Positions 1 to 64,000 of a stretch of 64,000 bases of DNA are shown here, piece by piece. The notes below the pieces were generated by a model. It did not search any database and was not told the DNA's origin. It saw only the letters and a program-made list of their open reading frames with translations. How positions within the stretch are numbered: position 1 is the first letter of the stretch; every line of letters begins with the position of its first letter. The stretch covers positions 96,001-160,000 of the forward strand of contig OZ250172.1 of assembly GCA_965237905.1 (NCBI GenBank), in the 5' to 3' direction. A program made the position numbers and the translations under genes. The DNA is from Nitrospinaceae bacterium. GTDB taxonomy: Bacteria > Nitrospinota > Nitrospinia > Nitrospinales > Nitrospinaceae.

Positions 1-223
1 CGCTTCCGATGGCGAAAATGGGAATGGAGGGAAACTCGGATTCCGACACCAGTTTGGCCCGCCATTTGCCTCCCCAAGCCTCCACCTGCTGGCTGGAGGG
101 ACTGGGGATCGACCCAACCAATAACATGTCGCCATTGGGAGAGATGGACAACCCGCCGCCGGTACCCTCCACTGTGACAGGGCATTCTTTTCCTTCTTCA
201 AACGCTATATTTTGTTCGGTCAT
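1..223 (-). CDS. Hypothetical protein, 5' part (runs off the window edge)
   Basis: Minus-strand ATG at 223 with AGGA upstream; open frame MTEQNIAFEEGKECPVTVEGTGGGLSISPNGDMLLVGSIP... to position 1. Confidence 0.7.
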   Translation of the reverse strand, partial: MTEQNIAFEEGKECPVTVEGTGGGLSISPNGDMLLVGSIPSPSSQQVEAWGGKWRAKLVSESEFPSIPIFAIGS

Positions 224-401
224 GGTTCCTAATCCAAAATGTGGTTTCAAGGGTGCGTGATCCGCTATTTTCTAAAAATTCCATCTCTTCTGTCAATACT
301 TTAACACATGTCCCGGAAATGGCCTTGAGATCAGGCTTCGCTTCGGTTATGCTAGCGCGTCTTCTCTGGGGAGAGAACTATATAAACATAAAAAAAGTGT
401 T

Positions 402-1784
402 ATGAAAACCACATTAATCGGTCACGCCTGCCTTTTGTTCGAATCCCGAGAGACCACCCTGTTGTCGGACCCTTGTCTTTTCAGCCTGCATTTCGAGGAG
501 CTTAATTACTATTTTCCGAGGATGGAAATTCATCGGGATAAATTTCCCCGGCCGGATGCCGTTTATCTTTCCCACCGCCATCAGGACCATTTCGACATCC
601 GCACCCTGGCGTATTTACCGAAAGACCTGAAGATACTCTGTCCGGACGATCCCTTGATGCTGGAATGTTTGAAGGAGTTGGAATACACCGATGTGACCGT
701 GGTGAAGGATTTTGAAGCGGTTCAAGTCAAAAACCTGACCTTGATACCCACACCCTCCTTAAATCAGGATTATTATCCGGAGCATGGGTTGATCATTCAG
801 GATGAGGAGGTCAATGTCTGGAACCAGGTGGACACGGTTGTTTCCCCTGAGATCATAAAATATATTCATCGAATTTGCGGTCAGGTGGATTTCGCCTATG
901 TTCGCTTCGAGCCTCTGTTGGAGCAAAATTTTGCTTACAATAAGGATTCCGTTCTGCCATTTGATGAGTACAGTTCGTTTCTCAAAGTGGCCGGCGCGTT
1001 ATCGCCGAAATTCGCTGTTCCCGGTTCGGCGGGGGAGCACTTTTATGACCGCGCAGAGTTTCTCAATCATTTTGTATTTCCCGCGACGCAGGAGCAGTTC
1101 ATTATGGATTTGGAAGCGTTCTCGCCGGAGATTCGGTCCAGTACGTTCTATCCCGGAGACGTGGCTGAGATCAGTTCTGGAGGAGCCAAGATTCACCGGC
1201 AACAAACCGATCTGGTTACCCGACAGGAAGATGATATTTTCCGGACCGCTTTCAATCCGGTCTATGAAGTGCCGCGCATTCGCACCCTGACGGAAGATCC
1301 CGAACAACGGGCTAAAGAAAAGGATGCGGTAACCCATTTCATCGAAGGCGGCGCCTTTTTGGATAAGTTGAGCCAGTTAGATGTTATGGAGGGCTATAAG
1401 CATTGGGGCGTCGGCTATCGTCTGGAACTGTTCGACGAGGACAGCTCGGATATATGGAGTATCGATTTCAGCAAGCCCCCGGCAGTCCAGAAGGGATATT
1501 TTGGGGCGGTCAATCTTTACGAAGGAATCGGCTATTCAGAACTCTACCGGTTGATTCAGGGCGATACCAATTGGGATTTCGTCGGCGCTTCCGGGCAGTA
1601 CCGGACGTTTCACAATATTTACCGGGTGAGCCGGGGGAATTTTGAGTTCTATCCGCAGGAGAGAAAATTTCCCCAACCGCTACTGGAAGTGTTTCCGGCG
1701 GACCGGGAAATGGACCGCGAGAAATACCTGAAGGACGTCCGCCGCTGGAAAGGACAATTTGATGAGGCGGCCCGGCCAAAATGA
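402..1784 (+). CDS. Metallo-beta-lactamase-fold protein (UlaG/CMAH-like) with long C-terminal extension
   Basis: N-terminal GHAC, SDP and SHRHQDH (HxHxDH) motifs; 460 aa. Confidence 0.8.
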   Translation: MKTTLIGHACLLFESRETTLLSDPCLFSLHFEELNYYFPRMEIHRDKFPRPDAVYLSHRHQDHFDIRTLAYLPKDLKILCPDDPLMLECLKELEYTDVTVVKDFEAVQVKNLTLIPTPSLNQDYYPEHGLIIQDEEVNVWNQVDTVVSPEIIKYIHRICGQVDFAYVRFEPLLEQNFAYNKDSVLPFDEYSSFLKVAGALSPKFAVPGSAGEHFYDRAEFLNHFVFPATQEQFIMDLEAFSPEIRSSTFYPGDVAEISSGGAKIHRQQTDLVTRQEDDIFRTAFNPVYEVPRIRTLTEDPEQRAKEKDAVTHFIEGGAFLDKLSQLDVMEGYKHWGVGYRLELFDEDSSDIWSIDFSKPPAVQKGYFGAVNLYEGIGYSELYRLIQGDTNWDFVGASGQYRTFHNIYRVSRGNFEFYPQERKFPQPLLEVFPADREMDREKYLKDVRRWKGQFDEAARPK

Positions 1785-1794
1785 TTGATAATAA

Positions 1795-1823
1795 TTGACA
1801 GCACTCGTTGAACTCAGTAAACT
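1795..1823 (+). promoter_or_regulatory. sigma70-like promoter for tRNA-Met
   Basis: TTGACA-N17-TAAACT about 30 nt upstream of the tRNA. Confidence 0.65.
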
Positions 1824-1851
1824 TCGACACTTACACCAAATAATCAAATAA

Positions 1852-1928
1852 GGCGGTATAGCTCAGCTGGTTAGAGCGCACGGCTCATATCCGTGGTGTC
1901 CGGGGTTCAAGTCCCTGTACCGCCACCA
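1852..1928 (+). tRNA. tRNA-Met (CAT), probably elongator
   Basis: Cloverleaf GGCGGTA...TACCGCC-ACCA; anticodon arm CACGG-CTCATAT-CCGTG; GTTCAA T-loop; G1-C72 paired and no GGG/CCC anticodon stem, so not initiator; encoded CCA. Confidence 0.93.
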
Positions 1929-1933
1929 TTTTC

Positions 1934-1968
1934 AGGACTTGGATTTTTCGATCCAAGTCCTTTTTTTT
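1934..1968 (+). terminator. Intrinsic terminator after tRNA-Met
   Basis: AGGACTTGGAT-TTTTCG-ATCCAAGTCCT followed by a T run. Confidence 0.85.
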
Positions 1969-1972
1969 GTTT

Positions 1973-2617
1973 TTAAAATAGCCAGTAGCGAATTCCAAAC
2001 CGGATTTCGTGCGATCTGATATTCGAATTCTCAAGAAGATTGGTGGTATTGGCAAGCGTCAATTCCGCGTCCGTAATCGTATCGAAATACCGGTATTCTG
2101 CGGTCAGAGAAAAACTTTCTGTAACGTTGACCGCCGCGCCCGCCATAAGTTGATAGGAGTACACATCATCGCTATCATCCACCACCAGCGTACCGTCTAA
2201 CTCCTTCAAGTTTAAAGAAAACGTGCCATAGCCCACTCCGAGACCGGCATAAGGTGTGACGATACCCAAAAAGTCAAATTCCAAATAGCCGTTTAAAAAA
2301 ACGTGCGCCGAGCTCAAACTGCCGTCGGCCCCCTCCGAGCCGCCTGCATCAATGAACTTATCATTGGGGTTGTAGCGATAAACCGCTTCCACTTCTGCGC
2401 GAAGCATACCGAATTTAGCCCCCACTGCCAGGGCGCTGTTAAATCCCGTCTGAGTATTCAACTCAAGATCAGTGCCGGGGACGGTCGTTCCTTCATTAAT
2501 CGAAGCGGGCTGGGAACTGAAGCCGGCCTGGACCGCAAAGTATAATGTATCGGCCTGCGCCGGTGCGCTGATGAGCAAGATCAACACACCCAATAATCCG
2601 TAGATAGTTTTTTTCAT
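1973..2617 (-). CDS. Outer-membrane beta-barrel protein (OmpA-like/opacity-type porin)
   Basis: Signal peptide ending AQA; amphipathic strands (PYAGLGVGY, LTAEYRY); C-terminal aromatic GIRYWLF. Confidence 0.8.
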   Translation of the reverse strand: MKKTIYGLLGVLILLISAPAQADTLYFAVQAGFSSQPASINEGTTVPGTDLELNTQTGFNSALAVGAKFGMLRAEVEAVYRYNPNDKFIDAGGSEGADGSLSSAHVFLNGYLEFDFLGIVTPYAGLGVGYGTFSLNLKELDGTLVVDDSDDVYSYQLMAGAAVNVTESFSLTAEYRYFDTITDAELTLANTTNLLENSNIRSHEIRFGIRYWLF

Positions 2618-2733
2618 AAATGTCCCTTGTGAGTGGTGGCTTTATTCAAAAAATAACTAATTCATTCATATACAATAAGTTAAGGGCATGCCGATAATTT
2701 GTCAACCGGCAGGCTACATCTCATAGTTGATGG

Positions 2734-2778
2734 TTGACAAATAAGTGACCTTCCATAAAATGAGAACTGTTCTCATTT
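2734..2778 (+). promoter_or_regulatory. sigma70 promoter overlapped by a Fur-box-like palindrome
   Basis: TTGACA(2734)-N16-TAAAAT(2756); perfect AAATGAGAAC-T-GTTCTCATTT at 2758-2778. Confidence 0.7.
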
Positions 2779-2812
2779 CCATGAATATCGGTTTTTAATC
2801 GGATAACGCTCA

Positions 2813-3094
2813 ATGGATTCACCTCCCAACCCGGATGAAGAAATCATCTGCCAGTGTTTTCAGGTTTCGGACAAAACCATCAAGTCGTGTATCAAAGAAG
2901 GAAGCCTCAAGGAAATCGAGCAAGTCACTGAGGCTTGTGGCGCCGGGGGAGGGTGTCAATCCTGCCACATGTTGATCCAATTATTCATCGATCAACACCA
3001 TAATCCGGGAAAACCACCCGAGCCTAAGAATAAGGATAAGGAAGGCGGCGTTAAAAAGCGCGGGATTTTCAGCAAATTGTTTCAACGGTATTAA
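2813..3094 (+). CDS. BFD-like [2Fe-2S]-binding protein
   Basis: ICQC...CGAGGGCQSC pattern of bacterioferritin-associated ferredoxin. Confidence 0.85.
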   Translation: MDSPPNPDEEIICQCFQVSDKTIKSCIKEGSLKEIEQVTEACGAGGGCQSCHMLIQLFIDQHHNPGKPPEPKNKDKEGGVKKRGIFSKLFQRY

Positions 3095-3126
3095 TTTTCC
3101 TTTCCACCCATGCCCAGAGAAATCTT

Positions 3127-4311
3127 ATGAAAGTCGCTTATTTTGATTGTCATTCCGGTATCAGCGGAGACATGATCCTGGGTGCTCTGGTAGATGCTGG
3201 CGTGGATCTCAAAACGATCCGCAAGGGGCTGACTTCTCTTGGGCTCAAGGGTTATGAATTAAAATCCCGGCGAGTCAAGCGGGGCCTGTTCGGTGGAACC
3301 AAAGTCGACGTCGTTTTATCCCCCAAAGCCCATATCCATTCCCGAACCTTCACCGATATCGAAAAATTACTCAAACGCTCCAAACTCCCCAAATCGGTGA
3401 TCGAAGATTCCATGGAAATTTTTCTGAGACTGGGCAAAGCCGAGGCCAAGGTGCATCGCACCACGATCGATAAAGTTCATTTTCATGAAGTCGGGGCGGT
3501 TGACTCGATTGTCGATATTGTCGGTGGAGTCATCGGCATCCAGGAACTCAATGTCAGTCAGGTTCTGGCGTCGCCGTTGAATATGGGAGAAGGCACGGTG
3601 AAATGCGAGCATGGGGTTCTTCCGGTGCCGGCGCCGGCCACGTTGGAGTTGTTGAAAGGCATTCCCTGTTACTCCAGCGGAATCCCGTACGAGTTAACCA
3701 CACCCACGGGAGCGGCCATGATCGGGTTTTGGGCCGAAGCCTTTCAATCCTTACCCCTGATGAAGATTCAAAAATCCGGTTACGGCGCGGGAAGCCATGT
3801 CATTAAAGAGCATGCCAATTTGTTAAGAATCATCGTGGGTGAGGCGGAAGGAAAGAGCGGTGGCAAAATCGCACTGGTGGAGACCAATATCGATGACATG
3901 AATCCGGAGTTTTACGATCACATCATGGAACAGCTGTTTTCCGCCGGAGCCTTGGATGTGTTTTATACATCCGTGATGATGAAGAAAAACCGTCCTGCCG
4001 TAAAAATTTCCGTGTTGGCCCCGCCCGCCAAACGGGAAGCTGTGTCACATATCCTGTTGACCGAAACCTCTACCTTCGGCATCCGCTTCACAGAAATGGA
4101 TCGGATCATCCTCGACCGGCAACACATGGAGGTACAAACTCCTTATGGCAAGGTTGCGGTGAAGGTGGGAAGCATGGACGGCCAGGTGATGCACTTCTCG
4201 CCGGAGTACGAAAGCTGTAAACAGATCGCCCGGAAAAAAAAGATTCCCGTCAAAATGATTTACGACACGGTTATGCAATCAGCAGAAAAAAAATTAAAGG
4301 GAGGGAATTAA
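3127..4311 (+). CDS. larC: Nickel-pincer cofactor biosynthesis protein LarC
   Basis: YFDCHSGISGDMILGAL, VHFHEVGAVDSIVD, PVPAPAT, ELTTPTGAA, ETNIDD, MKKNRP, ETSTFGIR. Confidence 0.93.
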   Translation: MKVAYFDCHSGISGDMILGALVDAGVDLKTIRKGLTSLGLKGYELKSRRVKRGLFGGTKVDVVLSPKAHIHSRTFTDIEKLLKRSKLPKSVIEDSMEIFLRLGKAEAKVHRTTIDKVHFHEVGAVDSIVDIVGGVIGIQELNVSQVLASPLNMGEGTVKCEHGVLPVPAPATLELLKGIPCYSSGIPYELTTPTGAAMIGFWAEAFQSLPLMKIQKSGYGAGSHVIKEHANLLRIIVGEAEGKSGGKIALVETNIDDMNPEFYDHIMEQLFSAGALDVFYTSVMMKKNRPAVKISVLAPPAKREAVSHILLTETSTFGIRFTEMDRIILDRQHMEVQTPYGKVAVKVGSMDGQVMHFSPEYESCKQIARKKKIPVKMIYDTVMQSAEKKLKGGN

Positions 4312-4329
4312 GGAGAGGGAGAGGGGAGA

Positions 4330-4608
4330 CTAAACACCCAGTTTTTTGAGGCATTCCTCGTAATGCTTTTGGTACATGATGTCCCATTCGGGGGTGCCTT
4401 CGCGAATTTTTTTCTCTTTGTAGGAAGCGATGATTTTGCGGGCCTCGGCATCGGCCCTGTCGTCCAGCTGTAATTCTTCCGTCATAACGCGCGTGATCTC
4501 CAGGCGCACGTCGTTCAAATCCATTTTATAATCCAGCTCTTCACGATTTTCGAAATCGTTGACGATCAGACTGCTGATGTGGTTGATTTTGTCCCGGCTC
4601 AGTTTCAT
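4330..4608 (-). CDS. DUF507-family protein
   Basis: MKLSRDKINHIS...EGTPEWDIMYQK; tandem with a paralog. Confidence 0.7.
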   Translation of the reverse strand: MKLSRDKINHISSLIVNDFENREELDYKMDLNDVRLEITRVMTEELQLDDRADAEARKIIASYKEKKIREGTPEWDIMYQKHYEECLKKLGV

Positions 4609-4617
4609 AACAATTTT

Positions 4618-4899
4618 TTAAAGAATGAGACCCCGTTCGCGCGCCAGTTTGGTTTTCACCATTTGAAAGACCCGGCCGTAATCCATCATATCCCTTTCAT
4701 ACTCCTTGGTCCGGGAGTCGATGAGTAGTTTGACTTCTTCGTTCAACTTGTCTTCCACCATTAAATCTTGGGTAATGATATCGTTCACGATGGCCTCCAG
4801 TTTTTCAGGACGATCCTCCCAGACGAGGTAATCTCCTTCAATCAGAGCAACCACAACTTTTTTTGCGACTCGGTCAAGCAGTTCTTTTTGAATTCTCAT
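4618..4899 (-). CDS. DUF507-family protein
   Basis: EDKLNEEVK...FQMVKTKLARERGLIL. Confidence 0.75.
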   Translation of the reverse strand: MRIQKELLDRVAKKVVVALIEGDYLVWEDRPEKLEAIVNDIITQDLMVEDKLNEEVKLLIDSRTKEYERDMMDYGRVFQMVKTKLARERGLIL

Positions 4900-4929
4900 A
4901 GAAGAATGAAACCATCCGTTAATTTAGAG

Positions 4930-5002
<73 letters not shown>

Positions 5003-5014
5003 ATCGTTCGCTGG

Positions 5015-5194
5015 TCAACCTTTTCCCAGAATCATAATCAGGTAGTCGGAGGAGGTTTGAATTTCCAAAATTTCCAAACCCTGGCTACGGACTTCCTGGA
5101 TCGCTTTGCCCACCATCTTTTCGATGGCTTCGGCGCTTTCTTCATTGATGTTGAGCGCCTTGACGCCGGTGATTTTTTTCCCATCTGAAGTCAT
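5015..5194 (-). CDS. Small hypothetical protein, 59 aa (below the ORF-track cutoff)
   Basis: MTSDGKKITGVKALNINEESAEAIEKMVGKAIQEVRSQGLEILEIQTSSDYLIMILGKG*; GGGGG upstream of ATG; ends 12 nt before tRNA-Gly. Confidence 0.7.
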   Translation of the reverse strand: MTSDGKKITGVKALNINEESAEAIEKMVGKAIQEVRSQGLEILEIQTSSDYLIMILGKG

Positions 5195-5544
5195 CCAATA
5201 ACCCCCGCTTGGTCTAATCTATTGAAATTAAAGGATATTATTTGACCAGACCGTATTAATCAACCGCCTCCAGAAATACCTGACGCATTATCCAGCATTT
5301 CAAATGCTTAATCAAATATTATAATATTTCGAAGTTCACCCGATAAGGTATGAAAATTCCAAGAGGTTAAACCGGTATTGTAATCAATTCGGTATTTGAG
5401 TAATATGTGGCACCGCGAAGAAATGGGGTTTTGAATCAGGAATACTTCGATCCCACTGTTATTTTTGCAAAACTCTCAAATTATGTAATCTTCCACAAGG
5501 CCCTTTTTAGTTAGAAGGGCCTTATGTTTAATCGTGAAAGCTGA

Positions 5545-6405
5545 ATGGCTGAAAAATTAAAATTTACTGAAAAAGTCCCCATCTCCTCTCACCTGATTGA
5601 GTTGAAGAACCGGATGATTAAGGTCGCCATTGTGTTGGCCTTTTTCTTCGGGCTGTGTTTTTATTTCAAGGATTTCCTGCTTTTATGGTTGGAAGACCCT
5701 CGACCTAATAGATTAACCAATAAGCTTACTTTCATCGCCCCTACGGAAGCCTTTTTCGCACATATGAAGGTGTCCTTCATGGGATCTCTCTTTATTTCCA
5801 TGCCTTATATTCTGTACCATGTCTGGTTTTTCATCTCGCCGGGGCTCAAGGTCAAAGAAAAAAAGATCACCATGATGTTCGTTGTTTTCGGGACTTTCTT
5901 TTTCCTGTTTGGCGGAGTGTTCTGTTATTTCCTGGTCCTGCCTCTCGGCCTCAAATTCCTGATTGGTTATGGATCAGACTGGTATGAGCCGTTTGTCACC
6001 ATTCAGCGGTATTTCGATTTTGTGGTGAAACTGATCCTGGCGTTTGCGTTTGCCTTTCAGACTCCACTGGTCATGGTTTTGCTGACCAAATTCGGAATCA
6101 TCAACACCATCAAAATGCGGATGTACCGGAAATGGGCGTTCCTCGGGGCTTTTGGCCTGGCCGCCGTGCTCACCCCTCCAGATATCATCACCCAAGTGCT
6201 TCTTGGATTTCCGTTGTATCTGCTTTACGAATTTGGCGTAGTGGTTTCCGCGTTTTTTGAAGACCCGAAGCAGAGAGAGCAGGTTATCAAACAAATGCAA
6301 CTGCAGAAAGAAATGAAGAAGGCCAAGAAGGAAGCCGCGATGAAAACCACCAGCATCAAGAAAAAAGTCAAGAAGACGGTCAAACCCAAGAAAAAAGCAG
6401 GCTGA
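5545..6405 (+). CDS. tatC: Twin-arginine translocase subunit TatC
   Basis: HLIELKNR, PTEAF, FISPGL, AFQTP, LTPPD...LYE; six TM segments. Confidence 0.95.
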   Translation: MAEKLKFTEKVPISSHLIELKNRMIKVAIVLAFFFGLCFYFKDFLLLWLEDPRPNRLTNKLTFIAPTEAFFAHMKVSFMGSLFISMPYILYHVWFFISPGLKVKEKKITMMFVVFGTFFFLFGGVFCYFLVLPLGLKFLIGYGSDWYEPFVTIQRYFDFVVKLILAFAFAFQTPLVMVLLTKFGIINTIKMRMYRKWAFLGAFGLAAVLTPPDIITQVLLGFPLYLLYEFGVVVSAFFEDPKQREQVIKQMQLQKEMKKAKKEAAMKTTSIKKKVKKTVKPKKKAG

Positions 6406-6425
6406 TTTTCCCTTCATTTAAGTCC

Positions 6426-7127
6426 CTAGAATAGAAATCCCAACAAAGTAAAAACTTTTGGATAGTGGTGTGCCAGCAACCAGCCGGCAGAGTGGCAGGC
6501 GATCTGGAAGATCAGGGGAGCCACCAGCGATCCGGTGAGCCAATAAAACGAGGAAGTAATAAGTCCAAGCAGAAACATTCCCAATTGAAGATCAAAGTGG
6601 ACCAGGGCGAATATCAATCCCCCCAGGTAAACAGCGAGCGCCGGTTTGCTGTTGCGAATCAGCGCCTGGAGTACGTATCCGGTTAAAAATCCCTGTTCAG
6701 CCAACGTAATAAAAATCGTCGGTATGATAAAGGCAATAAATGAAGAGTTTCCGTCCGGCTCGTGGGAGAGTCTTTGGTCCGCTCCGGAAAACAATTCGGT
6801 CTGATCCAAGCCGGATATCCCGATAAAGAGCTCCAGCAAGGGAACCATTCCGACCACCAGTCCCCCCGCCAGGCACCCCAACATCAGATTTTGTTTCCAA
6901 TGCTCCTTATGAAAACCCAATTGTTGCCACGTCGCGTAACGGGCAAGAGTAAGAAACAACACCGTTATTCCAAAATAGGCCGGGTAGATAGCGGGAGCCC
7001 ATTTTTGAGCTTGCGGGAAAATGATGTGGATCACTGGAAATAATACGCAGGAGTACACCGCAAGGGTGCCCACCGGTCCCTTCAATCCCCAGGTTCCTTT
7101 GAAATCGGTTCGTTTAAGCATCCGCAT
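6426..7127 (-). CDS. CPBP/Abi (CAAX-protease-like) intramembrane protein
   Basis: Multi-TM; AEQxxxxG, FALVH and TGSL...IACH motifs (degenerate EExxxR). Confidence 0.7.
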   Translation of the reverse strand: MRMLKRTDFKGTWGLKGPVGTLAVYSCVLFPVIHIIFPQAQKWAPAIYPAYFGITVLFLTLARYATWQQLGFHKEHWKQNLMLGCLAGGLVVGMVPLLELFIGISGLDQTELFSGADQRLSHEPDGNSSFIAFIIPTIFITLAEQGFLTGYVLQALIRNSKPALAVYLGGLIFALVHFDLQLGMFLLGLITSSFYWLTGSLVAPLIFQIACHSAGWLLAHHYPKVFTLLGFLF

Positions 7128-7236
7128 TCATAAATTCGGCCATTAATTCGAGGGTTGGTTTTAGGGCAAACTCAATTCCTTTTCGTGATATTATACTCGG
7201 CTTTAATACACCGGAAAGTCAATAGGAGGCTGTATC

Positions 7237-8124
7237 GTGGAAGTGAGCATATCCGCCTGGCGGGAGCAGGGCCTGTCGGATAGCGAAATTAAAAAGAAAA
7301 TCGTTCTCTCCAAGCATAATTTGGTGAACAGCGATCTGAGTGAAGCCAGTATCAAGGGAGCCAACCTTTCACAGGGGAATCTCATGCGCGCCAATATGAG
7401 AAAAGCGGATCTGACGGAAGTGGATTTTCGGGGCGCCGACATGATGGGAACTCTTTTTGAAGGGAGCAATTTGACCGGTGCCTTATTTATCGGTAACCAT
7501 ATGACCCAGGCAGTGTTTAATGAAGCGCGGCTTGATCGGACCAACCTGAGCGGAACCAATCTGGCCAATTCCATTTTTAAGTGGGCAAAAATGACAGGCG
7601 CTGTTTTTACCAAAGCCGTCATGACCAAGGTCTTACTCACGGGTACCGAAATGGATCAGACCAATTTCACCAAGGTCGACATGACCCATAGTAGTTTGCG
7701 TGAAGCGGTGATCAAGGGCACGCAATTTAATTTTGCCAAATGCATCCGCACGGATTTCGGCGAAACAGAAATTGAGGGAAGCGATTTTTTCCAGGCCAAT
7801 CTCGGCCAAGCCGACTTCAGAGTGTCCACGATCTCCCAAACCAAATTTATCGGGGCCAATTTAAGCCAGTCCAATTTTACCAGCGCAGAATTGGATGAAG
7901 TAAATTTTACAGACTGCAATCTGGATCAGGTGGACTTCACCGACGCGGCATTACAGGGAGTGATTTTTAAGGGAGCCCAATTGACCGGTGCAAATCTCGA
8001 ATCCATCCTCAACCTTTCCCCGGATCAGATCAATTCCGCCAAAATCGATAAATTCACCAAGCTCCCGCCTCATCTGGAAGTGACCTGGCAAGGCAAAAAG
8101 TTTGAATGCAAAGAGCGATCCTGA
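7237..8124 (+). CDS. Pentapeptide-repeat protein
   Basis: Continuous A(D/N)LxX-type repeats (ANLSQ, ADLTE, ANLGQ, ADFRV). Confidence 0.92.
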   Translation: MEVSISAWREQGLSDSEIKKKIVLSKHNLVNSDLSEASIKGANLSQGNLMRANMRKADLTEVDFRGADMMGTLFEGSNLTGALFIGNHMTQAVFNEARLDRTNLSGTNLANSIFKWAKMTGAVFTKAVMTKVLLTGTEMDQTNFTKVDMTHSSLREAVIKGTQFNFAKCIRTDFGETEIEGSDFFQANLGQADFRVSTISQTKFIGANLSQSNFTSAELDEVNFTDCNLDQVDFTDAALQGVIFKGAQLTGANLESILNLSPDQINSAKIDKFTKLPPHLEVTWQGKKFECKERS

Positions 8125-8224
8125 TGAACTGCAGTTCAATTTTCAGATAAACCCATTACAATTAAAATATTAAATTTATTCATCCTCTTCCTGATTTGGA
8201 GAGGTTTCTTTCTGGACCTTTATA

Positions 8225-8602
8225 ATGGTCGAAAAAAGCATCGTCAACTCCATTAGATATGGCCGCGAGCAGGAAGTACGCCAATGGCTTAAAACGCATC
8301 GGGACACTGAAGAACTCAGCCGGCTCCTTTTGAAAGCGGCCTACAGTCCAAATCAGAACGGTGAAATTATCGAAATGCTGCTTGCGTCAGGCGCGGACCC
8401 CAATTATGTGGATGAAACCGGCTATTATTATCCACAGGGACCTTCTTTATCCGTTGCCGCCAGTTTTGGGTGCATGGAAACCGTCAAGCTTCTGATTGAG
8501 GCGGGTGCCGACCCCTATATCAAAGATCGTGGCGACGAGACCCCCCTCGACACCGCTTCTGACGAATCTATAAAATTAATATTATTGGGTAAAACCCCTT
8601 AA
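8225..8602 (+). CDS. Ankyrin-repeat protein
   Basis: LLASGADPN, VKLLIEAGADP, ETPLDTA. Confidence 0.85.
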   Translation: MVEKSIVNSIRYGREQEVRQWLKTHRDTEELSRLLLKAAYSPNQNGEIIEMLLASGADPNYVDETGYYYPQGPSLSVAASFGCMETVKLLIEAGADPYIKDRGDETPLDTASDESIKLILLGKTP

Positions 8603-8735
8603 GCCTTTCAGAGAAACTGGAATTAAAATCAATTTTTTCAATGGCTTGAATATTATATACTACCAGCCATTTGCCACCAATCTCTGATCGAGAGAAACCG
8701 GCTCCAAAGGAATCAGAAATCCTCTATAGCCGGAG

Positions 8736-8764
8736 TTGACAAGCCCGAGGGTTTTTTCTACTAT
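8736..8764 (+). promoter_or_regulatory. sigma70 promoter for rpiB-glyA-nrdR, giving a leader of about 190 nt
   Basis: TTGACA-N17-TACTAT. Confidence 0.7.
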
Positions 8765-8964
8765 CCATAGCTGAGAGCTTTTTCCATGGAATCCAGGCCC
8801 GTAGAATCGGTATCGGGCGCTCACGGACGCCTCCCGTTTAAGAACCATTGTCATTCTTTTCCAAACTTGAGACCATTCATCTCAGGAACTCCACTCACGG
8901 TTATTCGAATTGACGGTGATCGGGTCCATTCGAGGGTTACCCGATACAGGAACTATAGAAACAT

Positions 8965-9444
8965 ATGAACAGAGATTCAAAGATTGGCAAAATCGTTATT
9001 GCCTCCGACCATGCAGGTTTTGAGTTAAAAGAAAGCATCAGGGAGTGCCTGCAAGGGGATGGTATCTCGATCGAGGATTTGGGACCCGACAATTCCGACC
9101 GGGTGGATTACCCCGATTATGGAATCAAACTTGCCAAAGCGGTTTCGGATGATGAAAACCTGAACGGCATCGTGATTTGCGGAACCGGCATCGGCATGTC
9201 CATCGTGGTCAACCGGTTCCCGAAAGTCCGTGGAACCCTGTGCTCGGATGTCTACACCGCCAAACTGTGCCGACAGCATAACGACTCCAATGTTCTGATT
9301 CTTGGAGGCCGCGTGGTGGGCAAGGGGTTGGCCCATGAAATCGTCACTACCTGGCTGGAAACTCCGTTTGAAGGCGGCCGCCATAGTGAACGCCTGAAAA
9401 AAATAGACCATATCGAAAACATGTTAATCAAGGGAGAACTGTAA
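8965..9444 (+). CDS. rpiB: Ribose-5-phosphate isomerase B
   Basis: ASDHAG, VDYPD, CGTGIG, HNDSN, FEGGRH. Confidence 0.96.
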
Positions 9445-9445
9445 A

Positions 9446-10699
9446 TTGTCACTCTTATCAGATTTCGATCCGGATATCTCAAATGCCATCAAGGGGGAAA
9501 TCGAGCGGGAAAACTTTACCTTGGAGATGATCGCTTCCGAAAATTTTGTCAGCCCTCAGGTGTTGGAAGCTCTGGGTTCGGTGATGACCAATAAATATGC
9601 CGAAGGGTATCCCAACAAGCGTTACTATGGCGGGTGCCGTTACGTTGACGTGGCCGAGCAGTTGGCCATTGACCGGGCCAAACAAATCTTCGAGGCCGAG
9701 CACGCCAACGTGCAACCTCATTCCGGTTCGCAGGCCAATATGGCGGTTTATCATGCGGCCCTGCAACACGGCGATACGATTCTCGGCATGAACCTGTCGC
9801 ACGGCGGCCACCTCACGCATGGTTCGCCGGTGAATTTTTCCGGTTACAGCTACAAGGTCTTCCAATACGGAGTCAACAAAGATACCGAATTGATCGATTA
9901 CGACGAAGTGGAGCGATTGGCCAAGGAACACAAGCCAAAGATGATCGTGGTCGGCGCCAGTGCCTATCCCCGTGTCATCGACGCCAAACGGTTTCGCGAC
10001 ATCGCCGACGAAGTCGGCGCGAAAATCATGACGGATATCGCCCACCCCGCCGGCCTGATCGCGGCCAAGCTGTATCCCTCACCCGTACCCTATTCGGAAT
10101 TCGTCACCACCACCACGCACAAAACCCTTCGCGGCCCGCGCGGTGGGATGATCCTATGCCGGGATGAATTCGCCAAGGAAGTGAACAAGAAAATATTTCC
10201 CGGTATCCAGGGCGGACCTCTCATGCATGTGATCGCCGCCAAAGCGGTGGCCTTTAAGGAAGCGCTCAATCCGGATTTCGTCGAGTATCAAAAGCAGGTC
10301 ATCAAAAACGCGCAATGCCTCGCGGACCTTCTAAAGGATGGCGGTTATAAAGTGGTCAGTGGCGGCACGGATACCCACTTGATTCTGGTCGATTTAACCC
10401 GCCAGGACATTACCGGGAAAGCGGCCGAAGAAGCACTCGATTTGGCCGGTATCACCGTCAACAAAAATACCGTCCCCTTTGAAACCCGGAGTCCCTTTGT
10501 CACCTCCGGTATCCGGATCGGCACTCCGGCCCTCACCACCCGGGGCATGAAAGAGAAGGAAATGAAACAGATCGGGGAAATGATGATCGGCGTTTTAGAA
10601 CGGATCGAGGACAAGGAATTCATCGAGCAAACCCGCCTGAAGGTACGGGAATTGTGTGAGCAGTTTCCCTTTCACATGGAAATGGCTGACAAATACTGA
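9446..10699 (+). CDS. glyA: Serine hydroxymethyltransferase
   Basis: [39 protein letters not shown] start. Confidence 0.98.
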
Positions 10700-10705
10700 T
10701 CCCCT

Positions 10706-11167
10706 ATGAAATGTCCCAGTTGCTCGAACATGGAAAACAAAGTGGTGGACTCCCGTACCAACCGGGATGGCGACTTGACCCGTCGCCGTCGTGAATGCCT
10801 GAGCTGCGGCGAACGATTCACCACTTATGAACGTATCGAGAAAACACCACTTCTCATCGTCAAGCAGGATGGGCGGCGCGAGGAATTCAATCGCAGTAAG
10901 ATATTATCCGGAGTGCAGAAAGCCTGCCAGAAACGGCCGGTCAGTGCCGAGCAGATGGAAAACCTGGTCGACGCAATCGAGCGTTATTTCCAGGAAGCTG
11001 GTGAAAAGGAGATATCAGCAGTTACGGTGGGCGAAAAGGTGGTCAAGGAACTGTACAATCTGGACAGCGTCGCCTACGTCCGGTTTGCTTCCGTTTACCG
11101 AGATTTCAAGGACGTCAACGAATTCATGGCGGAACTCAAAGGCATCATCAAAAATAAAGATCATTGA
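10706..11167 (+). CDS. nrdR: Transcriptional repressor NrdR
   Basis: MKCPSC...[20 protein letters not shown]-cone, [10 protein letters not shown]. Confidence 0.97.
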
Positions 11168-11326
11168 GCCGCGGCCTATCAGCGCATTATCCAGTCCTCC
11201 TCCTGGTTCCTAAACCACCCCTAACTTATTCAATTTTAAGCCCTTTCTTTCCTAAGTCATTGAACATCCAAGGTTAAAGTGATAGCATATCCAGTCCTTT
11301 AACCGCATTCAGTTTTTTGAAAATCG

Positions 11327-12118
11327 ATGAAAATCATTACCTTTAATATTGCGATGATCAGTTATTTGCTGGCATCATTGGAATATTTTATTTATCTCGT
11401 TTACCGGAAACCGGGGGTCTCGACGCTGGCGACGGGGACCGTGGTGGTCGGGTTGCTATCGCATACGGTGATCATCGGGCTTCGTTCCCAGGAAACGGGG
11501 CATGGACCCTACACCACTTCCTTCGAAGTAGCTGTTTTCCTGTCGTGGCTGGTGGTGGTCGTTTATTGTTTCACCCATTGGCGATACAAGATCAAGGACC
11601 TGGGATCGTTCGTCATCCCGGTAGCCTTTTTGATCCTGCTGTACGCCACTTTTTTGTCGAAGGAAGTTGTGAATTTTCCGGAATCGGAGTTCCGGATTTT
11701 GTTGACCCTGCACCGAACATTATCCATTATCGGATTCGCCGCTTTTGCGATTGCGTTTGGGCTTGGGGTCATGTATTTAATTCAAGAAAAACAGGTCAAA
11801 TCGAAAAAACTCGGTATGATGTATTTCCGGATGCCTTCGCTGGAATCTTTGGATAACTTGATCTATAAAGCGGTGGCCGTCGGGTTTCCCTTATTCACGA
11901 TGGGGTTTTTGACGGGGTCCATCTGGAATATCAAGATGAGCCAGTCGTCACTGTTTTCTCTGGATCTGGTTGCCATCTGGCCTTTGGTTATCGGCTGGAT
12001 TTTATACGGTTTGGTATTTTTCGGACGGTACCGAATGGGATGGCGCGGTAAAAAAGTCGCCCAAGGTTCGGTGATCGGTTTTGTTACTGTTATATTAAGT
12101 ATTCTTTTACACGTTTAA
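11327..12118 (+). CDS. CcsA/HemX-like cytochrome c assembly membrane protein
   Basis: Eight TM segments; PSLESLD, GFPLFT, GWRGKK; directly upstream of hemA. Confidence 0.85.
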   Translation: MKIITFNIAMISYLLASLEYFIYLVYRKPGVSTLATGTVVVGLLSHTVIIGLRSQETGHGPYTTSFEVAVFLSWLVVVVYCFTHWRYKIKDLGSFVIPVAFLILLYATFLSKEVVNFPESEFRILLTLHRTLSIIGFAAFAIAFGLGVMYLIQEKQVKSKKLGMMYFRMPSLESLDNLIYKAVAVGFPLFTMGFLTGSIWNIKMSQSSLFSLDLVAIWPLVIGWILYGLVFFGRYRMGWRGKKVAQGSVIGFVTVILSILLHV

Positions 12119-12120
12119 TT

Positions 12121-13395
12121 ATGGCTGAATCCAATCTAGTCATCGTAGGGGTCAATCACAAAACCACACCGGTGGAATTGCGGGAAAAACTCGCGTTCAC
12201 CCAGGGGAATATCGAGGAGTCGACGGAAAAACTCGGGGGTTTTCCGGAAATCGACGAGAACCTCATTATTTCCACCTGCAATCGTGTGGAAATCTATGCC
12301 CGCGTGAACGATGTCGACAAGGGAATCGATCGTCTGAAGAAGTTTATCTGCGACTTCCACCTGATTCCCTACAATATGTTGGACAAGCATTTTTACGCGT
12401 TTCGGGAAGAGGAGACGGTGCAACATCTGTTCCGTGTGTCCGCCAGTCTCGATTCCATGGTGGTCGGGGAGTCGCAGATTCTGGGGCAGGTGAAAGACGC
12501 GTACAGCCTGGCCAAATCCCTGCAGACCACCGGTCTTATCCTGAACCAACTGTTCGAAAAAGCCTTCAGCGTGGCCAAAAAGATTCGGGAGGAAACCGGT
12601 ATTGCCGAAAGCGCGGTTTCCATCAGTTCGGCGGCGGTGGAACTGGCCCGGAAAATCTTTGAGGACCTGGAGAACCACACCGTCATGCTGGTCGGCACCG
12701 GCGAAATGGCGGAACTGGCGGCCAAGCATCTGATCTCCTACGGCGTCAAAACCGTGTACGTCGCCAGCCGGACTTATGAACGAGCCACCGCTCTGGCGAA
12801 AACCCTGAACGGCAGTGCGTTGGATTTCGAGCATTTTAAAACCGAATTGCACAAGGCCGATATCGTCATCAGTTCAACCGCCGCGCCCAAATTTATCATC
12901 ACCAAGGAAATCGTTGAGTCCGCTATCCATCAACGGAAAAACCGGCCCATGTTTTTTATTGATATCGCGGTCCCGCGGGATATCGAACCGGAGGTGAATG
13001 ATCTTGAAAACGTTTATTTATATGATATCGATGATCTGCAAAGTGTGGTGAATGCCAACCTTCAGGAACGGGAAAAAGAAGCGGAACTGGCCATGGGTAT
13101 TATTCAGACGGAAGTCAGCAAGTTTAATAATTGGGTGGACTCGCTGGATGCCATACCGACCATCGTTGAGTTGAGAAAACGTGCGGAAGCGGTCCGGATG
13201 CAGGAAATCGAAAAAACCCTCAAGAAAATGACGCATCTCTCGGACGAAGACAGAAACAATCTTCATCAAATGACCTCATCCATCATCAATAAAATTCTCC
13301 ACAAACCCACCGTCAACCTCAAGAAGAAAACCCAAACCACCGAAGGCCGAACTTACCTGAAGGCCATCCGCGACCTGTTTCATCTGGACGACTGA
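12121..13395 (+). CDS. hemA: Glutamyl-tRNA reductase
   Basis: STCNRVE, SLDSMVVGESQILGQVK, GTGEM, DIAVPRD. Confidence 0.98.
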   Translation: MAESNLVIVGVNHKTTPVELREKLAFTQGNIEESTEKLGGFPEIDENLIISTCNRVEIYARVNDVDKGIDRLKKFICDFHLIPYNMLDKHFYAFREEETVQHLFRVSASLDSMVVGESQILGQVKDAYSLAKSLQTTGLILNQLFEKAFSVAKKIREETGIAESAVSISSAAVELARKIFEDLENHTVMLVGTGEMAELAAKHLISYGVKTVYVASRTYERATALAKTLNGSALDFEHFKTELHKADIVISSTAAPKFIITKEIVESAIHQRKNRPMFFIDIAVPRDIEPEVNDLENVYLYDIDDLQSVVNANLQEREKEAELAMGIIQTEVSKFNNWVDSLDAIPTIVELRKRAEAVRMQEIEKTLKKMTHLSDEDRNNLHQMTSSIINKILHKPTVNLKKKTQTTEGRTYLKAIRDLFHLDD

Positions 13396-14334
13396 ATGGC
13401 GGATACTTTTTCCAAAAAAATCACCATCGGAACGCGTGGCAGCCCGCTGGCTCTCTGGCAGGCGCACTGGATCAAATCCCAGCTTGAGGCTCTGCATGGC
13501 GATTTGACCGTTGAACTGGTCAAAATCAAAACCTCCGGCGACAAAATTCAGGATGTTCCTCTCGCCAAGGTGGGAGGCAAGGGGCTCTTCACCAAGGAAA
13601 TCGAGGAGAGCATGTTGCGCTATGAAACCGATATAGCGGTCCACAGCATGAAAGATGTTCCCGTTCAATTTCCTCCCAGCCTGACGTTATCGGTCGTGAC
13701 CGAACGGGAAGACCCGCGTGACGTTTTGATTTCCAGGAAAGATTTGAAACTGGATGATCTGCCGAAAGGCGCCAAAGTAGGAACCGGAAGTTTTCGGAGA
13801 ACCACCCAACTCCTGCATTACCGCCCGGACCTGGAAGTGATTCCCATGCGTGGCAATCTGGAAACCCGCCTGAACAAACTTGAGTCGGAAGGGTTGGATG
13901 CCATCATTCTCGCCGCCGCAGGACTGATACGCCTGGACATGGCGGACCGCATCACGGAATACATCGAACCCGAAATCATGCTGCCGGGAGGAGGGCAGGG
14001 GGCCGTCGGCATCGAGTCCCGGAAGGAAGACCTGCGTGTTATGACTCGAATATTTCCGCTGGACCATGAGGAGTCGCACAGAGCTCTGGAAGCCGAGCGA
14101 GGATTTTTAACCCGGTTGGAAGGCGGTTGTCAGGTGCCCATCGGAGTCTATGCGACGATCGAAGGTGAAACCTTGCACCTTCGCGGTCTGGTGGGAAGCC
14201 TGGATGGCAAGCAGATACTAAAAGCCGAAAGAAAGGGATCCGTGGAAGACCCGGAGGTGATTGGATTTCAACTGGCAGGCGAAATTCTGGGAATGGGTGC
14301 GGACAAGATATTGAAGGAAGTTTACGGGACTTAA
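13396..14334 (+). CDS. hemC: Hydroxymethylbilane synthase
   Basis: GTRGSPLALWQA, GKGLFTKE, VHSMKD, RGN, LEGGCQVP. Confidence 0.98.
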   Translation: MADTFSKKITIGTRGSPLALWQAHWIKSQLEALHGDLTVELVKIKTSGDKIQDVPLAKVGGKGLFTKEIEESMLRYETDIAVHSMKDVPVQFPPSLTLSVVTEREDPRDVLISRKDLKLDDLPKGAKVGTGSFRRTTQLLHYRPDLEVIPMRGNLETRLNKLESEGLDAIILAAAGLIRLDMADRITEYIEPEIMLPGGGQGAVGIESRKEDLRVMTRIFPLDHEESHRALEAERGFLTRLEGGCQVPIGVYATIEGETLHLRGLVGSLDGKQILKAERKGSVEDPEVIGFQLAGEILGMGADKILKEVYGT

Positions 14335-14380
14335 AGTATCACTTTAGGTGACAGGCATTAACTCCTTCCTGAATGAAAAT

Positions 14381-15649
14381 TTAAAGCCAAATCTCTTCCG
14401 GATGATCCAGCCGCTCCTGTGCCAGTTTTTGAGCCTCTTCCCGGAAGATTCGATCGCCTTCCTTTTGCTCACTCAGCCGCCCCATCAAAGTCCGAATGTT
14501 ACTGGATACCGTATTGTAGACCAACTGCTCCGTATACGTTTTCCCATCTTCTCCCTGTGAAAGCACTTGCTCCCGGTACGGCCTATCCATTGTCATTTTG
14601 AGTTCCACCGCGCATCCCATCACTCCGCCGACATTAACGATGAAATCTGAATAGGAAACGATTCCTCGCCGGTTTTGCAGATAGTACTCCGTCATTTTAT
14701 TACTGGGCGTGTTGGCTCCCTGGAAGATTTTTCGGCATTGAATGCGGTCGGCATTGCGCGCGGTGATGGCATCGGGCCGGGCGGCGGGAACTAAAATGTC
14801 GCAGGGCGCTTCCAACAGCCAGCCAATTTGATCCGGGCCAAAGCGTTTTTCTACTTGTCCGGAATAGTTGGATATTCCCCCGGGCTCGCGGCGAATGGAA
14901 TTCAATTCGTCAACATTCAACCCGCGCGGATGCCACAAGGCGCCGTGAATATCGGACGCCCCGGTGATCACCGCTCCCACATCGTTGAGTTTGGAGGCGG
15001 TCACGGAACCCACGTTGCCATATCCCTGAATGACCACTTGTGCGCCCTTGAGCTTAAAGTCCGATTCCAATTCCTCTACGGTGCGGATGGCGGCGAACAA
15101 GCTGTGAGCGGTCAGGCCCCATTCATCGATGGGGATGCCGCCTTTGTCGGGAGGACGCGATGCCCCGCCGCGCATATGTTGATGGGTTCCCAATTGTTCG
15201 GAATAATGTTCGTAGATTTGCTGAATGTCCGTTTCATCCGTCCCCATGTCCGGCGCCGGGATATAGCGCTCTACAGAAAATAAGGCCTCTGCGAAGAGGC
15301 CAATCAAATCTCGCTTCATGCCGGGATTCAGGGCCATCATCACCGGGTCGCATACGATGCCGGCCTTGCCGCCGCCGAAGGGCAGGTTGGCGGCGCTGTT
15401 TTTGAGGGTCATTGCCCGGGCCAGCCGGCGCACTTCGCCGAGGGTCACGTCCGTGGCCATGCGGATACCGCCGAGACCGGGACCGCGCCGGGTGTCATCC
15501 ACCACCACAAATCCCCAGATGTTTCCGGTAGCCGGGTCCACCACGCGAATCAATTGTTCGGGTGTGCGGTCATCGGACGCGGCAAACCGGTTCGTTTCGT
15601 CTCTGGCGTTACACGGCTCAAGCACGAATTTCTTTGGGAGTTGAGTCAC
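14381..15649 (-). CDS. Glu/Leu/Phe/Val dehydrogenase family protein
   Basis: GPGLGGIR, MTLKN, GGGKAG, APDMGT, IQGYGNVG, GANTP. Confidence 0.9.
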   Translation of the reverse strand: MTQLPKKFVLEPCNARDETNRFAASDDRTPEQLIRVVDPATGNIWGFVVVDDTRRGPGLGGIRMATDVTLGEVRRLARAMTLKNSAANLPFGGGKAGIVCDPVMMALNPGMKRDLIGLFAEALFSVERYIPAPDMGTDETDIQQIYEHYSEQLGTHQHMRGGASRPPDKGGIPIDEWGLTAHSLFAAIRTVEELESDFKLKGAQVVIQGYGNVGSVTASKLNDVGAVITGASDIHGALWHPRGLNVDELNSIRREPGGISNYSGQVEKRFGPDQIGWLLEAPCDILVPAARPDAITARNADRIQCRKIFQGANTPSNKMTEYYLQNRRGIVSYSDFIVNVGGVMGCAVELKMTMDRPYREQVLSQGEDGKTYTEQLVYNTVSSNIRTLMGRLSEQKEGDRIFREEAQKLAQERLDHPEEIWL

Positions 15650-15665
15650 GGTTGAAGTTTTCTGG

Positions 15666-16535
15666 TTACTTCAGTTTTTGGACATCGGCGATCCAGGGTT
15701 CGTACCGCTTGCCATAGTTCAGGATCACCTGGTATCGCGGTTCCAGGTCCGACAGGGGTTTGTCCCTGGGTAGGTAAGTCACGGTATGGGTTTTTATATC
15801 AGAAATAAAGAAAGATCGGTAGTCGCTGTTCACATGAATTTTCGGAATGGGAATTTCATGAATCCAGCCATACAAAGAATTTTTGGATGATTTGGACTCA
15901 CCTTTTCCTCTGAACGAAATACGAAACACGGCCGGTGTAATAATATATTTGGATCGATCCGAATATTGTTTTCTCAATGCCTCGGCATCCCGCCCGGCAT
16001 TGATGGCGAATAGATGACTTCGGGTGGTCAATTTCTCTTGGATGAGCCTGATCTCGTATTCGAGATTTATCTTTTTATCCGAATTTTTTTCTCCCAATAA
16101 TTTCTGCTGGACTTCCTCGATTTGTATCCTGGCTTCCTTCAACCAATTCTGATAAGCGTCCCCGTCAAATTCCAGGACCACATAGCCTTGTCTCGGCAAT
16201 TGGCGTCTGTAATAGCGGTGTGCTTTTTTACCATCCAGAGGATAACTGGTATCAAAACCCAACTCTTCGAGTCTTTGCTGATTCAACCAGGTATCCTCCC
16301 TGTGTGCATTATTGTAATAATTGTAATAGCCAGGCATATTCCATTTGAGGGTCAGGTCCAGACCCGTATCCTCCATGTCCATACTCCTCCAGCCATTATG
16401 CCAATTGAGTTCCCTTTCGGTTAGTGTGACGGTAGCGTCGGGCTCGCCGGAACGGTTATAGGCCACGCCTGCAAGCACCACCACGTTGGTCAATACGATC
16501 AACGCTATTGTTGAAATTAAGCCATATTTTTTCAT
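15666..16535 (-). CDS. DUF4824-family membrane-anchored protein
   Basis: Start reassigned to ATG at 16535 (ATGA overlap with upstream stop, GGAGG RBS); LTNVVVLAGVAYNRSG...LTEREL; C-terminal YGKRYEPWI. Confidence 0.7.
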   Translation of the reverse strand: MKKYGLISTIALIVLTNVVVLAGVAYNRSGEPDATVTLTERELNWHNGWRSMDMEDTGLDLTLKWNMPGYYNYYNNAHREDTWLNQQRLEELGFDTSYPLDGKKAHRYYRRQLPRQGYVVLEFDGDAYQNWLKEARIQIEEVQQKLLGEKNSDKKINLEYEIRLIQEKLTTRSHLFAINAGRDAEALRKQYSDRSKYIITPAVFRISFRGKGESKSSKNSLYGWIHEIPIPKIHVNSDYRSFFISDIKTHTVTYLPRDKPLSDLEPRYQVILNYGKRYEPWIADVQKLK

Positions 16536-17602
16536 GCGCCAGCCTCCTTTAAACGGTTGCGCATCTTTTTGAAGCTCGCTAGCAAGCCGAGAGAAATCAC
16601 GCTGAGGATGAAAAAGAAAAGATATTTGGGCAGGAAATCCCACCACCAGTCGAAAAATTTGGTGTACAGAAAAATCGTGAAAAAAGTAGCACCGATATTG
16701 GTAACGCCGGTGTAATGAAAACGAATACCCATCCAGATCACTATTCCAGCGCAAACCAATCCCAGCGTCTGGTAGATGATTTCAAGCGTGTCATTCTCCA
16801 TTAACGAATAACTGCAACGTCCACAATGGCCCATAACAAGAAGCGCAATGAAAATCGATAGCAAGCCCACCAGATGGTAAAACCAGGGGAAATTGTAATA
16901 TTGCCGGTGTTTGAAAATATGAGGCAGGCTCACCATGATGGCTCCGGCAATGATGAAATTTTCCGGCCGCTCGCCGAACGAAAGCCAATAGAGACCCGAT
17001 ATCGTTCCCACCGTCGCCGCAAGGTAGGCGAGGATGCACAGTAATCCGGCCATTAATATCAGTCGCAGTCCTAAGTGATAGGCCACCATGAGCGCCATCA
17101 ACCCCCAAATTAAAAATGCTTTTGGGGAAGGGGTGATGTTGAAAATGGTTCCCAGAACGCTGAGGTTCATCACAAAGCACACGAAGGCCAGTAACCCCGC
17201 GAGCGTGGCATAATAAAGCGTCTTTTCTTTTCCGGCCGCGAATTTCATTCCCAGCAGAGCCAGCAGGGGAGTGACTATCAATATTCCGATTTGCACCCAG
17301 GTGGGGATCAATCCCCAGAACCGGTAAAAGAAGAAAAAGACACTGGCACACAGGGCCAATCCTCCCAGGAACGTGAGAATGCGCATGCCCCAGGAAAGCT
17401 TTTTCTCGGTAACTGAGGAATCGGTATCAAACCGATTACTGAAATCGTCAATCAGGCGGGAATGATACTGGGAGACCGAACTTTGATCCTCTTGGGATAT
17501 TTCAACAATTCCCTCGGACTTGAGAGCCGCCATCTCCTTTTGGAACGCGTGGATCCGGTCAATCCGCTGTTGTGCCTGTTCTCTATTGGGAGGATGTTCC
17601 AT
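16532..17602 (-). CDS. DUF2157-family membrane protein
   Basis: About ten TM segments; AQQRIDRI N-terminus; KFFDWWWDFLPKYLFF; translationally coupled to the DUF4824-like gene. Confidence 0.7.
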   Translation of the reverse strand: MEHPPNREQAQQRIDRIHAFQKEMAALKSEGIVEISQEDQSSVSQYHSRLIDDFSNRFDTDSSVTEKKLSWGMRILTFLGGLALCASVFFFFYRFWGLIPTWVQIGILIVTPLLALLGMKFAAGKEKTLYYATLAGLLAFVCFVMNLSVLGTIFNITPSPKAFLIWGLMALMVAYHLGLRLILMAGLLCILAYLAATVGTISGLYWLSFGERPENFIIAGAIMVSLPHIFKHRQYYNFPWFYHLVGLLSIFIALLVMGHCGRCSYSLMENDTLEIIYQTLGLVCAGIVIWMGIRFHYTGVTNIGATFFTIFLYTKFFDWWWDFLPKYLFFFILSVISLGLLASFKKMRNRLKEAGA

Positions 17603-17680
17603 ACTTGTTAGTATAAGACATGGATGGCACAAGCCAAGGATTTATGATACTTTGTAAGATATTGTTTAATTAAGGATTAT

Positions 17681-18523
17681 ATGACGCAAATCAACTCCCT
17701 CAAAGCTGAAGAAATCGATGGACTGGTAAAACTGGCTCTGGCGGAAGATCTCGGTTCCGGTGACATCACCACCGACGGCATTTTGGTTCAGGATGACGTC
17801 GCTACCGCAGTGGTGACAGCGAAGGAATTCCTGGTTGTGTGCGGATTGGACATTTTTCGGAGAGTTTTTTTGCATTTGGATGCCGGTACTAAATTTCCCG
17901 GATCGACGCTAAAAGATGGATCGGAGATTGCGGCTCATACGGAGATCATTCAGGTCAAAGCCAAAACCTCCGCCCTGCTCAAGGGAGAAAGAACAGCCCT
18001 CAACATCGTACAGCGCTTAAGCGGGATTGCCACCCTGACGCGGAAATTCGTGGATGCCGCTCAACCGGTGACCATTCTGGATACCCGAAAAACCACCCCC
18101 GGTCTCCGGGTTTTTGAGAAATATGCGGTCCATTGCGGAGGTGGGACCAATCATCGGTTCGGACTGTTCGATGCCGTTTTGATCAAGGATAACCATATTA
18201 AAATAGCTGGAGGGATCACCTCTGCAATCAACAGGATACGAAATCAGTTCTCAGGTAAAATCGAGGTAGAAACCGTAAATCTGGACGAAGTCTGGGAAGC
18301 CTTGGAAATGGGTGCGGACATCATTATGTTGGATAATATGGCGCCTGAGACCGTTAAAAAAGCCGTGGCACTGATAGATGGAAAGTCGAAAATCGAGGTT
18401 TCCGGATCTATGGAGCTTGAAGGACTGAGCCGGTTCAACCAGTTGGGAATAGACACCATTTCGGTAGGGGCTCTGACCCACTCGGCGCGGGCGGTGGATA
18501 TCAGCATGAATATCCGGACCTGA
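17681..18523 (+). CDS. nadC: Nicotinate-nucleotide diphosphorylase (carboxylating)
   Basis: ED...GDITT, ERTALN, DTRKTTPG, HRFGL, IKDNH, MLDN, GALTHSA. Confidence 0.97.
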   Translation: MTQINSLKAEEIDGLVKLALAEDLGSGDITTDGILVQDDVATAVVTAKEFLVVCGLDIFRRVFLHLDAGTKFPGSTLKDGSEIAAHTEIIQVKAKTSALLKGERTALNIVQRLSGIATLTRKFVDAAQPVTILDTRKTTPGLRVFEKYAVHCGGGTNHRFGLFDAVLIKDNHIKIAGGITSAINRIRNQFSGKIEVETVNLDEVWEALEMGADIIMLDNMAPETVKKAVALIDGKSKIEVSGSMELEGLSRFNQLGIDTISVGALTHSARAVDISMNIRT

Positions 18524-18543
18524 CGCGAAACAGCAAAACCCTG

Positions 18544-18568
18544 ACACCCCGGAGGCTTTCCGGGTGTA
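18544..18568 (+). terminator. Hairpin after nadC (weak terminator candidate)
   Basis: ACACCCCGGAGG-CTTTCCGGGTGT imperfect stem; no strong U-tract. Confidence 0.35.
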
Positions 18569-18604
18569 TACTGACGGCTCTGGAATAATGGAAAAGGAAA
18601 GCAC

Positions 18605-19033
18605 ATGCCCTGCAAAGATACGACAGCTTTGATGACGGTCCGGGTGGATCACCATGATTTTTTGATCGGTTACGATTACGCCAAAATATCGTGCTCCAAA
18701 GCCATTGGGGACGGTCAGAGTTTTCAGCAATACTGCGAGGGAAAACCTATTCAGCAAATTCTCGACTGGGAGTTTTTCCAAATTCTCCAGGATTTGCAAT
18801 TGCCGGAAGAGGATACTGAAAACCAGTTTTTAGTTTATCTGGAATGGTCGGCCCTCCGGTCCGCCTTGATCCAATACCTGGGCCGGGAGGATGATGTGGA
18901 TACCGAACACTTTGAAGTGGCCTCCGTGGAGTACAACGATCAGGAAGTCCAGATCATTCAGGTGATCCGCCCCAATACCGATCTACCCAAGATCCAATCC
19001 TGCTTCAAGCGATCCCGCGAAGTTCCCGGTTAA
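18605..19033 (+). CDS. Hypothetical acidic protein
   Basis: AAGGA RBS; 142 aa; typical codon usage. Confidence 0.65.
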   Translation: MPCKDTTALMTVRVDHHDFLIGYDYAKISCSKAIGDGQSFQQYCEGKPIQQILDWEFFQILQDLQLPEEDTENQFLVYLEWSALRSALIQYLGREDDVDTEHFEVASVEYNDQEVQIIQVIRPNTDLPKIQSCFKRSREVPG

Positions 19034-19458
19034 TCTTCAGGCCATAAACGTACCGGCCGGACATACCCCTGCGAAAAATCCTGATCGTAATTCTGAGAAA
19101 CTCCGCTTTGATAAGAAAAATAAAATGCCGCCTGCTGATCGAACGGCAGGCACCAGGAAGCGTTTCCGCATTTGGGTTCAAATAAGGGGGATATATTGAG
19201 AACCTGGTTCGACCGACCCACCAACTCCAATTCTGGGGAAAATAAACTTTCAATCTCTTCTCTTTCCGCCATTCTCCAGTCGTGAAATCCCAGATAGTCA
19301 TCCTTGTTTAATTTATCGATGAAAGCCAGAGCCTCCTGGAAATCCATCCAGTCCTGTTCAATTTGAAATGAATCCTTCTTGCACCAGGCCAGGCCGGTTT
19401 TATGATCCTGAATCGTGCCGTCACCATTATCTGTAAATTGATTTTGCTGGTTCATCAA
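19030..19458 (-). CDS. DUF1566 (Lcl C-terminal) domain protein
   Basis: FTDNGDGTIQDHKTGLAW, GFHDWRM, VRPVR. Confidence 0.85.
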   Translation of the reverse strand: MMNQQNQFTDNGDGTIQDHKTGLAWCKKDSFQIEQDWMDFQEALAFIDKLNKDDYLGFHDWRMAEREEIESLFSPELELVGRSNQVLNISPLFEPKCGNASWCLPFDQQAAFYFSYQSGVSQNYDQDFSQGYVRPVRLWPED

Positions 19459-19680
19459 TTGCCACCTTTTGAATTGGACTTATGCCGCTTTAGAGCCCTA
19501 TAAACTATCGCATTAGAAAAAAATTGTGAAGATAAATTTTCAAGGGTGAGCCTGCCCGATAATTGGACTGGACGAGTTGAGAGGAATCTTATACAGTATG
19601 GCCTTCCATTTACAGAACCAGGCGTTTATCCAGTTTAAATAATTGTTTCGAGTTATATATTCGGTAGAAAAGGTGAGGCG

Positions 19681-20223
19681 ATGCGGGGAAATAAGGCACT
19701 TTTAAAGATCGGGTTGGTCGGACTGTTTCTGAGTCCGGCCATTGCTCAAGCTTCCTGTGGAGAAGAGATCATCCCCTTGAACCTTTATGAAGATATATCC
19801 CTGTATTCGCTGATTGCCGGATTCGTTTTGGTTTTCGCTGCTATTTTCCTGGAAAAGAAACAGGTTAAATTGGGTTTGGGTGTAGCGGCAGTGTTGCCCT
19901 TTTTAGCCTGGGGTTATGTCAACTTTTTGGTGGATTACGACAAAATCCGGAAAACGATTTTTAATTATAACGTGCAGGCGGAAGCGACTCTGGCCAACAT
20001 CGCGGAAGCGCAGGAGAGGTATCAATCCGAACAAGGCAACTTTATCACCGACCTCAAGGTTCTCGAGTCGCATCTTGCCGGAGCGCATGGTATGGACGAG
20101 TGCGTACGGATTGTTGAGTTGAACGCTTCTTTCGAACACTGGTCGGCGGTGGCCCAGCATTACTCCAGCCCCGATACGGTGCGATGGGACAGCATCAGCG
20201 GCAGTTCGTTGAAAAAGGGATAG
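19681..20223 (+). CDS. Hypothetical membrane protein with pilin-like C-terminal domain
   Basis: Signal peptide (AQA), two TM helices, then AEATLANIAEAQERYQSEQGNF resembling a pilin alpha1-C helix. Confidence 0.6.
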   Translation: MRGNKALLKIGLVGLFLSPAIAQASCGEEIIPLNLYEDISLYSLIAGFVLVFAAIFLEKKQVKLGLGVAAVLPFLAWGYVNFLVDYDKIRKTIFNYNVQAEATLANIAEAQERYQSEQGNFITDLKVLESHLAGAHGMDECVRIVELNASFEHWSAVAQHYSSPDTVRWDSISGSSLKKG

Positions 20224-20247
20224 AGACTTTTTGGAAAGGGTAGGGTT

Positions 20248-20640
20248 TTATCCTATGTTCCAGTTGCTGACGATTCCGCTCAAAGAGACCATACCCACCA
20301 CTTGATTACTTTCAATCACCATCGCGTAGGAAACATTGAAGTTGGTCAACAGCCGTGCGGCATAGGGCACCGGCATACTTGCGGGGACTGACAACACCGG
20401 CTTGGACATGATTTCATAAACGTGGGTTTCGTGGAGTTTGCGTCTTTGCGAAATAACTTTGCGGGCGATATCTTTGAGGGTCAGGATGCCAAACACATCG
20501 GATTCATCCCGGGGCTCGATCAACATGGCGTTGAGATTTCCCTCTTTCATCATTTTGAGAGCCTCCGCAACCCGGGTGACGCCGTCGATTTTTTTAAAAT
20601 TAGGCATCATGACCTGGCTGACCAGCCTCGTTTCACTCAT
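20248..20640 (-). CDS. CBS-domain protein
   Basis: Tandem CBS (FGILTLKDI, VYEIMSKPV, VVGMVS). Confidence 0.88.
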   Translation of the reverse strand: MSETRLVSQVMMPNFKKIDGVTRVAEALKMMKEGNLNAMLIEPRDESDVFGILTLKDIARKVISQRRKLHETHVYEIMSKPVLSVPASMPVPYAARLLTNFNVSYAMVIESNQVVGMVSLSGIVSNWNIG

Positions 20641-20663
20641 TCCTTAGACTCCGAATCTCGATC

Positions 20664-21011
20664 TTAGATGTAATGGTCTTTCGCGTCTTTTCCCAAAATG
20701 GGAATCTGGCTCTCCATGCCAATGGCGCGGTCGACCGACCAGCAAAAAGCGATTCCATTCCCGCGTTCTCCCAACTTTCCAGCCTGATAGATGGCATCCA
20801 TAATTTGATCGGAGTTGAAATCCTCTACCAGAAACAGCAGCATGTCCTTCTGGGTTTCCATCGCCAAGCCGAAAAACGATTTCTGATCGCGTACCCCTTC
20901 TCCCCGCGCATTCAGAATAGTCGCTCCGGTGGCGCCTGCTTTTTTGGCGGCTTCGATGACCTCGTCCTGATAGTCATCGTTCACCAACGCCAGGATTACT
21001 TTAAAACGCAT
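20664..21011 (-). CDS. P-II family regulator
   Basis: AGATGATILNARGEG, GNGIAF. Confidence 0.88.
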   Translation of the reverse strand: MRFKVILALVNDDYQDEVIEAAKKAGATGATILNARGEGVRDQKSFFGLAMETQKDMLLFLVEDFNSDQIMDAIYQAGKLGERGNGIAFCWSVDRAIGMESQIPILGKDAKDHYI

Positions 21012-21029
21012 AGCAACCTCCTAAGGGTT

Positions 21030-21839
21030 TCATTTCATTGCTGAATCAGGCACCCTTGAGAAAAACCGTTCTTGGATCATAGCATACGCCAAAACGCTTA
21101 TCATAGGGAAAAGAGAGGCGAACGCGATCAGTCCGAAGCCATCCAACAAAGGCGAACTGCCGGGAACATTCGACGCCAATCCCAATCCCAATGCCACCAG
21201 CAGCGGTACGGTAACTGTCGAGGTCGTCACGCCGCCGGAATCATAAGCCAGAGGAACGATGAACTTGGGTGCAAAATAAGTTTGAATCATGAGAATCACA
21301 TAACCGGTGATGATGTAATAGTGAAGCGGAGTACCTTCTATAATCCGAAACGTCCCCAGCGCCACGCCGACTCCCACTCCAAACGCAACCGCTAACCGGA
21401 GGCCCAATGTCGAAATAGCGCCGGTGGAAATTTCCTTGGCTTTTAACGCGACGGCAATTAAGGCCGGCTCCGCCAAAGTAGTCGAAAACCCGATCAGAAA
21501 TCCAAATAAAATCACTTCGACATAAAATCCGGCACCGAGCCGTTTACCGTCGCTTAGGGCATCCAGGGTAGGGGAGCCGTCCGTCAGGAATTGCGGATCG
21601 GAAAGTTGTTGCGCCATGGCTGTACCCAGGGGAAAGATACATTCCTCCAGCCCGACAATAAACACAGCCAGCCCGAACACCACCATTCCCATTCCCGCTA
21701 GCATTTTTCTCCAGTGGGGTAGTCCCTTGCGAATGACGCCCCATTGAAAAAACGCGAACACCAGAAGGATTGGAAGAATATCCATCAGGGTGATGCGTAG
21801 CGAGTCGTAAATAATGTCGAGATAATTAAGTTCTTGCAT
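21030..21839 (-). CDS. DUF1538-family membrane protein
   Basis: TTLAEPAL, LAYDSGGVTTSTVTVP, DGFGLIAFAS. Confidence 0.88.
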   Translation of the reverse strand: MQELNYLDIIYDSLRITLMDILPILLVFAFFQWGVIRKGLPHWRKMLAGMGMVVFGLAVFIVGLEECIFPLGTAMAQQLSDPQFLTDGSPTLDALSDGKRLGAGFYVEVILFGFLIGFSTTLAEPALIAVALKAKEISTGAISTLGLRLAVAFGVGVGVALGTFRIIEGTPLHYYIITGYVILMIQTYFAPKFIVPLAYDSGGVTTSTVTVPLLVALGLGLASNVPGSSPLLDGFGLIAFASLFPMISVLAYAMIQERFFSRVPDSAMK

Positions 21840-21842
21840 GGT

Positions 21843-22589
21843 TCAACCTGGACCGAAAACAAAAATACCGTAAAGCATCACGAACAAAATGGGCGTCAAA
21901 CTGGCCAGGGCGATCAATCCAAATCCGTCGATGATCGGGTTTCTTCCCCGTATGGAGGTGGCCAGACCGATTCCCAGCGCGGTGATCAAGGGTACGGTGA
22001 TGGTGGAAGTGGTAATGCCTCCGGCATCATAGGCGATGCCGATGATTTCTTTGGGGGCAAAGAAAGTAGCCAGTACAATGAGTGAATAGCCTGCGAGAAT
22101 AAAAATCACCAGGGGCCAACCTTTGATGATGCGTATCACCCCGATCGCCCCGGCCAACCCCACAGCAAAGGCCGTGGTCAGGCGCAGTCCCCAGACATAC
22201 TCAGCAATCGATTCTTTTGTTCGGTTGATAACCCCGGCCTCGGCGGCAATCTGTCCGGCTTTCTGGGAAATCACCGTTAATGCAGGCTCGGCAATGGTGG
22301 TGGCGAATCCCAAAGTAAAACCGAACAGGACGATCCAATAGACGTTTCCTTTTAATGCAAACTCAACAGCCAGCCTTTCGCCGATAGGAAACAGGGCATT
22401 TCCCAATCCTTGGATAAAAATGAACAGGCCGATGACGACCAGAACAAATCCGAAAAGGGTTTCTTTGAGGTGGGGGAAGGGTTTCTGGATTACCGCCAAT
22501 TGAAAAAAGGTGATGACCAGAAGTATCGGCAGAACATCCAAGAAGGCCTGGAAAAATTTGGAGGCTAAAAATCGAAAGGTCTTAACCAT
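21843..22589 (-). CDS. DUF1538-family membrane protein
   Basis: TTIAEPAL, IAYDAGGITTSTITVP, DGFGLIALAS. Confidence 0.88.
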   Translation of the reverse strand: MVKTFRFLASKFFQAFLDVLPILLVITFFQLAVIQKPFPHLKETLFGFVLVVIGLFIFIQGLGNALFPIGERLAVEFALKGNVYWIVLFGFTLGFATTIAEPALTVISQKAGQIAAEAGVINRTKESIAEYVWGLRLTTAFAVGLAGAIGVIRIIKGWPLVIFILAGYSLIVLATFFAPKEIIGIAYDAGGITTSTITVPLITALGIGLATSIRGRNPIIDGFGLIALASLTPILFVMLYGIFVFGPG

Positions 22590-22717
22590 TGCTGGCCATG
22601 AATAACCAGGTGCTTACCCGGAAGAAGAAGCATTGTGGCAAGAGAGGCCGTGGCGAGATAGCTCAGTGAGGAATCTTACTGCAATCCGGGAAGGTATGAG
22701 AGGTCAGGAAAAAAGGA

Positions 22718-22990
22718 TTACTTTTCCGAAGACTCAGGGGACTCGCTCACCTCAGCTGTTTCGCCAGTGCTTTCAGGAACTGCTTTCGGATCCTCGGCGC
22801 CCTCAATACTTCCCTCGGTTTGATCTCCGGCAGCAAGCTCTTCCTGTTGCTCGGCATCCTTCATGGAAGTTTTGAAGTTTTTGATACTTCTGCCAAAAGC
22901 ACTACCAATTTCCGGAAGTTTTCCTGCCCCAAAAATGATCATTATGATGACCAGAATGATCATTAATTCCGGAAAGCCTAAACCCATCAT
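22718..22990 (-). CDS. tatA: Twin-arginine translocase TatA/E subunit
   Basis: GLGFPEL...IFGAGKLPEIG...IKNFK. Confidence 0.93.
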   Translation of the reverse strand: MMGLGFPELMIILVIIMIIFGAGKLPEIGSAFGRSIKNFKTSMKDAEQQEELAAGDQTEGSIEGAEDPKAVPESTGETAEVSESPESSEK

Positions 22991-23128
22991 AGTAATTTCT
23001 CCATCTGAACATTAATATTGAGTGCCCGAGTATAACAAAAATTGTTGGAAAACCAACCTTTTAATGGTCTTATTTGCTAGAGTGGGTCGGCAAATACCTT
23101 TTAAAATCAAACTCATTGGATTGAGATC

Positions 23129-23626
23129 GTGAATCAAGACTTTATATTGGAATTATTTTATTCCCTGCATGGGGACTTGGATCAAATCAATGCGGCGATC
23201 GATGCCAAGTTGGGTTGGGACGGCTCGCGAAAAATTACGACCTTTGAATTGTTTATCAAAAGCCGTATCAGCCGGAATGCGAAAGCTCTGAAAATGGCGA
23301 ATATGGAAATCAATCCGTATGAAGCAACCTATTTGAGCCTTTATCCAGATTTATCCGAGGTGGAATTTCTCGATTTGAGGAAGAATTTCCTGGGGGATAC
23401 CGGATTGCAAGCGATCGCTGTGTCTCCGGTTCTAAAAAATCTGAAGGAGCTGGATTTGAGAAATAATCAAATCACCCGTGTCGGTCTGGAATTTCTTTCC
23501 CGGAACACTACCTTAACTAAGCTGGAAAAATTGGATTTACGATCCAATAAATTTGGCAAGCGGTGGGAGGAGAAATTAAAGGAAAGTGATCGGCTTCCTC
23601 ATTTAAGAGAAGTAAAAACGTTGTGA
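23129..23626 (+). CDS. Leucine-rich-repeat protein
   Basis: LDLRKNFLGD, LKELDLRNNQIT, LEKLDLRSNKFG. Confidence 0.8.
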   Translation: MNQDFILELFYSLHGDLDQINAAIDAKLGWDGSRKITTFELFIKSRISRNAKALKMANMEINPYEATYLSLYPDLSEVEFLDLRKNFLGDTGLQAIAVSPVLKNLKELDLRNNQITRVGLEFLSRNTTLTKLEKLDLRSNKFGKRWEEKLKESDRLPHLREVKTL

Positions 23627-23638
23627 CTTCCGAGCTTG

Positions 23639-23932
23639 TCAAATAATCTCCCGGGTTTTATTCTCACGGATTTTCTGAATCATTTTTTCTGCCAGCTCCT
23701 GGGCTTTCACCTCATACGTTCCGTTGGCAAGAGAGACCTTGTATTTGTTGACCAGGTCCTGCCTGATTTCAGGCGAACCTTCAGTCTTATCCACGACACT
23801 CTTTAAAACCTCCTGAAAAGACGCTTTTTGAGTAGGCAGGTTTTCAGAATCCTTTTTCGAAGGAACTTCCTGTTCCAATCGCCGAGGCGTCAGGTTTTTC
23901 CCAGAAGTGGAATTTAAGTAAAACTCATTCAT
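23639..23932 (-). CDS. flgM: Anti-sigma28 factor FlgM-like protein
   Basis: PEIRQDLVNKYKVSLANGTYEVKAQELAEKM resembles the FlgM C-terminal motif; sigma28-like promoter upstream. Confidence 0.75.
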   Translation of the reverse strand: MNEFYLNSTSGKNLTPRRLEQEVPSKKDSENLPTQKASFQEVLKSVVDKTEGSPEIRQDLVNKYKVSLANGTYEVKAQELAEKMIQKIRENKTREII

Positions 23933-23975
23933 CGCGGGTATTTGTATTCCTCCATAATTTTACTTCTCTGTATAT

Positions 23976-24003
23976 TTTTCGGCTTTTTGTGAAAGTTTCT
24001 TGA
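23976..24003 (-). promoter_or_regulatory. sigma28 (FliA)-like promoter for flgM
   Basis: Minus strand TCAAG-N15-GCCGAAAA (consensus TAAA-N15-GCCGATAA). Confidence 0.6.
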
Positions 24004-24121
24004 GGGTGGACCAGGTAGGATCCTAGAAAAAGGCAGATGTAAATCCCCGATAACAAAGGCAAACTAACATTAAATGTAATTTAGTATTGCTTCCAACCAA
24101 TTGAATTTATATACTTTATTT

Positions 24122-24195
24122 AACTGGTTTTTCTCCTGATGAGGGCTTGCTTGAGGAAAAGTCTCCCCGCCTCCCCAAGTGAGCCCTTACTTTTT
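24122..24195 (+). ncRNA. Candidate sRNA of about 74 nt with a C-rich loop
   Basis: TTGCTT-N17-TATACT promoter at 24087-24115; hairpin of about 18 bp at 24140-24189 followed by CTTTTT. Confidence 0.4.
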
Positions 24196-24302
24196 GCCTT
24201 GAATTCCCATTCCTTAATCCCATTTCTCCGGATGCCGTCACCGCATATTGATTTCTGCGAAAGTTTGTTAGAATAAAAAGTCACTATTCAGGGAGAAGAT
24301 TT

Positions 24303-24515
24303 ATGACCCATCAAAATATTCATGTGGAAGGAATGACCTGCGATCATTGTGTGGAAACAGTAACCAAGGCGGTTCATTCCCTCGCTGGAATCAGTCAGGT
24401 ATCGGTAGATCTGGAGAAAGACCAAGTCAGCGTGGATTTCGATGAAAACCGGACAGATCTGGATGCTATTTCTTCAAAGATTGTTGAGGTGGGATTCGAA
24501 GTGGTTTCGAATTAA
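24303..24515 (+). CDS. copZ: Copper chaperone CopZ (HMA domain)
   Basis: VEGMTCDHC; 70 aa. Confidence 0.88.
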   Translation: MTHQNIHVEGMTCDHCVETVTKAVHSLAGISQVSVDLEKDQVSVDFDENRTDLDAISSKIVEVGFEVVSN

Positions 24516-24529
24516 ATCTTTTCAAATAT

Positions 24530-25675
24530 TCAGGATAGATATTTTCCAACTTCCACGAAAACCGTTTTTTCAATGCCCTCACGAATAATTCTAAGGCGCA
24601 CTGATTTTCCTACACGAGATTCGGCAACGAGTTTTTGCAGGCTTTTAGAATCGAGGACGATTTGCCCATCATAAGAAATAATAATATCGCCCTGAAGTAA
24701 TCCGGCCTTGTGTGCCGGCGCTCCGGTATTCACGCTGTTGACCAACACCTCATCTTCTCGCGAGACCGCAAAGGACACGGCCAGCTCCGGGGTCAGTGAT
24801 TGAATCCCCACTCCCAGCCATCCCCGTTCCACGGTCCCCTTATCGATCAGGGAATCCGCAATTCTAGCCGCCATTTCCATAGGGATAGCAAAGCCAATCC
24901 CGGATCCGATCTCTGCAATAGCGGTATTGATACCAATGACGTTCCCATCCAAATCGATTAAGGGTCCACCACTGTTTCCCGGATTGATCGAGGCGTCGGT
25001 TTGAAGAAAGTTTTCAAATGTAGCGATTCCTAAATCAGACCTATGGGTGCCACTGATCACACCCACAGTCACCGTGCCATCCAATCCATAAGGGTTTCCA
25101 ATGGCCATGACCCATTCACCCACTCCCAGGTTTTTGGTGGAACCGAAAGAGGGCACGGGAAAACTTGAAAAAGAGAAAATTTTAAGAACAGCCAAGTCCG
25201 TGAGTGGGTCCACTCCAACCACTTTTGCGGAAAATTCCCTCTGGTCCATCAGTTTGACCATGATCTCGTCCACATTCTCGATCACATGATAATTGGTCAG
25301 AATATAACCCCGGGAATCGTAAATAACTCCCGAACCCAGATTTTCCACGAGGTATTTCTTCTTGAGTGAATCAGACAGCCAACCCTGAAATTTGTTTAAC
25401 CAGCCATCTCCCTTACGGAGCTTTCTCTTCTTGGAGGGCATTTCCACCAGCTCGTTGACACTCACTACGGTAGGTTTTAACTGCTTGGCATTGCGGATGA
25501 ACGCATTCTGCAGTTCGACGATATCTTGATAACCTTCAAGGTCATCATAAATACTGGGTTGCAGACTGACGGGTTGGGAGGAGGGAAGGGAGGTTTCGTG
25601 TCTTCCATTGTTATAATTGATGAGCGCGGCACCCCCGACTAAAAGAAAGAAGACCGCTAAAGTGATTTTTTTCAT
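24530..25675 (-). CDS. HtrA/DegP-family serine protease with one PDZ domain
   Basis: TNYHV, DLAVL, QTDASINPGNSGGPL, RGWLGV. Confidence 0.93.
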   Translation of the reverse strand: MKKITLAVFFLLVGGAALINYNNGRHETSLPSSQPVSLQPSIYDDLEGYQDIVELQNAFIRNAKQLKPTVVSVNELVEMPSKKRKLRKGDGWLNKFQGWLSDSLKKKYLVENLGSGVIYDSRGYILTNYHVIENVDEIMVKLMDQREFSAKVVGVDPLTDLAVLKIFSFSSFPVPSFGSTKNLGVGEWVMAIGNPYGLDGTVTVGVISGTHRSDLGIATFENFLQTDASINPGNSGGPLIDLDGNVIGINTAIAEIGSGIGFAIPMEMAARIADSLIDKGTVERGWLGVGIQSLTPELAVSFAVSREDEVLVNSVNTGAPAHKAGLLQGDIIISYDGQIVLDSKSLQKLVAESRVGKSVRLRIIREGIEKTVFVEVGKYLS

Positions 25676-25707
25676 TTCATATTCTCAAGTTCGCTTTATG
25701 CATCGTA

Positions 25708-26448
25708 TCAAACTTGCTTCATACCTGTATATAGAATAACGATGCCAAAGGTCAATTCCTTGTAAGTAACACTCGTGAATCCAGCCTGTTCCATCAAACT
25801 CGAAAACTGCTTTCGCACAGGGAACGAAGCCACCGTTTTCGGAAGATAGGTATAGGCGCTGGGATGCTTGGAGATCAGACGGCCGACCTTGGGTAACAAG
25901 AACTCAAAATAAAATCGATAGAGAGCATTTAAAATAGAATTTTTGGGTAGGGAAAATTCCAGAATCACGCATCGGCCTCCGGGTTTGAGGACCCTATGCA
26001 TTTCGCGCAAACTTCGACCCACATCGGAAAAATTGCGGACGCCAAAAGCGGTCGTCGTGCCATCAAAATAATTATCCTCAAAGGGCAGGCTTTCCGCAGA
26101 ACCACTTTCCAGCTGAATGGAATGGGCTCTGTCCTGCGAATCTATCTTTTGTTGAGCCAATTCCAGCATCTTCTCACTGAAATCCATTCCAACGACCTGA
26201 ACCCCCTTAGAGACATTTCGAGTGATTTCCAGGGCGACATCTGCGGTGCCGGTGGCTATATCCAAAAAGCGCTCCCCTGCTTGCGGGGACAACCGGGTCA
26301 CCGCCCGCTTCCTCCAGTATTGATCCTGACCGCAACTCAACAACCGGTTTAAAAGGTCGTAGCGGGGCGCGATATCACTGAACATTTTCTGCACCTGCCG
26401 ATTTAAGGTGGCAGGAGTTTCCATGGGCTCTATCATGGGATTATTCAT
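25708..26448 (-). CDS. ubiE: UbiE/MenG C-methyltransferase
   Basis: MFSDIAPRYDLLN, LDIATGTAD, FGVRN, RVLKPGG, ILEFS, AYTYL. Confidence 0.93.
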   Translation of the reverse strand: MNNPMIEPMETPATLNRQVQKMFSDIAPRYDLLNRLLSCGQDQYWRKRAVTRLSPQAGERFLDIATGTADVALEITRNVSKGVQVVGMDFSEKMLELAQQKIDSQDRAHSIQLESGSAESLPFEDNYFDGTTTAFGVRNFSDVGRSLREMHRVLKPGGRCVILEFSLPKNSILNALYRFYFEFLLPKVGRLISKHPSAYTYLPKTVASFPVRKQFSSLMEQAGFTSVTYKELTFGIVILYTGMKQV

Positions 26449-26566
26449 TTCTCGAGATAAATGCTATTTTTGAGTGGCCTCAGGGTAGCAGAATTTGACT
26501 CCTGGGATGAATTTATTTAAAATTTTTCCGTCGTGGAATTCAATCCATTCTCTTGAGGATATTGTT

Positions 26567-27115
26567 ATGAAAAAGGTTCTGGTGGCACTGGCGCCGGGGT
26601 TTGAAGAAATTGAAACCATCACCGTAGTGGATATCCTGAGAAGGGCGGGGGCCAGAGTGGTTTTGGCCGCGACTGAAGAAGGGCTTATCGAGGGATCACG
26701 CGGGGTGTCTGTCCTTCCGGATACTTTGATTGATCAAGTCGATGACAAGGATTTCGATCTGGTGGTTTTACCAGGTGGCCAACCGGGAACCGCCAATCTT
26801 CAAAATAATAAAGCGGTAAAAGCTATCATTCAAAATATGTACCGATCCCACAAACAGATCGCCGCCATTTGCGCCGCCCCCACAATTCTCCACTCCGCAG
26901 GGATCTTGAAAAACACGGTTGCCACTTCCCATCCTTCCGTCAAGGACCAGTTGAAGGACATCGATTATTCCGAAGAGCGGGTGGTGGTCGACGGCAATAT
27001 AGTGACCAGCCGGAGCCCCGGCACGGCCCTCGAATTTGCCCTCAAATTAGTGGAAATTCTGTTTGGCAGGGACCGCATGGACACCGTGAACCAGGGGGTT
27101 ATGGCCCGCCTATAA
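26567..27115 (+). CDS. DJ-1/YajL/PfpI-family protein
   Basis: GFEEIE, LPGG, AICAAP, TSRSPGTA; start reassigned to ATG 26567 after a GAGG RBS. Confidence 0.9.
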   Translation: MKKVLVALAPGFEEIETITVVDILRRAGARVVLAATEEGLIEGSRGVSVLPDTLIDQVDDKDFDLVVLPGGQPGTANLQNNKAVKAIIQNMYRSHKQIAAICAAPTILHSAGILKNTVATSHPSVKDQLKDIDYSEERVVVDGNIVTSRSPGTALEFALKLVEILFGRDRMDTVNQGVMARL

Positions 27116-27331
27116 TGGACTTCCTCAATTTATAATAGATAAATAATTGATTTATATAGATTTATTATATTAGAATACACATTGGGCTTGCCGGAATAGC
27201 TCTCGAAACTGTATATTTTGCACAAAATTTAAATCTTTTTGCTGTCAAATCCATCCCTATTAACCATAGAGGTCCAATCGGAAACGGTTGACCTGGTTTT
27301 GTTCAGTTTTCCTACTGAAGGAGGCTTGAGG

Positions 27332-27607
27332 ATGTATATTAATGTTTCCAGGAGTCAATCCTTGATAAATAAAAATCGTTTCGCCAAGAGTTCCCGGAGT
27401 TCGGCGAAAACGGAACCCGCCCCACGGTGCAACCATTGTGGAGGTTTGGTCCGGCCTTCCGGTGAGATCAGCAGTTGTATTATGTGCTCACGTATTTTCG
27501 GTCATCAGTGCGATAACTGTGCCTATAGCCAGCAAATCTCCGGAAACCATAAAACAAAAAGAGCAAAGAAAAGGGCGGGCCCTCTAGCGAGGAAGGCGAC
27601 TTGCTAA
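27332..27607 (+). CDS. Small basic Cys-rich (zinc-ribbon-like) protein
   Basis: AGGAGG RBS; CNHC, CIMC, HQCDNC motifs. Confidence 0.65.
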   Translation: MYINVSRSQSLINKNRFAKSSRSSAKTEPAPRCNHCGGLVRPSGEISSCIMCSRIFGHQCDNCAYSQQISGNHKTKRAKKRAGPLARKATC

Positions 27608-27683
27608 CGGTAGACAGCAAACGATGACTACTGGGCGCAATTTAATAATGGGTCCAGCGTCACGCTGGTTTCCCGCTCTTTTT

Positions 27684-28567
27684 TTATGTCCGCAAGTTCC
27701 CCTCCAAAACCGTTATAGCTTGCCCACCCACTTGAATAGAATGAATTTTTTCTCCAGTTCTCCTGACGCTCACCTGAATGGTGGAGGGGCGATTCATCTC
27801 AAATCCCTGCTCAATGACAATCGCGGACGGGTCAAGGTTCTCAATAACCTTATGGTGAACCAGATAAGCCCCTAAAGCGCCGCCGGCACTTCCGGTGGCT
27901 GGATCTTCCGGGATTCCTATAAATAAAAGGGGCAAAAGCTCTGGCATGGACCGTCGAGCGAGACTCCAGAGTTTCGCTGGTAAATACATAAATCATATCC
28001 ACACTGCCCAAAATCTGCCTTAAAACCGTGAGATTCAATTCCACCCGCTGGAGTGCGTCCAAATTTGTCAATGGCACGTACAAAGCAGGAAACCCCGTGG
28101 AAACGATCTGGAGCGGGAAACGAGAATCAATTTCCCGTGGGTCAAGCGAGAGGGCTGCGGCCACCTGATCCACGGCTTTCACAGTATCTCCAAAGCTGGG
28201 AAGGGGCTTGCTCCATGAACAGAGTATTTTGCCTTCTGGAAACCTTGATCAGGCCGACACCTATTTCCAAGATCATGGAGTCGCTTGCGGAAGCAATTTT
28301 CCCTAATTCCCACAGGATATGTGCGGTTCCCAGGGTTGGATGACCGGCGAAAGGTATTTCCTTGCCGGGTGTGAATATTCTGATTCTAAAATCTGCCTCG
28401 GGATTTGAGGGAGGATATACAAAGGTGGTTTCCGACAGGTTCATTTCCCGGGCGATTTGCAGGTGAACCGCTTCCTCCATATTTCCGGGCTCCGGGAAGA
28501 CTGCCAGGGGATTACCCCCAAACATCCGATCCGTGAACACATCGACCTGGAAGAATTTTTGCCCCAT
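27684..28567 (-). pseudogene. PhzF-family isomerase interrupted by two frameshifts
   Basis: Motifs VDVF..GGNP, MNLSET, EIPFAGHPT / STG / EDPATGSA, EQG.EMNRPS lie in three different frames. Confidence 0.85.
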
Positions 28568-28676
28568 ACTCTCTTGGTTCCCATAACATATATTATGTCA
28601 ACTAACGCTAGAACTCGAATATGAAGAGTCAGGTCGAACAAACTTAGAAGTAACTTTAAGGAAGGACTTCTTCTAC

Positions 28677-29606
28677 TTACTTTAGAAGACTTTTTACAGC
28701 AGCTTGAATATGCTCAGCGGAGAGTCCGTATTTGGCGTAAAGTTCTTTTAGAGAGCCGGTTTCGGCAAACGTGTCTCTCACGCCAATACGTTTAACCGGA
28801 ACTTGAATATTATTATCGGCCAGAACTTCGAGGACCGCATCTCCCAAACCGCCGATAACATTATGGTCTTCAGCGGTCACCACGGCGCCGTTTTTCTTTG
28901 CCTGATCGATGATCAGCTGGCTGTCGATGGGTTTTATGGTGGAAATATTAACCAGCGTCGGATTAATGTTTTCGCCTTCAAGAAGCGTCATGGCCTCCAG
29001 GCTCTCCTGCACCATGCCGCCAGTCGCGAAAATAACCACATCCTGGCCCTGATTGACCACATTTCCCTTGCCGATCTGAAATTTGTAGGAACTGTCGTAG
29101 ATGCCCTTCACCTTGGGACGTCCCAGCCGCATATAAGCCGGTCCAAAATGATCCGCCAAGGCCCGCGTCGCCTGTACGGCTTCTTCATAGTCCGCCGGCT
29201 GAATGACCGTCATGTTGGGTATGGCCCGTGTATAAGCCAGATCGACGATCATCTGAGCCGTCGGTCCGTCTTCCCCCACAGCCAGGCCGGAATGAGTTCC
29301 CACCAGTTTGACGTTGGTATTGGAGTAAGCCACGCTGACCAGGGTCTGATCCATGGTCCGTCCCAGTAGAAAACAGGCGAAACTGGTCGCGAAAGCCACC
29401 TTGCCGGTAGTCGCTAATCCAGCGGCGGTACAAACCATATCCCCTTCGCTGATGCCCATATTGAAAAAGCGGTCCGGATATTTGTCGCCAAACTTCTTGC
29501 TCCGGGTACTGTCACTCACCCCGGCATCGAGTACGACAATTCTAGGGTCAGCGCCTATTTCCTCGAGGCAAGCCCCGTAGCCGTCTCTGGTGGCCCCGTC
29601 TTTCAT
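28677..29606 (-). CDS. Transketolase, C-terminal subunit
   Basis: FFNMGISE, GEDGPT, TIKPID, AEDH. Confidence 0.93.
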   Translation of the reverse strand: MKDGATRDGYGACLEEIGADPRIVVLDAGVSDSTRSKKFGDKYPDRFFNMGISEGDMVCTAAGLATTGKVAFATSFACFLLGRTMDQTLVSVAYSNTNVKLVGTHSGLAVGEDGPTAQMIVDLAYTRAIPNMTVIQPADYEEAVQATRALADHFGPAYMRLGRPKVKGIYDSSYKFQIGKGNVVNQGQDVVIFATGGMVQESLEAMTLLEGENINPTLVNISTIKPIDSQLIIDQAKKNGAVVTAEDHNVIGGLGDAVLEVLADNNIQVPVKRIGVRDTFAETGSLKELYAKYGLSAEHIQAAVKSLLK

Positions 29607-30436
29607 TCCAGCTCCTTCAGTGCTTTTTCGTAATCCTCATCCGAAGGCGCAACGCCATGCCAGCCGGTTTTGCCTTCCATAAAACTGACGCCCTTGCCCT
29701 TGATGGTGTCGGCAATGAGGACTCTCGGTTTCTTATCATCAAGCGGGAGAGTAAGTGCTTTGTACACCTGATCCATATCGTGCCCGTCGATGCGGTGAAC
29801 ATCCCATCCAAAGGACCGCCATTTATCTTCCAGCGGTTCGAGGTCCTTCAAGTCTTTGGTGATATTATCCTGAGCGACCTTGTTGAAATCGACAATAGCG
29901 ATCAGGTTGTTCGTATTGAATTTGGAAGCTGACATAGCCGCTTCCCAGACCTGCCCCTCCTGAAGCTCGCCGTCGCCCATAAGAACGTAAACCTTATAGT
30001 CGCTGTTTTCCAGACGGGCGCCCAAGGCAATTCCATGCGCCACGCTCAAGCCCTGCCCCAGACTGCCGGTGGCGATTTCCACCCCAGGTGTTTTAGGATG
30101 CGGATGGCCTGATAAATTCAGCTTGCTGCCAATTCTCCGATAAGAGACCAAATCCTCGTCTGCGAAATAACCGGCACGCGACAACACCGAATAAAACACG
30201 CCGGTCGCATGGCCTTTGCTCATGATAAACCGGTCGCGGTTAGGATCCTTCGGATTCTTGGGATCGTAACGCATGACGCCAAAATACAAGGCGGTCATGA
30301 TATCAGCCGCAGAAAGGCTGCCGCCCGGATGTCCCGACCCGGCGCGATGGATGATCTCGAGGCTTTTGCGCCGTATTTCCTTGGCGATTTGTCGTAATTC
30401 AGAAACTTGGGTTTCCACCGTTTGAGCGGTATTCAT
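29603..30436 (-). CDS. Transketolase, N-terminal subunit
   Basis: SGHPGGSLS, SKGH, TGSLGQG, GDGELQEG, TIKGKG. Confidence 0.95.
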   Translation of the reverse strand: MNTAQTVETQVSELRQIAKEIRRKSLEIIHRAGSGHPGGSLSAADIMTALYFGVMRYDPKNPKDPNRDRFIMSKGHATGVFYSVLSRAGYFADEDLVSYRRIGSKLNLSGHPHPKTPGVEIATGSLGQGLSVAHGIALGARLENSDYKVYVLMGDGELQEGQVWEAAMSASKFNTNNLIAIVDFNKVAQDNITKDLKDLEPLEDKWRSFGWDVHRIDGHDMDQVYKALTLPLDDKKPRVLIADTIKGKGVSFMEGKTGWHGVAPSDEDYEKALKELE

Positions 30437-30563
30437 AAGTTTGATGGGTACTATTTAAAGGGTAAGAATGGCCTTAAGGCTTATTCTCGAAGGGGGATTT
30501 TAACAGCAATATTTCAGAAATCAAAGGAGAGAACGAAAAAAATTACGCGATGCGGCCTTTTGA

Positions 30564-31226
30564 TCAGGAAGGAACAGTGATCTTCTCGTTTATGGAGATC
30601 ACCTCGTTACATTTATCGAGGAGTTCGGAAAAATTAACCGGCTTTTTGAAAAACATATCTCCTCCTGCGGCGATAACAGCTTTTTCGCTGTACTGAAGGC
30701 TGGCGGAAATGACCAAAACAGTCATATTCTTGGTTCGGGGATTGTTTTTCAGGTTTTTACAAACCTCCAGTGCATTGAGGCCGGGAAGATTGATATCCAG
30801 AAGAATAATGGCCGGTTGAAAATGCGCGGCCTTCAGCCCTGCATCCAAGCCATCAAAAGCCACTTCAACCACATATTCGTTTTTCACAAAAAACTTCTTG
30901 AGTAGAGTGGCGAATTTCTTTTCATCATCCACGATCAATACTTTCTTGGTGGACTTGTCCTCGGCTTCCTTCTTGAGGATTTCCTTAATCATGGCTATCG
31001 TGTGCCCATTTTTCTGCAGAGAATAGACCTGTTTGCATCGTTCCTGCACCCAAGAAGGATAATAGCCCACGATCCCCTTCCCACCGGGATGAGCTTCCTT
31101 TACCGGGTCAGGAAAGAAGTCATACTTCTTCTGCCACAACCACAAGGTTTTTCGGGTAATCGGAACCACCTTTAAAATATCTGCGGCTGTCACTCGGTCT
31201 TCATTATGATTATTTTTATTATCCAT
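30564..31226 (-). CDS. Response regulator with N-terminal MerR-like HTH and C-terminal receiver
   Basis: ITRKTLWLWQK...GYYP HTH region; VLIVDD, LLDINLP, KP receiver residues. Confidence 0.85.
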   Translation of the reverse strand: MDNKNNHNEDRVTAADILKVVPITRKTLWLWQKKYDFFPDPVKEAHPGGKGIVGYYPSWVQERCKQVYSLQKNGHTIAMIKEILKKEAEDKSTKKVLIVDDEKKFATLLKKFFVKNEYVVEVAFDGLDAGLKAAHFQPAIILLDINLPGLNALEVCKNLKNNPRTKNMTVLVISASLQYSEKAVIAAGGDMFFKKPVNFSELLDKCNEVISINEKITVPS

Positions 31227-31656
31227 GGGCTCTGAGATGAGACGATGCGATTCAGTAATTAAAAATTCAACCTTAATGCAGTAACCTCCCGGTTAAATTT
31301 TCATCCACAATCATTATATACAGTTAATGTAATCATAACAAGTACTTTTTTCTAAATTTTTTTAGTCTTTTCCAGCATTTAGTAGACCTTGGTTTTCAGT
31401 ATCTATGTGAATGGCAGAACCACAAGATTCTCACGTCGACAAGGCAATTTAAAAAATCGTCTTCATGAGGCTATGGTCATAACTACTTGATTCCTAATGG
31501 TTTGTTTTATTAACCTTTTAGAGCAATTCAGCCGAAAAATACAATGGGTCCTAAACCACTAATCTGGACTCAAGGGATAAATCGCCCTTCCCTTTCTGCA
31601 ACTCACTATAATATAATAGGTTTTATCGATACTAACTCCTTAATGAATGGTTCTCT

Positions 31657-33402
31657 ATGTTGATACGTCGTTGCGATGGCACCATCGGTTTCTTACTTTT
31701 TGCATTTTTTAGTCTGTTGATTTTTTTGCCCGTTAAGACTTTAGCCAAGGAGAGAAAACGTTACCTTGCCGAGTCTGCACCAAAACCATTAAAAAAGCCG
31801 GATAAAGGCGTAGTTACAGACCGGTTCTTGGATAACCAGATTAAAAAGATGTCGCCCTCTCAAGTTCGTCCTGGGGAAAGCACTCTTAAAAAATCTGCAC
31901 CGGGGAAACCGGATATTGTTCTAAGCAGTACTCTGGAGCTGTCTCTACGGGACGTTATAGCGAATACCCTTAAAAATAATGTCAGTATTGCGGTGCAGGA
32001 ATTTCAGTCGAAAATCCGCAAGGAAGAGATCATCACCCAGGAATCGGTGTTCGATCCAACCTTGTCGTTGGAAGGAAATGCGTCGCAAGAAAGAAACCTG
32101 GTAGCATCGGCCTTTGCTCAGCCTCCTCTTACAATAACAAATTCTCAAAATCTGGACTTGAGTTTCAATCAGAAACTCAAAACCGGTACTGAATACGAAC
32201 TTAAATTCAATAATCAGCGAACTGAGACCAACTCTATATTTGCAGGTTTGAATCCGCAATTCACGACACGGTTCGAACTCAACCTGACACAACCTCTACT
32301 TAAAAATTTTGGATTGGATGTTAACAAATCCAGCATCTATATCGCTAAGAACAATCTGGATATTTCAGATTTCGATTTTAAAAATAGGGTCATCGAAGTG
32401 ATCGCCAACGCTGAAAACGTTTATTGGGACCTGGTATTCAGCAGGGAGGATTTAAAAGTTCAACAAAAATCTGTGGAACGAGCGCAGGACCTTGAACGCC
32501 GGGTCAAGGCACAGGTTGAAGTCGGGACTTTGGCTCCTCTGGAAATTCTCCAAGCTAAATCCGAGGTGGCTTCGCGGGAGGAAGCGGTTATCCAGGCCCG
32601 GAAACTGATTCAGGATAATGAGGATAACCTGAAAAATATTCTGAACATTGCTTTCGACACTCCTGACGGAAGGAAAGAAATTCAACCTCTCGATTCCCCA
32701 AAGTTTCTCGTAGAGGCCCCGGTCTCCCTGAAAGAATCCATCTTATCGGCTTTGAAGAAGAGGCCCGACTATTTGACGAAAAAGAAAGACTTGGACAATA
32801 AACATATTCAGGTCAAATTCAATGAGAATCAATTGTATCCCACCCTGGATCTGGTCGCGAGTTTCGGTTTGAACGGGATCAGCGGCGATGCCCAAACAGT
32901 CCCAACTACTTCTAGCGTCAATCCCTTTGGAGGCAATTTTGGAAGAAGTCAGGAACGCACCTATTCCGGTGATTTTTCCACCTGGGAAGGCGGATTCCTT
33001 TTCAAATATCCTCTCGGCAATCGTGAGGCCAAAAGCCGCCTTGCTGTCTCACGACTGGAAGCCGCCCAGCTTTTAATGGATATCAAAGACCTTGAGAAAA
33101 CAATCGTGGTAGAGGTCCGGGAAGCCGCACGGCTGATCAATACAAACAAAAAACGTGTGCAGGCGGCCCGCGTTGCACGCAAACTGGCGGAAGAAAAGCT
33201 GAGTGCGGAAGAGAAAAAATTCGAAGTCGGCCTGTCCACCAGTTTTAATGTTCTCGAGTTTCAAACCGATCTGGCAACGGAACAAAGCAAAGAACTGCAA
33301 GCCATTGTCGATTTCAACAAAGCCAAGATCAAGCTCCGAAAAGTGAAGGCAACCACCTTGGAAGAATACAATATTCGAATGGCATCTGATTCCGGCCCAT
33401 GA
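31657..33402 (+). CDS. TolC-family outer-membrane efflux protein
   Basis: LTQPLL, YWDL, EEKKFEVGLST; upstream of adaptor and ABC genes. Confidence 0.9.
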   Translation: MLIRRCDGTIGFLLFAFFSLLIFLPVKTLAKERKRYLAESAPKPLKKPDKGVVTDRFLDNQIKKMSPSQVRPGESTLKKSAPGKPDIVLSSTLELSLRDVIANTLKNNVSIAVQEFQSKIRKEEIITQESVFDPTLSLEGNASQERNLVASAFAQPPLTITNSQNLDLSFNQKLKTGTEYELKFNNQRTETNSIFAGLNPQFTTRFELNLTQPLLKNFGLDVNKSSIYIAKNNLDISDFDFKNRVIEVIANAENVYWDLVFSREDLKVQQKSVERAQDLERRVKAQVEVGTLAPLEILQAKSEVASREEAVIQARKLIQDNEDNLKNILNIAFDTPDGRKEIQPLDSPKFLVEAPVSLKESILSALKKRPDYLTKKKDLDNKHIQVKFNENQLYPTLDLVASFGLNGISGDAQTVPTTSSVNPFGGNFGRSQERTYSGDFSTWEGGFLFKYPLGNREAKSRLAVSRLEAAQLLMDIKDLEKTIVVEVREAARLINTNKKRVQAARVARKLAEEKLSAEEKKFEVGLSTSFNVLEFQTDLATEQSKELQAIVDFNKAKIKLRKVKATTLEEYNIRMASDSGP

Positions 33403-34733
33403 TGAAAAAAATCCTGATCTATTTACTGCTAGGCCTTTTGGGGGCGGGGGTCTTGTGGGCGTTTGCCGGGAAGGAAACACCGATAACCCCCGAACAAATT
33501 CCCTTTAAAACCGCGCAGGTCATTCAGGGCGATCTGCTGGTGAAAATTTCCGCCACCGGTGTGGTCGAGCCTAATTTTCAGGTTGAAGTAAAATCCAAGG
33601 CCAGCGGTGAAGTGCTGAAATTCAAGTACGAAGAAGGCGACCGGATCAAAAAGGGCCAGCTTCTTCTGAAACTGGATAAATCCGATGAGATCCGAAGCGT
33701 TGCCCGCTCCAAAGCCGACCGGGCCAGCGCAATCGCAAAACTCAACAAAGCCAAAACCGCTCTCCTTTCCCAGGAAACTAAATATCAGACCAATCTAAAA
33801 TCCGCTCAATCCCAGGTTCAGGAAGCCGAGGCCAATCTCAAAGAATCCGAGGACAGGCTAAAGCGCCAGGAAGATTTATTTCAGAAAAAATTTGCTTCCC
33901 AGGAAACTTTACAGGAAGCGCAAACCGCTTTTAAGGTAAACCAGGAGAACCTGATCCAGGCTCAGTCGAATTTGCAGGCCGCAAAGGATACGGTTCACGA
34001 TATTCAAGTCAAAAAGCACGAGATTGATTTAGCCCGAGCTGAGGTCCAACGGGCAAAAATCGTGTTGGCCGAAGCCAGGGAGCGACTGGATGAAACGGAA
34101 ATTTTTGCCCCGATCTCAGGAGTGTTGATAGAGAAATTCGTCGAACAGGGACAGATCATTTCTTCCGGCATTTCCAATGTCTCCGGTGGAACCACCCTCG
34201 CTAATCTGGCCGACCTGTCCCGCCTGTTCATCATAGCCGATATCGACGAAACAGATATCGGTTCGGTTCAAGTCGGTCAGCAGGTAAAAATCACCGCAGA
34301 CGCTTATCCGGAAAAAACATTCACTGGTAAGGTAGAACGGATTGCACCCAGAGGACAGGTGGAAGACAGCATCACCATTTTCAAGGTCAAGATCGAAATC
34401 CAGGGCAAAGGCAAGGGCATCTTAAAACCAATGATGACCGCCAACGTTGATATAATAAGCAGAGAGTTAAAAAATGTTTTGTATCTGCCGAGAGAAGCGC
34501 TCAGGGTGGGAAAAAACAAAAAATATGTAGCGATTCTCGTCAACAACGAGCCCAAGGAAGTTCCTGTAACCACTGGGGTGAGAAATCCAATCTACATCCA
34601 GATTCTATCCGGTCTGGAAGTAGATCAAAAAGTCCTGATCGGTGATTGGCAAGCTTTATGGGAAGAGCATCAAAAAGGTGACGATAATATGTCCACCATC
34701 CGTAAAATGTTATTCATTCTTCGTTCAAAGTGA
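33399..34733 (+). CDS. MacA-like periplasmic adaptor
   Basis: ATGVVEP...VKSKASG, long coiled coil, APISG, IDETDIG. Confidence 0.9.
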   Translation: MMKKILIYLLLGLLGAGVLWAFAGKETPITPEQIPFKTAQVIQGDLLVKISATGVVEPNFQVEVKSKASGEVLKFKYEEGDRIKKGQLLLKLDKSDEIRSVARSKADRASAIAKLNKAKTALLSQETKYQTNLKSAQSQVQEAEANLKESEDRLKRQEDLFQKKFASQETLQEAQTAFKVNQENLIQAQSNLQAAKDTVHDIQVKKHEIDLARAEVQRAKIVLAEARERLDETEIFAPISGVLIEKFVEQGQIISSGISNVSGGTTLANLADLSRLFIIADIDETDIGSVQVGQQVKITADAYPEKTFTGKVERIAPRGQVEDSITIFKVKIEIQGKGKGILKPMMTANVDIISRELKNVLYLPREALRVGKNKKYVAILVNNEPKEVPVTTGVRNPIYIQILSGLEVDQKVLIGDWQALWEEHQKGDDNMSTIRKMLFILRSK

Positions 34734-34740
34734 TAAAACC

Positions 34741-35421
34741 TTGATTCAAGTTGAAAACCTCAGCAAAACGTACGAATTGGGCGGTCAGAAAGTTTCGGCC
34801 CTGAATGGGGTCAGCTTCCGGATCGAAAGGGGAGAGTTTGTCGCCATCATGGGGCAATCAGGAAGTGGCAAGTCCACCTTGATGAACCTGCTGGGATGTC
34901 TGGACCTTCCCTCTTCCGGCACCTACCGTCTGGGCAAAATTGATGTACGCACTCTGAGTTCCGATCAACTGGCCGAAGTCCGCAACCGCCGCATCGGATT
35001 CGTCTTTCAAAGTTTCAATCTTCTGCCTCGTTCTTCGGCACTTGAAAATATCGAACTGCCCTTGCTCTATGGCGGAACCTCCGATCCTCAGTCGAAAGCC
35101 CGGGAAGCCCTGGCCAAAGTGGGGCTTGATGCCCGCGCCCATCACAAACCTAATGAACTTTCCGGGGGCGAGCGTCAGCGGGTCGCCATCGCCCGTGCCA
35201 TCGTCAACAACCCCGCCATCATTCTGGCGGACGAGCCGACCGGCAACCTGGACTCGAAAACGGGAGAGGAAATCATGGGCATTTTTTCCCGGCTCAACCG
35301 GGAAGGAACCACTCTGATTCTGGTTACCCACGAACGACATGTGGCGCAATACGCCCGCCGGGTTATCCAGATGCGGGACGGCCTGATCGTCAGAGATTTT
35401 ATCAAGGAGAAGGTATGTTGA
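34741..35421 (+). CDS. ABC transporter ATP-binding protein (MacB/LolD type)
   Basis: GQSGSGKS, LSGGERQR, LADEPTGNLD; start probably TTG 34741. Confidence 0.93.
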   Translation: MIQVENLSKTYELGGQKVSALNGVSFRIERGEFVAIMGQSGSGKSTLMNLLGCLDLPSSGTYRLGKIDVRTLSSDQLAEVRNRRIGFVFQSFNLLPRSSALENIELPLLYGGTSDPQSKAREALAKVGLDARAHHKPNELSGGERQRVAIARAIVNNPAIILADEPTGNLDSKTGEEIMGIFSRLNREGTTLILVTHERHVAQYARRVIQMRDGLIVRDFIKEKVC

Positions 35422-36623
35422 TCTGGGGTTTGTTTAAAATCGCACTGCGCAGTCTGCGAGCCAACATGCTCAGGACATTTCTCACGATGCTGGGAATCAT
35501 GATCGGAGTGGCGTCGGTCATCTCCATGATTTCCCTGGGCGAAGGGGCGCGACTGCAAACCCTCAGCACCATCGCTAAATTTGGAACCAATATCATTACC
35601 GTCAAACCCGGCGAGAAAAAGAACCGTCACGTCCGCACCGGCAAAGTTGAGACATTGATGTTGAAAGATGCTTACGCGATTCGGGACTATATCCGCAACA
35701 TCAACGGAGTGGCGGCACAGGTCTATCAAAGCGGCCAGCTGAAACACGGCAACAAGAACAGCAACAGCACAGTCCGCGGTACGAGCGCAGATTATGTATG
35801 GATCGGCAATTTTCAAATGGATGAAGGGCGATTTTTTACCCCGGAAGAAGTTCGTTCTGCCCGAAAAATCTGCGTCTTGGGCGCGACAGTCGTAAAAAAT
35901 ATTTTTGACGGTGATAATCCGGTCGGCAAAACCCTTAAAGTGGATGGAGATAATTATCTTGTGATCGGCACCACCGTTGCCAAAGGTGCATTGACTTGGT
36001 ACGATCCGGACGACCAGATTTTCATACCCGTCACCACTGCTCAAAAGCGTTTGTTCGGATTGAAATATGTGCAGTCGATCGACATTCAGGTCAAAAACAT
36101 GGATGACATCGAAACGATCAAACAGGATATTGAAACGCTGTTACGCAACCGACACAACCTTCGGCAAAGCGAGAAAAGCGATTTTCACGTTCAGAATTCC
36201 GCCGAGTGGTTGAATAGTTGGGGAAAAGCGGCGGAGACTTTTCAATTCCTACTGGGCGGCATCGCCACGATATCCCTTTTGGTGGGGGGTATCGGCATTA
36301 TGAACATCATGCTGGTTTCGGTGACCGAGCGGACCCGCGAAATCGGTATCCGTATCGCCATCGGCGCCAAGAAGCGGGAGATTCGCAAACAATTTTTGAT
36401 TGAGTCGGTGCTGATCAGTTTTCTGGGCGGGAGTCTCGGAATTGGGCTGGGTATGCTTATCTCCCGTGCGGCATCCCAAATAGGCGACTTGGAAACGGTT
36501 GTTTCTCTACAATCGGTCCTGCTGGCATTCGGGTTTTCCGTGGGAATCGGCATCTTTTTCGGCCTGTATCCCGCGACCAAAGCCGCCAACCTCAATCCTA
36601 TTGACGCCCTGAGATACGAATAA
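35415..36623 (+). CDS. ABC transporter permease (MacB/FtsX type)
   Basis: LTMLGIMIGV, GGIGIMNIMLVSVTERTREIG, ALRYE. Confidence 0.93.
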   Translation: MLIWGLFKIALRSLRANMLRTFLTMLGIMIGVASVISMISLGEGARLQTLSTIAKFGTNIITVKPGEKKNRHVRTGKVETLMLKDAYAIRDYIRNINGVAAQVYQSGQLKHGNKNSNSTVRGTSADYVWIGNFQMDEGRFFTPEEVRSARKICVLGATVVKNIFDGDNPVGKTLKVDGDNYLVIGTTVAKGALTWYDPDDQIFIPVTTAQKRLFGLKYVQSIDIQVKNMDDIETIKQDIETLLRNRHNLRQSEKSDFHVQNSAEWLNSWGKAAETFQFLLGGIATISLLVGGIGIMNIMLVSVTERTREIGIRIAIGAKKREIRKQFLIESVLISFLGGSLGIGLGMLISRAASQIGDLETVVSLQSVLLAFGFSVGIGIFFGLYPATKAANLNPIDALRYE

Positions 36624-36695
36624 ATTCCCCCCTTCCCTTCCAATTGCTATAATCCCGGATGATCACTCACCCATCCATGAAATTGTGTTGCGGCA

Positions 36696-38186
36696 ATGAA
36701 TTTACATCCGACCCGAGAAAAATTTATTGACCTGAAGAGGAACTTTGACAGAGTTCCTATTCTTGGCGAAAAAAGTGTTCCGCAATTCAATCCATCACAC
36801 TTTTTCCGTTTTATGGTGGGCAGTGCTCCCAACGCTTTTTTGTTTGAAAGTGGAAAAGGCCCGGAGGCGACAGCTCGTTACACCCTGATGGGCCAGTCGA
36901 ATTCCAAAACCCTCCAGGCGAACCACGATGGGATCATCGTTTCCAATAATGGAACGCGCGAGGCGAAGCAGGGGTCGCCCTTATCAATTCTGGATCATCT
37001 TAATTTCGAATCGCACGGAGCCCCTTTCGATTATGTGCCGCATTTCTGGGGAGGATGGGTGGGCATGATCGGTTATGAAATGGCGCAATGGCTCGATACT
37101 ATTTCTCTTCGATCCAAAGACGATCTGAGTCTCCCTTTGCTTCATTTTTTCCAAGTGGACCAGTTGTGGGTTTACGACCATGTAACTCAAGTTTTAAAGT
37201 TGGTCATCTCAAAAAAATGTTTGGGCGACCCCAAAAAACATTATGGTGAAACTGTTCAGGAAATCGAGCGGTACTGGCAACAGGCCGAATCCATTCTGAA
37301 TACTTCTCCAGAACCTGGCAACCAAACCCCACCAGCTCAATCCAATGGAAATGACTCAGGACTCCATTCCAATATTTCCGAAGCCCAGTACATTGCAATG
37401 GTCGAGCGGGCGAAACACTATATCGAGGAAGGAGATATCTACCAGGCCAATCTGTCCCAACGGTTCGAGACGACGTTTGAAGGCGAGGCTTTTGACCTTT
37501 ATGAAAACCTCAGGCAAATCAACCCCTCTCCTTTTTCCGGATATATGAAACTTGAAGATCTGACTCTGGTCAGTTCATCGCCGGAGCGGTTGGTCAAAAT
37601 CGAAGAGGGAATTTTGGAAACGCGGCCCATCGCCGGCACCCGTCCGCGTGGCCGCAATACTGAGGAAGATAAACATCTGGCAACGGAATTGCTTCTCAAT
37701 GAAAAAGAGCAAGCGGAACACCTGATGCTGGTGGACCTGGAGCGCAACGATTTGGGCCGGATTTGCGAATACGGCAGTGTTCAGGTGACGGAGCAAATGT
37801 TTGTCGAGCAATATTCCCACGTCAGCCATATTGTTTCCAATATCCGGGGAACTCTGAAACCGGGCGTCACCTTCAAGGAAATATTGCAAGCCGTTTTTCC
37901 GGGTGGGACCATCACCGGTTGCCCGAAAATCCGGTGCATGGAAATCATCGATGAACTGGAGCCCGTGGCGCGGGGACCCTATTCCGGAAGTTTCGGTTAC
38001 ATCGGATTTGCCGACATCCTCGACTTCAATATTATCATCCGGACGATATTATTAAAGGATGATAAAGCTTATTTTCATGTGGGTGCAGGCATTGTCGCCG
38101 ATTCCATTCCCGAAAAGGAGTACCAGGAAACTCTCGACAAGGCCGCAGCCATGATTGATGTCCTGACAGGAAAGCAGGATTCCTGA
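36696..38186 (+). CDS. pabB: Aminodeoxychorismate synthase / anthranilate synthase component I family
   Basis: GDIYQAN, SSSPERL, RPIAGTRPR, EHLMLVDLERND, FPGGTITGCPK; adjacent to a class-IV aminotransferase. Confidence 0.85.
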   Translation: MNLHPTREKFIDLKRNFDRVPILGEKSVPQFNPSHFFRFMVGSAPNAFLFESGKGPEATARYTLMGQSNSKTLQANHDGIIVSNNGTREAKQGSPLSILDHLNFESHGAPFDYVPHFWGGWVGMIGYEMAQWLDTISLRSKDDLSLPLLHFFQVDQLWVYDHVTQVLKLVISKKCLGDPKKHYGETVQEIERYWQQAESILNTSPEPGNQTPPAQSNGNDSGLHSNISEAQYIAMVERAKHYIEEGDIYQANLSQRFETTFEGEAFDLYENLRQINPSPFSGYMKLEDLTLVSSSPERLVKIEEGILETRPIAGTRPRGRNTEEDKHLATELLLNEKEQAEHLMLVDLERNDLGRICEYGSVQVTEQMFVEQYSHVSHIVSNIRGTLKPGVTFKEILQAVFPGGTITGCPKIRCMEIIDELEPVARGPYSGSFGYIGFADILDFNIIIRTILLKDDKAYFHVGAGIVADSIPEKEYQETLDKAAAMIDVLTGKQDS

Positions 38187-39055
38187 TGGCGCCCATCGTC
38201 TATTTGAATGGAAAGTTCGTTCCTCTGGCGGATGCCAAGGTCTCCATCCTGGATCGTGGCTTCTGTTACGGCGATGCCCTGTTTGAAACCATGCGGGTTT
38301 ATTCGGGAAAGATATTCCGCCTGGACCTGCATCTCGACCGGTTGGAGCGCGGCGCTGACCGTATTTTTCTAAAGCTTCCCGAATCGCGGGAACGCATCCA
38401 GGAAATTCTTTATGAAACCTTTAACAGGAATCAAGGGGCGGACGCGGTCATTCGCCTGACCCTTACCCGAGGGGAAGGCGTTTTAGGGAAATTGTGGCAG
38501 GCCGACACCTCTCCTACCCTGTCCGTCTATGTGCGACCCTACTGTGGCCCGCCGGACGAGTGGTATCAAAACGGTGTCCCGATTTCGCTTATCCCCAATT
38601 CCGCCGCCAAACTGGGAGGCTTGCAGGAACAGATCAAATCGGCAAACTATTTAAGCCAGATTCTGGCGCGGAAGCAGGCAGAGGATCAAAATTCGGTGGA
38701 TGGGATCATGATCAACGAACAAGGCGAAGTCTGTGACGGCACGATATCCAATATATTCGCGGTGAAGGAAGGCGTATTATCCACTCCAGCGGTTAATGGC
38801 TATGTGCTTGCGGGAGTGACGCGGCAGGTGGTTTTGAAGCTGGCCACCGAAACGGGAACCGTCTGTAGAGAAAGACCCCTGACTGCCGAGGATATCCTGC
38901 AGGGGGACGAGCTATTTCTGACCAATACCGGGTGGGAAATCCTTCCCGTTACCCGCGTCGACGGAAAAACCGTCGGCTCTGGCCAGCCCGGCCCTCTGAC
39001 CCAGGCCCTGAGCCGGGAATTCCGGAAATGCGTTGATGCAGAAATTGGAAAATGA
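38186..39055 (+). CDS. pabC: Class IV aminotransferase (probably 4-amino-4-deoxychorismate lyase)
   Basis: DRGFCYGDALFET, IKSANY, LAGVTR; coupled to pabB. Confidence 0.75.
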   Translation: MAPIVYLNGKFVPLADAKVSILDRGFCYGDALFETMRVYSGKIFRLDLHLDRLERGADRIFLKLPESRERIQEILYETFNRNQGADAVIRLTLTRGEGVLGKLWQADTSPTLSVYVRPYCGPPDEWYQNGVPISLIPNSAAKLGGLQEQIKSANYLSQILARKQAEDQNSVDGIMINEQGEVCDGTISNIFAVKEGVLSTPAVNGYVLAGVTRQVVLKLATETGTVCRERPLTAEDILQGDELFLTNTGWEILPVTRVDGKTVGSGQPGPLTQALSREFRKCVDAEIGK

Positions 39056-39104
39056 TAAGCTTCGCCCTTAACTTTTTAACTCGTTTAGCGGACGGAAAAC
39101 TATA

Positions 39105-39536
39105 ATGGAAGCATCTGATAATTTCGCGGACAATCCGAACGGAGTCATCTCGGACAAGCAGGCCAACCTGGAATGGTTACCCAAGGATTCCTACGGCGAC
39201 CTCGGCCGCTGGCTGAATTTTCAGGAGGCGGTGTCCTACCGCGGTACCATGGTCAGCGTGTATGCTGGCGGGCACAACGACTGGCGTTTGCCGACCCAGG
39301 AAGAGGCGTTGGGTTTATTCAATGAGGACTTGACTCAACTGGACTGGGAAGGGGAAGAAGTCCATATCCATCCCCTCTTTGTCATCAAATGCGGTCGTCA
39401 CATCTGGACCAGCGAGGAAAACGATGAAAACCAGGCGGCGGTCGTCAACCTGCAGGATGGGTCCAACGAGTTTATGGATAAAGAAAGCAGGGACAATTTA
39501 GCGGTACGCCTGGTGCGCACGGTTCCCTCAAAGTAA
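39105..39536 (+). CDS. DUF1566 domain protein
   Basis: FADNPNGVISD...LEW, GGHNDWRLPT, VRLVR. Confidence 0.85.
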   Translation: MEASDNFADNPNGVISDKQANLEWLPKDSYGDLGRWLNFQEAVSYRGTMVSVYAGGHNDWRLPTQEEALGLFNEDLTQLDWEGEEVHIHPLFVIKCGRHIWTSEENDENQAAVVNLQDGSNEFMDKESRDNLAVRLVRTVPSK

Positions 39537-39541
39537 AATCC

Positions 39542-39934
39542 TTAACTGGAAAATCCGGCCCGTTGCCAAAACACGTCGCGGCTCATACTTTGCATATTGC
39601 CTTCAGCATATTCTTCATCCTTGAAGATTTTTTCTGCTACTCCCTCGTCTTCATAAGTTATGACCTTTACATCCGCATGTTTGGTTTTTTTGAAGCCGTT
39701 AAACAAGGATGCGGGATGGGTGGCTTGCAGGTCCAGAGGGAACCGCCGGGCGATTCGAATGTTCTGATCTATTCCGTGTAAATCCACACAAAAAAAATTT
39801 CCCTCCAGCCAGTATTCGATGGATTGCTCTTCTTCCTGGCCCGGAACAAACACCTTTTCATCCACTTTAACCGCAAAAACGGTTCCGGCCTGACCGCGTA
39901 TCCATACTTTTCCAGTATCTTTGATTTCCGGCAT
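39542..39934 (-). CDS. Hypothetical protein
   Basis: AGGTGG RBS; 130 aa; fills the intergenic gap. Confidence 0.65.
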   Translation of the reverse strand: MPEIKDTGKVWIRGQAGTVFAVKVDEKVFVPGQEEEQSIEYWLEGNFFCVDLHGIDQNIRIARRFPLDLQATHPASLFNGFKKTKHADVKVITYEDEGVAEKIFKDEEYAEGNMQSMSRDVFWQRAGFSS

Positions 39935-40026
39935 GATTGAGTTTCCACCTTAATGGCATATGACTTTTGACAAGAAAACGCTTTTATACCATAATTTTTC
40001 AATCATCCATTTAATAGAGCCGACCC

Positions 40027-41169
40027 TTGACCCATCCTCTGGAATCACGACTTCAAAACGAGTTGAATCAAAGACAGGCGACGGGACTTCTCCGGACTCT
40101 GGAAGTTCTGGATGCCTGCACGACCAACCTGATCAGCAACGATTATTTCCAATTGCGTTCGCATCCCGAGGTCATTGAAGGCGCCAAAACCGCACTGGAA
40201 CGCTATGGCGCCAGCAGTAGTGCCTCTCCCCTGCTTTCGGGATTTTTGCCCTGCCATGAACACCTGATCGGGCAACTGAAGTCCTGGAAGCAAAAATCGG
40301 CAGGCCTTCTATTCAACACCGGGTTTATGGCCAATCAAGCCCTGCTGACGCATCTGCCCGGTCCCAGGGATTTGATACTTGCCGACCGCCTGATTCATCA
40401 CTCCATTGCCCAGACCCTTGGGAAAAATGACAACCGCTTCAAACGTTACCATCATCTGGATTTGGATCATCTGGAAGAATTGCTCGATCGGCATAGCAAA
40501 GAATATGAAACGATATTCGTGGTCACCGAAAGTGTATTCAGCATGGATGGAGATTACCCCGACCTCCCGCGACTAGCCGCCCTCAAGCAAAAATATCCCT
40601 TCATTTGGATATTGGATGAAGCTCACGGCACCGGAGTATTTGGCCCGACCGGTGGCGGACTGGCCGAAGAACAAGGCGTGCTCTCGGAGGTCGATATTCT
40701 CGTAGGCACTCTGGGAAAAGCGCTGGCGAGTATGGGAGCCTATGTGTTAACGAATTCAAAAACTATTATCGATTACCTGGTCAACTTTTCCGGAGAGTTG
40801 ATTTACTCCACCTATTTGGGCCCTCCCCAGGTGGGAGCGGCCGAGGCCGCGCTGAAAATCATTCAAAAATCACAGGCCACCGCCCGCAACATCCGTAACA
40901 CAGCTAATCGGTTTAGACAGCAATTGGAGAACCACGGCTGGCAAACACATACCTTTGACTCACAGATCGTTCCGGTGATTTTAGGTAATCCCAACGATGC
41001 GCTTGAATTGCGCAACAAATTACTGGAACATGGCATACTGGCAGGAGCGGTGCGGCCACCTACGGTTCCGCAAAATTCCTCTCGTCTGCGGTTTTCATTT
41101 CACGCGGGAGTGGGAGAGGAGACGGTGGACGAAATTATCACACTATTGAATTCATGGAAACAAAGATGA
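40027..41169 (+). CDS. bioF: 8-amino-7-oxononanoate synthase
   Basis: SNDY, ESVFSMDGD, DEAHG, GTLGKA, RPPTVP. Confidence 0.92.
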   Translation: MTHPLESRLQNELNQRQATGLLRTLEVLDACTTNLISNDYFQLRSHPEVIEGAKTALERYGASSSASPLLSGFLPCHEHLIGQLKSWKQKSAGLLFNTGFMANQALLTHLPGPRDLILADRLIHHSIAQTLGKNDNRFKRYHHLDLDHLEELLDRHSKEYETIFVVTESVFSMDGDYPDLPRLAALKQKYPFIWILDEAHGTGVFGPTGGGLAEEQGVLSEVDILVGTLGKALASMGAYVLTNSKTIIDYLVNFSGELIYSTYLGPPQVGAAEAALKIIQKSQATARNIRNTANRFRQQLENHGWQTHTFDSQIVPVILGNPNDALELRNKLLEHGILAGAVRPPTVPQNSSRLRFSFHAGVGEETVDEIITLLNSWKQR

Positions 41170-41876
41170 AGATAACCGCCATCTGTGGCTGGGCACTTCC
41201 CGAAGAGTGGTTCCGCCAGTTGGTGAGCAGTTATTTCCCAGAAGCCGAGGTCCGCGCCTGTTACCCGAAGAATCCTGAAAATAAAAAGGAAGCCATTGAG
41301 GTATTTGATTCCAAACCGGATTGGGTCATCGGCTATTCCCTGGGCAGTCTCTGGCTTCTGGTCCACAAAAATAATATTCCGCCTCAAACAAAGGTCGCTT
41401 TAATGGCTCCCATTCTGGCCTTTCCGGCAGAGAAAAACCTAGGCGGAAAGACACCTTTCGGAAAATTGAAATATCAGAAAAAAATGCTGAGTTCTTCCGA
41501 AGATTATTTAACCTCCCTCAAAGGATTTTTTGATTTGAGCGAAATTCGTCTGCCTGAAAACGATCTCCAACAACCCTACCGCAGGGAGATTTTGATTCGA
41601 GGCCTCGATTTTCTGGAAACCGTCAGCGTTTCTCCTCAAACAGCCAAGGATTGCGTCGCCATTGCGGGATTGCGGGATCCACTGCTTGACGGAAACCAAT
41701 TGAAAGAGCTCATCCCACATTTGACTTTGGTGGAAGAGTGCGGTCACTCTCCGCACAAACTGCTCTCTCATTTGGCACAGCACCACGATGGACCCGGTGA
41801 GCCCTCAGCTCAACCCACTGAACCTGTCGTTCCGCTTACCCCGTTTCCGAAAAGGCGGTCGACAGACCTCGCCTGA
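41166..41876 (+). CDS. Alpha/beta hydrolase, probable pimeloyl-ACP methyl ester esterase (BioH-like)
   Basis: GW oxyanion motif, GYSLG, D in RDPLL, H in CGHSP; lies between bioF and bioC. Confidence 0.7.
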   Translation: MKITAICGWALPEEWFRQLVSSYFPEAEVRACYPKNPENKKEAIEVFDSKPDWVIGYSLGSLWLLVHKNNIPPQTKVALMAPILAFPAEKNLGGKTPFGKLKYQKKMLSSSEDYLTSLKGFFDLSEIRLPENDLQQPYRREILIRGLDFLETVSVSPQTAKDCVAIAGLRDPLLDGNQLKELIPHLTLVEECGHSPHKLLSHLAQHHDGPGEPSAQPTEPVVPLTPFPKRRSTDLA

Positions 41877-41885
41877 TTTATAACC

Positions 41886-42665
41886 ATGGCCGAAAATTCA
41901 CAGAATCCCTCCGAACCGGAGTTCGAACAGAGAGTCATCGAAAGTTTTTCCAAACACGTCAAAAGCTACGACCGGCACGCACAGCTCCAGCGCTCCATGG
42001 CGGAACGTTTGGCGGCCCTGATTCCAAATCCTTTCCGCCAGAAAATTCTGGAAATCGGATGTGGAACCGGCGTTTTCACCCGGCATCTTCTGGCGCGCTC
42101 TCCTTCTACCCTTATCCTGAATGATATTGCCCCACTCATGATTGAGCATTTAAAAAATCATTTGGAGGTCCCATCCAACTCCAAATTTCTTGTGGGAAAC
42201 GCGGAACGCATTCAGATACCAAAAGTGAAACTCATCGCGGGAAACGCCGTGTTCCAGTGGTTTCAAAATCCCCAAAACACACTACAACGATTTCACTCTT
42301 CCCTCGAAAAGGAAGGATATCTGGCCTTCAGTACTTTTGGGCCTCAAACCCTCGAAGAATTTCGCAGGTCCGCCCAATTTCAGGGACCCACACAGCTTTT
42401 TTCTCAAAAACGATGGAAAACTCTTCTTACCCAGGCAGGATTTGAGTTGCTCACATTTCAAACCGAAACGCGTCAGATATTTTTTCAAAATACCCAGAGC
42501 TTGATTAAAAACCTGCAACAGATTGGAGCCGCCCCATTACGGATTCTAAAGCCTGGAGAATTGAGACAACTGATTCGGGATTACGACAGGGAGCACTCAT
42601 CGCCGCAGGGAGTTTATACGAATTGGGAATTGTTTTACTTTTTTGCACGCAGGGGGACGGGTTAA
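41886..42665 (+). CDS. bioC: Malonyl-ACP O-methyltransferase BioC
   Basis: FS...SYDRHAQLQ, LEIGCGTG, FQW, FSTFGPQTL. Confidence 0.88.
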   Translation: MAENSQNPSEPEFEQRVIESFSKHVKSYDRHAQLQRSMAERLAALIPNPFRQKILEIGCGTGVFTRHLLARSPSTLILNDIAPLMIEHLKNHLEVPSNSKFLVGNAERIQIPKVKLIAGNAVFQWFQNPQNTLQRFHSSLEKEGYLAFSTFGPQTLEEFRRSAQFQGPTQLFSQKRWKTLLTQAGFELLTFQTETRQIFFQNTQSLIKNLQQIGAAPLRILKPGELRQLIRDYDREHSSPQGVYTNWELFYFFARRGTG

Positions 42666-42680
42666 ATCTCAGTTGCTCCA

Positions 42681-43661
42681 CTATTTCTTAAACGCCACCA
42701 GCATTCCCGTTCCTTCTCCGAGTGAAATTCTACGGAATTTATGAAACCCGGCCTGACTCAAGAGTTTCTCGGTTTCATCGTAGGAATAGGTTTTCCCCGT
42801 TGCTGTAAATAGGAGCATGGTCACCCCGAATAAAGCGGCTTCATAAGGTTGGGTGGCATCGCGGGTATGAAAAAAATCCACCAGAACCAAACGTCCTCCT
42901 TTGATCAACGCATTTTTCATTTTAAGGAAGAGTTGTTTATTTTCCTCGGGATTATAGATGTGCAGAATATTCGAATAAAAAACCGTGTCGTAGGCGTCGC
43001 CAAAAGGTGTATTGAATAAATCACCGGGCTTTAATTCCATACGGGACCAAAAAGAAGATGTGCCATGCAGTTCCCGAGCCACCTTTAAGGCTGACGAGCG
43101 ATCCAGCAAAGTTGCTTGGGCTTTCTTGTCTTTTCTAAGGACTGCGGCGCTGTAGGTGCCGGGACCGCTCCCCAGGTCCAGAAACCGGCCTGCCGGTTGG
43201 CGCGTGATGATTTCAGCAATCTTGGCGGCAAACGGTCCGCTCCGCTCGTGCATGGCATGGGTAAAGCAATCGCGAAATTCCGGGTCGTCGTCCCCTTCAA
43301 ATTCCGAGAGATCGCGGCCATTGCGGATGGTATCGATCAGGCGCGCCCATTCATCATTCTTCTCCAATTTTAGAAAAGCCGTCCCTTTCAAATAATCGGG
43401 ACTTGAGTCACACAAATATTTATACATGTGCGGGGCACTGGAATACTTTCCCTTGTCGAACCGGAGAGCTTTCATCGCCGCCAGCGCATTGAGTAGAGGC
43501 TCCATACCATCCAATTTCGTTTTGGACTGTTGAACCACCTGAAGGGCCGTCATGCTCTTTTGACGCAAAATAGAAAAAATCTTAAATTCAAGAGCCGCCA
43601 TTAAAATCCGCGCCTCTTCCAGTTGGTCAATGGTTTCCGTGAACTGTTTTAAAGTCAACAT
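42681..43661 (-). CDS. SAM-dependent O-methyltransferase with dimerization domain
   Basis: LDLGSGPG, GDLF, SNILH. Confidence 0.85.
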   Translation of the reverse strand: MLTLKQFTETIDQLEEARILMAALEFKIFSILRQKSMTALQVVQQSKTKLDGMEPLLNALAAMKALRFDKGKYSSAPHMYKYLCDSSPDYLKGTAFLKLEKNDEWARLIDTIRNGRDLSEFEGDDDPEFRDCFTHAMHERSGPFAAKIAEIITRQPAGRFLDLGSGPGTYSAAVLRKDKKAQATLLDRSSALKVARELHGTSSFWSRMELKPGDLFNTPFGDAYDTVFYSNILHIYNPEENKQLFLKMKNALIKGGRLVLVDFFHTRDATQPYEAALFGVTMLLFTATGKTYSYDETEKLLSQAGFHKFRRISLGEGTGMLVAFKK

Positions 43662-43672
43662 GGCAAAGAGAC

Positions 43673-44329
43673 CTATTCGTTGAGGAGGGGTTCTATAAGT
43701 TTTTCCAATTCCAAACCGGAACCGAACAATTTGTGCCGGATAATACCTTTTTTATCGATGATGATTGTGGAAGGCGTGCCCCGCAAACCATATTGATCGA
43801 ATGTCAGCGCATCATATTCTTTTCCCCCCAGATACTCTCGAATCTGCTTTTCAATCTGAGTGCGGTGATGTTCCGGCAAGGTTTCAAAATCAGGAAAATC
43901 CCTCTCGATCCATTGTTGCACTTCAGCCTCCTTCACGCCCTCTTCCCGTTTCACTACCTGGTCCCAGGCAACGGGAAACGGCATGAAATACTGGAGGCGC
44001 CCCATGCTCAACATGTCCCGTTCGGAAAGCATGACCATGGTTTCTCCCACCACCTCACCGGTATCAATCAGCTTTTTTAAATGATCCAGAGTGTTCAGAT
44101 GATAATCTTCAAACGCGGTGGCCAATCCCCACACCGTCAACGGTTTTTCTTTGAACGTCATGTAGGTTTGAATCACTTCCGGCAGGCCGCCGATAAAACA
44201 ACCGGGGCAATTGACCTGGAACACTTCGATCAGAATCACCTTTCCGCGTTGTTGATCGATATTGGAAGGAGTTCCCTGCACCCACTCCGCCACCTGAAGA
44301 TTGGGAGCCGGCTCGTCAACTGCGGGCAT
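43673..44329 (-). CDS. TlpA-like redoxin
   Basis: FQVNCPGC, TAFE, GTPSTIIIDKKG. Confidence 0.82.
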   Translation of the reverse strand: MPAVDEPAPNLQVAEWVQGTPSNIDQQRGKVILIEVFQVNCPGCFIGGLPEVIQTYMTFKEKPLTVWGLATAFEDYHLNTLDHLKKLIDTGEVVGETMVMLSERDMLSMGRLQYFMPFPVAWDQVVKREEGVKEAEVQQWIERDFPDFETLPEHHRTQIEKQIREYLGGKEYDALTFDQYGLRGTPSTIIIDKKGIIRHKLFGSGLELEKLIEPLLNE

Positions 44330-45167
44330 CCGCCACCCCTTCCTTCGCCAGTTTCAGCAGGCGATTGATGATTTTAAGAAGCTCCGGATTGGGCCGGTGC
44401 TGGAGCGCCGATTCAAGAATAGGAATCGCTTTACCGGATCGGCCCTGAAGATTATAAATCAACCCAGTCATGGTGTGGGACACCAGCCATTTGTCACCCT
44501 TGGGATGATTCTGAATGATATCGTTCAGATCCACGAGAGCCTGATCGTATTTTTTAAGCTTGTAATAATTGGAAGCCAGGCCGAACAAGATATTGTCTTT
44601 TAATGAGGGAGAGTATTCTTTCTGTAGAATTCTTTTGAAAGCGACGATGCTTCTCAAATACTGACCGTTACGGAACAAGAGAATGGCCAAACGGTAATCA
44701 TCCGGCTGGGCTTTCGGCGGGATCTTATGCGCCTCCCGTTCTTTCCGGATTCCCTTCAACTCGATATCCATTTCTTTGACTGAACCTTCCAGTTCCTGCA
44801 GGGCCTGTATCAATTTTTTGACCCTTTCCTCCTCAGCCTCTTGCTGAGCCAGCCGCGCTTCCAATTGCTGGAGTCCAGGTTCTTTCCCTCTGAGAAGATT
44901 TTCAAGTATAATCTCGTTTCCCAGAATATCGGCGTATCCCATAAACAAACGCTCCATATCGGCCGCGACCACGTCCAGGCGCTTTTGACGCTGACGGCGC
45001 GCCTCCAGCTCTTCTTCACTGGGAGGAAGCCAGATATGCCGCTCCTCCGGATGCATGGATTGAAATTTTTGAGCCTTCGTCTGTTTGGGAGGTTCTTCAG
45101 GCGCGTGGGCACACCCCAGCCCTATCAGCAGAAAAAGAAGCCAAAGTTTTTTAAGAGTTTGGGTCAT
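44316..45167 (-). CDS. TPR lipoprotein with coiled coil (CpoB/YbgF-like)
   Basis: Lipobox LGC, coiled coil, C-terminal TPRs (HPKGDK); start uncertain (45167 or 45200). Confidence 0.7.
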   Translation of the reverse strand: MTQTLKKLWLLFLLIGLGCAHAPEEPPKQTKAQKFQSMHPEERHIWLPPSEEELEARRQRQKRLDVVAADMERLFMGYADILGNEIILENLLRGKEPGLQQLEARLAQQEAEEERVKKLIQALQELEGSVKEMDIELKGIRKEREAHKIPPKAQPDDYRLAILLFRNGQYLRSIVAFKRILQKEYSPSLKDNILFGLASNYYKLKKYDQALVDLNDIIQNHPKGDKWLVSHTMTGLIYNLQGRSGKAIPILESALQHRPNPELLKIINRLLKLAKEGVADARS

Positions 45168-45235
45168 AAAAATAATATAATGAAAAAGTTGTCCTATCAT
45201 AAATTAAAAACTTAAATATTTCAATTGTTTAGACT

Positions 45236-46105
45236 ATGAAAAGCTATTACGACACTCTTGGTATCTCTAAAAATGCCTCGGAAGACGATATCAAGAAAGC
45301 CTTCAAGAAAAAGGCTCTGGAATATCACCCGGACCACAATAAAAACGATCCCAAGGCTGAGGAGAAATTCAAGAAGGTCAGCGAAGCCTATGCAGTGCTG
45401 AAAGATAAGGACAAGCGGAAGCAGTACGACCGGGTTGGGGCCGAAGGATTTAAAAAGCAGTACAGTCAGGAAGATATTTTCAGGGGGTTTGACGTCAACG
45501 AAATATTCAGTAACTTCGGTTTTGGCGGGGGCCGTCCCCCCTCAGGTTTTGAAGAGTTTTTCGGCGGCGGCCGGTCAAGAAGACCCCGCAAAGGCCAGGA
45601 TATGATGAGTGACATCACCGTCACGTTTGAAGAAGCGGCACGCGGAACCGAGAAAAAATTTACCATTGATCGCGGCGGCAGGAATGAAGACACCAACGTC
45701 AAGGTGCCGCCGGGGATCAGTGAAGGCAAAAAACTGCGCCTCGCCGGTAAAGGCTTTCCCGGAGCCCAGGGCGGCCCGCCGGGCAATCTTTATTTCAAGG
45801 TGCATATCCTCCCGCACCCGATCTTTAAACGGGAGGGCAACGACATTGTGGTGGAACACACAGTGAGCCTGACCGACGCCCTGCTCGGCACCACTATCCA
45901 GGTGCCCACTTTGGAGGGAGAAAAACAGGTTAAAGTTCCCGCCGGCACCCAGCCACTCACCAAACTGCGTTTGCGCGGACTGGGAATACATAAACGAGGC
46001 GGAGACCGGGGCGATCAATTTGTTAAAATTGTCGTGAACCTCCCCAAAACCCTGACGCCGGAGCAGAGTCAATTAATCGAATCTCTTAAAGAACAGGGTC
46101 TATAA
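45236..46105 (+). CDS. DnaJ-class chaperone lacking the zinc finger (CbpA-like)
   Basis: J-domain HPD, G/F region, C-terminal domain; no CxxCxGxG. Confidence 0.9.
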   Translation: MKSYYDTLGISKNASEDDIKKAFKKKALEYHPDHNKNDPKAEEKFKKVSEAYAVLKDKDKRKQYDRVGAEGFKKQYSQEDIFRGFDVNEIFSNFGFGGGRPPSGFEEFFGGGRSRRPRKGQDMMSDITVTFEEAARGTEKKFTIDRGGRNEDTNVKVPPGISEGKKLRLAGKGFPGAQGGPPGNLYFKVHILPHPIFKREGNDIVVEHTVSLTDALLGTTIQVPTLEGEKQVKVPAGTQPLTKLRLRGLGIHKRGGDRGDQFVKIVVNLPKTLTPEQSQLIESLKEQGL

Positions 46106-46219
46106 GTTTAATTTTAAATAGAAATTAGATAACTTATCATCCGCGAAATACTTAAATCTTTCACCGGTTCATTCGCATCTATAAATGAGACCTTGGCTTA
46201 ACGCCAATCTATAAATAAT

Positions 46220-46341
46220 CCTCCCCTTGCTGAGGGGAGGATACAGGTGGGGTGGGGTTTTTTCGAGATAATGAAAACCTTAAGATTCAAGGAATGGGGT
46301 ACCACAACCTCCCCTGTATCCCCTCCTTCGTAAGGAGGGGA
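46220..46341. repeat. Inverted pair of REP-like palindromes
   Basis: CCTCCCCTTGCTGAGGGGAGGATACAGGTGGGGT (46220-46253) and its inverted relative ACCTCCCCTGTATCCCCTCCTTCGTAAGGAGGGGA (46307-46341). Confidence 0.7.
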
Positions 46342-46452
46342 AATAACACCCCATCGTTCAACGGGTCACTTATAAAAGGTTTCCTCGGTAAGGAGAGGAA
46401 TAATTAATTAACAGCGTTATGCAGAGCTCTCTTTCATCTACAGGAAATTCTC

Positions 46453-46749
46453 ATGGCTAAAATCACATTTCAACCCGATCACCTGACCCACGAATGCGAG
46501 GATGGCATGATGTTGATCGATGTCTGCGAGGAAGTGGATACCGCCCTGTCCTTCGGTTGCACCGAGGGCACCTGCGGCGTGTGCGAGTTGACGGTGTTGA
46601 AAGGCCGGGAGAATCTGAATAAATTTACCGAAGAAGAAAAAGAATACCTCTACGAAGAAGACCTCGAAAACGGCATGCGCCTGGGTTGCCAGCTCAAAAT
46701 CAGGAAGAGCGAAGTCACCATCACCTGGAAGGGTAACCGGGCAAAATAG
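46453..46749 (+). CDS. [2Fe-2S] ferredoxin
   Basis: FGCTEGTCGVC...RLGCQ. Confidence 0.92.
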   Translation: MAKITFQPDHLTHECEDGMMLIDVCEEVDTALSFGCTEGTCGVCELTVLKGRENLNKFTEEEKEYLYEEDLENGMRLGCQLKIRKSEVTITWKGNRAK

Positions 46750-46760
46750 CCTGATTTTCC

Positions 46761-47783
46761 TTATGGTGTCAAGGAGAGACTTGACCCCTTTTCACTTGCC
46801 CCCCACCTTCATTTTTTGCAGGCCTCCGTCCAGCAGGCGATTACCCGGTTAAGAGCGAAATCGATGGGCTGGCCACGATTCACAGAGCTATGAACACCGT
46901 GCCATTTGGAAGTGTCCCGTGGCAATGCACCTTGACGGTATCAGTGGTCTTTGGACTGGAGTTGTTTGAGTTGTGCAGAAACCGCTAGCAGGCGTTTATC
47001 TCCAGGCCGCAATTTCAAACCTGCTTTCACGTCCAGTAATCCCTTGTCCGGTTGGTTCATTTGTCCATAAGCTATGGCTCGCCAGAAATAACCCTCGGCT
47101 GTGGGGTTAATGTCGATCGAAGCGCTTAATGCGGCCACGGCTTCCTTGCTTTTTCCCAGGCTACCAAGCGCAATCCCCTTGTGGTGCAGGGGGTACCACA
47201 ACCAGACCTTGCCACGCTTGTTGAATTTTATGGCCTTGTCAAAGTTAGCTACGGCCTCCTGCGGCCGGTTGCTGCGGTACAGGGCAATGCCTTTTTTAAC
47301 ATAAGCGGTCTGAGTAGAGGGGTCGAGCTTGAGGGCAGCGTCGAACTCCCGGATAGCCTCATTGTACTTTTGCTGCTTGAGGAATCTTTCACCGGCTTTT
47401 TCATGATGATAGCGCTTATTGCCCTCCATCTTCTTGTTGAACTCGCGGTTACTTCTCTCTATTTCCTCAACGGTAGGCATTTTGAAGCGAATCTGTGAGG
47501 AATTCTTTTCGGAGGCGCACCCTGTCCAAGAGGCCATGATCATGATCAAAACAACGTACATCACTGTCGTATGGCAGAAACGGAATGTTGGAGGCGAACA
47601 TAACATGGCTTTTCCCCTGAAGTGATAATAGGATCCCAGTCGGAAAATCGATTGGTATCCTACCACAGGAAATTAAGTGGCTACAAGAATGAATATCGCC
47701 AGGATCGTGTGCTTTTGCGCGAACACAACCCCTCCGTAAAGGAAAAGGAAGAAAAAAGGTCAAGCCCTTTCTTGACACCATAA
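46761..47783. mobile_element. Candidate non-autonomous cassette bounded by 33-bp inverted repeats
   Basis: TTATGGTGTCAAG-N6-CTTGACCnnTTTTC at 46761-46793 and inverted at 47751-47783; TTTCC directly outside both ends. Confidence 0.55.
46941..47606 (-). CDS. TPR-repeat protein, probable lipoprotein
   Basis: Hydrophobic stretch ending WTGC; about four TPRs; AGGGG RBS before ATG 47606. Confidence 0.8.
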   Translation of the reverse strand: MLCSPPTFRFCHTTVMYVVLIMIMASWTGCASEKNSSQIRFKMPTVEEIERSNREFNKKMEGNKRYHHEKAGERFLKQQKYNEAIREFDAALKLDPSTQTAYVKKGIALYRSNRPQEAVANFDKAIKFNKRGKVWLWYPLHHKGIALGSLGKSKEAVAALSASIDINPTAEGYFWRAIAYGQMNQPDKGLLDVKAGLKLRPGDKRLLAVSAQLKQLQSKDH

Positions 47784-47796
47784 TTTCCATCCTCTC

Positions 47797-47931
47797 TCAC
47801 TTCCATTTCCAGTCTTTGTTGACTGAGCTGGCGGGGTTCCACAGCACTTCCTCCTCGTCCATGGTGCAACTGACCCAACGGCTGAAAATGAAAAAGCAAT
47901 CGGAGAGCCGGTTGATGAAGGCGATGGCATG
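47797..47931 (-). pseudogene. Displaced 3' fragment of the cobalamin adenosyltransferase gene
   Basis: Translates HAIAFINRLSDCFFIFSRWVSCTMDEEEVLWNPASSVNKDWKWK*, matching the C-terminus of 48775-49422. Confidence 0.92.
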
Positions 47932-48002
47932 GCCTCGGCTGTCAGCTCAAAATCAGAAAGGGCGAAGTGACGATTGCCTGGAAGGGTAATAGGGCGAAAT
48001 AA
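47926..48002 (+). pseudogene. Duplicated 3' fragment of the ferredoxin gene
   Basis: Translates LGCQLKIRKGEVTIAWKGNRAK* versus LGCQLKIRKSEVTITWKGNRAK* of 46453-46749. Confidence 0.92.
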
Positions 48003-48026
48003 ATGGTAAACGGTGATTTTAGTCCA

Positions 48027-48782
48027 TTATTTAGTAGGCTGGTTATTTTTTATTGTTTCCCATGCACTTAATCTTATTTGGGCATACCTTCTTACACCTT
48101 GGCTTTCATCATTATTCTTGGCAATATCCTCCACGACAGGAATTATTGCATCTAGGTATTGCTCTTGATCGGGAGCAACAATTACAAATTCTCTTCTCAC
48201 TGACCCATGGGGATCCTTGCCAAGGGAAATGAAAGCATCCAGCATTTGCTTGATTTCTTCTTTATTCTCAAGGATGATTAAGATTCTCACCAAAGGCTGA
48301 ACACTATACATTCTATCAACATAGGATTCCGAAATGGTCATTTGCAGGACAAACTCTTTACCTAGCGGGTCCCCAAAGAATCCTGCCAAATCTTGAGTAA
48401 TCCCTAATTTAACTGTGTTGCTATTTTCAGATTTAAACAACTCTCTTAAAGCCGAATGACCTGAAGAATCCCCCATCATTTTAAGTGCCACGGCGACTCT
48501 TTGTATTAGTAATGGATCCTCTCCGGAATTTAATAATTTTTTTAAAACCTCTTTACTTTCGGTGGCTTTTCGCACACCAAGAATAGTCACCGCTCTCCAT
48601 CTAACCTCAAGATCATTCGACGATTGAACAATCTCCAGCAAGCTCTCATTATCTGTCTTTAAATCTCTCTTATAGAGATAATCAGCCCAGTAATCGCTTG
48701 GATCATCTCCTGTTTGTGTCCATCCAGAGCAAAAAAATATTAGAACCACAAATACGATTAATTTAATAATTTGATTATTCAT
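48027..48782 (-). CDS. Exported HEAT-repeat protein (AT-rich gene)
   Basis: Start reassigned to ATG 48782 overlapping the upstream stop; signal-like N-terminus; VRWRAVTILG, DPHGSVR, VRRYA repeats. Confidence 0.75.
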   Translation of the reverse strand: MNNQIIKLIVFVVLIFFCSGWTQTGDDPSDYWADYLYKRDLKTDNESLLEIVQSSNDLEVRWRAVTILGVRKATESKEVLKKLLNSGEDPLLIQRVAVALKMMGDSSGHSALRELFKSENSNTVKLGITQDLAGFFGDPLGKEFVLQMTISESYVDRMYSVQPLVRILIILENKEEIKQMLDAFISLGKDPHGSVRREFVIVAPDQEQYLDAIIPVVEDIAKNNDESQGVRRYAQIRLSAWETIKNNQPTK

Positions 48783-49422
48783 CTTTCCATCTCCAATCTT
48801 TGTTGACTGAGCTTCCGGGGTCCCACAGGACTTCTTCTTCGCCCATGGTGCAACTAACCCAGCGGCTGAAAATGAAAAAGCAATCGGAGAGCCGGTTGAT
48901 GAAGGCGATGGCATGCGCCCCCACTTCATCGTCCCGGTTGAGGCCCACCATGACCCGCTCGGCACGACGGCACACGGTGCGGCATTGATGCAGAAACGCG
49001 TTCACCGGCGTGCCGCCCGGCAGGACGAAGCTGTCCAACGGTTCCAATTCTTCATTCATCGCGTCCATGACTTCTTCCAGCCATTGCAATTTTTCAGCTT
49101 TCATCTCGGCAATCTGACCCTTTTTCGGTGGGTTCTTGGGGTCGCAGGCCAGCTCGTGTCCCAAATCAAACAACCACTGCTGAATGGTCTGCAGAATGCC
49201 GTCCAATTTATCCCGGCGATCCGAAACGGGTTTTTGACTGTTAAAGGTCCGCACCAGCCCGACCAGGGAGTTCAACTCGTCGACCGTCCCGATGGCTTCC
49301 ATGCGGGGATGGTCCTTGGCAATGCGAATGCCCCCCACCAGGCCGGTCTCGCCTTTGTCCCCGGTTTTCGTGTAAACCTTGCCGATTCGCACCACCGGCT
49401 TCTTTTTAATGGGCTTGTCCAT
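48775..49422 (-). CDS. ATP:cob(I)alamin adenosyltransferase, PduO type
   Basis: KVYTKTGDKGETGL, GTVDELNS, FVLPGG, RTVCRRAER, NRLSD. Confidence 0.95.
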   Translation of the reverse strand: MDKPIKKKPVVRIGKVYTKTGDKGETGLVGGIRIAKDHPRMEAIGTVDELNSLVGLVRTFNSQKPVSDRRDKLDGILQTIQQWLFDLGHELACDPKNPPKKGQIAEMKAEKLQWLEEVMDAMNEELEPLDSFVLPGGTPVNAFLHQCRTVCRRAERVMVGLNRDDEVGAHAIAFINRLSDCFFIFSRWVSCTMGEEEVLWDPGSSVNKDWRWKDE

Positions 49423-49430
49423 GAATTTCC

Positions 49431-49459
49431 TTGACTTGATCGCTCACAATAATTATATT
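49431..49459 (+). promoter_or_regulatory. sigma70 promoter of the pyr operon
   Basis: TTGACT-N17-TATATT. Confidence 0.6.
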
Positions 49460-49474
49460 CAATCTTAACATAGA

Positions 49475-49585
49475 CCTCTTTAAGACAGTCCAGAGAGATT
49501 GTCAAGGGATCACACAATGACCGCTTTTGCTGTATCAAAATGTAGAGCTTCCTCCGCAGGATTTTGCCTGAGGGGGATTTTTTTT
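49475..49585 (+). promoter_or_regulatory. PyrR-binding leader with attenuator terminator
   Basis: CTTTAA-GACAGTCCAGAGAGATTGTC-AAGG resembles the PyrR motif ARUCCNGNGAGGYU; downstream hairpin 49549-49577 plus a T run before pyrR. Confidence 0.85.
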
Positions 49586-49608
49586 GCTCCCAGTTCCCCG
49601 GTGACCGC

Positions 49609-50151
49609 ATGAGCACCCTGCTGATGAACGCCGAGGAAATGAACCGGGCCATCACCCGTATCGCCCACGAAATCCTCGAAAAGAATAAGGGCACCCAGGA
49701 CCTCGCGTTGGTCGGTATCCGCACGCGCGGAGTCTTTCTGGCCACCCGCCTGCGGGACAAAATAAAAGAAATAGAAAAGACTGCGCTCGACATGGGTATT
49801 CTGGACATCACCCTGTACCGGGACGATCTCGCCACCAGTAAGGACAAGCCCATATTGCGGGATACCGATATCCCGTTTGCCATCGACGGCAAAAAAGTGG
49901 TGCTGTGCGACGACGTGTTGTTTACCGGGCGGACCATCCGCGCGGCGATTGATGCGCTGGTCGATTTCGGCCGCCCCGCCCAGGTGCAACTGGCGGTACT
50001 GATCGACCGAGGCCATCGCGAACTGCCCTTCCGGCCCGATTATGTCGGCAAAAATATCCCGACCGCAAAAAGCATGCGGGTCAAAGTTCAAATGACCGAG
50101 GAAGACAAGGAAGACCAAGTGATCGTGATCGATAGCAAAGGTCAAAACTGA
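49609..50151 (+). CDS. pyrR: Bifunctional pyr regulator / uracil phosphoribosyltransferase PyrR
   Basis: [36 protein letters not shown]. Confidence 0.97.
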
Positions 50152-51086
50152 TGAATCTGGCATCCAAAGATATATTAGGAACCGAGCCGCTCAGCCGGGA
50201 GGAGATCGAAGGCATCCTCGACACCGCGGTTTCCTTCAAGGAAGTGTCGACCCGCCAAATCAAAAAGGTGCCGACCCTGCGCGGCCGCACCATCATCAAT
50301 CTGTTTTTCGAGGCCAGCACGCGCACCCGCACCTCGTTTGAAATCGCCGGCAAGCGGTTGAGCGCGGACGTCATCAATATCTCCGCCTCCACCAGCTCTA
50401 CGGTCAAAGGCGAAAGCCTGCTCGACACCGCCTACAATCTGGAAGCCATGAATCCCGACCTCCTGATCGTGCGGCATTCGGTATCGGGCGCGCCGCACAT
50501 GATCGCGTCCCACGTCAAATGTCCGGTGATCAACGCCGGTGACGGGGCGCATGAGCATCCGACTCAGGCTTTGCTGGACCTGCTCACCATCCGGGAACAC
50601 ACCAAACAACTGACCGGGTTGAAGGTGGCTATTGTCGGAGACATCGCGCACAGCCGGGTGGCCCGGTCGAATATCCATGCCATGCTCAAATGCGGCATGG
50701 ACGTCACTGTGGTCGGTCCCCCGACCATGATTCCGGTGGGTATGGAATGCCTCGGCGTTAAAGTCCTGCACAATCTCGAAGAGGCGGTTTCGCAGGTCGA
50801 TGTGGTCATGATGCTGAGGATTCAACTGGAGCGGCAGAACGAGGGTTTGTTTCCCAGTTTCCGGGAATACTCCAACCTGTTTTGCCTGACTGCGAATAAA
50901 TTGAAACACAGCCGGAAGGACATCCTGATCATGCACCCGGGTCCGGTCAACCGGGGCATCGAAATCGCGCTGGACGTCATGGAAGGCCCGCATTCGGTCA
51001 TCCTCGACCAGGTCAACAATGGCGTCGCCCTGCGGATGGCGCTCATGTATCTTTTGCTGGGAGGCGGGAGTGAAACTGATCATTAA
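50151..51086 (+). CDS. pyrB: Aspartate carbamoyltransferase catalytic subunit
   Basis: [26 protein letters not shown]. Confidence 0.97.
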
Positions 51087-52353
51087 AAACGGCCGGGTCA
51101 TCGATCCCGCCAACAACATAGACGACAAATACGATATCGTGATCGATAAGGGTCTCATTCAATCGGTCACGCCTTCAGGTAAAAGCAAGGATGACGGCTC
51201 GGCAAAAATTATCGATGCCAAAGATTGTGTCGTGGCGCCGGGATTTATGGACATGCACGTCCACTTCCGGGAACCGGGTTTCGAGTACAAGGAGACCATC
51301 GAGAGCGGATGCGAATCCGCCGCCGCTGGAGGATTCACCACCGTCGCCATGATGCCCAATACCAACCCGGTCAACGACAACCGTTCGGTCACCGAACTGA
51401 TGATCTCCCGGGCGAATGCGCATGGCAAGGTTCAGGCGCTTGCCATTGGAGCCATCACCAAGGGTCTTAAAGGCGAGACCCTGTCCGACATGGGGGATTT
51501 AAAAGAAGCAGGCGTCATCGCGTTTTCGGATGACGGCCGGCCGGTCATGAACAATCAGGTCATGCGCCGGGCCTTCGAATACAGCCGGATGTTCGACCTG
51601 CCCCTGATCCAACACAGCGAAATCCTGGATCTGACCCACGACGGGTGCATGAATGAAGGCCGGGTGTCCACCGAGCTGGGCTTGAAGGGAATGCCGACCG
51701 AGGCAGAAGACATCATGGTGTACCGGGATATCGCCCTCTTGGAAAAAACCGGCGGCCGCCTGCATGTGGCGCATATCAGCAGTGGCGAATCCGTCGAATT
51801 GGTCCGCCGGGCGAAGGCTAAAGGCCTGCCGGTGACCTGTGAGGTGGCTCCGCATCATTTCATTTTGACCGATGAATCGGTCCGGGGCTACGACACCAAC
51901 ACCAAAATGAGTCCGCCCTTGAGAGCTCAAAGCGATATCGACGCGATTAAAGAGGGGCTCAAGGATGGAACTATTGATATAATCGCCACGGACCACGCGC
52001 CGCACGACTTGGCTGATAAACAGGCGGATTACCATAACGCCTGTTTCGGGATCGTAGGACTGGAAACAGCCCTCCCCCTGAGCCTCCGGCTGGTCGATGA
52101 AAAAATCCTGACGCTTCCGCAATTGGTCGAAAAACTGACCTCGCGTCCGGCGGAAATTTTCAAGCTGGATCAGGGGACGCTGGGCGTGGGCAAGCAGGCG
52201 GATGTGGTGATCTTTGATCCCGGCCAGGAATATAAGGTCGAGGCGAGCCAATTCAAATCAAAGAGCAAAAACTCGCCCTTCGACGGGTGGCCGGTCAAGG
52301 GCCGGGTCCGGCACACCATAGCTAAAGGAAAAGTAATATACTATATTAGTTAA
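51070..52353 (+). CDS. pyrC: Dihydroorotase
   Basis: [30 protein letters not shown] start after GGAGG. Confidence 0.96.
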
Positions 52354-52397
52354 ACTATATTTATTAAAGTAATACATTAATTATATTATTGGGCGTT

Positions 52398-53525
52398 ATG
52401 GAAGGTATTCTCGCATTAGCGGACGGTAGAACATTCCGGGGAACCCTGTTCGGCGCTACCGGAGAGGCCGAGGGGGAAGTGGTGTTCAACACCAGCATGG
52501 CCGGCTACCAGGAAGTGTTGACCGATCCTTCCTATTGCGGCCAGATGGTGCTGATGACTTATCCGTTGATCGGGAACACCGGCATCAATCCGGAAGATTT
52601 TGAATCCGACCGTCCCCATTTGAGCGCGTTTATCATCAAGGAACTGAGCGGCATTCCCAGCAACTGGAGGTCCAGGGAAACACTGGACGAATTTCTGAAA
52701 AAACACGGCATAGTCGGCCTCCAGGGAATTGATACCCGCGCTCTGACCCGGCATATACGGGACCAGGGGGCCCAGCAGGCAGTCATCTCCCCTGACCTCT
52801 CCAATCCTGACTCCCTCATCCAGAGAGCCAAAAAATCCCCCGGCATGGTGGGCAAGGATCTGGTCCAGGAAGTGACCTGCACGGAACCCTATGGATGGAA
52901 TGAGGGCGATTGGGATCTCCGGCTGGGATACTCCGATCTATCGCACAACGGACATAAGGAAAGTTTTTTTGTGGTAGCCTATGATTTCGGGATCAAGCGC
53001 AATATCCTGCGCTGGCTGACGCAAGTCGGTTGTAAAGTCAAAGTCGTTCCCGCCGCCACCCCGGCTGAAACCGTGTTGGAGATGAAGCCGGATGGAGTGT
53101 TTTTATCCAATGGGCCGGGCGACCCGGCGGCTGTCTCTTATGCCATCCAGAACGTGCGCGATCTGATCGGCAAAGTTCCCATTTTCGGTATTTGCCTGGG
53201 ACACCAGATTCTGAACCTGGCACTGGGTGGCACAACCTATAAGCTTCAGTTCGGCCACCACGGAGGCAACCAACCGGTCATGGACCTGAACAGGCGAAAA
53301 GTGGAAATCACTTCCCAGAATCACGGCTTTGCGGTGGATGATAAAACCGGAAGCGACGACGTGGAGATCACTTGTATCAACCTCAATGACCAGACGGTCG
53401 AGGGCATTCGTCATAAAAAGTATCCTGTTTCGTCTGTTCAATATCATCCGGAAGCCTCTCCGGGTCCTCAGGACTCTTCTTATTTATTCCAGGATTTTGT
53501 CACCCTGATGAAGGAAAATCGATGA
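52398..53525 (+). CDS. carA: Carbamoyl-phosphate synthase small subunit
   Basis: [31 protein letters not shown]. Confidence 0.98.
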
Positions 53526-54391
53526 TTCGCGAAAACATCAACCAACTGCTGGAAGAAATCACCCGGGACCATCCGCAGGATGATATTTTTCAGGCCAAAA
53601 AGGATTTCCAGAAGATTTCAGGAGAAATTTTCGAAGATGATAAATCCTTTGAGTCCCGCATGGGATGTTTTCTTGAATGGTATACCTTCGACAGAATCTG
53701 CCCGGAGTCTACGTCAACCCCTCTTCAACAGTATCTGCGAAGCTCATCCATCACTCCGGAAAGCAGGGAACTGGCGGAAGCGATCTCCAAGGGTATCCAT
53801 GGACTTTTTATCGCGAAAAAAGTCAAGAGTGATTGCGTGATGGTTGTTGATGTTATGGACAACGAAAAATACCAGGTTCTGGAAAATCAGGGATCCATTC
53901 TTTTCAATTCGGACGATCTTTTTGAAGGGCGACTCATTCCCTACAGAGGGCACTATTATTTTACCGAACATTTTTGTTATCACCCGAAACCTACCGTCGG
54001 ATTTATCCTGGCCAAGGTCAAAAAACTGAAAGCCAGTGAAGAAGAGGCGCTGGCAAAAGAGAAGCGTCTCCAAAAAACTATTGCCTCCCCTCAAAAAAGC
54101 CTTAACAAAATTATCGCCAAGCTTGAAAAAGTGAATGGAAAACTTGCCGGCACAACCAAGGAAAAAAAGATCCAGTCGCTCAAAGAGGAAATCGCGAAAC
54201 TGGAAAACGAGAGGCACGAACTGGAATCACAACTCGCAGATATTGAAAATCAATTAACCCAACTGAGAACGGAAACCATCGAAGGCGAACACAAGCAAAA
54301 TCGTTTCAACTTCATCCGCAAACTTTCCTATATGAGCCTGAAGTGGGAGCGGTCCCGCCAAATCGATGTTCGCGACATTTACCAAGACTGA
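53522..54391 (+). CDS. Hypothetical protein with long coiled coil, inside car operon
   Basis: ATGA overlap with carA stop and TGATG overlap with carB start. Confidence 0.75.
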
Positions 54392-57300
54392 TGCCTAAAC
54401 GAACCGACATTGAAAAGATATTGATCATCGGCGCCGGCCCGATCATTATCGGCCAAGCCTGCGAATTCGATTATTCAGGAACCCAGGCCTGCAAAGCCCT
54501 GAAGGAAGAGGGATACCAGGTGGTTCTGGTGAACAGTAATCCCGCCACCATTATGACGGATGCAGAGTTCGCACATAGGACCTATGTCGAACCCGTCACT
54601 CCGGAGGTCGTGGCCAAAATCATTGAAAAGGAAAAACCCGATGCCCTGCTCCCGACTATGGGCGGTCAAACCGGTTTGAATACCGCGTTGGCCGTCGCAG
54701 AGATGGGAGTCCTCGCTGAACACAATGTGGAAATGATCGGCGCCGATGTGGACACGATCCACAAGGCGGAGGATCGCCAGCAGTTCAATGAAGCCATGGC
54801 GCGAATCGGTCTGCAAGTGGCCCCCAGCGGTTACGCCGAATCCGTCGAACAAGCCTGGCAGGTCGTCAAGAAAACAAAGTTCCCCGCCATTATCCGGCCG
54901 TCTTTCACTCTGGGCGGCTCCGGCGGCGGCATCGCCTACAGCGAGACGGAGTTTGAAAAGATGGTGAACTGGGCGCTGAGCGCCAGCCCCACGCGCCGGA
55001 TATTGATTGAAAAATCGTTACTGGGATGGAAGGAATACGAACTGGAGGTGATGCGCGACATCAAAGATAACGTGGTCATCGTCTGCTCCATCGAAAACTT
55101 CGACCCCATGGGTATCCACACCGGCGACAGCATCACCGTGGCGCCGGCGCAAACGCTGACCGACAAGGAATATCAGATCATGCGCAACGCGGCGATCGAT
55201 ATCATCCGTGAAATCGGCGTGGAAACGGGGGGCTCCAATATTCAGTTCGCGATCAATCCCGTAAATGGCGAGATGGTGGTGATTGAAATGAATCCCCGGG
55301 TTTCCCGGAGCTCCGCTCTGGCTTCCAAAGCCACGGGCTTCCCCATCGCCAAAATCGCCGCCAAGCTCGCTGTCGGTTACACATTGGATGAAATCCGCAA
55401 CGACATCACCCAAGTCACCCCTGTATCCTTCGAACCGACGCTGGATTACTGCGTGGTGAAAATTCCCCGGTTCACGTTTGAAAAATTTTTCAAGACCCCT
55501 CCCCTGCTGACAACTCAAATGAAATCCGTGGGCGAAGTGATGTCCATTGGCAGAACATTCAAGGAAGCCTTGCAGAAATCGCTTCGGTCACTGGAAATCG
55601 GTATATCCGGATTGGAAGAAAATTTTGAATCGGGCGGGGAGCTTCTTCACGAAAACGAATCGGACTTGAACAGACTCCGGGAAATGCTGGCACTTCCCCA
55701 TTGGGACCGGCTCTGGCACATTGCCGCCGGGTTTCGGCGCGGGCTTTCAGTGGAAGAAATCAATAAGATCACTGCAGTCGATCCCTGGTTTTTATTTAAC
55801 ATAAAAGAAATTGTAGACTTCGAAAGGGAAATCATCCAAATCGGGTCTTTGGATAAATTGTCCGACGGCGACTTGCGTAAAGCCAAACAAATGGGTTACT
55901 CCGACCTGTTTCTCGCCAAGCTCTTAAACTGTAAAGGAACCGAGGTGAACGCCAGAAGGCTATCTGCAAGCATCATTCCTGTGTTCAAGCGGGTGGATAC
56001 CTGCGGAGCGGAATTTGAAGCGCATACTCCTTACCTGTATTCCACTTATGAAGAAGAGTGCGAGGCCAATCCGTCCTACAGGAAAAAAATAATGCTCCTG
56101 GGCGGCGGCCCCAACCGGATCGGCCAGGGAATCGAATTTGATTACTGTTGTGTGCATGCTTCCTTCGCGCTCAGGGAGGAAAATTTTGAAACTATCATGG
56201 TCAACTGCAATCCGGAAACCGTGAGCACGGATTATGATACCTCCGACCGGTTGTATTTTGAGCCGCTCACTTACGAGGACGTACTTCATATTGTTCAGAA
56301 GGAAAAACCGGATGGCGTGATTGTCCAGTTTGGCGGTCAGACGCCGTTACGCTTGGCGATCGCGTTGGAACAGGCGGGTGTTCCCATCATCGGGACCAGC
56401 CCGGATAATATCGACCGGGCGGAAGACCGAAAACGCTTCAAGGGAGTTCTGGAGAAACTCGGTATCCGGCAACCTCAAAACGGTACCGCCACCTCGCTGG
56501 AGGAAGCCCGGACGATTGCCGAGGAAATTGGGTATCCCGTGATGGTGCGACCTTCGTACGTTTTGGGAGGGCGCGCCATGGAAATCGTTTATAACCAGGC
56601 CAGTCTCGACCGTTATATGCGGTTCGCTGTCAAAGCTTCGCCGGAGCATCCGGTTCTGATCGATGACTTTCTGGACAACGCGACCGAACTGGATGTCGAT
56701 GCCATTTCAGATGGACAGCAGGTGGTCATTGGCGGCGTCATGGAGCATATCGAGGAAGCGGGTATCCATTCCGGCGACAGCGCCTGCTCTCTCCCGCCCT
56801 TCACTATTCCTCTGGCTGTAACGGATGAGATCAAACAGCAAACCCGCGAGCTGGCCCGGGAATTGAATGTCATAGGCTTGCTCAATATTCAATTCGCCGT
56901 CAGGGATGGTGAGATATTTGTTCTGGAGGTCAATCCCCGCGCCTCCCGGACGATCCCCTTTGTCAGCAAAGCCATCGGTGTGCCTCTGGCCAAACTGGCC
57001 GCCAAGGTGATGGCGGGCAAAACTCTCAGCGAGTTGGGATTCACCGAGGAAAGAGAAATTTCGCATATTGCCGTCAAGGAATCGGTTTTCCCTTTTATCA
57101 AATTTTCCGATGTCGATATCCTGCTGGGCCCTGAAATGAAATCCACGGGCGAGGTGATGGGTTTGGACACCAGTTTCGGCCGGGCCTTTGCCAAGTCTCA
57201 AATAGCCACTGGAATCAAACTGCCTCCACAAGGAATGGTGTTTATCAGTGTCAAAGAGGGAGATAAATCGGCCGCGGGAAAAATCGGAAAAAGTCTGGCG

Positions 57301-57642
57301 GAACTGGGCTATCAGTTGATGGCAACCCAAGGCACCGGAGATTACCTGAGAGACCTTGGACTGGAAGTCGCTCACATCAACAAGGTCAAGGAGGGCTCGC
57401 CTCATATTGTGGAATCACTCGAAGCCGGTAAAGTGGATTTTATGGTCAACACCACATTCGGTGAGCAGGCGGTGAAGGACTCTTTCTCCATGCGCCGCGC
57501 TTCGCTGACACAAAACCTGCCCTACTGCACCACCATTTCGGGAGCGTTCGCACTGGTAGACGCCTTGCAATCCCTCAAGACTTCCAGCCTGTCCCTTTCT
57601 CCCTTGCAGGAATACTGGAAGAACGAAACACAAACCGCCTAG
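54391..57642 (+). CDS. carB: Carbamoyl-phosphate synthase large subunit
   Basis: [17 protein letters not shown], two ATP-grasp domains, MGS domain. Confidence 0.98.
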
Positions 57643-57663
57643 GAAGATTCCAAATTCTATTTT

Positions 57664-58644
57664 TTACTGAGGAGATACTGAAGAGAGTGCAGGCTTCCTG
57701 GCGTTTTTTAGAGTTTTGGGCAGGGGTTTGGACCTTTTGGAGCGAACCAGGTTTCCCTTTACGAAATCCCCTCCAGCCATAATGACAGCTTCGGAAAACC
57801 CTTCCTGAACATTAATGACTCGAACCACACCCAGCTTGGTCAAGCGGTCACCGATATCCTCCTTGTAAAGAGGATCGGGAAAATTCACATCGACACTGTA
57901 CACGACAAACTCATCCCGGATTTCCACTCCGCTTTTTTGGCCGAGATTGATAATCATTTGCTCTTCTTCTTTTTCAATGGCAATCACCTGGCCGTCCAAT
58001 GGAACACGATCCAGGTAATCCACGAGGGTGGGCATTACCCTGTCAGTGATTCGACTCAGCGCCCTTCCCATAAAAGTTTTGCGAAAATCCGGACTTCCAA
58101 GATTTAAAGAGCTTTGCGAATAACCCAGAGGGAACTCGCCATCCTTCGATTTCTCGTTGAGGACAAATCCGGTAACAAAACGTCGGGTTTGCCCCTGAAA
58201 GACTTTAAACTCAATCTGGACTTCCGCCGAACGGGACATCTTTTTTTCGGATTTGGTACTTTCCAAATTGACCGGCAAAGCGGGCCGGTATTTGACAATC
58301 TCTCCAGAAATGATGATTTGGGCCGGGCTACTCTTCCCAGACATACCACCAGAAACCGGACTCTTGCTGTTGACCGCATTCCCTTTTTCATCTTTTATTC
58401 CAGGGGACTCCTGGCCCATGAACCGTACCAGGGTCACATTTTCCTGTTGAACCAATTTTTGCTTGAGCAGGCCCGAAACCAAGGCACCCGGATTATAAGT
58501 TCCCACCCAGCCGGGAGGATTTTGAAACGGTTGGACTTGAACCTTTTTTTTATAAGGGATGGAGGCCGCTGAAACAGTAGAATGATGGGTCACAGTCATT
58601 AATAAAGAAATAACCAGCAGGGATAAATAGATTCTGGGTTTCAT
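57664..58644 (-). CDS. Exported CsgG/FlgT-like protein
   Basis: Start reassigned to ATG 58644 (signal peptide MKPRIYLSLL...VSA); IINLGQKSGV...DP...G C-terminal motif. Confidence 0.65.
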   Translation of the reverse strand: MKPRIYLSLLVISLLMTVTHHSTVSAASIPYKKKVQVQPFQNPPGWVGTYNPGALVSGLLKQKLVQQENVTLVRFMGQESPGIKDEKGNAVNSKSPVSGGMSGKSSPAQIIISGEIVKYRPALPVNLESTKSEKKMSRSAEVQIEFKVFQGQTRRFVTGFVLNEKSKDGEFPLGYSQSSLNLGSPDFRKTFMGRALSRITDRVMPTLVDYLDRVPLDGQVIAIEKEEEQMIINLGQKSGVEIRDEFVVYSVDVNFPDPLYKEDIGDRLTKLGVVRVINVQEGFSEAVIMAGGDFVKGNLVRSKRSKPLPKTLKNARKPALSSVSPQ

Positions 58645-58773
58645 GATATCCGCATAAGTTAGGTTAGAGGTTGCTTTCCATTTTACGGGAAAAATGCAAT
58701 GAATAAAAGAATTTATCATAGATCTTTGAATCCTTTTCTTGACATTTCCCTCAGTAAAAGTAAAATTTCGCCC

Positions 58774-59526
58774 ATGCAAAAATTTCATGCTATCACTGTC
58801 ATTTTGTTGTGCTTCCTCCTGCTCCCTGCGGTTTCTCAAGCCAAAAAATCGGGCAAGGAAATGGTTAAGATTCCCAAAGGGTGCTTCCAGATGGGAGCTG
58901 CCGAAATCCACAGTTATTTCGATCACGAGCAAAACGACCGGGAGCGCCCGGTCCACAAGGTTTGCCTGGATTCCTTTTATATCGACAAATATGAGGCTTC
59001 CCAAAAGAAATTTAAGAAAATAATGGACAGGAACCCTTCCAAATTGTTCAACGATGATTGGCCGGCCGACCATGTCCGGTTTCAGGATGCGGAGACCTAT
59101 TGTTCCCTGCAGGGAAAACGGCTCCCCACGGAAGCGGAATGGGAATATGCCGCCCGCGCTGGAAGCAAGGCGGAAAATCCTTTTGGAAAAAAGTTCAATG
59201 ACCATGTATGGCATGCCACCAACTCGGTCCGAACCCATCATCCGGTAGGGAGCAAGAAACCCAATACCTGGGGCGCTCACGATATGCTGGGCAGTGTCTG
59301 GGAATGGGTATCGGACTGGTATTCTCCCAGCTATTACCAGAACAGCCCTCAAAAAAATCCCAAAGGTCCCAAAGACCGCCGGAGCCATCATGTGATCCGT
59401 GGCGGTTCCTGGGCGGATGATGGATCCCTCATTCGTGTGAGTAGCCGTCACCCGGGAATGGCCGATGCCACCGAATCGTTCCTGGTCGGCGTGCGTTGCG
59501 CGCGAAGTATAAAAGGCGGAAAATAA
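58774..59526 (+). CDS. FGE-sulfatase (SUMF1) domain exported protein
   Basis: FQMG, ERPVH, RLPTEAEWEYAAR, PNTWG..DMLGSVWEW, RGGSW, GVRCA; TTGACA-N16-TAAAAT upstream. Confidence 0.9.
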   Translation: MQKFHAITVILLCFLLLPAVSQAKKSGKEMVKIPKGCFQMGAAEIHSYFDHEQNDRERPVHKVCLDSFYIDKYEASQKKFKKIMDRNPSKLFNDDWPADHVRFQDAETYCSLQGKRLPTEAEWEYAARAGSKAENPFGKKFNDHVWHATNSVRTHHPVGSKKPNTWGAHDMLGSVWEWVSDWYSPSYYQNSPQKNPKGPKDRRSHHVIRGGSWADDGSLIRVSSRHPGMADATESFLVGVRCARSIKGGK

Positions 59527-59561
59527 ATCCCCCTTCCTTTCATCGGCATCTAATAAAGTAG

Positions 59562-60224
59562 TTGCAACGACCCCCTAACCCCAAAACTCAGTTGAATTCT
59601 AAAACCGTCAATACAATTTATGAAAAATTGCATCGGAGTCTTCCCGACGCCCGCTCGGAATTGGTTTATCAAAATCCATTTCAACTGCTTATCGCTGTGA
59701 TTTTAAGCGCACAGGCAACAGATAAATCCGTCAATGCAGTCACTCCCGATTTATTTAAAAATCACCCGACCCCAAAGGCTCTATTGGCACTGGGAGAAAC
59801 CAAACTGAAAAAATCCATTCAAACGATCGGGTTGGCCCCGACCAAAGCGAAAAACATCATCAAAACATGTCAAATACTTCTGGAACAATTTGACGGTCAA
59901 GTTCCCGATAACCGGGAGAATCTTGAAAGCCTTCCCGGGGTCGGCCGCAAAACGGCAAATGTGGTCCTGAACGAGGGTTTCGATCAACCGACCCTCGCCG
60001 TGGACACGCATGTTTTCCGTCTCGCCAACCGAACCGGTCTGGCGCCGGGGAAAAATGTACTGGAGACGGAACTGAAACTTCTGGAAGTGACTCCTAAAAA
60101 ATGGCTGAAGCAGGCCCACCGTTACCTCATTCTTCACGGACGCTATGTTTGCAAAGCTAAAAATTATCTGTGCGCAGACTGTGTCATTAGCCGGGAATGC
60201 GAGTACCCTGATAAAAAGATTTGA
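59562..60224 (+). CDS. nth: Endonuclease III
   Basis: LSAQATD, LPGVGRKTANV, VDTH, C-x6-C-x2-C-x5-C. Confidence 0.96.
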   Translation: MQRPPNPKTQLNSKTVNTIYEKLHRSLPDARSELVYQNPFQLLIAVILSAQATDKSVNAVTPDLFKNHPTPKALLALGETKLKKSIQTIGLAPTKAKNIIKTCQILLEQFDGQVPDNRENLESLPGVGRKTANVVLNEGFDQPTLAVDTHVFRLANRTGLAPGKNVLETELKLLEVTPKKWLKQAHRYLILHGRYVCKAKNYLCADCVISRECEYPDKKI

Positions 60225-60248
60225 ATCGAACTTTTTCAACTTTTGCTT

Positions 60249-61013
60249 ATGAGACAATCGCCTATTAGACATTTCGATGATATCGTTGCCCGTCTCAAAG
60301 CCTCTCTGAATCCAGTGGGCGAGTTGACTGAAGTGGATACTCTCCCGGCTGGAAACCGCGATTATCCTTTGATCAAAATCGTTTTGGGGAAGAGGAACCC
60401 CCGACGCGTCCTGATTTCGGGTGGTATCCATGGCGACGAGCCGGCGGGAGTGGAAACCGTTTGCGCTTTTCTGGAAAATAAACTTTACCAAAATTTTTTG
60501 GAGAATTGGGAGTTTACCCTGCTCCCTTGCATCAACCCTTCAGGGTTTGAAGCGGGAACCCGCAATAATCAGGACGACATCGACCTCAATCGAAAGTTCA
60601 AGGAAGACCAAGTACCCCGTGAAGTCGCTTTCGTTAAAAATATTCTGGAACACCCCTATGACCTGGACCTGGAGCTTCACGAAGATGTAGACAGTCCCGG
60701 ATATTATCTTTACCAGAAAGATCAAACGAGCGATCTGTCTTCTCTGGGACGGACTATTCTGGACCGGGTGGAATCGATTCACCCCTTGAACCTGGCAGAG
60801 GAAATTGAGGAGATGCCGGCGGAGCGGGGATTGTTAAGCCGTCTATCCGAACCTGATGAGATGGAGTGGTGGCCGATGGCCCTGTATGCCTACGCACGTG
60901 GTTGTAGGCATGTATTTACGCTGGAAACTTCGCCTGCCTTGCCGATGGATGTTCGTACTAAAGCTCACCTGCAGGCTATTCAGACCGCTTTGGAATACAT
61001 GGAAGGAAAATAG
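60249..61013 (+). CDS. M14-family metallocarboxypeptidase / succinylglutamate desuccinylase-like
   Basis: GIHGDE, NPSG, DLNR, LHED, TLET. Confidence 0.85.
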   Translation: MRQSPIRHFDDIVARLKASLNPVGELTEVDTLPAGNRDYPLIKIVLGKRNPRRVLISGGIHGDEPAGVETVCAFLENKLYQNFLENWEFTLLPCINPSGFEAGTRNNQDDIDLNRKFKEDQVPREVAFVKNILEHPYDLDLELHEDVDSPGYYLYQKDQTSDLSSLGRTILDRVESIHPLNLAEEIEEMPAERGLLSRLSEPDEMEWWPMALYAYARGCRHVFTLETSPALPMDVRTKAHLQAIQTALEYMEGK

Positions 61014-61023
61014 AGCTTAGAAA

Positions 61024-63384
61024 TCAGGAAGCATTATCGGTGAGAATGGGGATGCTAATCGATTCACCGACCAAAATCTTATTGATATCTTTATCCGGGT
61101 TGTAGTTGCTGAGCAGCCAGAACGGAATGGAATAGACGTCATTGCATATTTCCCACAAGGTCTCACCCTTTTTGAGCTTTCGAGTCACCACTTTCTCCAC
61201 CTGGTAATTCCCAAAAAAATCTTCCTGGATGGCTTTGTGATATTCCTGCCGCTTACGCTCGAATTCTTCGGGAGTGGTCCTTCGGAAAGGAACCTTGATG
61301 GATTGATTGACACGAATTCGGCTGCCTCTTCTTCTCAGATTATTGAGCTGTCGTAATTCTCTTACCGAAAGCCGGGCCCAATCGGCAATATGGCTCAAAG
61401 TCTCGTCGAAATCAATCTTGATCAAGCCCATGCGATAATCTTCCTCGTTATCGGCAATAAATTTTACAGGGCGAAACGCATGACGGTTTTTATTAAGTTG
61501 GAACGCACTGACAATATTCGATAAAGCCTTTCCCACCTCAGAGCTTTTTTCCAAAGGCTCTGTGGTACTGGCCACGATGGTGGCTTCATCCGACTGAACC
61601 CCAGCCATTTGAACTTCCATTTTCGCAGTTTCAGTTTGAACTTCCATTTCTGCAGGTTCAGCTTGAACTTCCACTTCTGCAGTTTCAGTTTGGACTTCCA
61701 CGTCAGCAGTTGCCGCTTGAGCTTCCACTTTCGCAGTTTCAGTTTGGATTTCTACTTTCGTGGTTTCAGCTTGGGATTTCTCCGCCGATGCGGCAGAAGC
61801 CAGTTGCGTTTTAAAATCGGTTCCTGGCTTTGGGACTTTGATGCGTTGGCCAGGCCGGAGGGCATGGGGATTAACCATCTCATTCAGTTTAGCGAGAACG
61901 CTGACATGAACGCCGTGATTCCGTGCTATCCGGGTCAGGGTGTCTCTTCGTCGAACACGGTATTTGACGGTTTCCAAATCGGCTGGAATCACCACCTTCC
62001 CCCAATCCGGCTTGGGATGTTCCACACTGACGACTCGGACCTTTGCACTTTTGTAGGCTTTACCCGGGATCTCCAAAACCTGCCCCTTATAGATCCGGTG
62101 CCCCCTGAGCATATTCATTTCTTTCAATTTCCAGACAGAAGTCCGGTGGCGACGGGCGATGGTGCTTAAGGCATCTCCTCTTCGGACGGTATACCAGCGA
62201 ACACGAACCTGTTTGTTCAATTTTAAATCTTCAGGGATCGAGGCGTATTGCACATTAAGATCCAAATTTCGGTCGGGAGGCGCCTTGAATAAGTAATCTT
62301 TAGGAATTCTTTTTTTGCCGGAAATAACGGGCCGCCGCAAGGAAGGATTGTATTCGGCGATTTCTTTCCGGCTCATCTCAAAATGTTTCACCAACGTAGA
62401 GATATGAACATAATCCTCGATGGGTATCTCAACAAATGTAAAAGGTTCATTCATGACAATCCCCGGAAAATACTGACGGGGATACTTGCTCACTTCAAGA
62501 GCGGCCATGAATTCCGAAAAAAAGTTTTTGGAGGCAAAACCAAACCTTCGACTTCGGTAGTTATCAATAATTTTAACGATGTCATCTCCGTGCCTTCTTT
62601 TGGCCCGTTTCATTCCATTCAGCCCATGATTGTAGGCGGTGATGGCGAGAGGCCAACTCTGCAATTTCTTGTAATTATGTTTCAGAAGTTTAGCGGCGGC
62701 ATAGGCGGCGATAATAGGATCTCTACGTTCGTCCACTTCATAGCCCACCTTCATATAAAGACGACCGGTACTGCGGGTGAATTGCCAGATTCCTGCGGCC
62801 CCTGCGCTAGAATAGGCATGCATTTGGAAAGACGATTCCACATGAGGTAAAACGGCCAATTCTTCCGGCACTCCGACTTCCTTGAAAACCCTTTTGATTT
62901 CTTTCATGAAGAGGCCGGACTTCCTCAAACCCTCTTCAAAGCGATCTCTTTGCCCCAACTGGCTCCGAATATTCCGTGAAGCTTTGATGAAATTCTTTCC
63001 GACCAAATTCAAGATGCGTTCTTCTTCCGGGGTCAGATTGACTCTATTTTTGACTCGAGCGAGCTTGCGTAGAATTTTCTGGAATTTTCTGACGTGGGGC
63101 TTTAATTTGCGGTGACGGGCTCTGGAAGACAGATTCCTGTCGCCCAGGTAAACCACATCGTAAATAATATCGAGATTATCCTCGTCGTGGATGATGGCGT
63201 GCTGGGTCGAATACTGCGTGTAAACTTTTTTCCAAAAATTGACCCGGCTTTCGAGAGCCGTTGGAACAGTAAAATCGAATTCTTCTGTTTCGAATTCACC
63301 GGGAAAGGTAGCGAAGGCGGGAGAAGCACCTACCCAAAATAGCAAAAGAATAGCAACAAGTCTAAGTGAGATAGTTTTAATCAA
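61024..63384 (-). CDS. LysM-containing lytic transglycosylase (MltD-like)
   Basis: VES, GAAGIWQF, AYN SLT motifs; multiple LysM; start uncertain (TTG 63384 gives a signal peptide ending AFA). Confidence 0.9.
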   Translation of the reverse strand: MIKTISLRLVAILLLFWVGASPAFATFPGEFETEEFDFTVPTALESRVNFWKKVYTQYSTQHAIIHDEDNLDIIYDVVYLGDRNLSSRARHRKLKPHVRKFQKILRKLARVKNRVNLTPEEERILNLVGKNFIKASRNIRSQLGQRDRFEEGLRKSGLFMKEIKRVFKEVGVPEELAVLPHVESSFQMHAYSSAGAAGIWQFTRSTGRLYMKVGYEVDERRDPIIAAYAAAKLLKHNYKKLQSWPLAITAYNHGLNGMKRAKRRHGDDIVKIIDNYRSRRFGFASKNFFSEFMAALEVSKYPRQYFPGIVMNEPFTFVEIPIEDYVHISTLVKHFEMSRKEIAEYNPSLRRPVISGKKRIPKDYLFKAPPDRNLDLNVQYASIPEDLKLNKQVRVRWYTVRRGDALSTIARRHRTSVWKLKEMNMLRGHRIYKGQVLEIPGKAYKSAKVRVVSVEHPKPDWGKVVIPADLETVKYRVRRRDTLTRIARNHGVHVSVLAKLNEMVNPHALRPGQRIKVPKPGTDFKTQLASAASAEKSQAETTKVEIQTETAKVEAQAATADVEVQTETAEVEVQAEPAEMEVQTETAKMEVQMAGVQSDEATIVASTTEPLEKSSEVGKALSNIVSAFQLNKNRHAFRPVKFIADNEEDYRMGLIKIDFDETLSHIADWARLSVRELRQLNNLRRRGSRIRVNQSIKVPFRRTTPEEFERKRQEYHKAIQEDFFGNYQVEKVVTRKLKKGETLWEICNDVYSIPFWLLSNYNPDKDINKILVGESISIPILTDNAS
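61609..61773. repeat. 27-bp coding tandem repeat, six copies
   Basis: Unit approximately TTGAACTTCCACTTTCGCAGTTTCAGT; encodes Q(T/A)ETA(K/E)(V/M)EV. Confidence 0.9.
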
Positions 63385-63651
63385 AACAGAATGCCTTTCA
63401 AAAAATATCGTTTTCCTCGGCCGAAATCTTCGACAGGAAAAACACAATTTCAGCAGGATAGCCCAATAATTTTTAAAAGGTTTGTCTCACTGTGAACAAA
63501 ACCCTTCAAATTCCAAAAATCGCGAGAAATACTCACAAATCCTTGTTTTTTAAGAATAACAAACGCCTCAGAGGGAGTCAACCGCTTTAATATTCAACAA
63601 AAAACAGGATAAGAAATGGCAGAAAAAGGACTGAAAAACATTGAAAAATGG

Positions 63652-63951
63652 TTAGGTAGATTTACCGGGGAAACTCTGATATTTGGTATTCAATTTATAG
63701 ACAAACGCCAGAAGTTCGGCCACTACTTTATAAACCGATGGAGGAATTTCCTTGTTGATATCCACCTGGGAAAGAATTTGAACCAGATCCGGGTCCTCTT
63801 TGATGGGTACCTGGTTTTCTTTGGCCAATTCGATGATGCGCTCGGCGACTAACCCCTCACCTTTGGCCGTCACTCTGGGAGCAACGTCTGTCTCCGTATG
63901 ATATTTCAAAGCCACAGCGGATTTCAGTTTTTTGTTTTTTCGCCTGCTCAT
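63652..63951 (-). CDS. FlhB C-terminal-like (EscU/YscU family) small protein
   Basis: AVALKY...APRVTAKG.G..A..I...A...VP, EIPP..Y..VAELLA. Confidence 0.88.
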   Translation of the reverse strand: MSRRKNKKLKSAVALKYHTETDVAPRVTAKGEGLVAERIIELAKENQVPIKEDPDLVQILSQVDINKEIPPSVYKVVAELLAFVYKLNTKYQSFPGKST

Positions 63952-64000
63952 GTTTTAAGGTCCACCATTTGCAGAGGAGTATCGATCAGCAATTGACCCA
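63948..64000 (-). CDS. 3' end of upstream gene (possibly FliK-like), truncated by the window
   Basis: ...GQLLIDTPLQMVDLKT* with ATGA overlap to the FlhB-like gene; VDLK ending and context are suggestive only. Confidence 0.45.
   Translation of the reverse strand, partial: GQLLIDTPLQMVDLKT

What the first reader, a model, noticed from the sequence alone, without database searches (positions are those of the whole stretch)
46672..48919. Two different cargo genes stacked between convergent fdx and pduO, with both gene ends duplicated and fused at a microhomology
Seen in sequence: the order is fdx> <TPR <pduO-3' | fdx-3'> <HEAT <pduO. The interval from the fdx 3' end to the pduO 3' end therefore occurs twice with unrelated cargo. 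Both fragments are in frame, keep their stop codons and differ mostly at synonymous sites (fdx copy GEVTIAW vs SEVTITW; pduO copy DEEEVLWNPA..KWK* vs GEEEVLWDPG..RWKDE*), so they look like alleles from a related lineage rather than decayed copies. On the + strand the intact fdx (46672-46681) and the intact pduO (48910-48919) both contain GGCATGCGCC. The junction (47926-47934) reads GGCATG-GCC, the same 10-mer minus one C. Next to the junction 53 bp (47879-47931 vs 48863-48915) are identical, and divergence begins only beyond them. Inference: a donor allele of a hypervariable slot was added rather than swapped, with one crossover in pduO homology and one at the microhomology, replacing the pduO tail. 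This would be an integrase-free cassette-accretion hotspot for exported repeat proteins.
Basis: partly seen in the sequence, partly recalled or inferred. Interest (0 to 1): 0.85.

Follow-up and report, generated by a model that had tools for sequence, protein, structure and literature searches.

The report
Two slot alleles fused in tandem
Two alternative gene cassettes that normally take turns in one chromosomal slot have been joined end to end at a 10-base match. This is a scar of the cell's own recombination that recurs in this genome and its relatives, not a dedicated new gene-capture machine.

Summary
The structure is real: fdx> <TPR <pduO-3' | fdx-3'> <HEAT <pduO. The join sits on the longest word the two genes share (10 bp, one base lost). 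The slot is hypervariable: 14 of 33 complete copies carry cargo, almost all different; 19 are empty. Stranded gene ends recur there in other genomes, at different breakpoints.

The slot is not special. This genome has about 20 other integrase-free inserts bracketed by a duplicated gene end, and a congener has the same fused two-ended stack between glnS and gltX (names recalled). Cargo is not limited to exported repeat proteins.

Best reading: two pre-existing alleles joined by host recombination, with one homologous anchor and one microhomology join. It works like homology-facilitated illegitimate recombination (HFIR) and leaves the 'insertion with long target duplication' footprint. Which allele was the donor is unresolved.

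This scan has noted both patterns before on other DNA (unchecked notes). Verdict: new member of a known kind, interest 0.3.

The parts
46453..46749 (+). Intact 2Fe-2S ferredoxin gene (fdx), left wall of the slot
   Evidence: Pfam Fer2 E 7e-11; dnaJ-fdx order kept in relatives
46672..46681 (+). 10-bp word in intact fdx, partner of the microhomology
   Evidence: conserved in the congeners aligned
46761..46793 (+). TIRYT-type terminal repeat, GGGG end facing the TPR cargo; preceded by a 5-bp direct repeat copy (46756-46760)
   Evidence: same repeat flanks a Y1 transposase in G002
46941..47606 (-). TPR protein gene, cargo of allele 1 (221 aa from the first ATG; an ATG at 47561 gives a lipoprotein-like N-terminus, judged by eye); GC 0.50
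   Evidence: Pfam TPR_2/TPR_1; found in 1 of 102 genomes of the order at E<=1e-25, only 30 candidates scored per listed genome; GC
47751..47783 (-). Second TIRYT-type terminal repeat, inverted to the first; followed by the second 5-bp copy (47784-47788); also scores as terminator-like on the minus strand
   Evidence: G007 has this repeat and spacer next to an intact pduO (84% over 177 bp)
47797..47931 (-). Stranded pduO 3' fragment with its stop; 78-bp tail with 11 differences, then 53 bp identical to intact pduO
47926..47934 (.). Fusion junction: the shared 10-mer with one base lost
   Evidence: present in contigs of runs X11/X12 without differences
47932..48002 (+). Stranded fdx 3' fragment with its stop, 83% identical to intact fdx
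48027..48782 (-). HEAT-repeat protein gene (251 aa), cargo of allele 2; start codon overlaps the last pduO codons; hydrophobic N-terminus by eye; GC 0.38
   Evidence: Pfam HEAT_2; 3 relatives among 771 candidates, 63-83% identical
48775..49422 (-). Intact cob(I)alamin adenosyltransferase gene (pduO), right wall of the slot
   Evidence: Pfam Cob_adeno_trans E 7e-59; pduO-pyrR order kept in relatives
48910..48919 (+). 10-bp word in intact pduO; exact in this genome only, 0 of 12 relatives aligned

Best explanation
The fdx-pduO gap is a variable slot whose alleles (empty, TPR, HEAT and many others) circulate with short tails of the flanking genes attached. A chromosome with one allele met DNA with another. 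Recombination used ordinary homology on one side (dnaJ-fdx or pduO-pyrR) and, on the other side, joined pduO of the TPR allele to fdx of the HEAT allele at their 10-bp match, losing one base. Both cargoes were kept, both intact genes survived, and the two inner gene ends were stranded. Shown: anatomy, microhomology, allele diversity, recurrence, no nearby recombinase gene. Inferred: uptake by natural transformation, RecA use, a one-step event, and that the 53 identical bases reflect a shared recent background of the two alleles or a tract copied twice.
For: The junction lies on the longest shared word; HFIR joints mostly show 3-10 bp microhomology (PMC3240628, passages). Each half looks like a natural single allele: repeat-plus-pduO as in G007, fdx-plus-repeat as in G008 and G002, HEAT next to pduO in a 294-nt sediment contig (X1 record 7). 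14 of 33 complete slots are filled and 3 of the 14 hold a duplicated flank end, at different breakpoints. Genome-wide, 17 of 26 same-strand downstream 3'-end repeats within 12 kb lie outside ORFs, against 0 of 6 upstream and none on the opposite strand nearby. Relatives have a single copy and no insert at serB (4 of 4 with a match there) and at glyQ (G002). G002 has the same fused stack at glnS-gltX with an 8-bp join matching one gene 8/8 and the other 7/8. comEC and dprA families are present.
Against: No anchor crossover could be located: third-position divergence along dnaJ, fdx, pduO and pyrR shows no clear boundary. The 53-bp tract has 0 differences while 12 relatives differ there at 3-13 sites, which a one-step join of two independent alleles explains only with an extra assumption. 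HFIR generally deletes about as much as it inserts; here there is a net gain of about 1 kb. A comM-like gene (name recalled) appears split next to a serine recombinase, which may lower transformation. G001's stranded fdx end starts in the same 10-mer, which hints at a preferred site.
Confidence: 0.6

Rival explanations
1. Duplicate first, swap later. A tandem duplication between the two 10-mers copied the whole interval; the left copy was then replaced by the TPR allele through a double crossover, one in dnaJ/fdx and one at the edge of the 53-bp tract.
For: Explains the 53 identical bases directly; the two 10-mers are exactly the direct repeats needed; slot alleles are plainly exchanged.
Against: Needs two rare steps and an unstable 1-kb perfect tandem in between; most of the other loci are one-ended and cannot arise this way; no locus with twice the same cargo among 14 filled slots.
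Confidence: 0.15
2. Circle route. The HEAT allele was excised from a donor as a 984-bp circle by recombination between the 10-mers and integrated by one crossover in the pduO end.
For: A single crossover in the 53-bp tract gives exactly this order; circularised fragments gave 109-950 bp duplications in E. coli, more often than HFIR (PMC3240628, passages); the contig graph also allows a loop.
Against: The donor pduO would also need the 10-mer, found in 0 of 12 relatives; no replication or transfer function on the unit; transforming DNA enters single-stranded (established knowledge).
Confidence: 0.12
3. A TIRYT Y1 transposase acting in trans delivers cargo to its terminal repeats and sometimes carries neighbouring gene ends along, making the illegitimate join.
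For: The TPR gene is bounded by TIRYT repeats; repeats follow fdx in G002, G008, L075, L083, L084 and precede pduO in G007; in L085 an fdx fragment begins about 20 bp from such a repeat.
Against: The window's junction is about 145 bp from the nearest repeat; the HEAT unit has none; the 12 repeat-like sites of this genome do not coincide with the other gene-end duplications; no PF01797 match in G000; 3 of 21 genomes of the family have one.
Confidence: 0.08
4. Artefact: a chimera of two strains, or an episomal circle written into the chromosome by the assembler.
For: Only one sample holds the stretch; no record spans it whole; the HEAT contig has about half the depth of its flanks in X12 (123 against 238 and 261), though the tool warns that depth is no share of cells.
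Against: The fused sequence is in both runs without differences, at 131 against 137-161 in X11; a separately assembled congener has the same architecture at another slot.
Confidence: 0.05

Closest known systems
Homology-facilitated illegitimate recombination (HFIR) of S. pneumoniae, A. baylyi and P. stutzeri (as summarised in PMC3240628; passages read; the original 2002-2003 papers not read)
   Same: One homologous end, one join at a 3-10 bp microhomology, about 1 kb gained, no recombinase gene.
   Different: Here both partners are alleles of the same slot, so the product is a stack with two stranded gene ends and no net gene loss. Anchor and RecA use are not shown.
Insertion with long target duplication (Furuta, Abe and Kobayashi 2010, PMC2853133; passages read)
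   Same: Small insert without mobile-element genes, flanked by a duplication over 30 bp, mostly in competent species.
   Different: Described for restriction-modification genes with near-identical repeats; here the cargo is not RM, the copies are 83-92% alike, and two gene ends are duplicated and fused.
Minimal mobile elements of Neisseria (definition as quoted in PMC3787668 and PMC1797815; passages read; Saunders and Snyder 2002 not read)
   Same: Different cargo between the same conserved flanking genes.
   Different: The passages read describe replacement through flanking homology; this locus is additive.
Transformation-made merodiploids of S. pneumoniae (Johnston et al. 2013, PMC3784515; passages read)
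   Same: Donor DNA pairing at two places bridges sister chromatids and yields a tandem arrangement.
   Different: Those use long IS861 repeats and duplicate 100-900 kb of the same DNA; here a 10-bp match and about 1 kb of different cargo.
TIRtrons / TIRYT (Di Nocera et al. 2013, PMC3733652; subclass 2.1 of Quentin et al. 2018, PMC6006769; passages read)
   Same: The repeats around the TPR gene match 7 of 8 positions of GGGGWSAS and flank a Y1_Tnp plus Bac_DnaA_C gene in G002.
   Different: In the window they frame cargo, not a transposase, in the opposite orientation. The passages read mention solo, dimeric and clustered TIRs but no passenger genes.

Membership tests
HFIR product | 3-10 bp microhomology at the illegitimate join | tested here: met
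   10-bp word, longest shared, one base lost
HFIR product | Homologous anchor crossover on the other side | tested here: inconclusive
   No boundary visible in divergence profiles against 8 relatives
HFIR product | Naturally competent host, linear donor DNA | tested here: inconclusive
   comEC and dprA families present; competence itself not shown
HFIR product | RecA dependence | not testable with these tools
   Needs genetics
HFIR product | Usual trait: deletion of similar size to the insertion | tested here: inconclusive
   No gene is lost; any replaced DNA would be homologous and invisible
Insertion with long target duplication (RM units) | Duplication over 30 bp, insert under 20 kb | tested here: met
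   131 and 70 bp; units of about 1 kb
Insertion with long target duplication (RM units) | Insert carries R and M genes | tested here: not met
   TPR and HEAT only; same footprint, not filed as an RM member
Insertion with long target duplication (RM units) | No mobile-element gene in or beside the insert; empty site in relatives | tested here: met
   Nearest of 5 PF00589 matches about 57 kb away; PF00239 one distant match; PF01797, PF02371, PF00665 none; 19 of 33 slots empty. Other transposase families were not searched.
Minimal mobile element | Different cargo between the same conserved flanking genes | tested here: met
   14 of 33 complete slots filled
Minimal mobile element | Exchange by homologous recombination in the flanks | tested here: inconclusive
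   G006 and L079 share interval and fdx end but differ in the pduO end; no conspecific strains available
TIRtron / TIRYT subclass 2.1 | TIRs with a GGGGWSAS-like motif | tested here: met
   7 of 8 positions; same repeat flanks the G002 transposase
TIRtron / TIRYT subclass 2.1 | Y1 HUH transposase gene between the TIRs | tested here: not met
   TPR gene instead; no PF01797 match in G000. These are orphan ends, not a TIRtron.
Integrative element inserted at a gene 3' end | Linked integrase | tested here: not met
Integrative element inserted at a gene 3' end | One fixed crossover core | tested here: not met
   Breakpoints differ in G000, G025, G051 and L085; G000 and G001 share the fdx site

The most novel reading that the evidence does not exclude
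TIRYT terminal repeats act as cargo docking ends. A transposase supplied in trans places foreign genes between two repeats facing inside-out, creating alleles of slots between convergent core genes, which host recombination then swaps and stacks. The support is circumstantial. A 5.5-kb inside-out cassette fills rph-nth in G000, where 6 of the 10 congeners searched have the two genes adjacent. The GGGG side has lower GC in 25 of 32 sites, not independent and including about 5 weak matches. One sediment contig skips exactly 1028 bp, the TPR cassette plus one 5-bp repeat, with the letters between not known. The alternative is that these are eroded TIRtron remnants in regions that are variable anyway.
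Probability: 0.15. Interest if true: 0.7.

Novelty: new member of a known kind. Interest (0 to 1): 0.3.

Why it matters
It is a clean natural record of how accessory genes accumulate without an integrase. The two-ended fusion shows both parents of the illegitimate join, which one-ended scars hide, so the microhomology can be read directly here and in G002. About 20 such scars in one 3.1-Mb genome suggest this route is routine in this lineage. If the TIRYT repeats do dock cargo, a widespread and biochemically untested transposase class would gain a function and a defined substrate.

Tried and rejected
Donor direction by similarity to relatives: unresolved for fdx and pduO and for four other loci (the L167 row there misaligned and was ignored).

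The idea that the 10-mer in pduO was templated from fdx: dropped, because G004 encodes the same three residues with other codons.

The 5-bp repeat as a target-site duplication: not established. The other repeat pairs lack one, and single-sided alleles carry the same five bases.

Depth drop of the HEAT contig in X12: a hint only; GC 0.38 could bias it. The TPR gene had no cover in X1 or X5, which proves nothing.

HEAT relatives in genome contigs: 206 pattern hits, none confirmed. Promoter and terminator scans were at chance level (5 against 3.6; 4 against 3.8). Earlier-finding look-ups by place returned nothing.

Dropped from the slot count: 11 of 39 pduO-bearing genomes where fdx was not adjacent on one contig (G001, G002, G004, G007, G022, G023, G026, G029, G034, G057, G076), and 6 of 11 metagenome loci (4 without pduO, 2 near-duplicates). 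L079, L076 and L085 repeat alleles of G006, G004 and L082, so the 33 rows are not independent. Part of the output was cut.
Full report
Observation. The order is fdx (46453-46749, +), TPR (46941-47606, -), pduO 3' copy (47797-47931, -), fdx 3' copy (47932-48002, +), HEAT (48027-48782, -) and pduO (48775-49422, -). The copies are 92% and 83% identical to the intact genes. They differ at 7 synonymous and 4 non-synonymous codons of 43 (pduO) and 11 and 2 of 23 (fdx). The join lies on the longest exact word that fdx and pduO share on this strand; 5.7e-5 of position pairs fall in such a run.

Read support. Contigs of two runs of one sample carry the fused sequence with no differences.

The slot. pduO was found in 39 of 120 genomes of the phylum. 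In 28 of these, and in 5 of 11 metagenome loci, fdx and pduO face each other on one contig. Of those 33 slots, 19 are empty (125 bp or less) and 14 are filled; three rows repeat alleles already counted. Contigs of G001, G002, G004 and G007 end inside or at the slot. Cargo includes DUF5069, NMT1-like, radical SAM, HEPN_AbiU2, DUF4268, TIR_2, a sulfate permease with a response regulator, and 7 of 15 scanned proteins without any Pfam match. So the slot is hypervariable but not reserved for exported repeat proteins.

Stranded ends at this slot. Among the 14 filled slots, three hold a duplicated flank end: G000 (both), G025 (pduO, 105 bp, 96%) and G051 (fdx, 32 bp, 84%, decayed). G001 has a decayed fdx end starting in the same 10-mer, and L085 has fdx codons 43-98 behind a terminal repeat. 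Breakpoints otherwise differ.

The genome. A scan of 2876 ORFs for terminal fragments repeated elsewhere found 26 same-strand 3'-end repeats within 12 kb downstream, 17 of them outside ORFs. There were 6 upstream (0 outside ORFs), none nearby on the opposite strand, and 32 at greater distance (11 outside ORFs); 7 of 11 upstream 5'-end repeats lay outside ORFs. I inspected 27 rows. One was the window's own, one a shadow ORF, and two 5' rows were doubtful. The other 23 show in-frame gene ends 78-98% alike, many decayed, 0.2-4.6 kb from the gene; my ORF list showed one to six ORFs in between for 21 of them. Names such as glyQ, glnS, gltX, serB, ligA, rnr, mnmE, comM, cysH, msbA, rph and nth are recalled from the protein starts, not from a call. 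Two of these loci lie within 10 kb of recombinase genes; the others do not.

Five loci were checked in five congeners. serB is empty with a single end in 4 of the 4 that match there, and glyQ is empty in G002. The others are variably filled, empty or unlinked. At glnS-gltX, G002 has the window's exact architecture: glnS, cargo, gltX fragment fused to glnS fragment, cargo, gltX. Its copies are 97% alike and the 8-bp join matches one gene fully and the other at 7 of 8.

Mechanism. Each half of the stack resembles a natural single allele. The simplest route is one recombination between two allele-bearing DNAs, homologous on one side and microhomology-guided on the other. That is how HFIR works (PMC3240628, passages), and the footprint is that of insertion with long target duplication (PMC2853133, passages). 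comEC and dprA families are present. The 53 identical bases need care: 12 relatives differ there at 3-13 sites. Either the two alleles shared a recent background up to an older swap point, or the tract was copied twice, or a duplication came first. I could not separate these, nor tell donor from recipient.

What was missed. The TPR gene is framed by 33-nt inverted repeats. Twelve like sites occur in the genome and none in a shuffled copy; one of the twelve scores at the threshold. The pattern occurs in 6 of 11 genomes of the genus. In G002 the same repeats enclose a 330-aa Y1_Tnp plus Bac_DnaA_C gene, whose last codons the right repeat encodes: a TIRtron of subclass 2.1 (PMC3733652 and PMC6006769, passages). 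In the window the repeats face the other way, and G000 has no PF01797 match. Such repeats sit directly after fdx or before pduO in several alleles and frame 5.5 kb between rph and nth. They may help generate alleles, but they do not explain the junction, which is about 145 bp away.

Literature and earlier notes. Eight searches were run. One search found no paper from 2014 on that holds 4 of the terms Y1 transposase, inverted repeats, cargo, cassette and RAYT; the library lacks most subscription papers, so this is no proof of absence. Figures and supplements of PMC2853133 (Supplementary Figure 7) and PMC3733652 (Figure 9) were not seen and may hold closer cases. Unchecked notes of this scan describe the same two-allele stack (e1-1015003), the genome-wide footprint (e1-5251964 and others) and TIRYT ends around cargo (e1-6998956, e1-7669616) in other genomes.

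Verdict. The feature is real and well formed. It is explained by known recombination routes, and it is one of many in this lineage. New member of a known kind, interest 0.3. The inside-out TIRYT cassette is the lead worth testing (probability 0.15, interest 0.7 if true).

Noticed in passing
G000:C1:318900-324437: 5.5 kb with six ORFs (TetR-like, dehydrogenase-like and others, names recalled) framed by an inside-out TIRYT repeat pair between rph and nth; the two genes are adjacent in 6 of 10 congeners.
   Followed up: partly
L169 (G002:C77:36913-39968): Second fused two-ended stack, between glnS and gltX (names recalled), with an 8-bp imperfect microhomology. G000 has separate glnS and gltX fragments at the same slot.
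   Followed up: yes
G000 whole genome: About 20 further integrase-free inserts bracketed by a duplicated gene end; in many the cargo ORF lies within about 20 bp of the stranded fragment.
   Followed up: partly
L090:3004-4048 (G002:C17) and L091 (G005:C191): TIRtron with a 330-aa Y1 transposase; the right repeat encodes its last codons. G005 has one next to a gene beside which G000 keeps only a solo repeat.
   Followed up: partly
L085:261-477: Small toxin-like ORF end (ParE-like, recalled), a TIRYT repeat, then fdx codons 43-98 only, cargo and pduO.
   Followed up: partly
window 46212-46343: Hairpin repeats of a REP-like family between dnaJ and fdx with many copies in the genome and in metagenome contigs.
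   Followed up: no
G000:C1:2649968-2658660: A comM-like C-terminal ORF (name recalled) with a duplicated 3' end lies beside a serine recombinase and a tyrosine recombinase gene; comM may be interrupted by a mobile element.
   Followed up: no
window 48775-48782: The HEAT start codon overlaps the last pduO codons, which end KDE-stop where most congeners end K-stop; HEAT may be translationally coupled to pduO.
   Followed up: no
L002 and L079, slot: The 35-bp 'empty' slot of G006 holds a 12-bp remnant of a TIRYT repeat.
   Followed up: no
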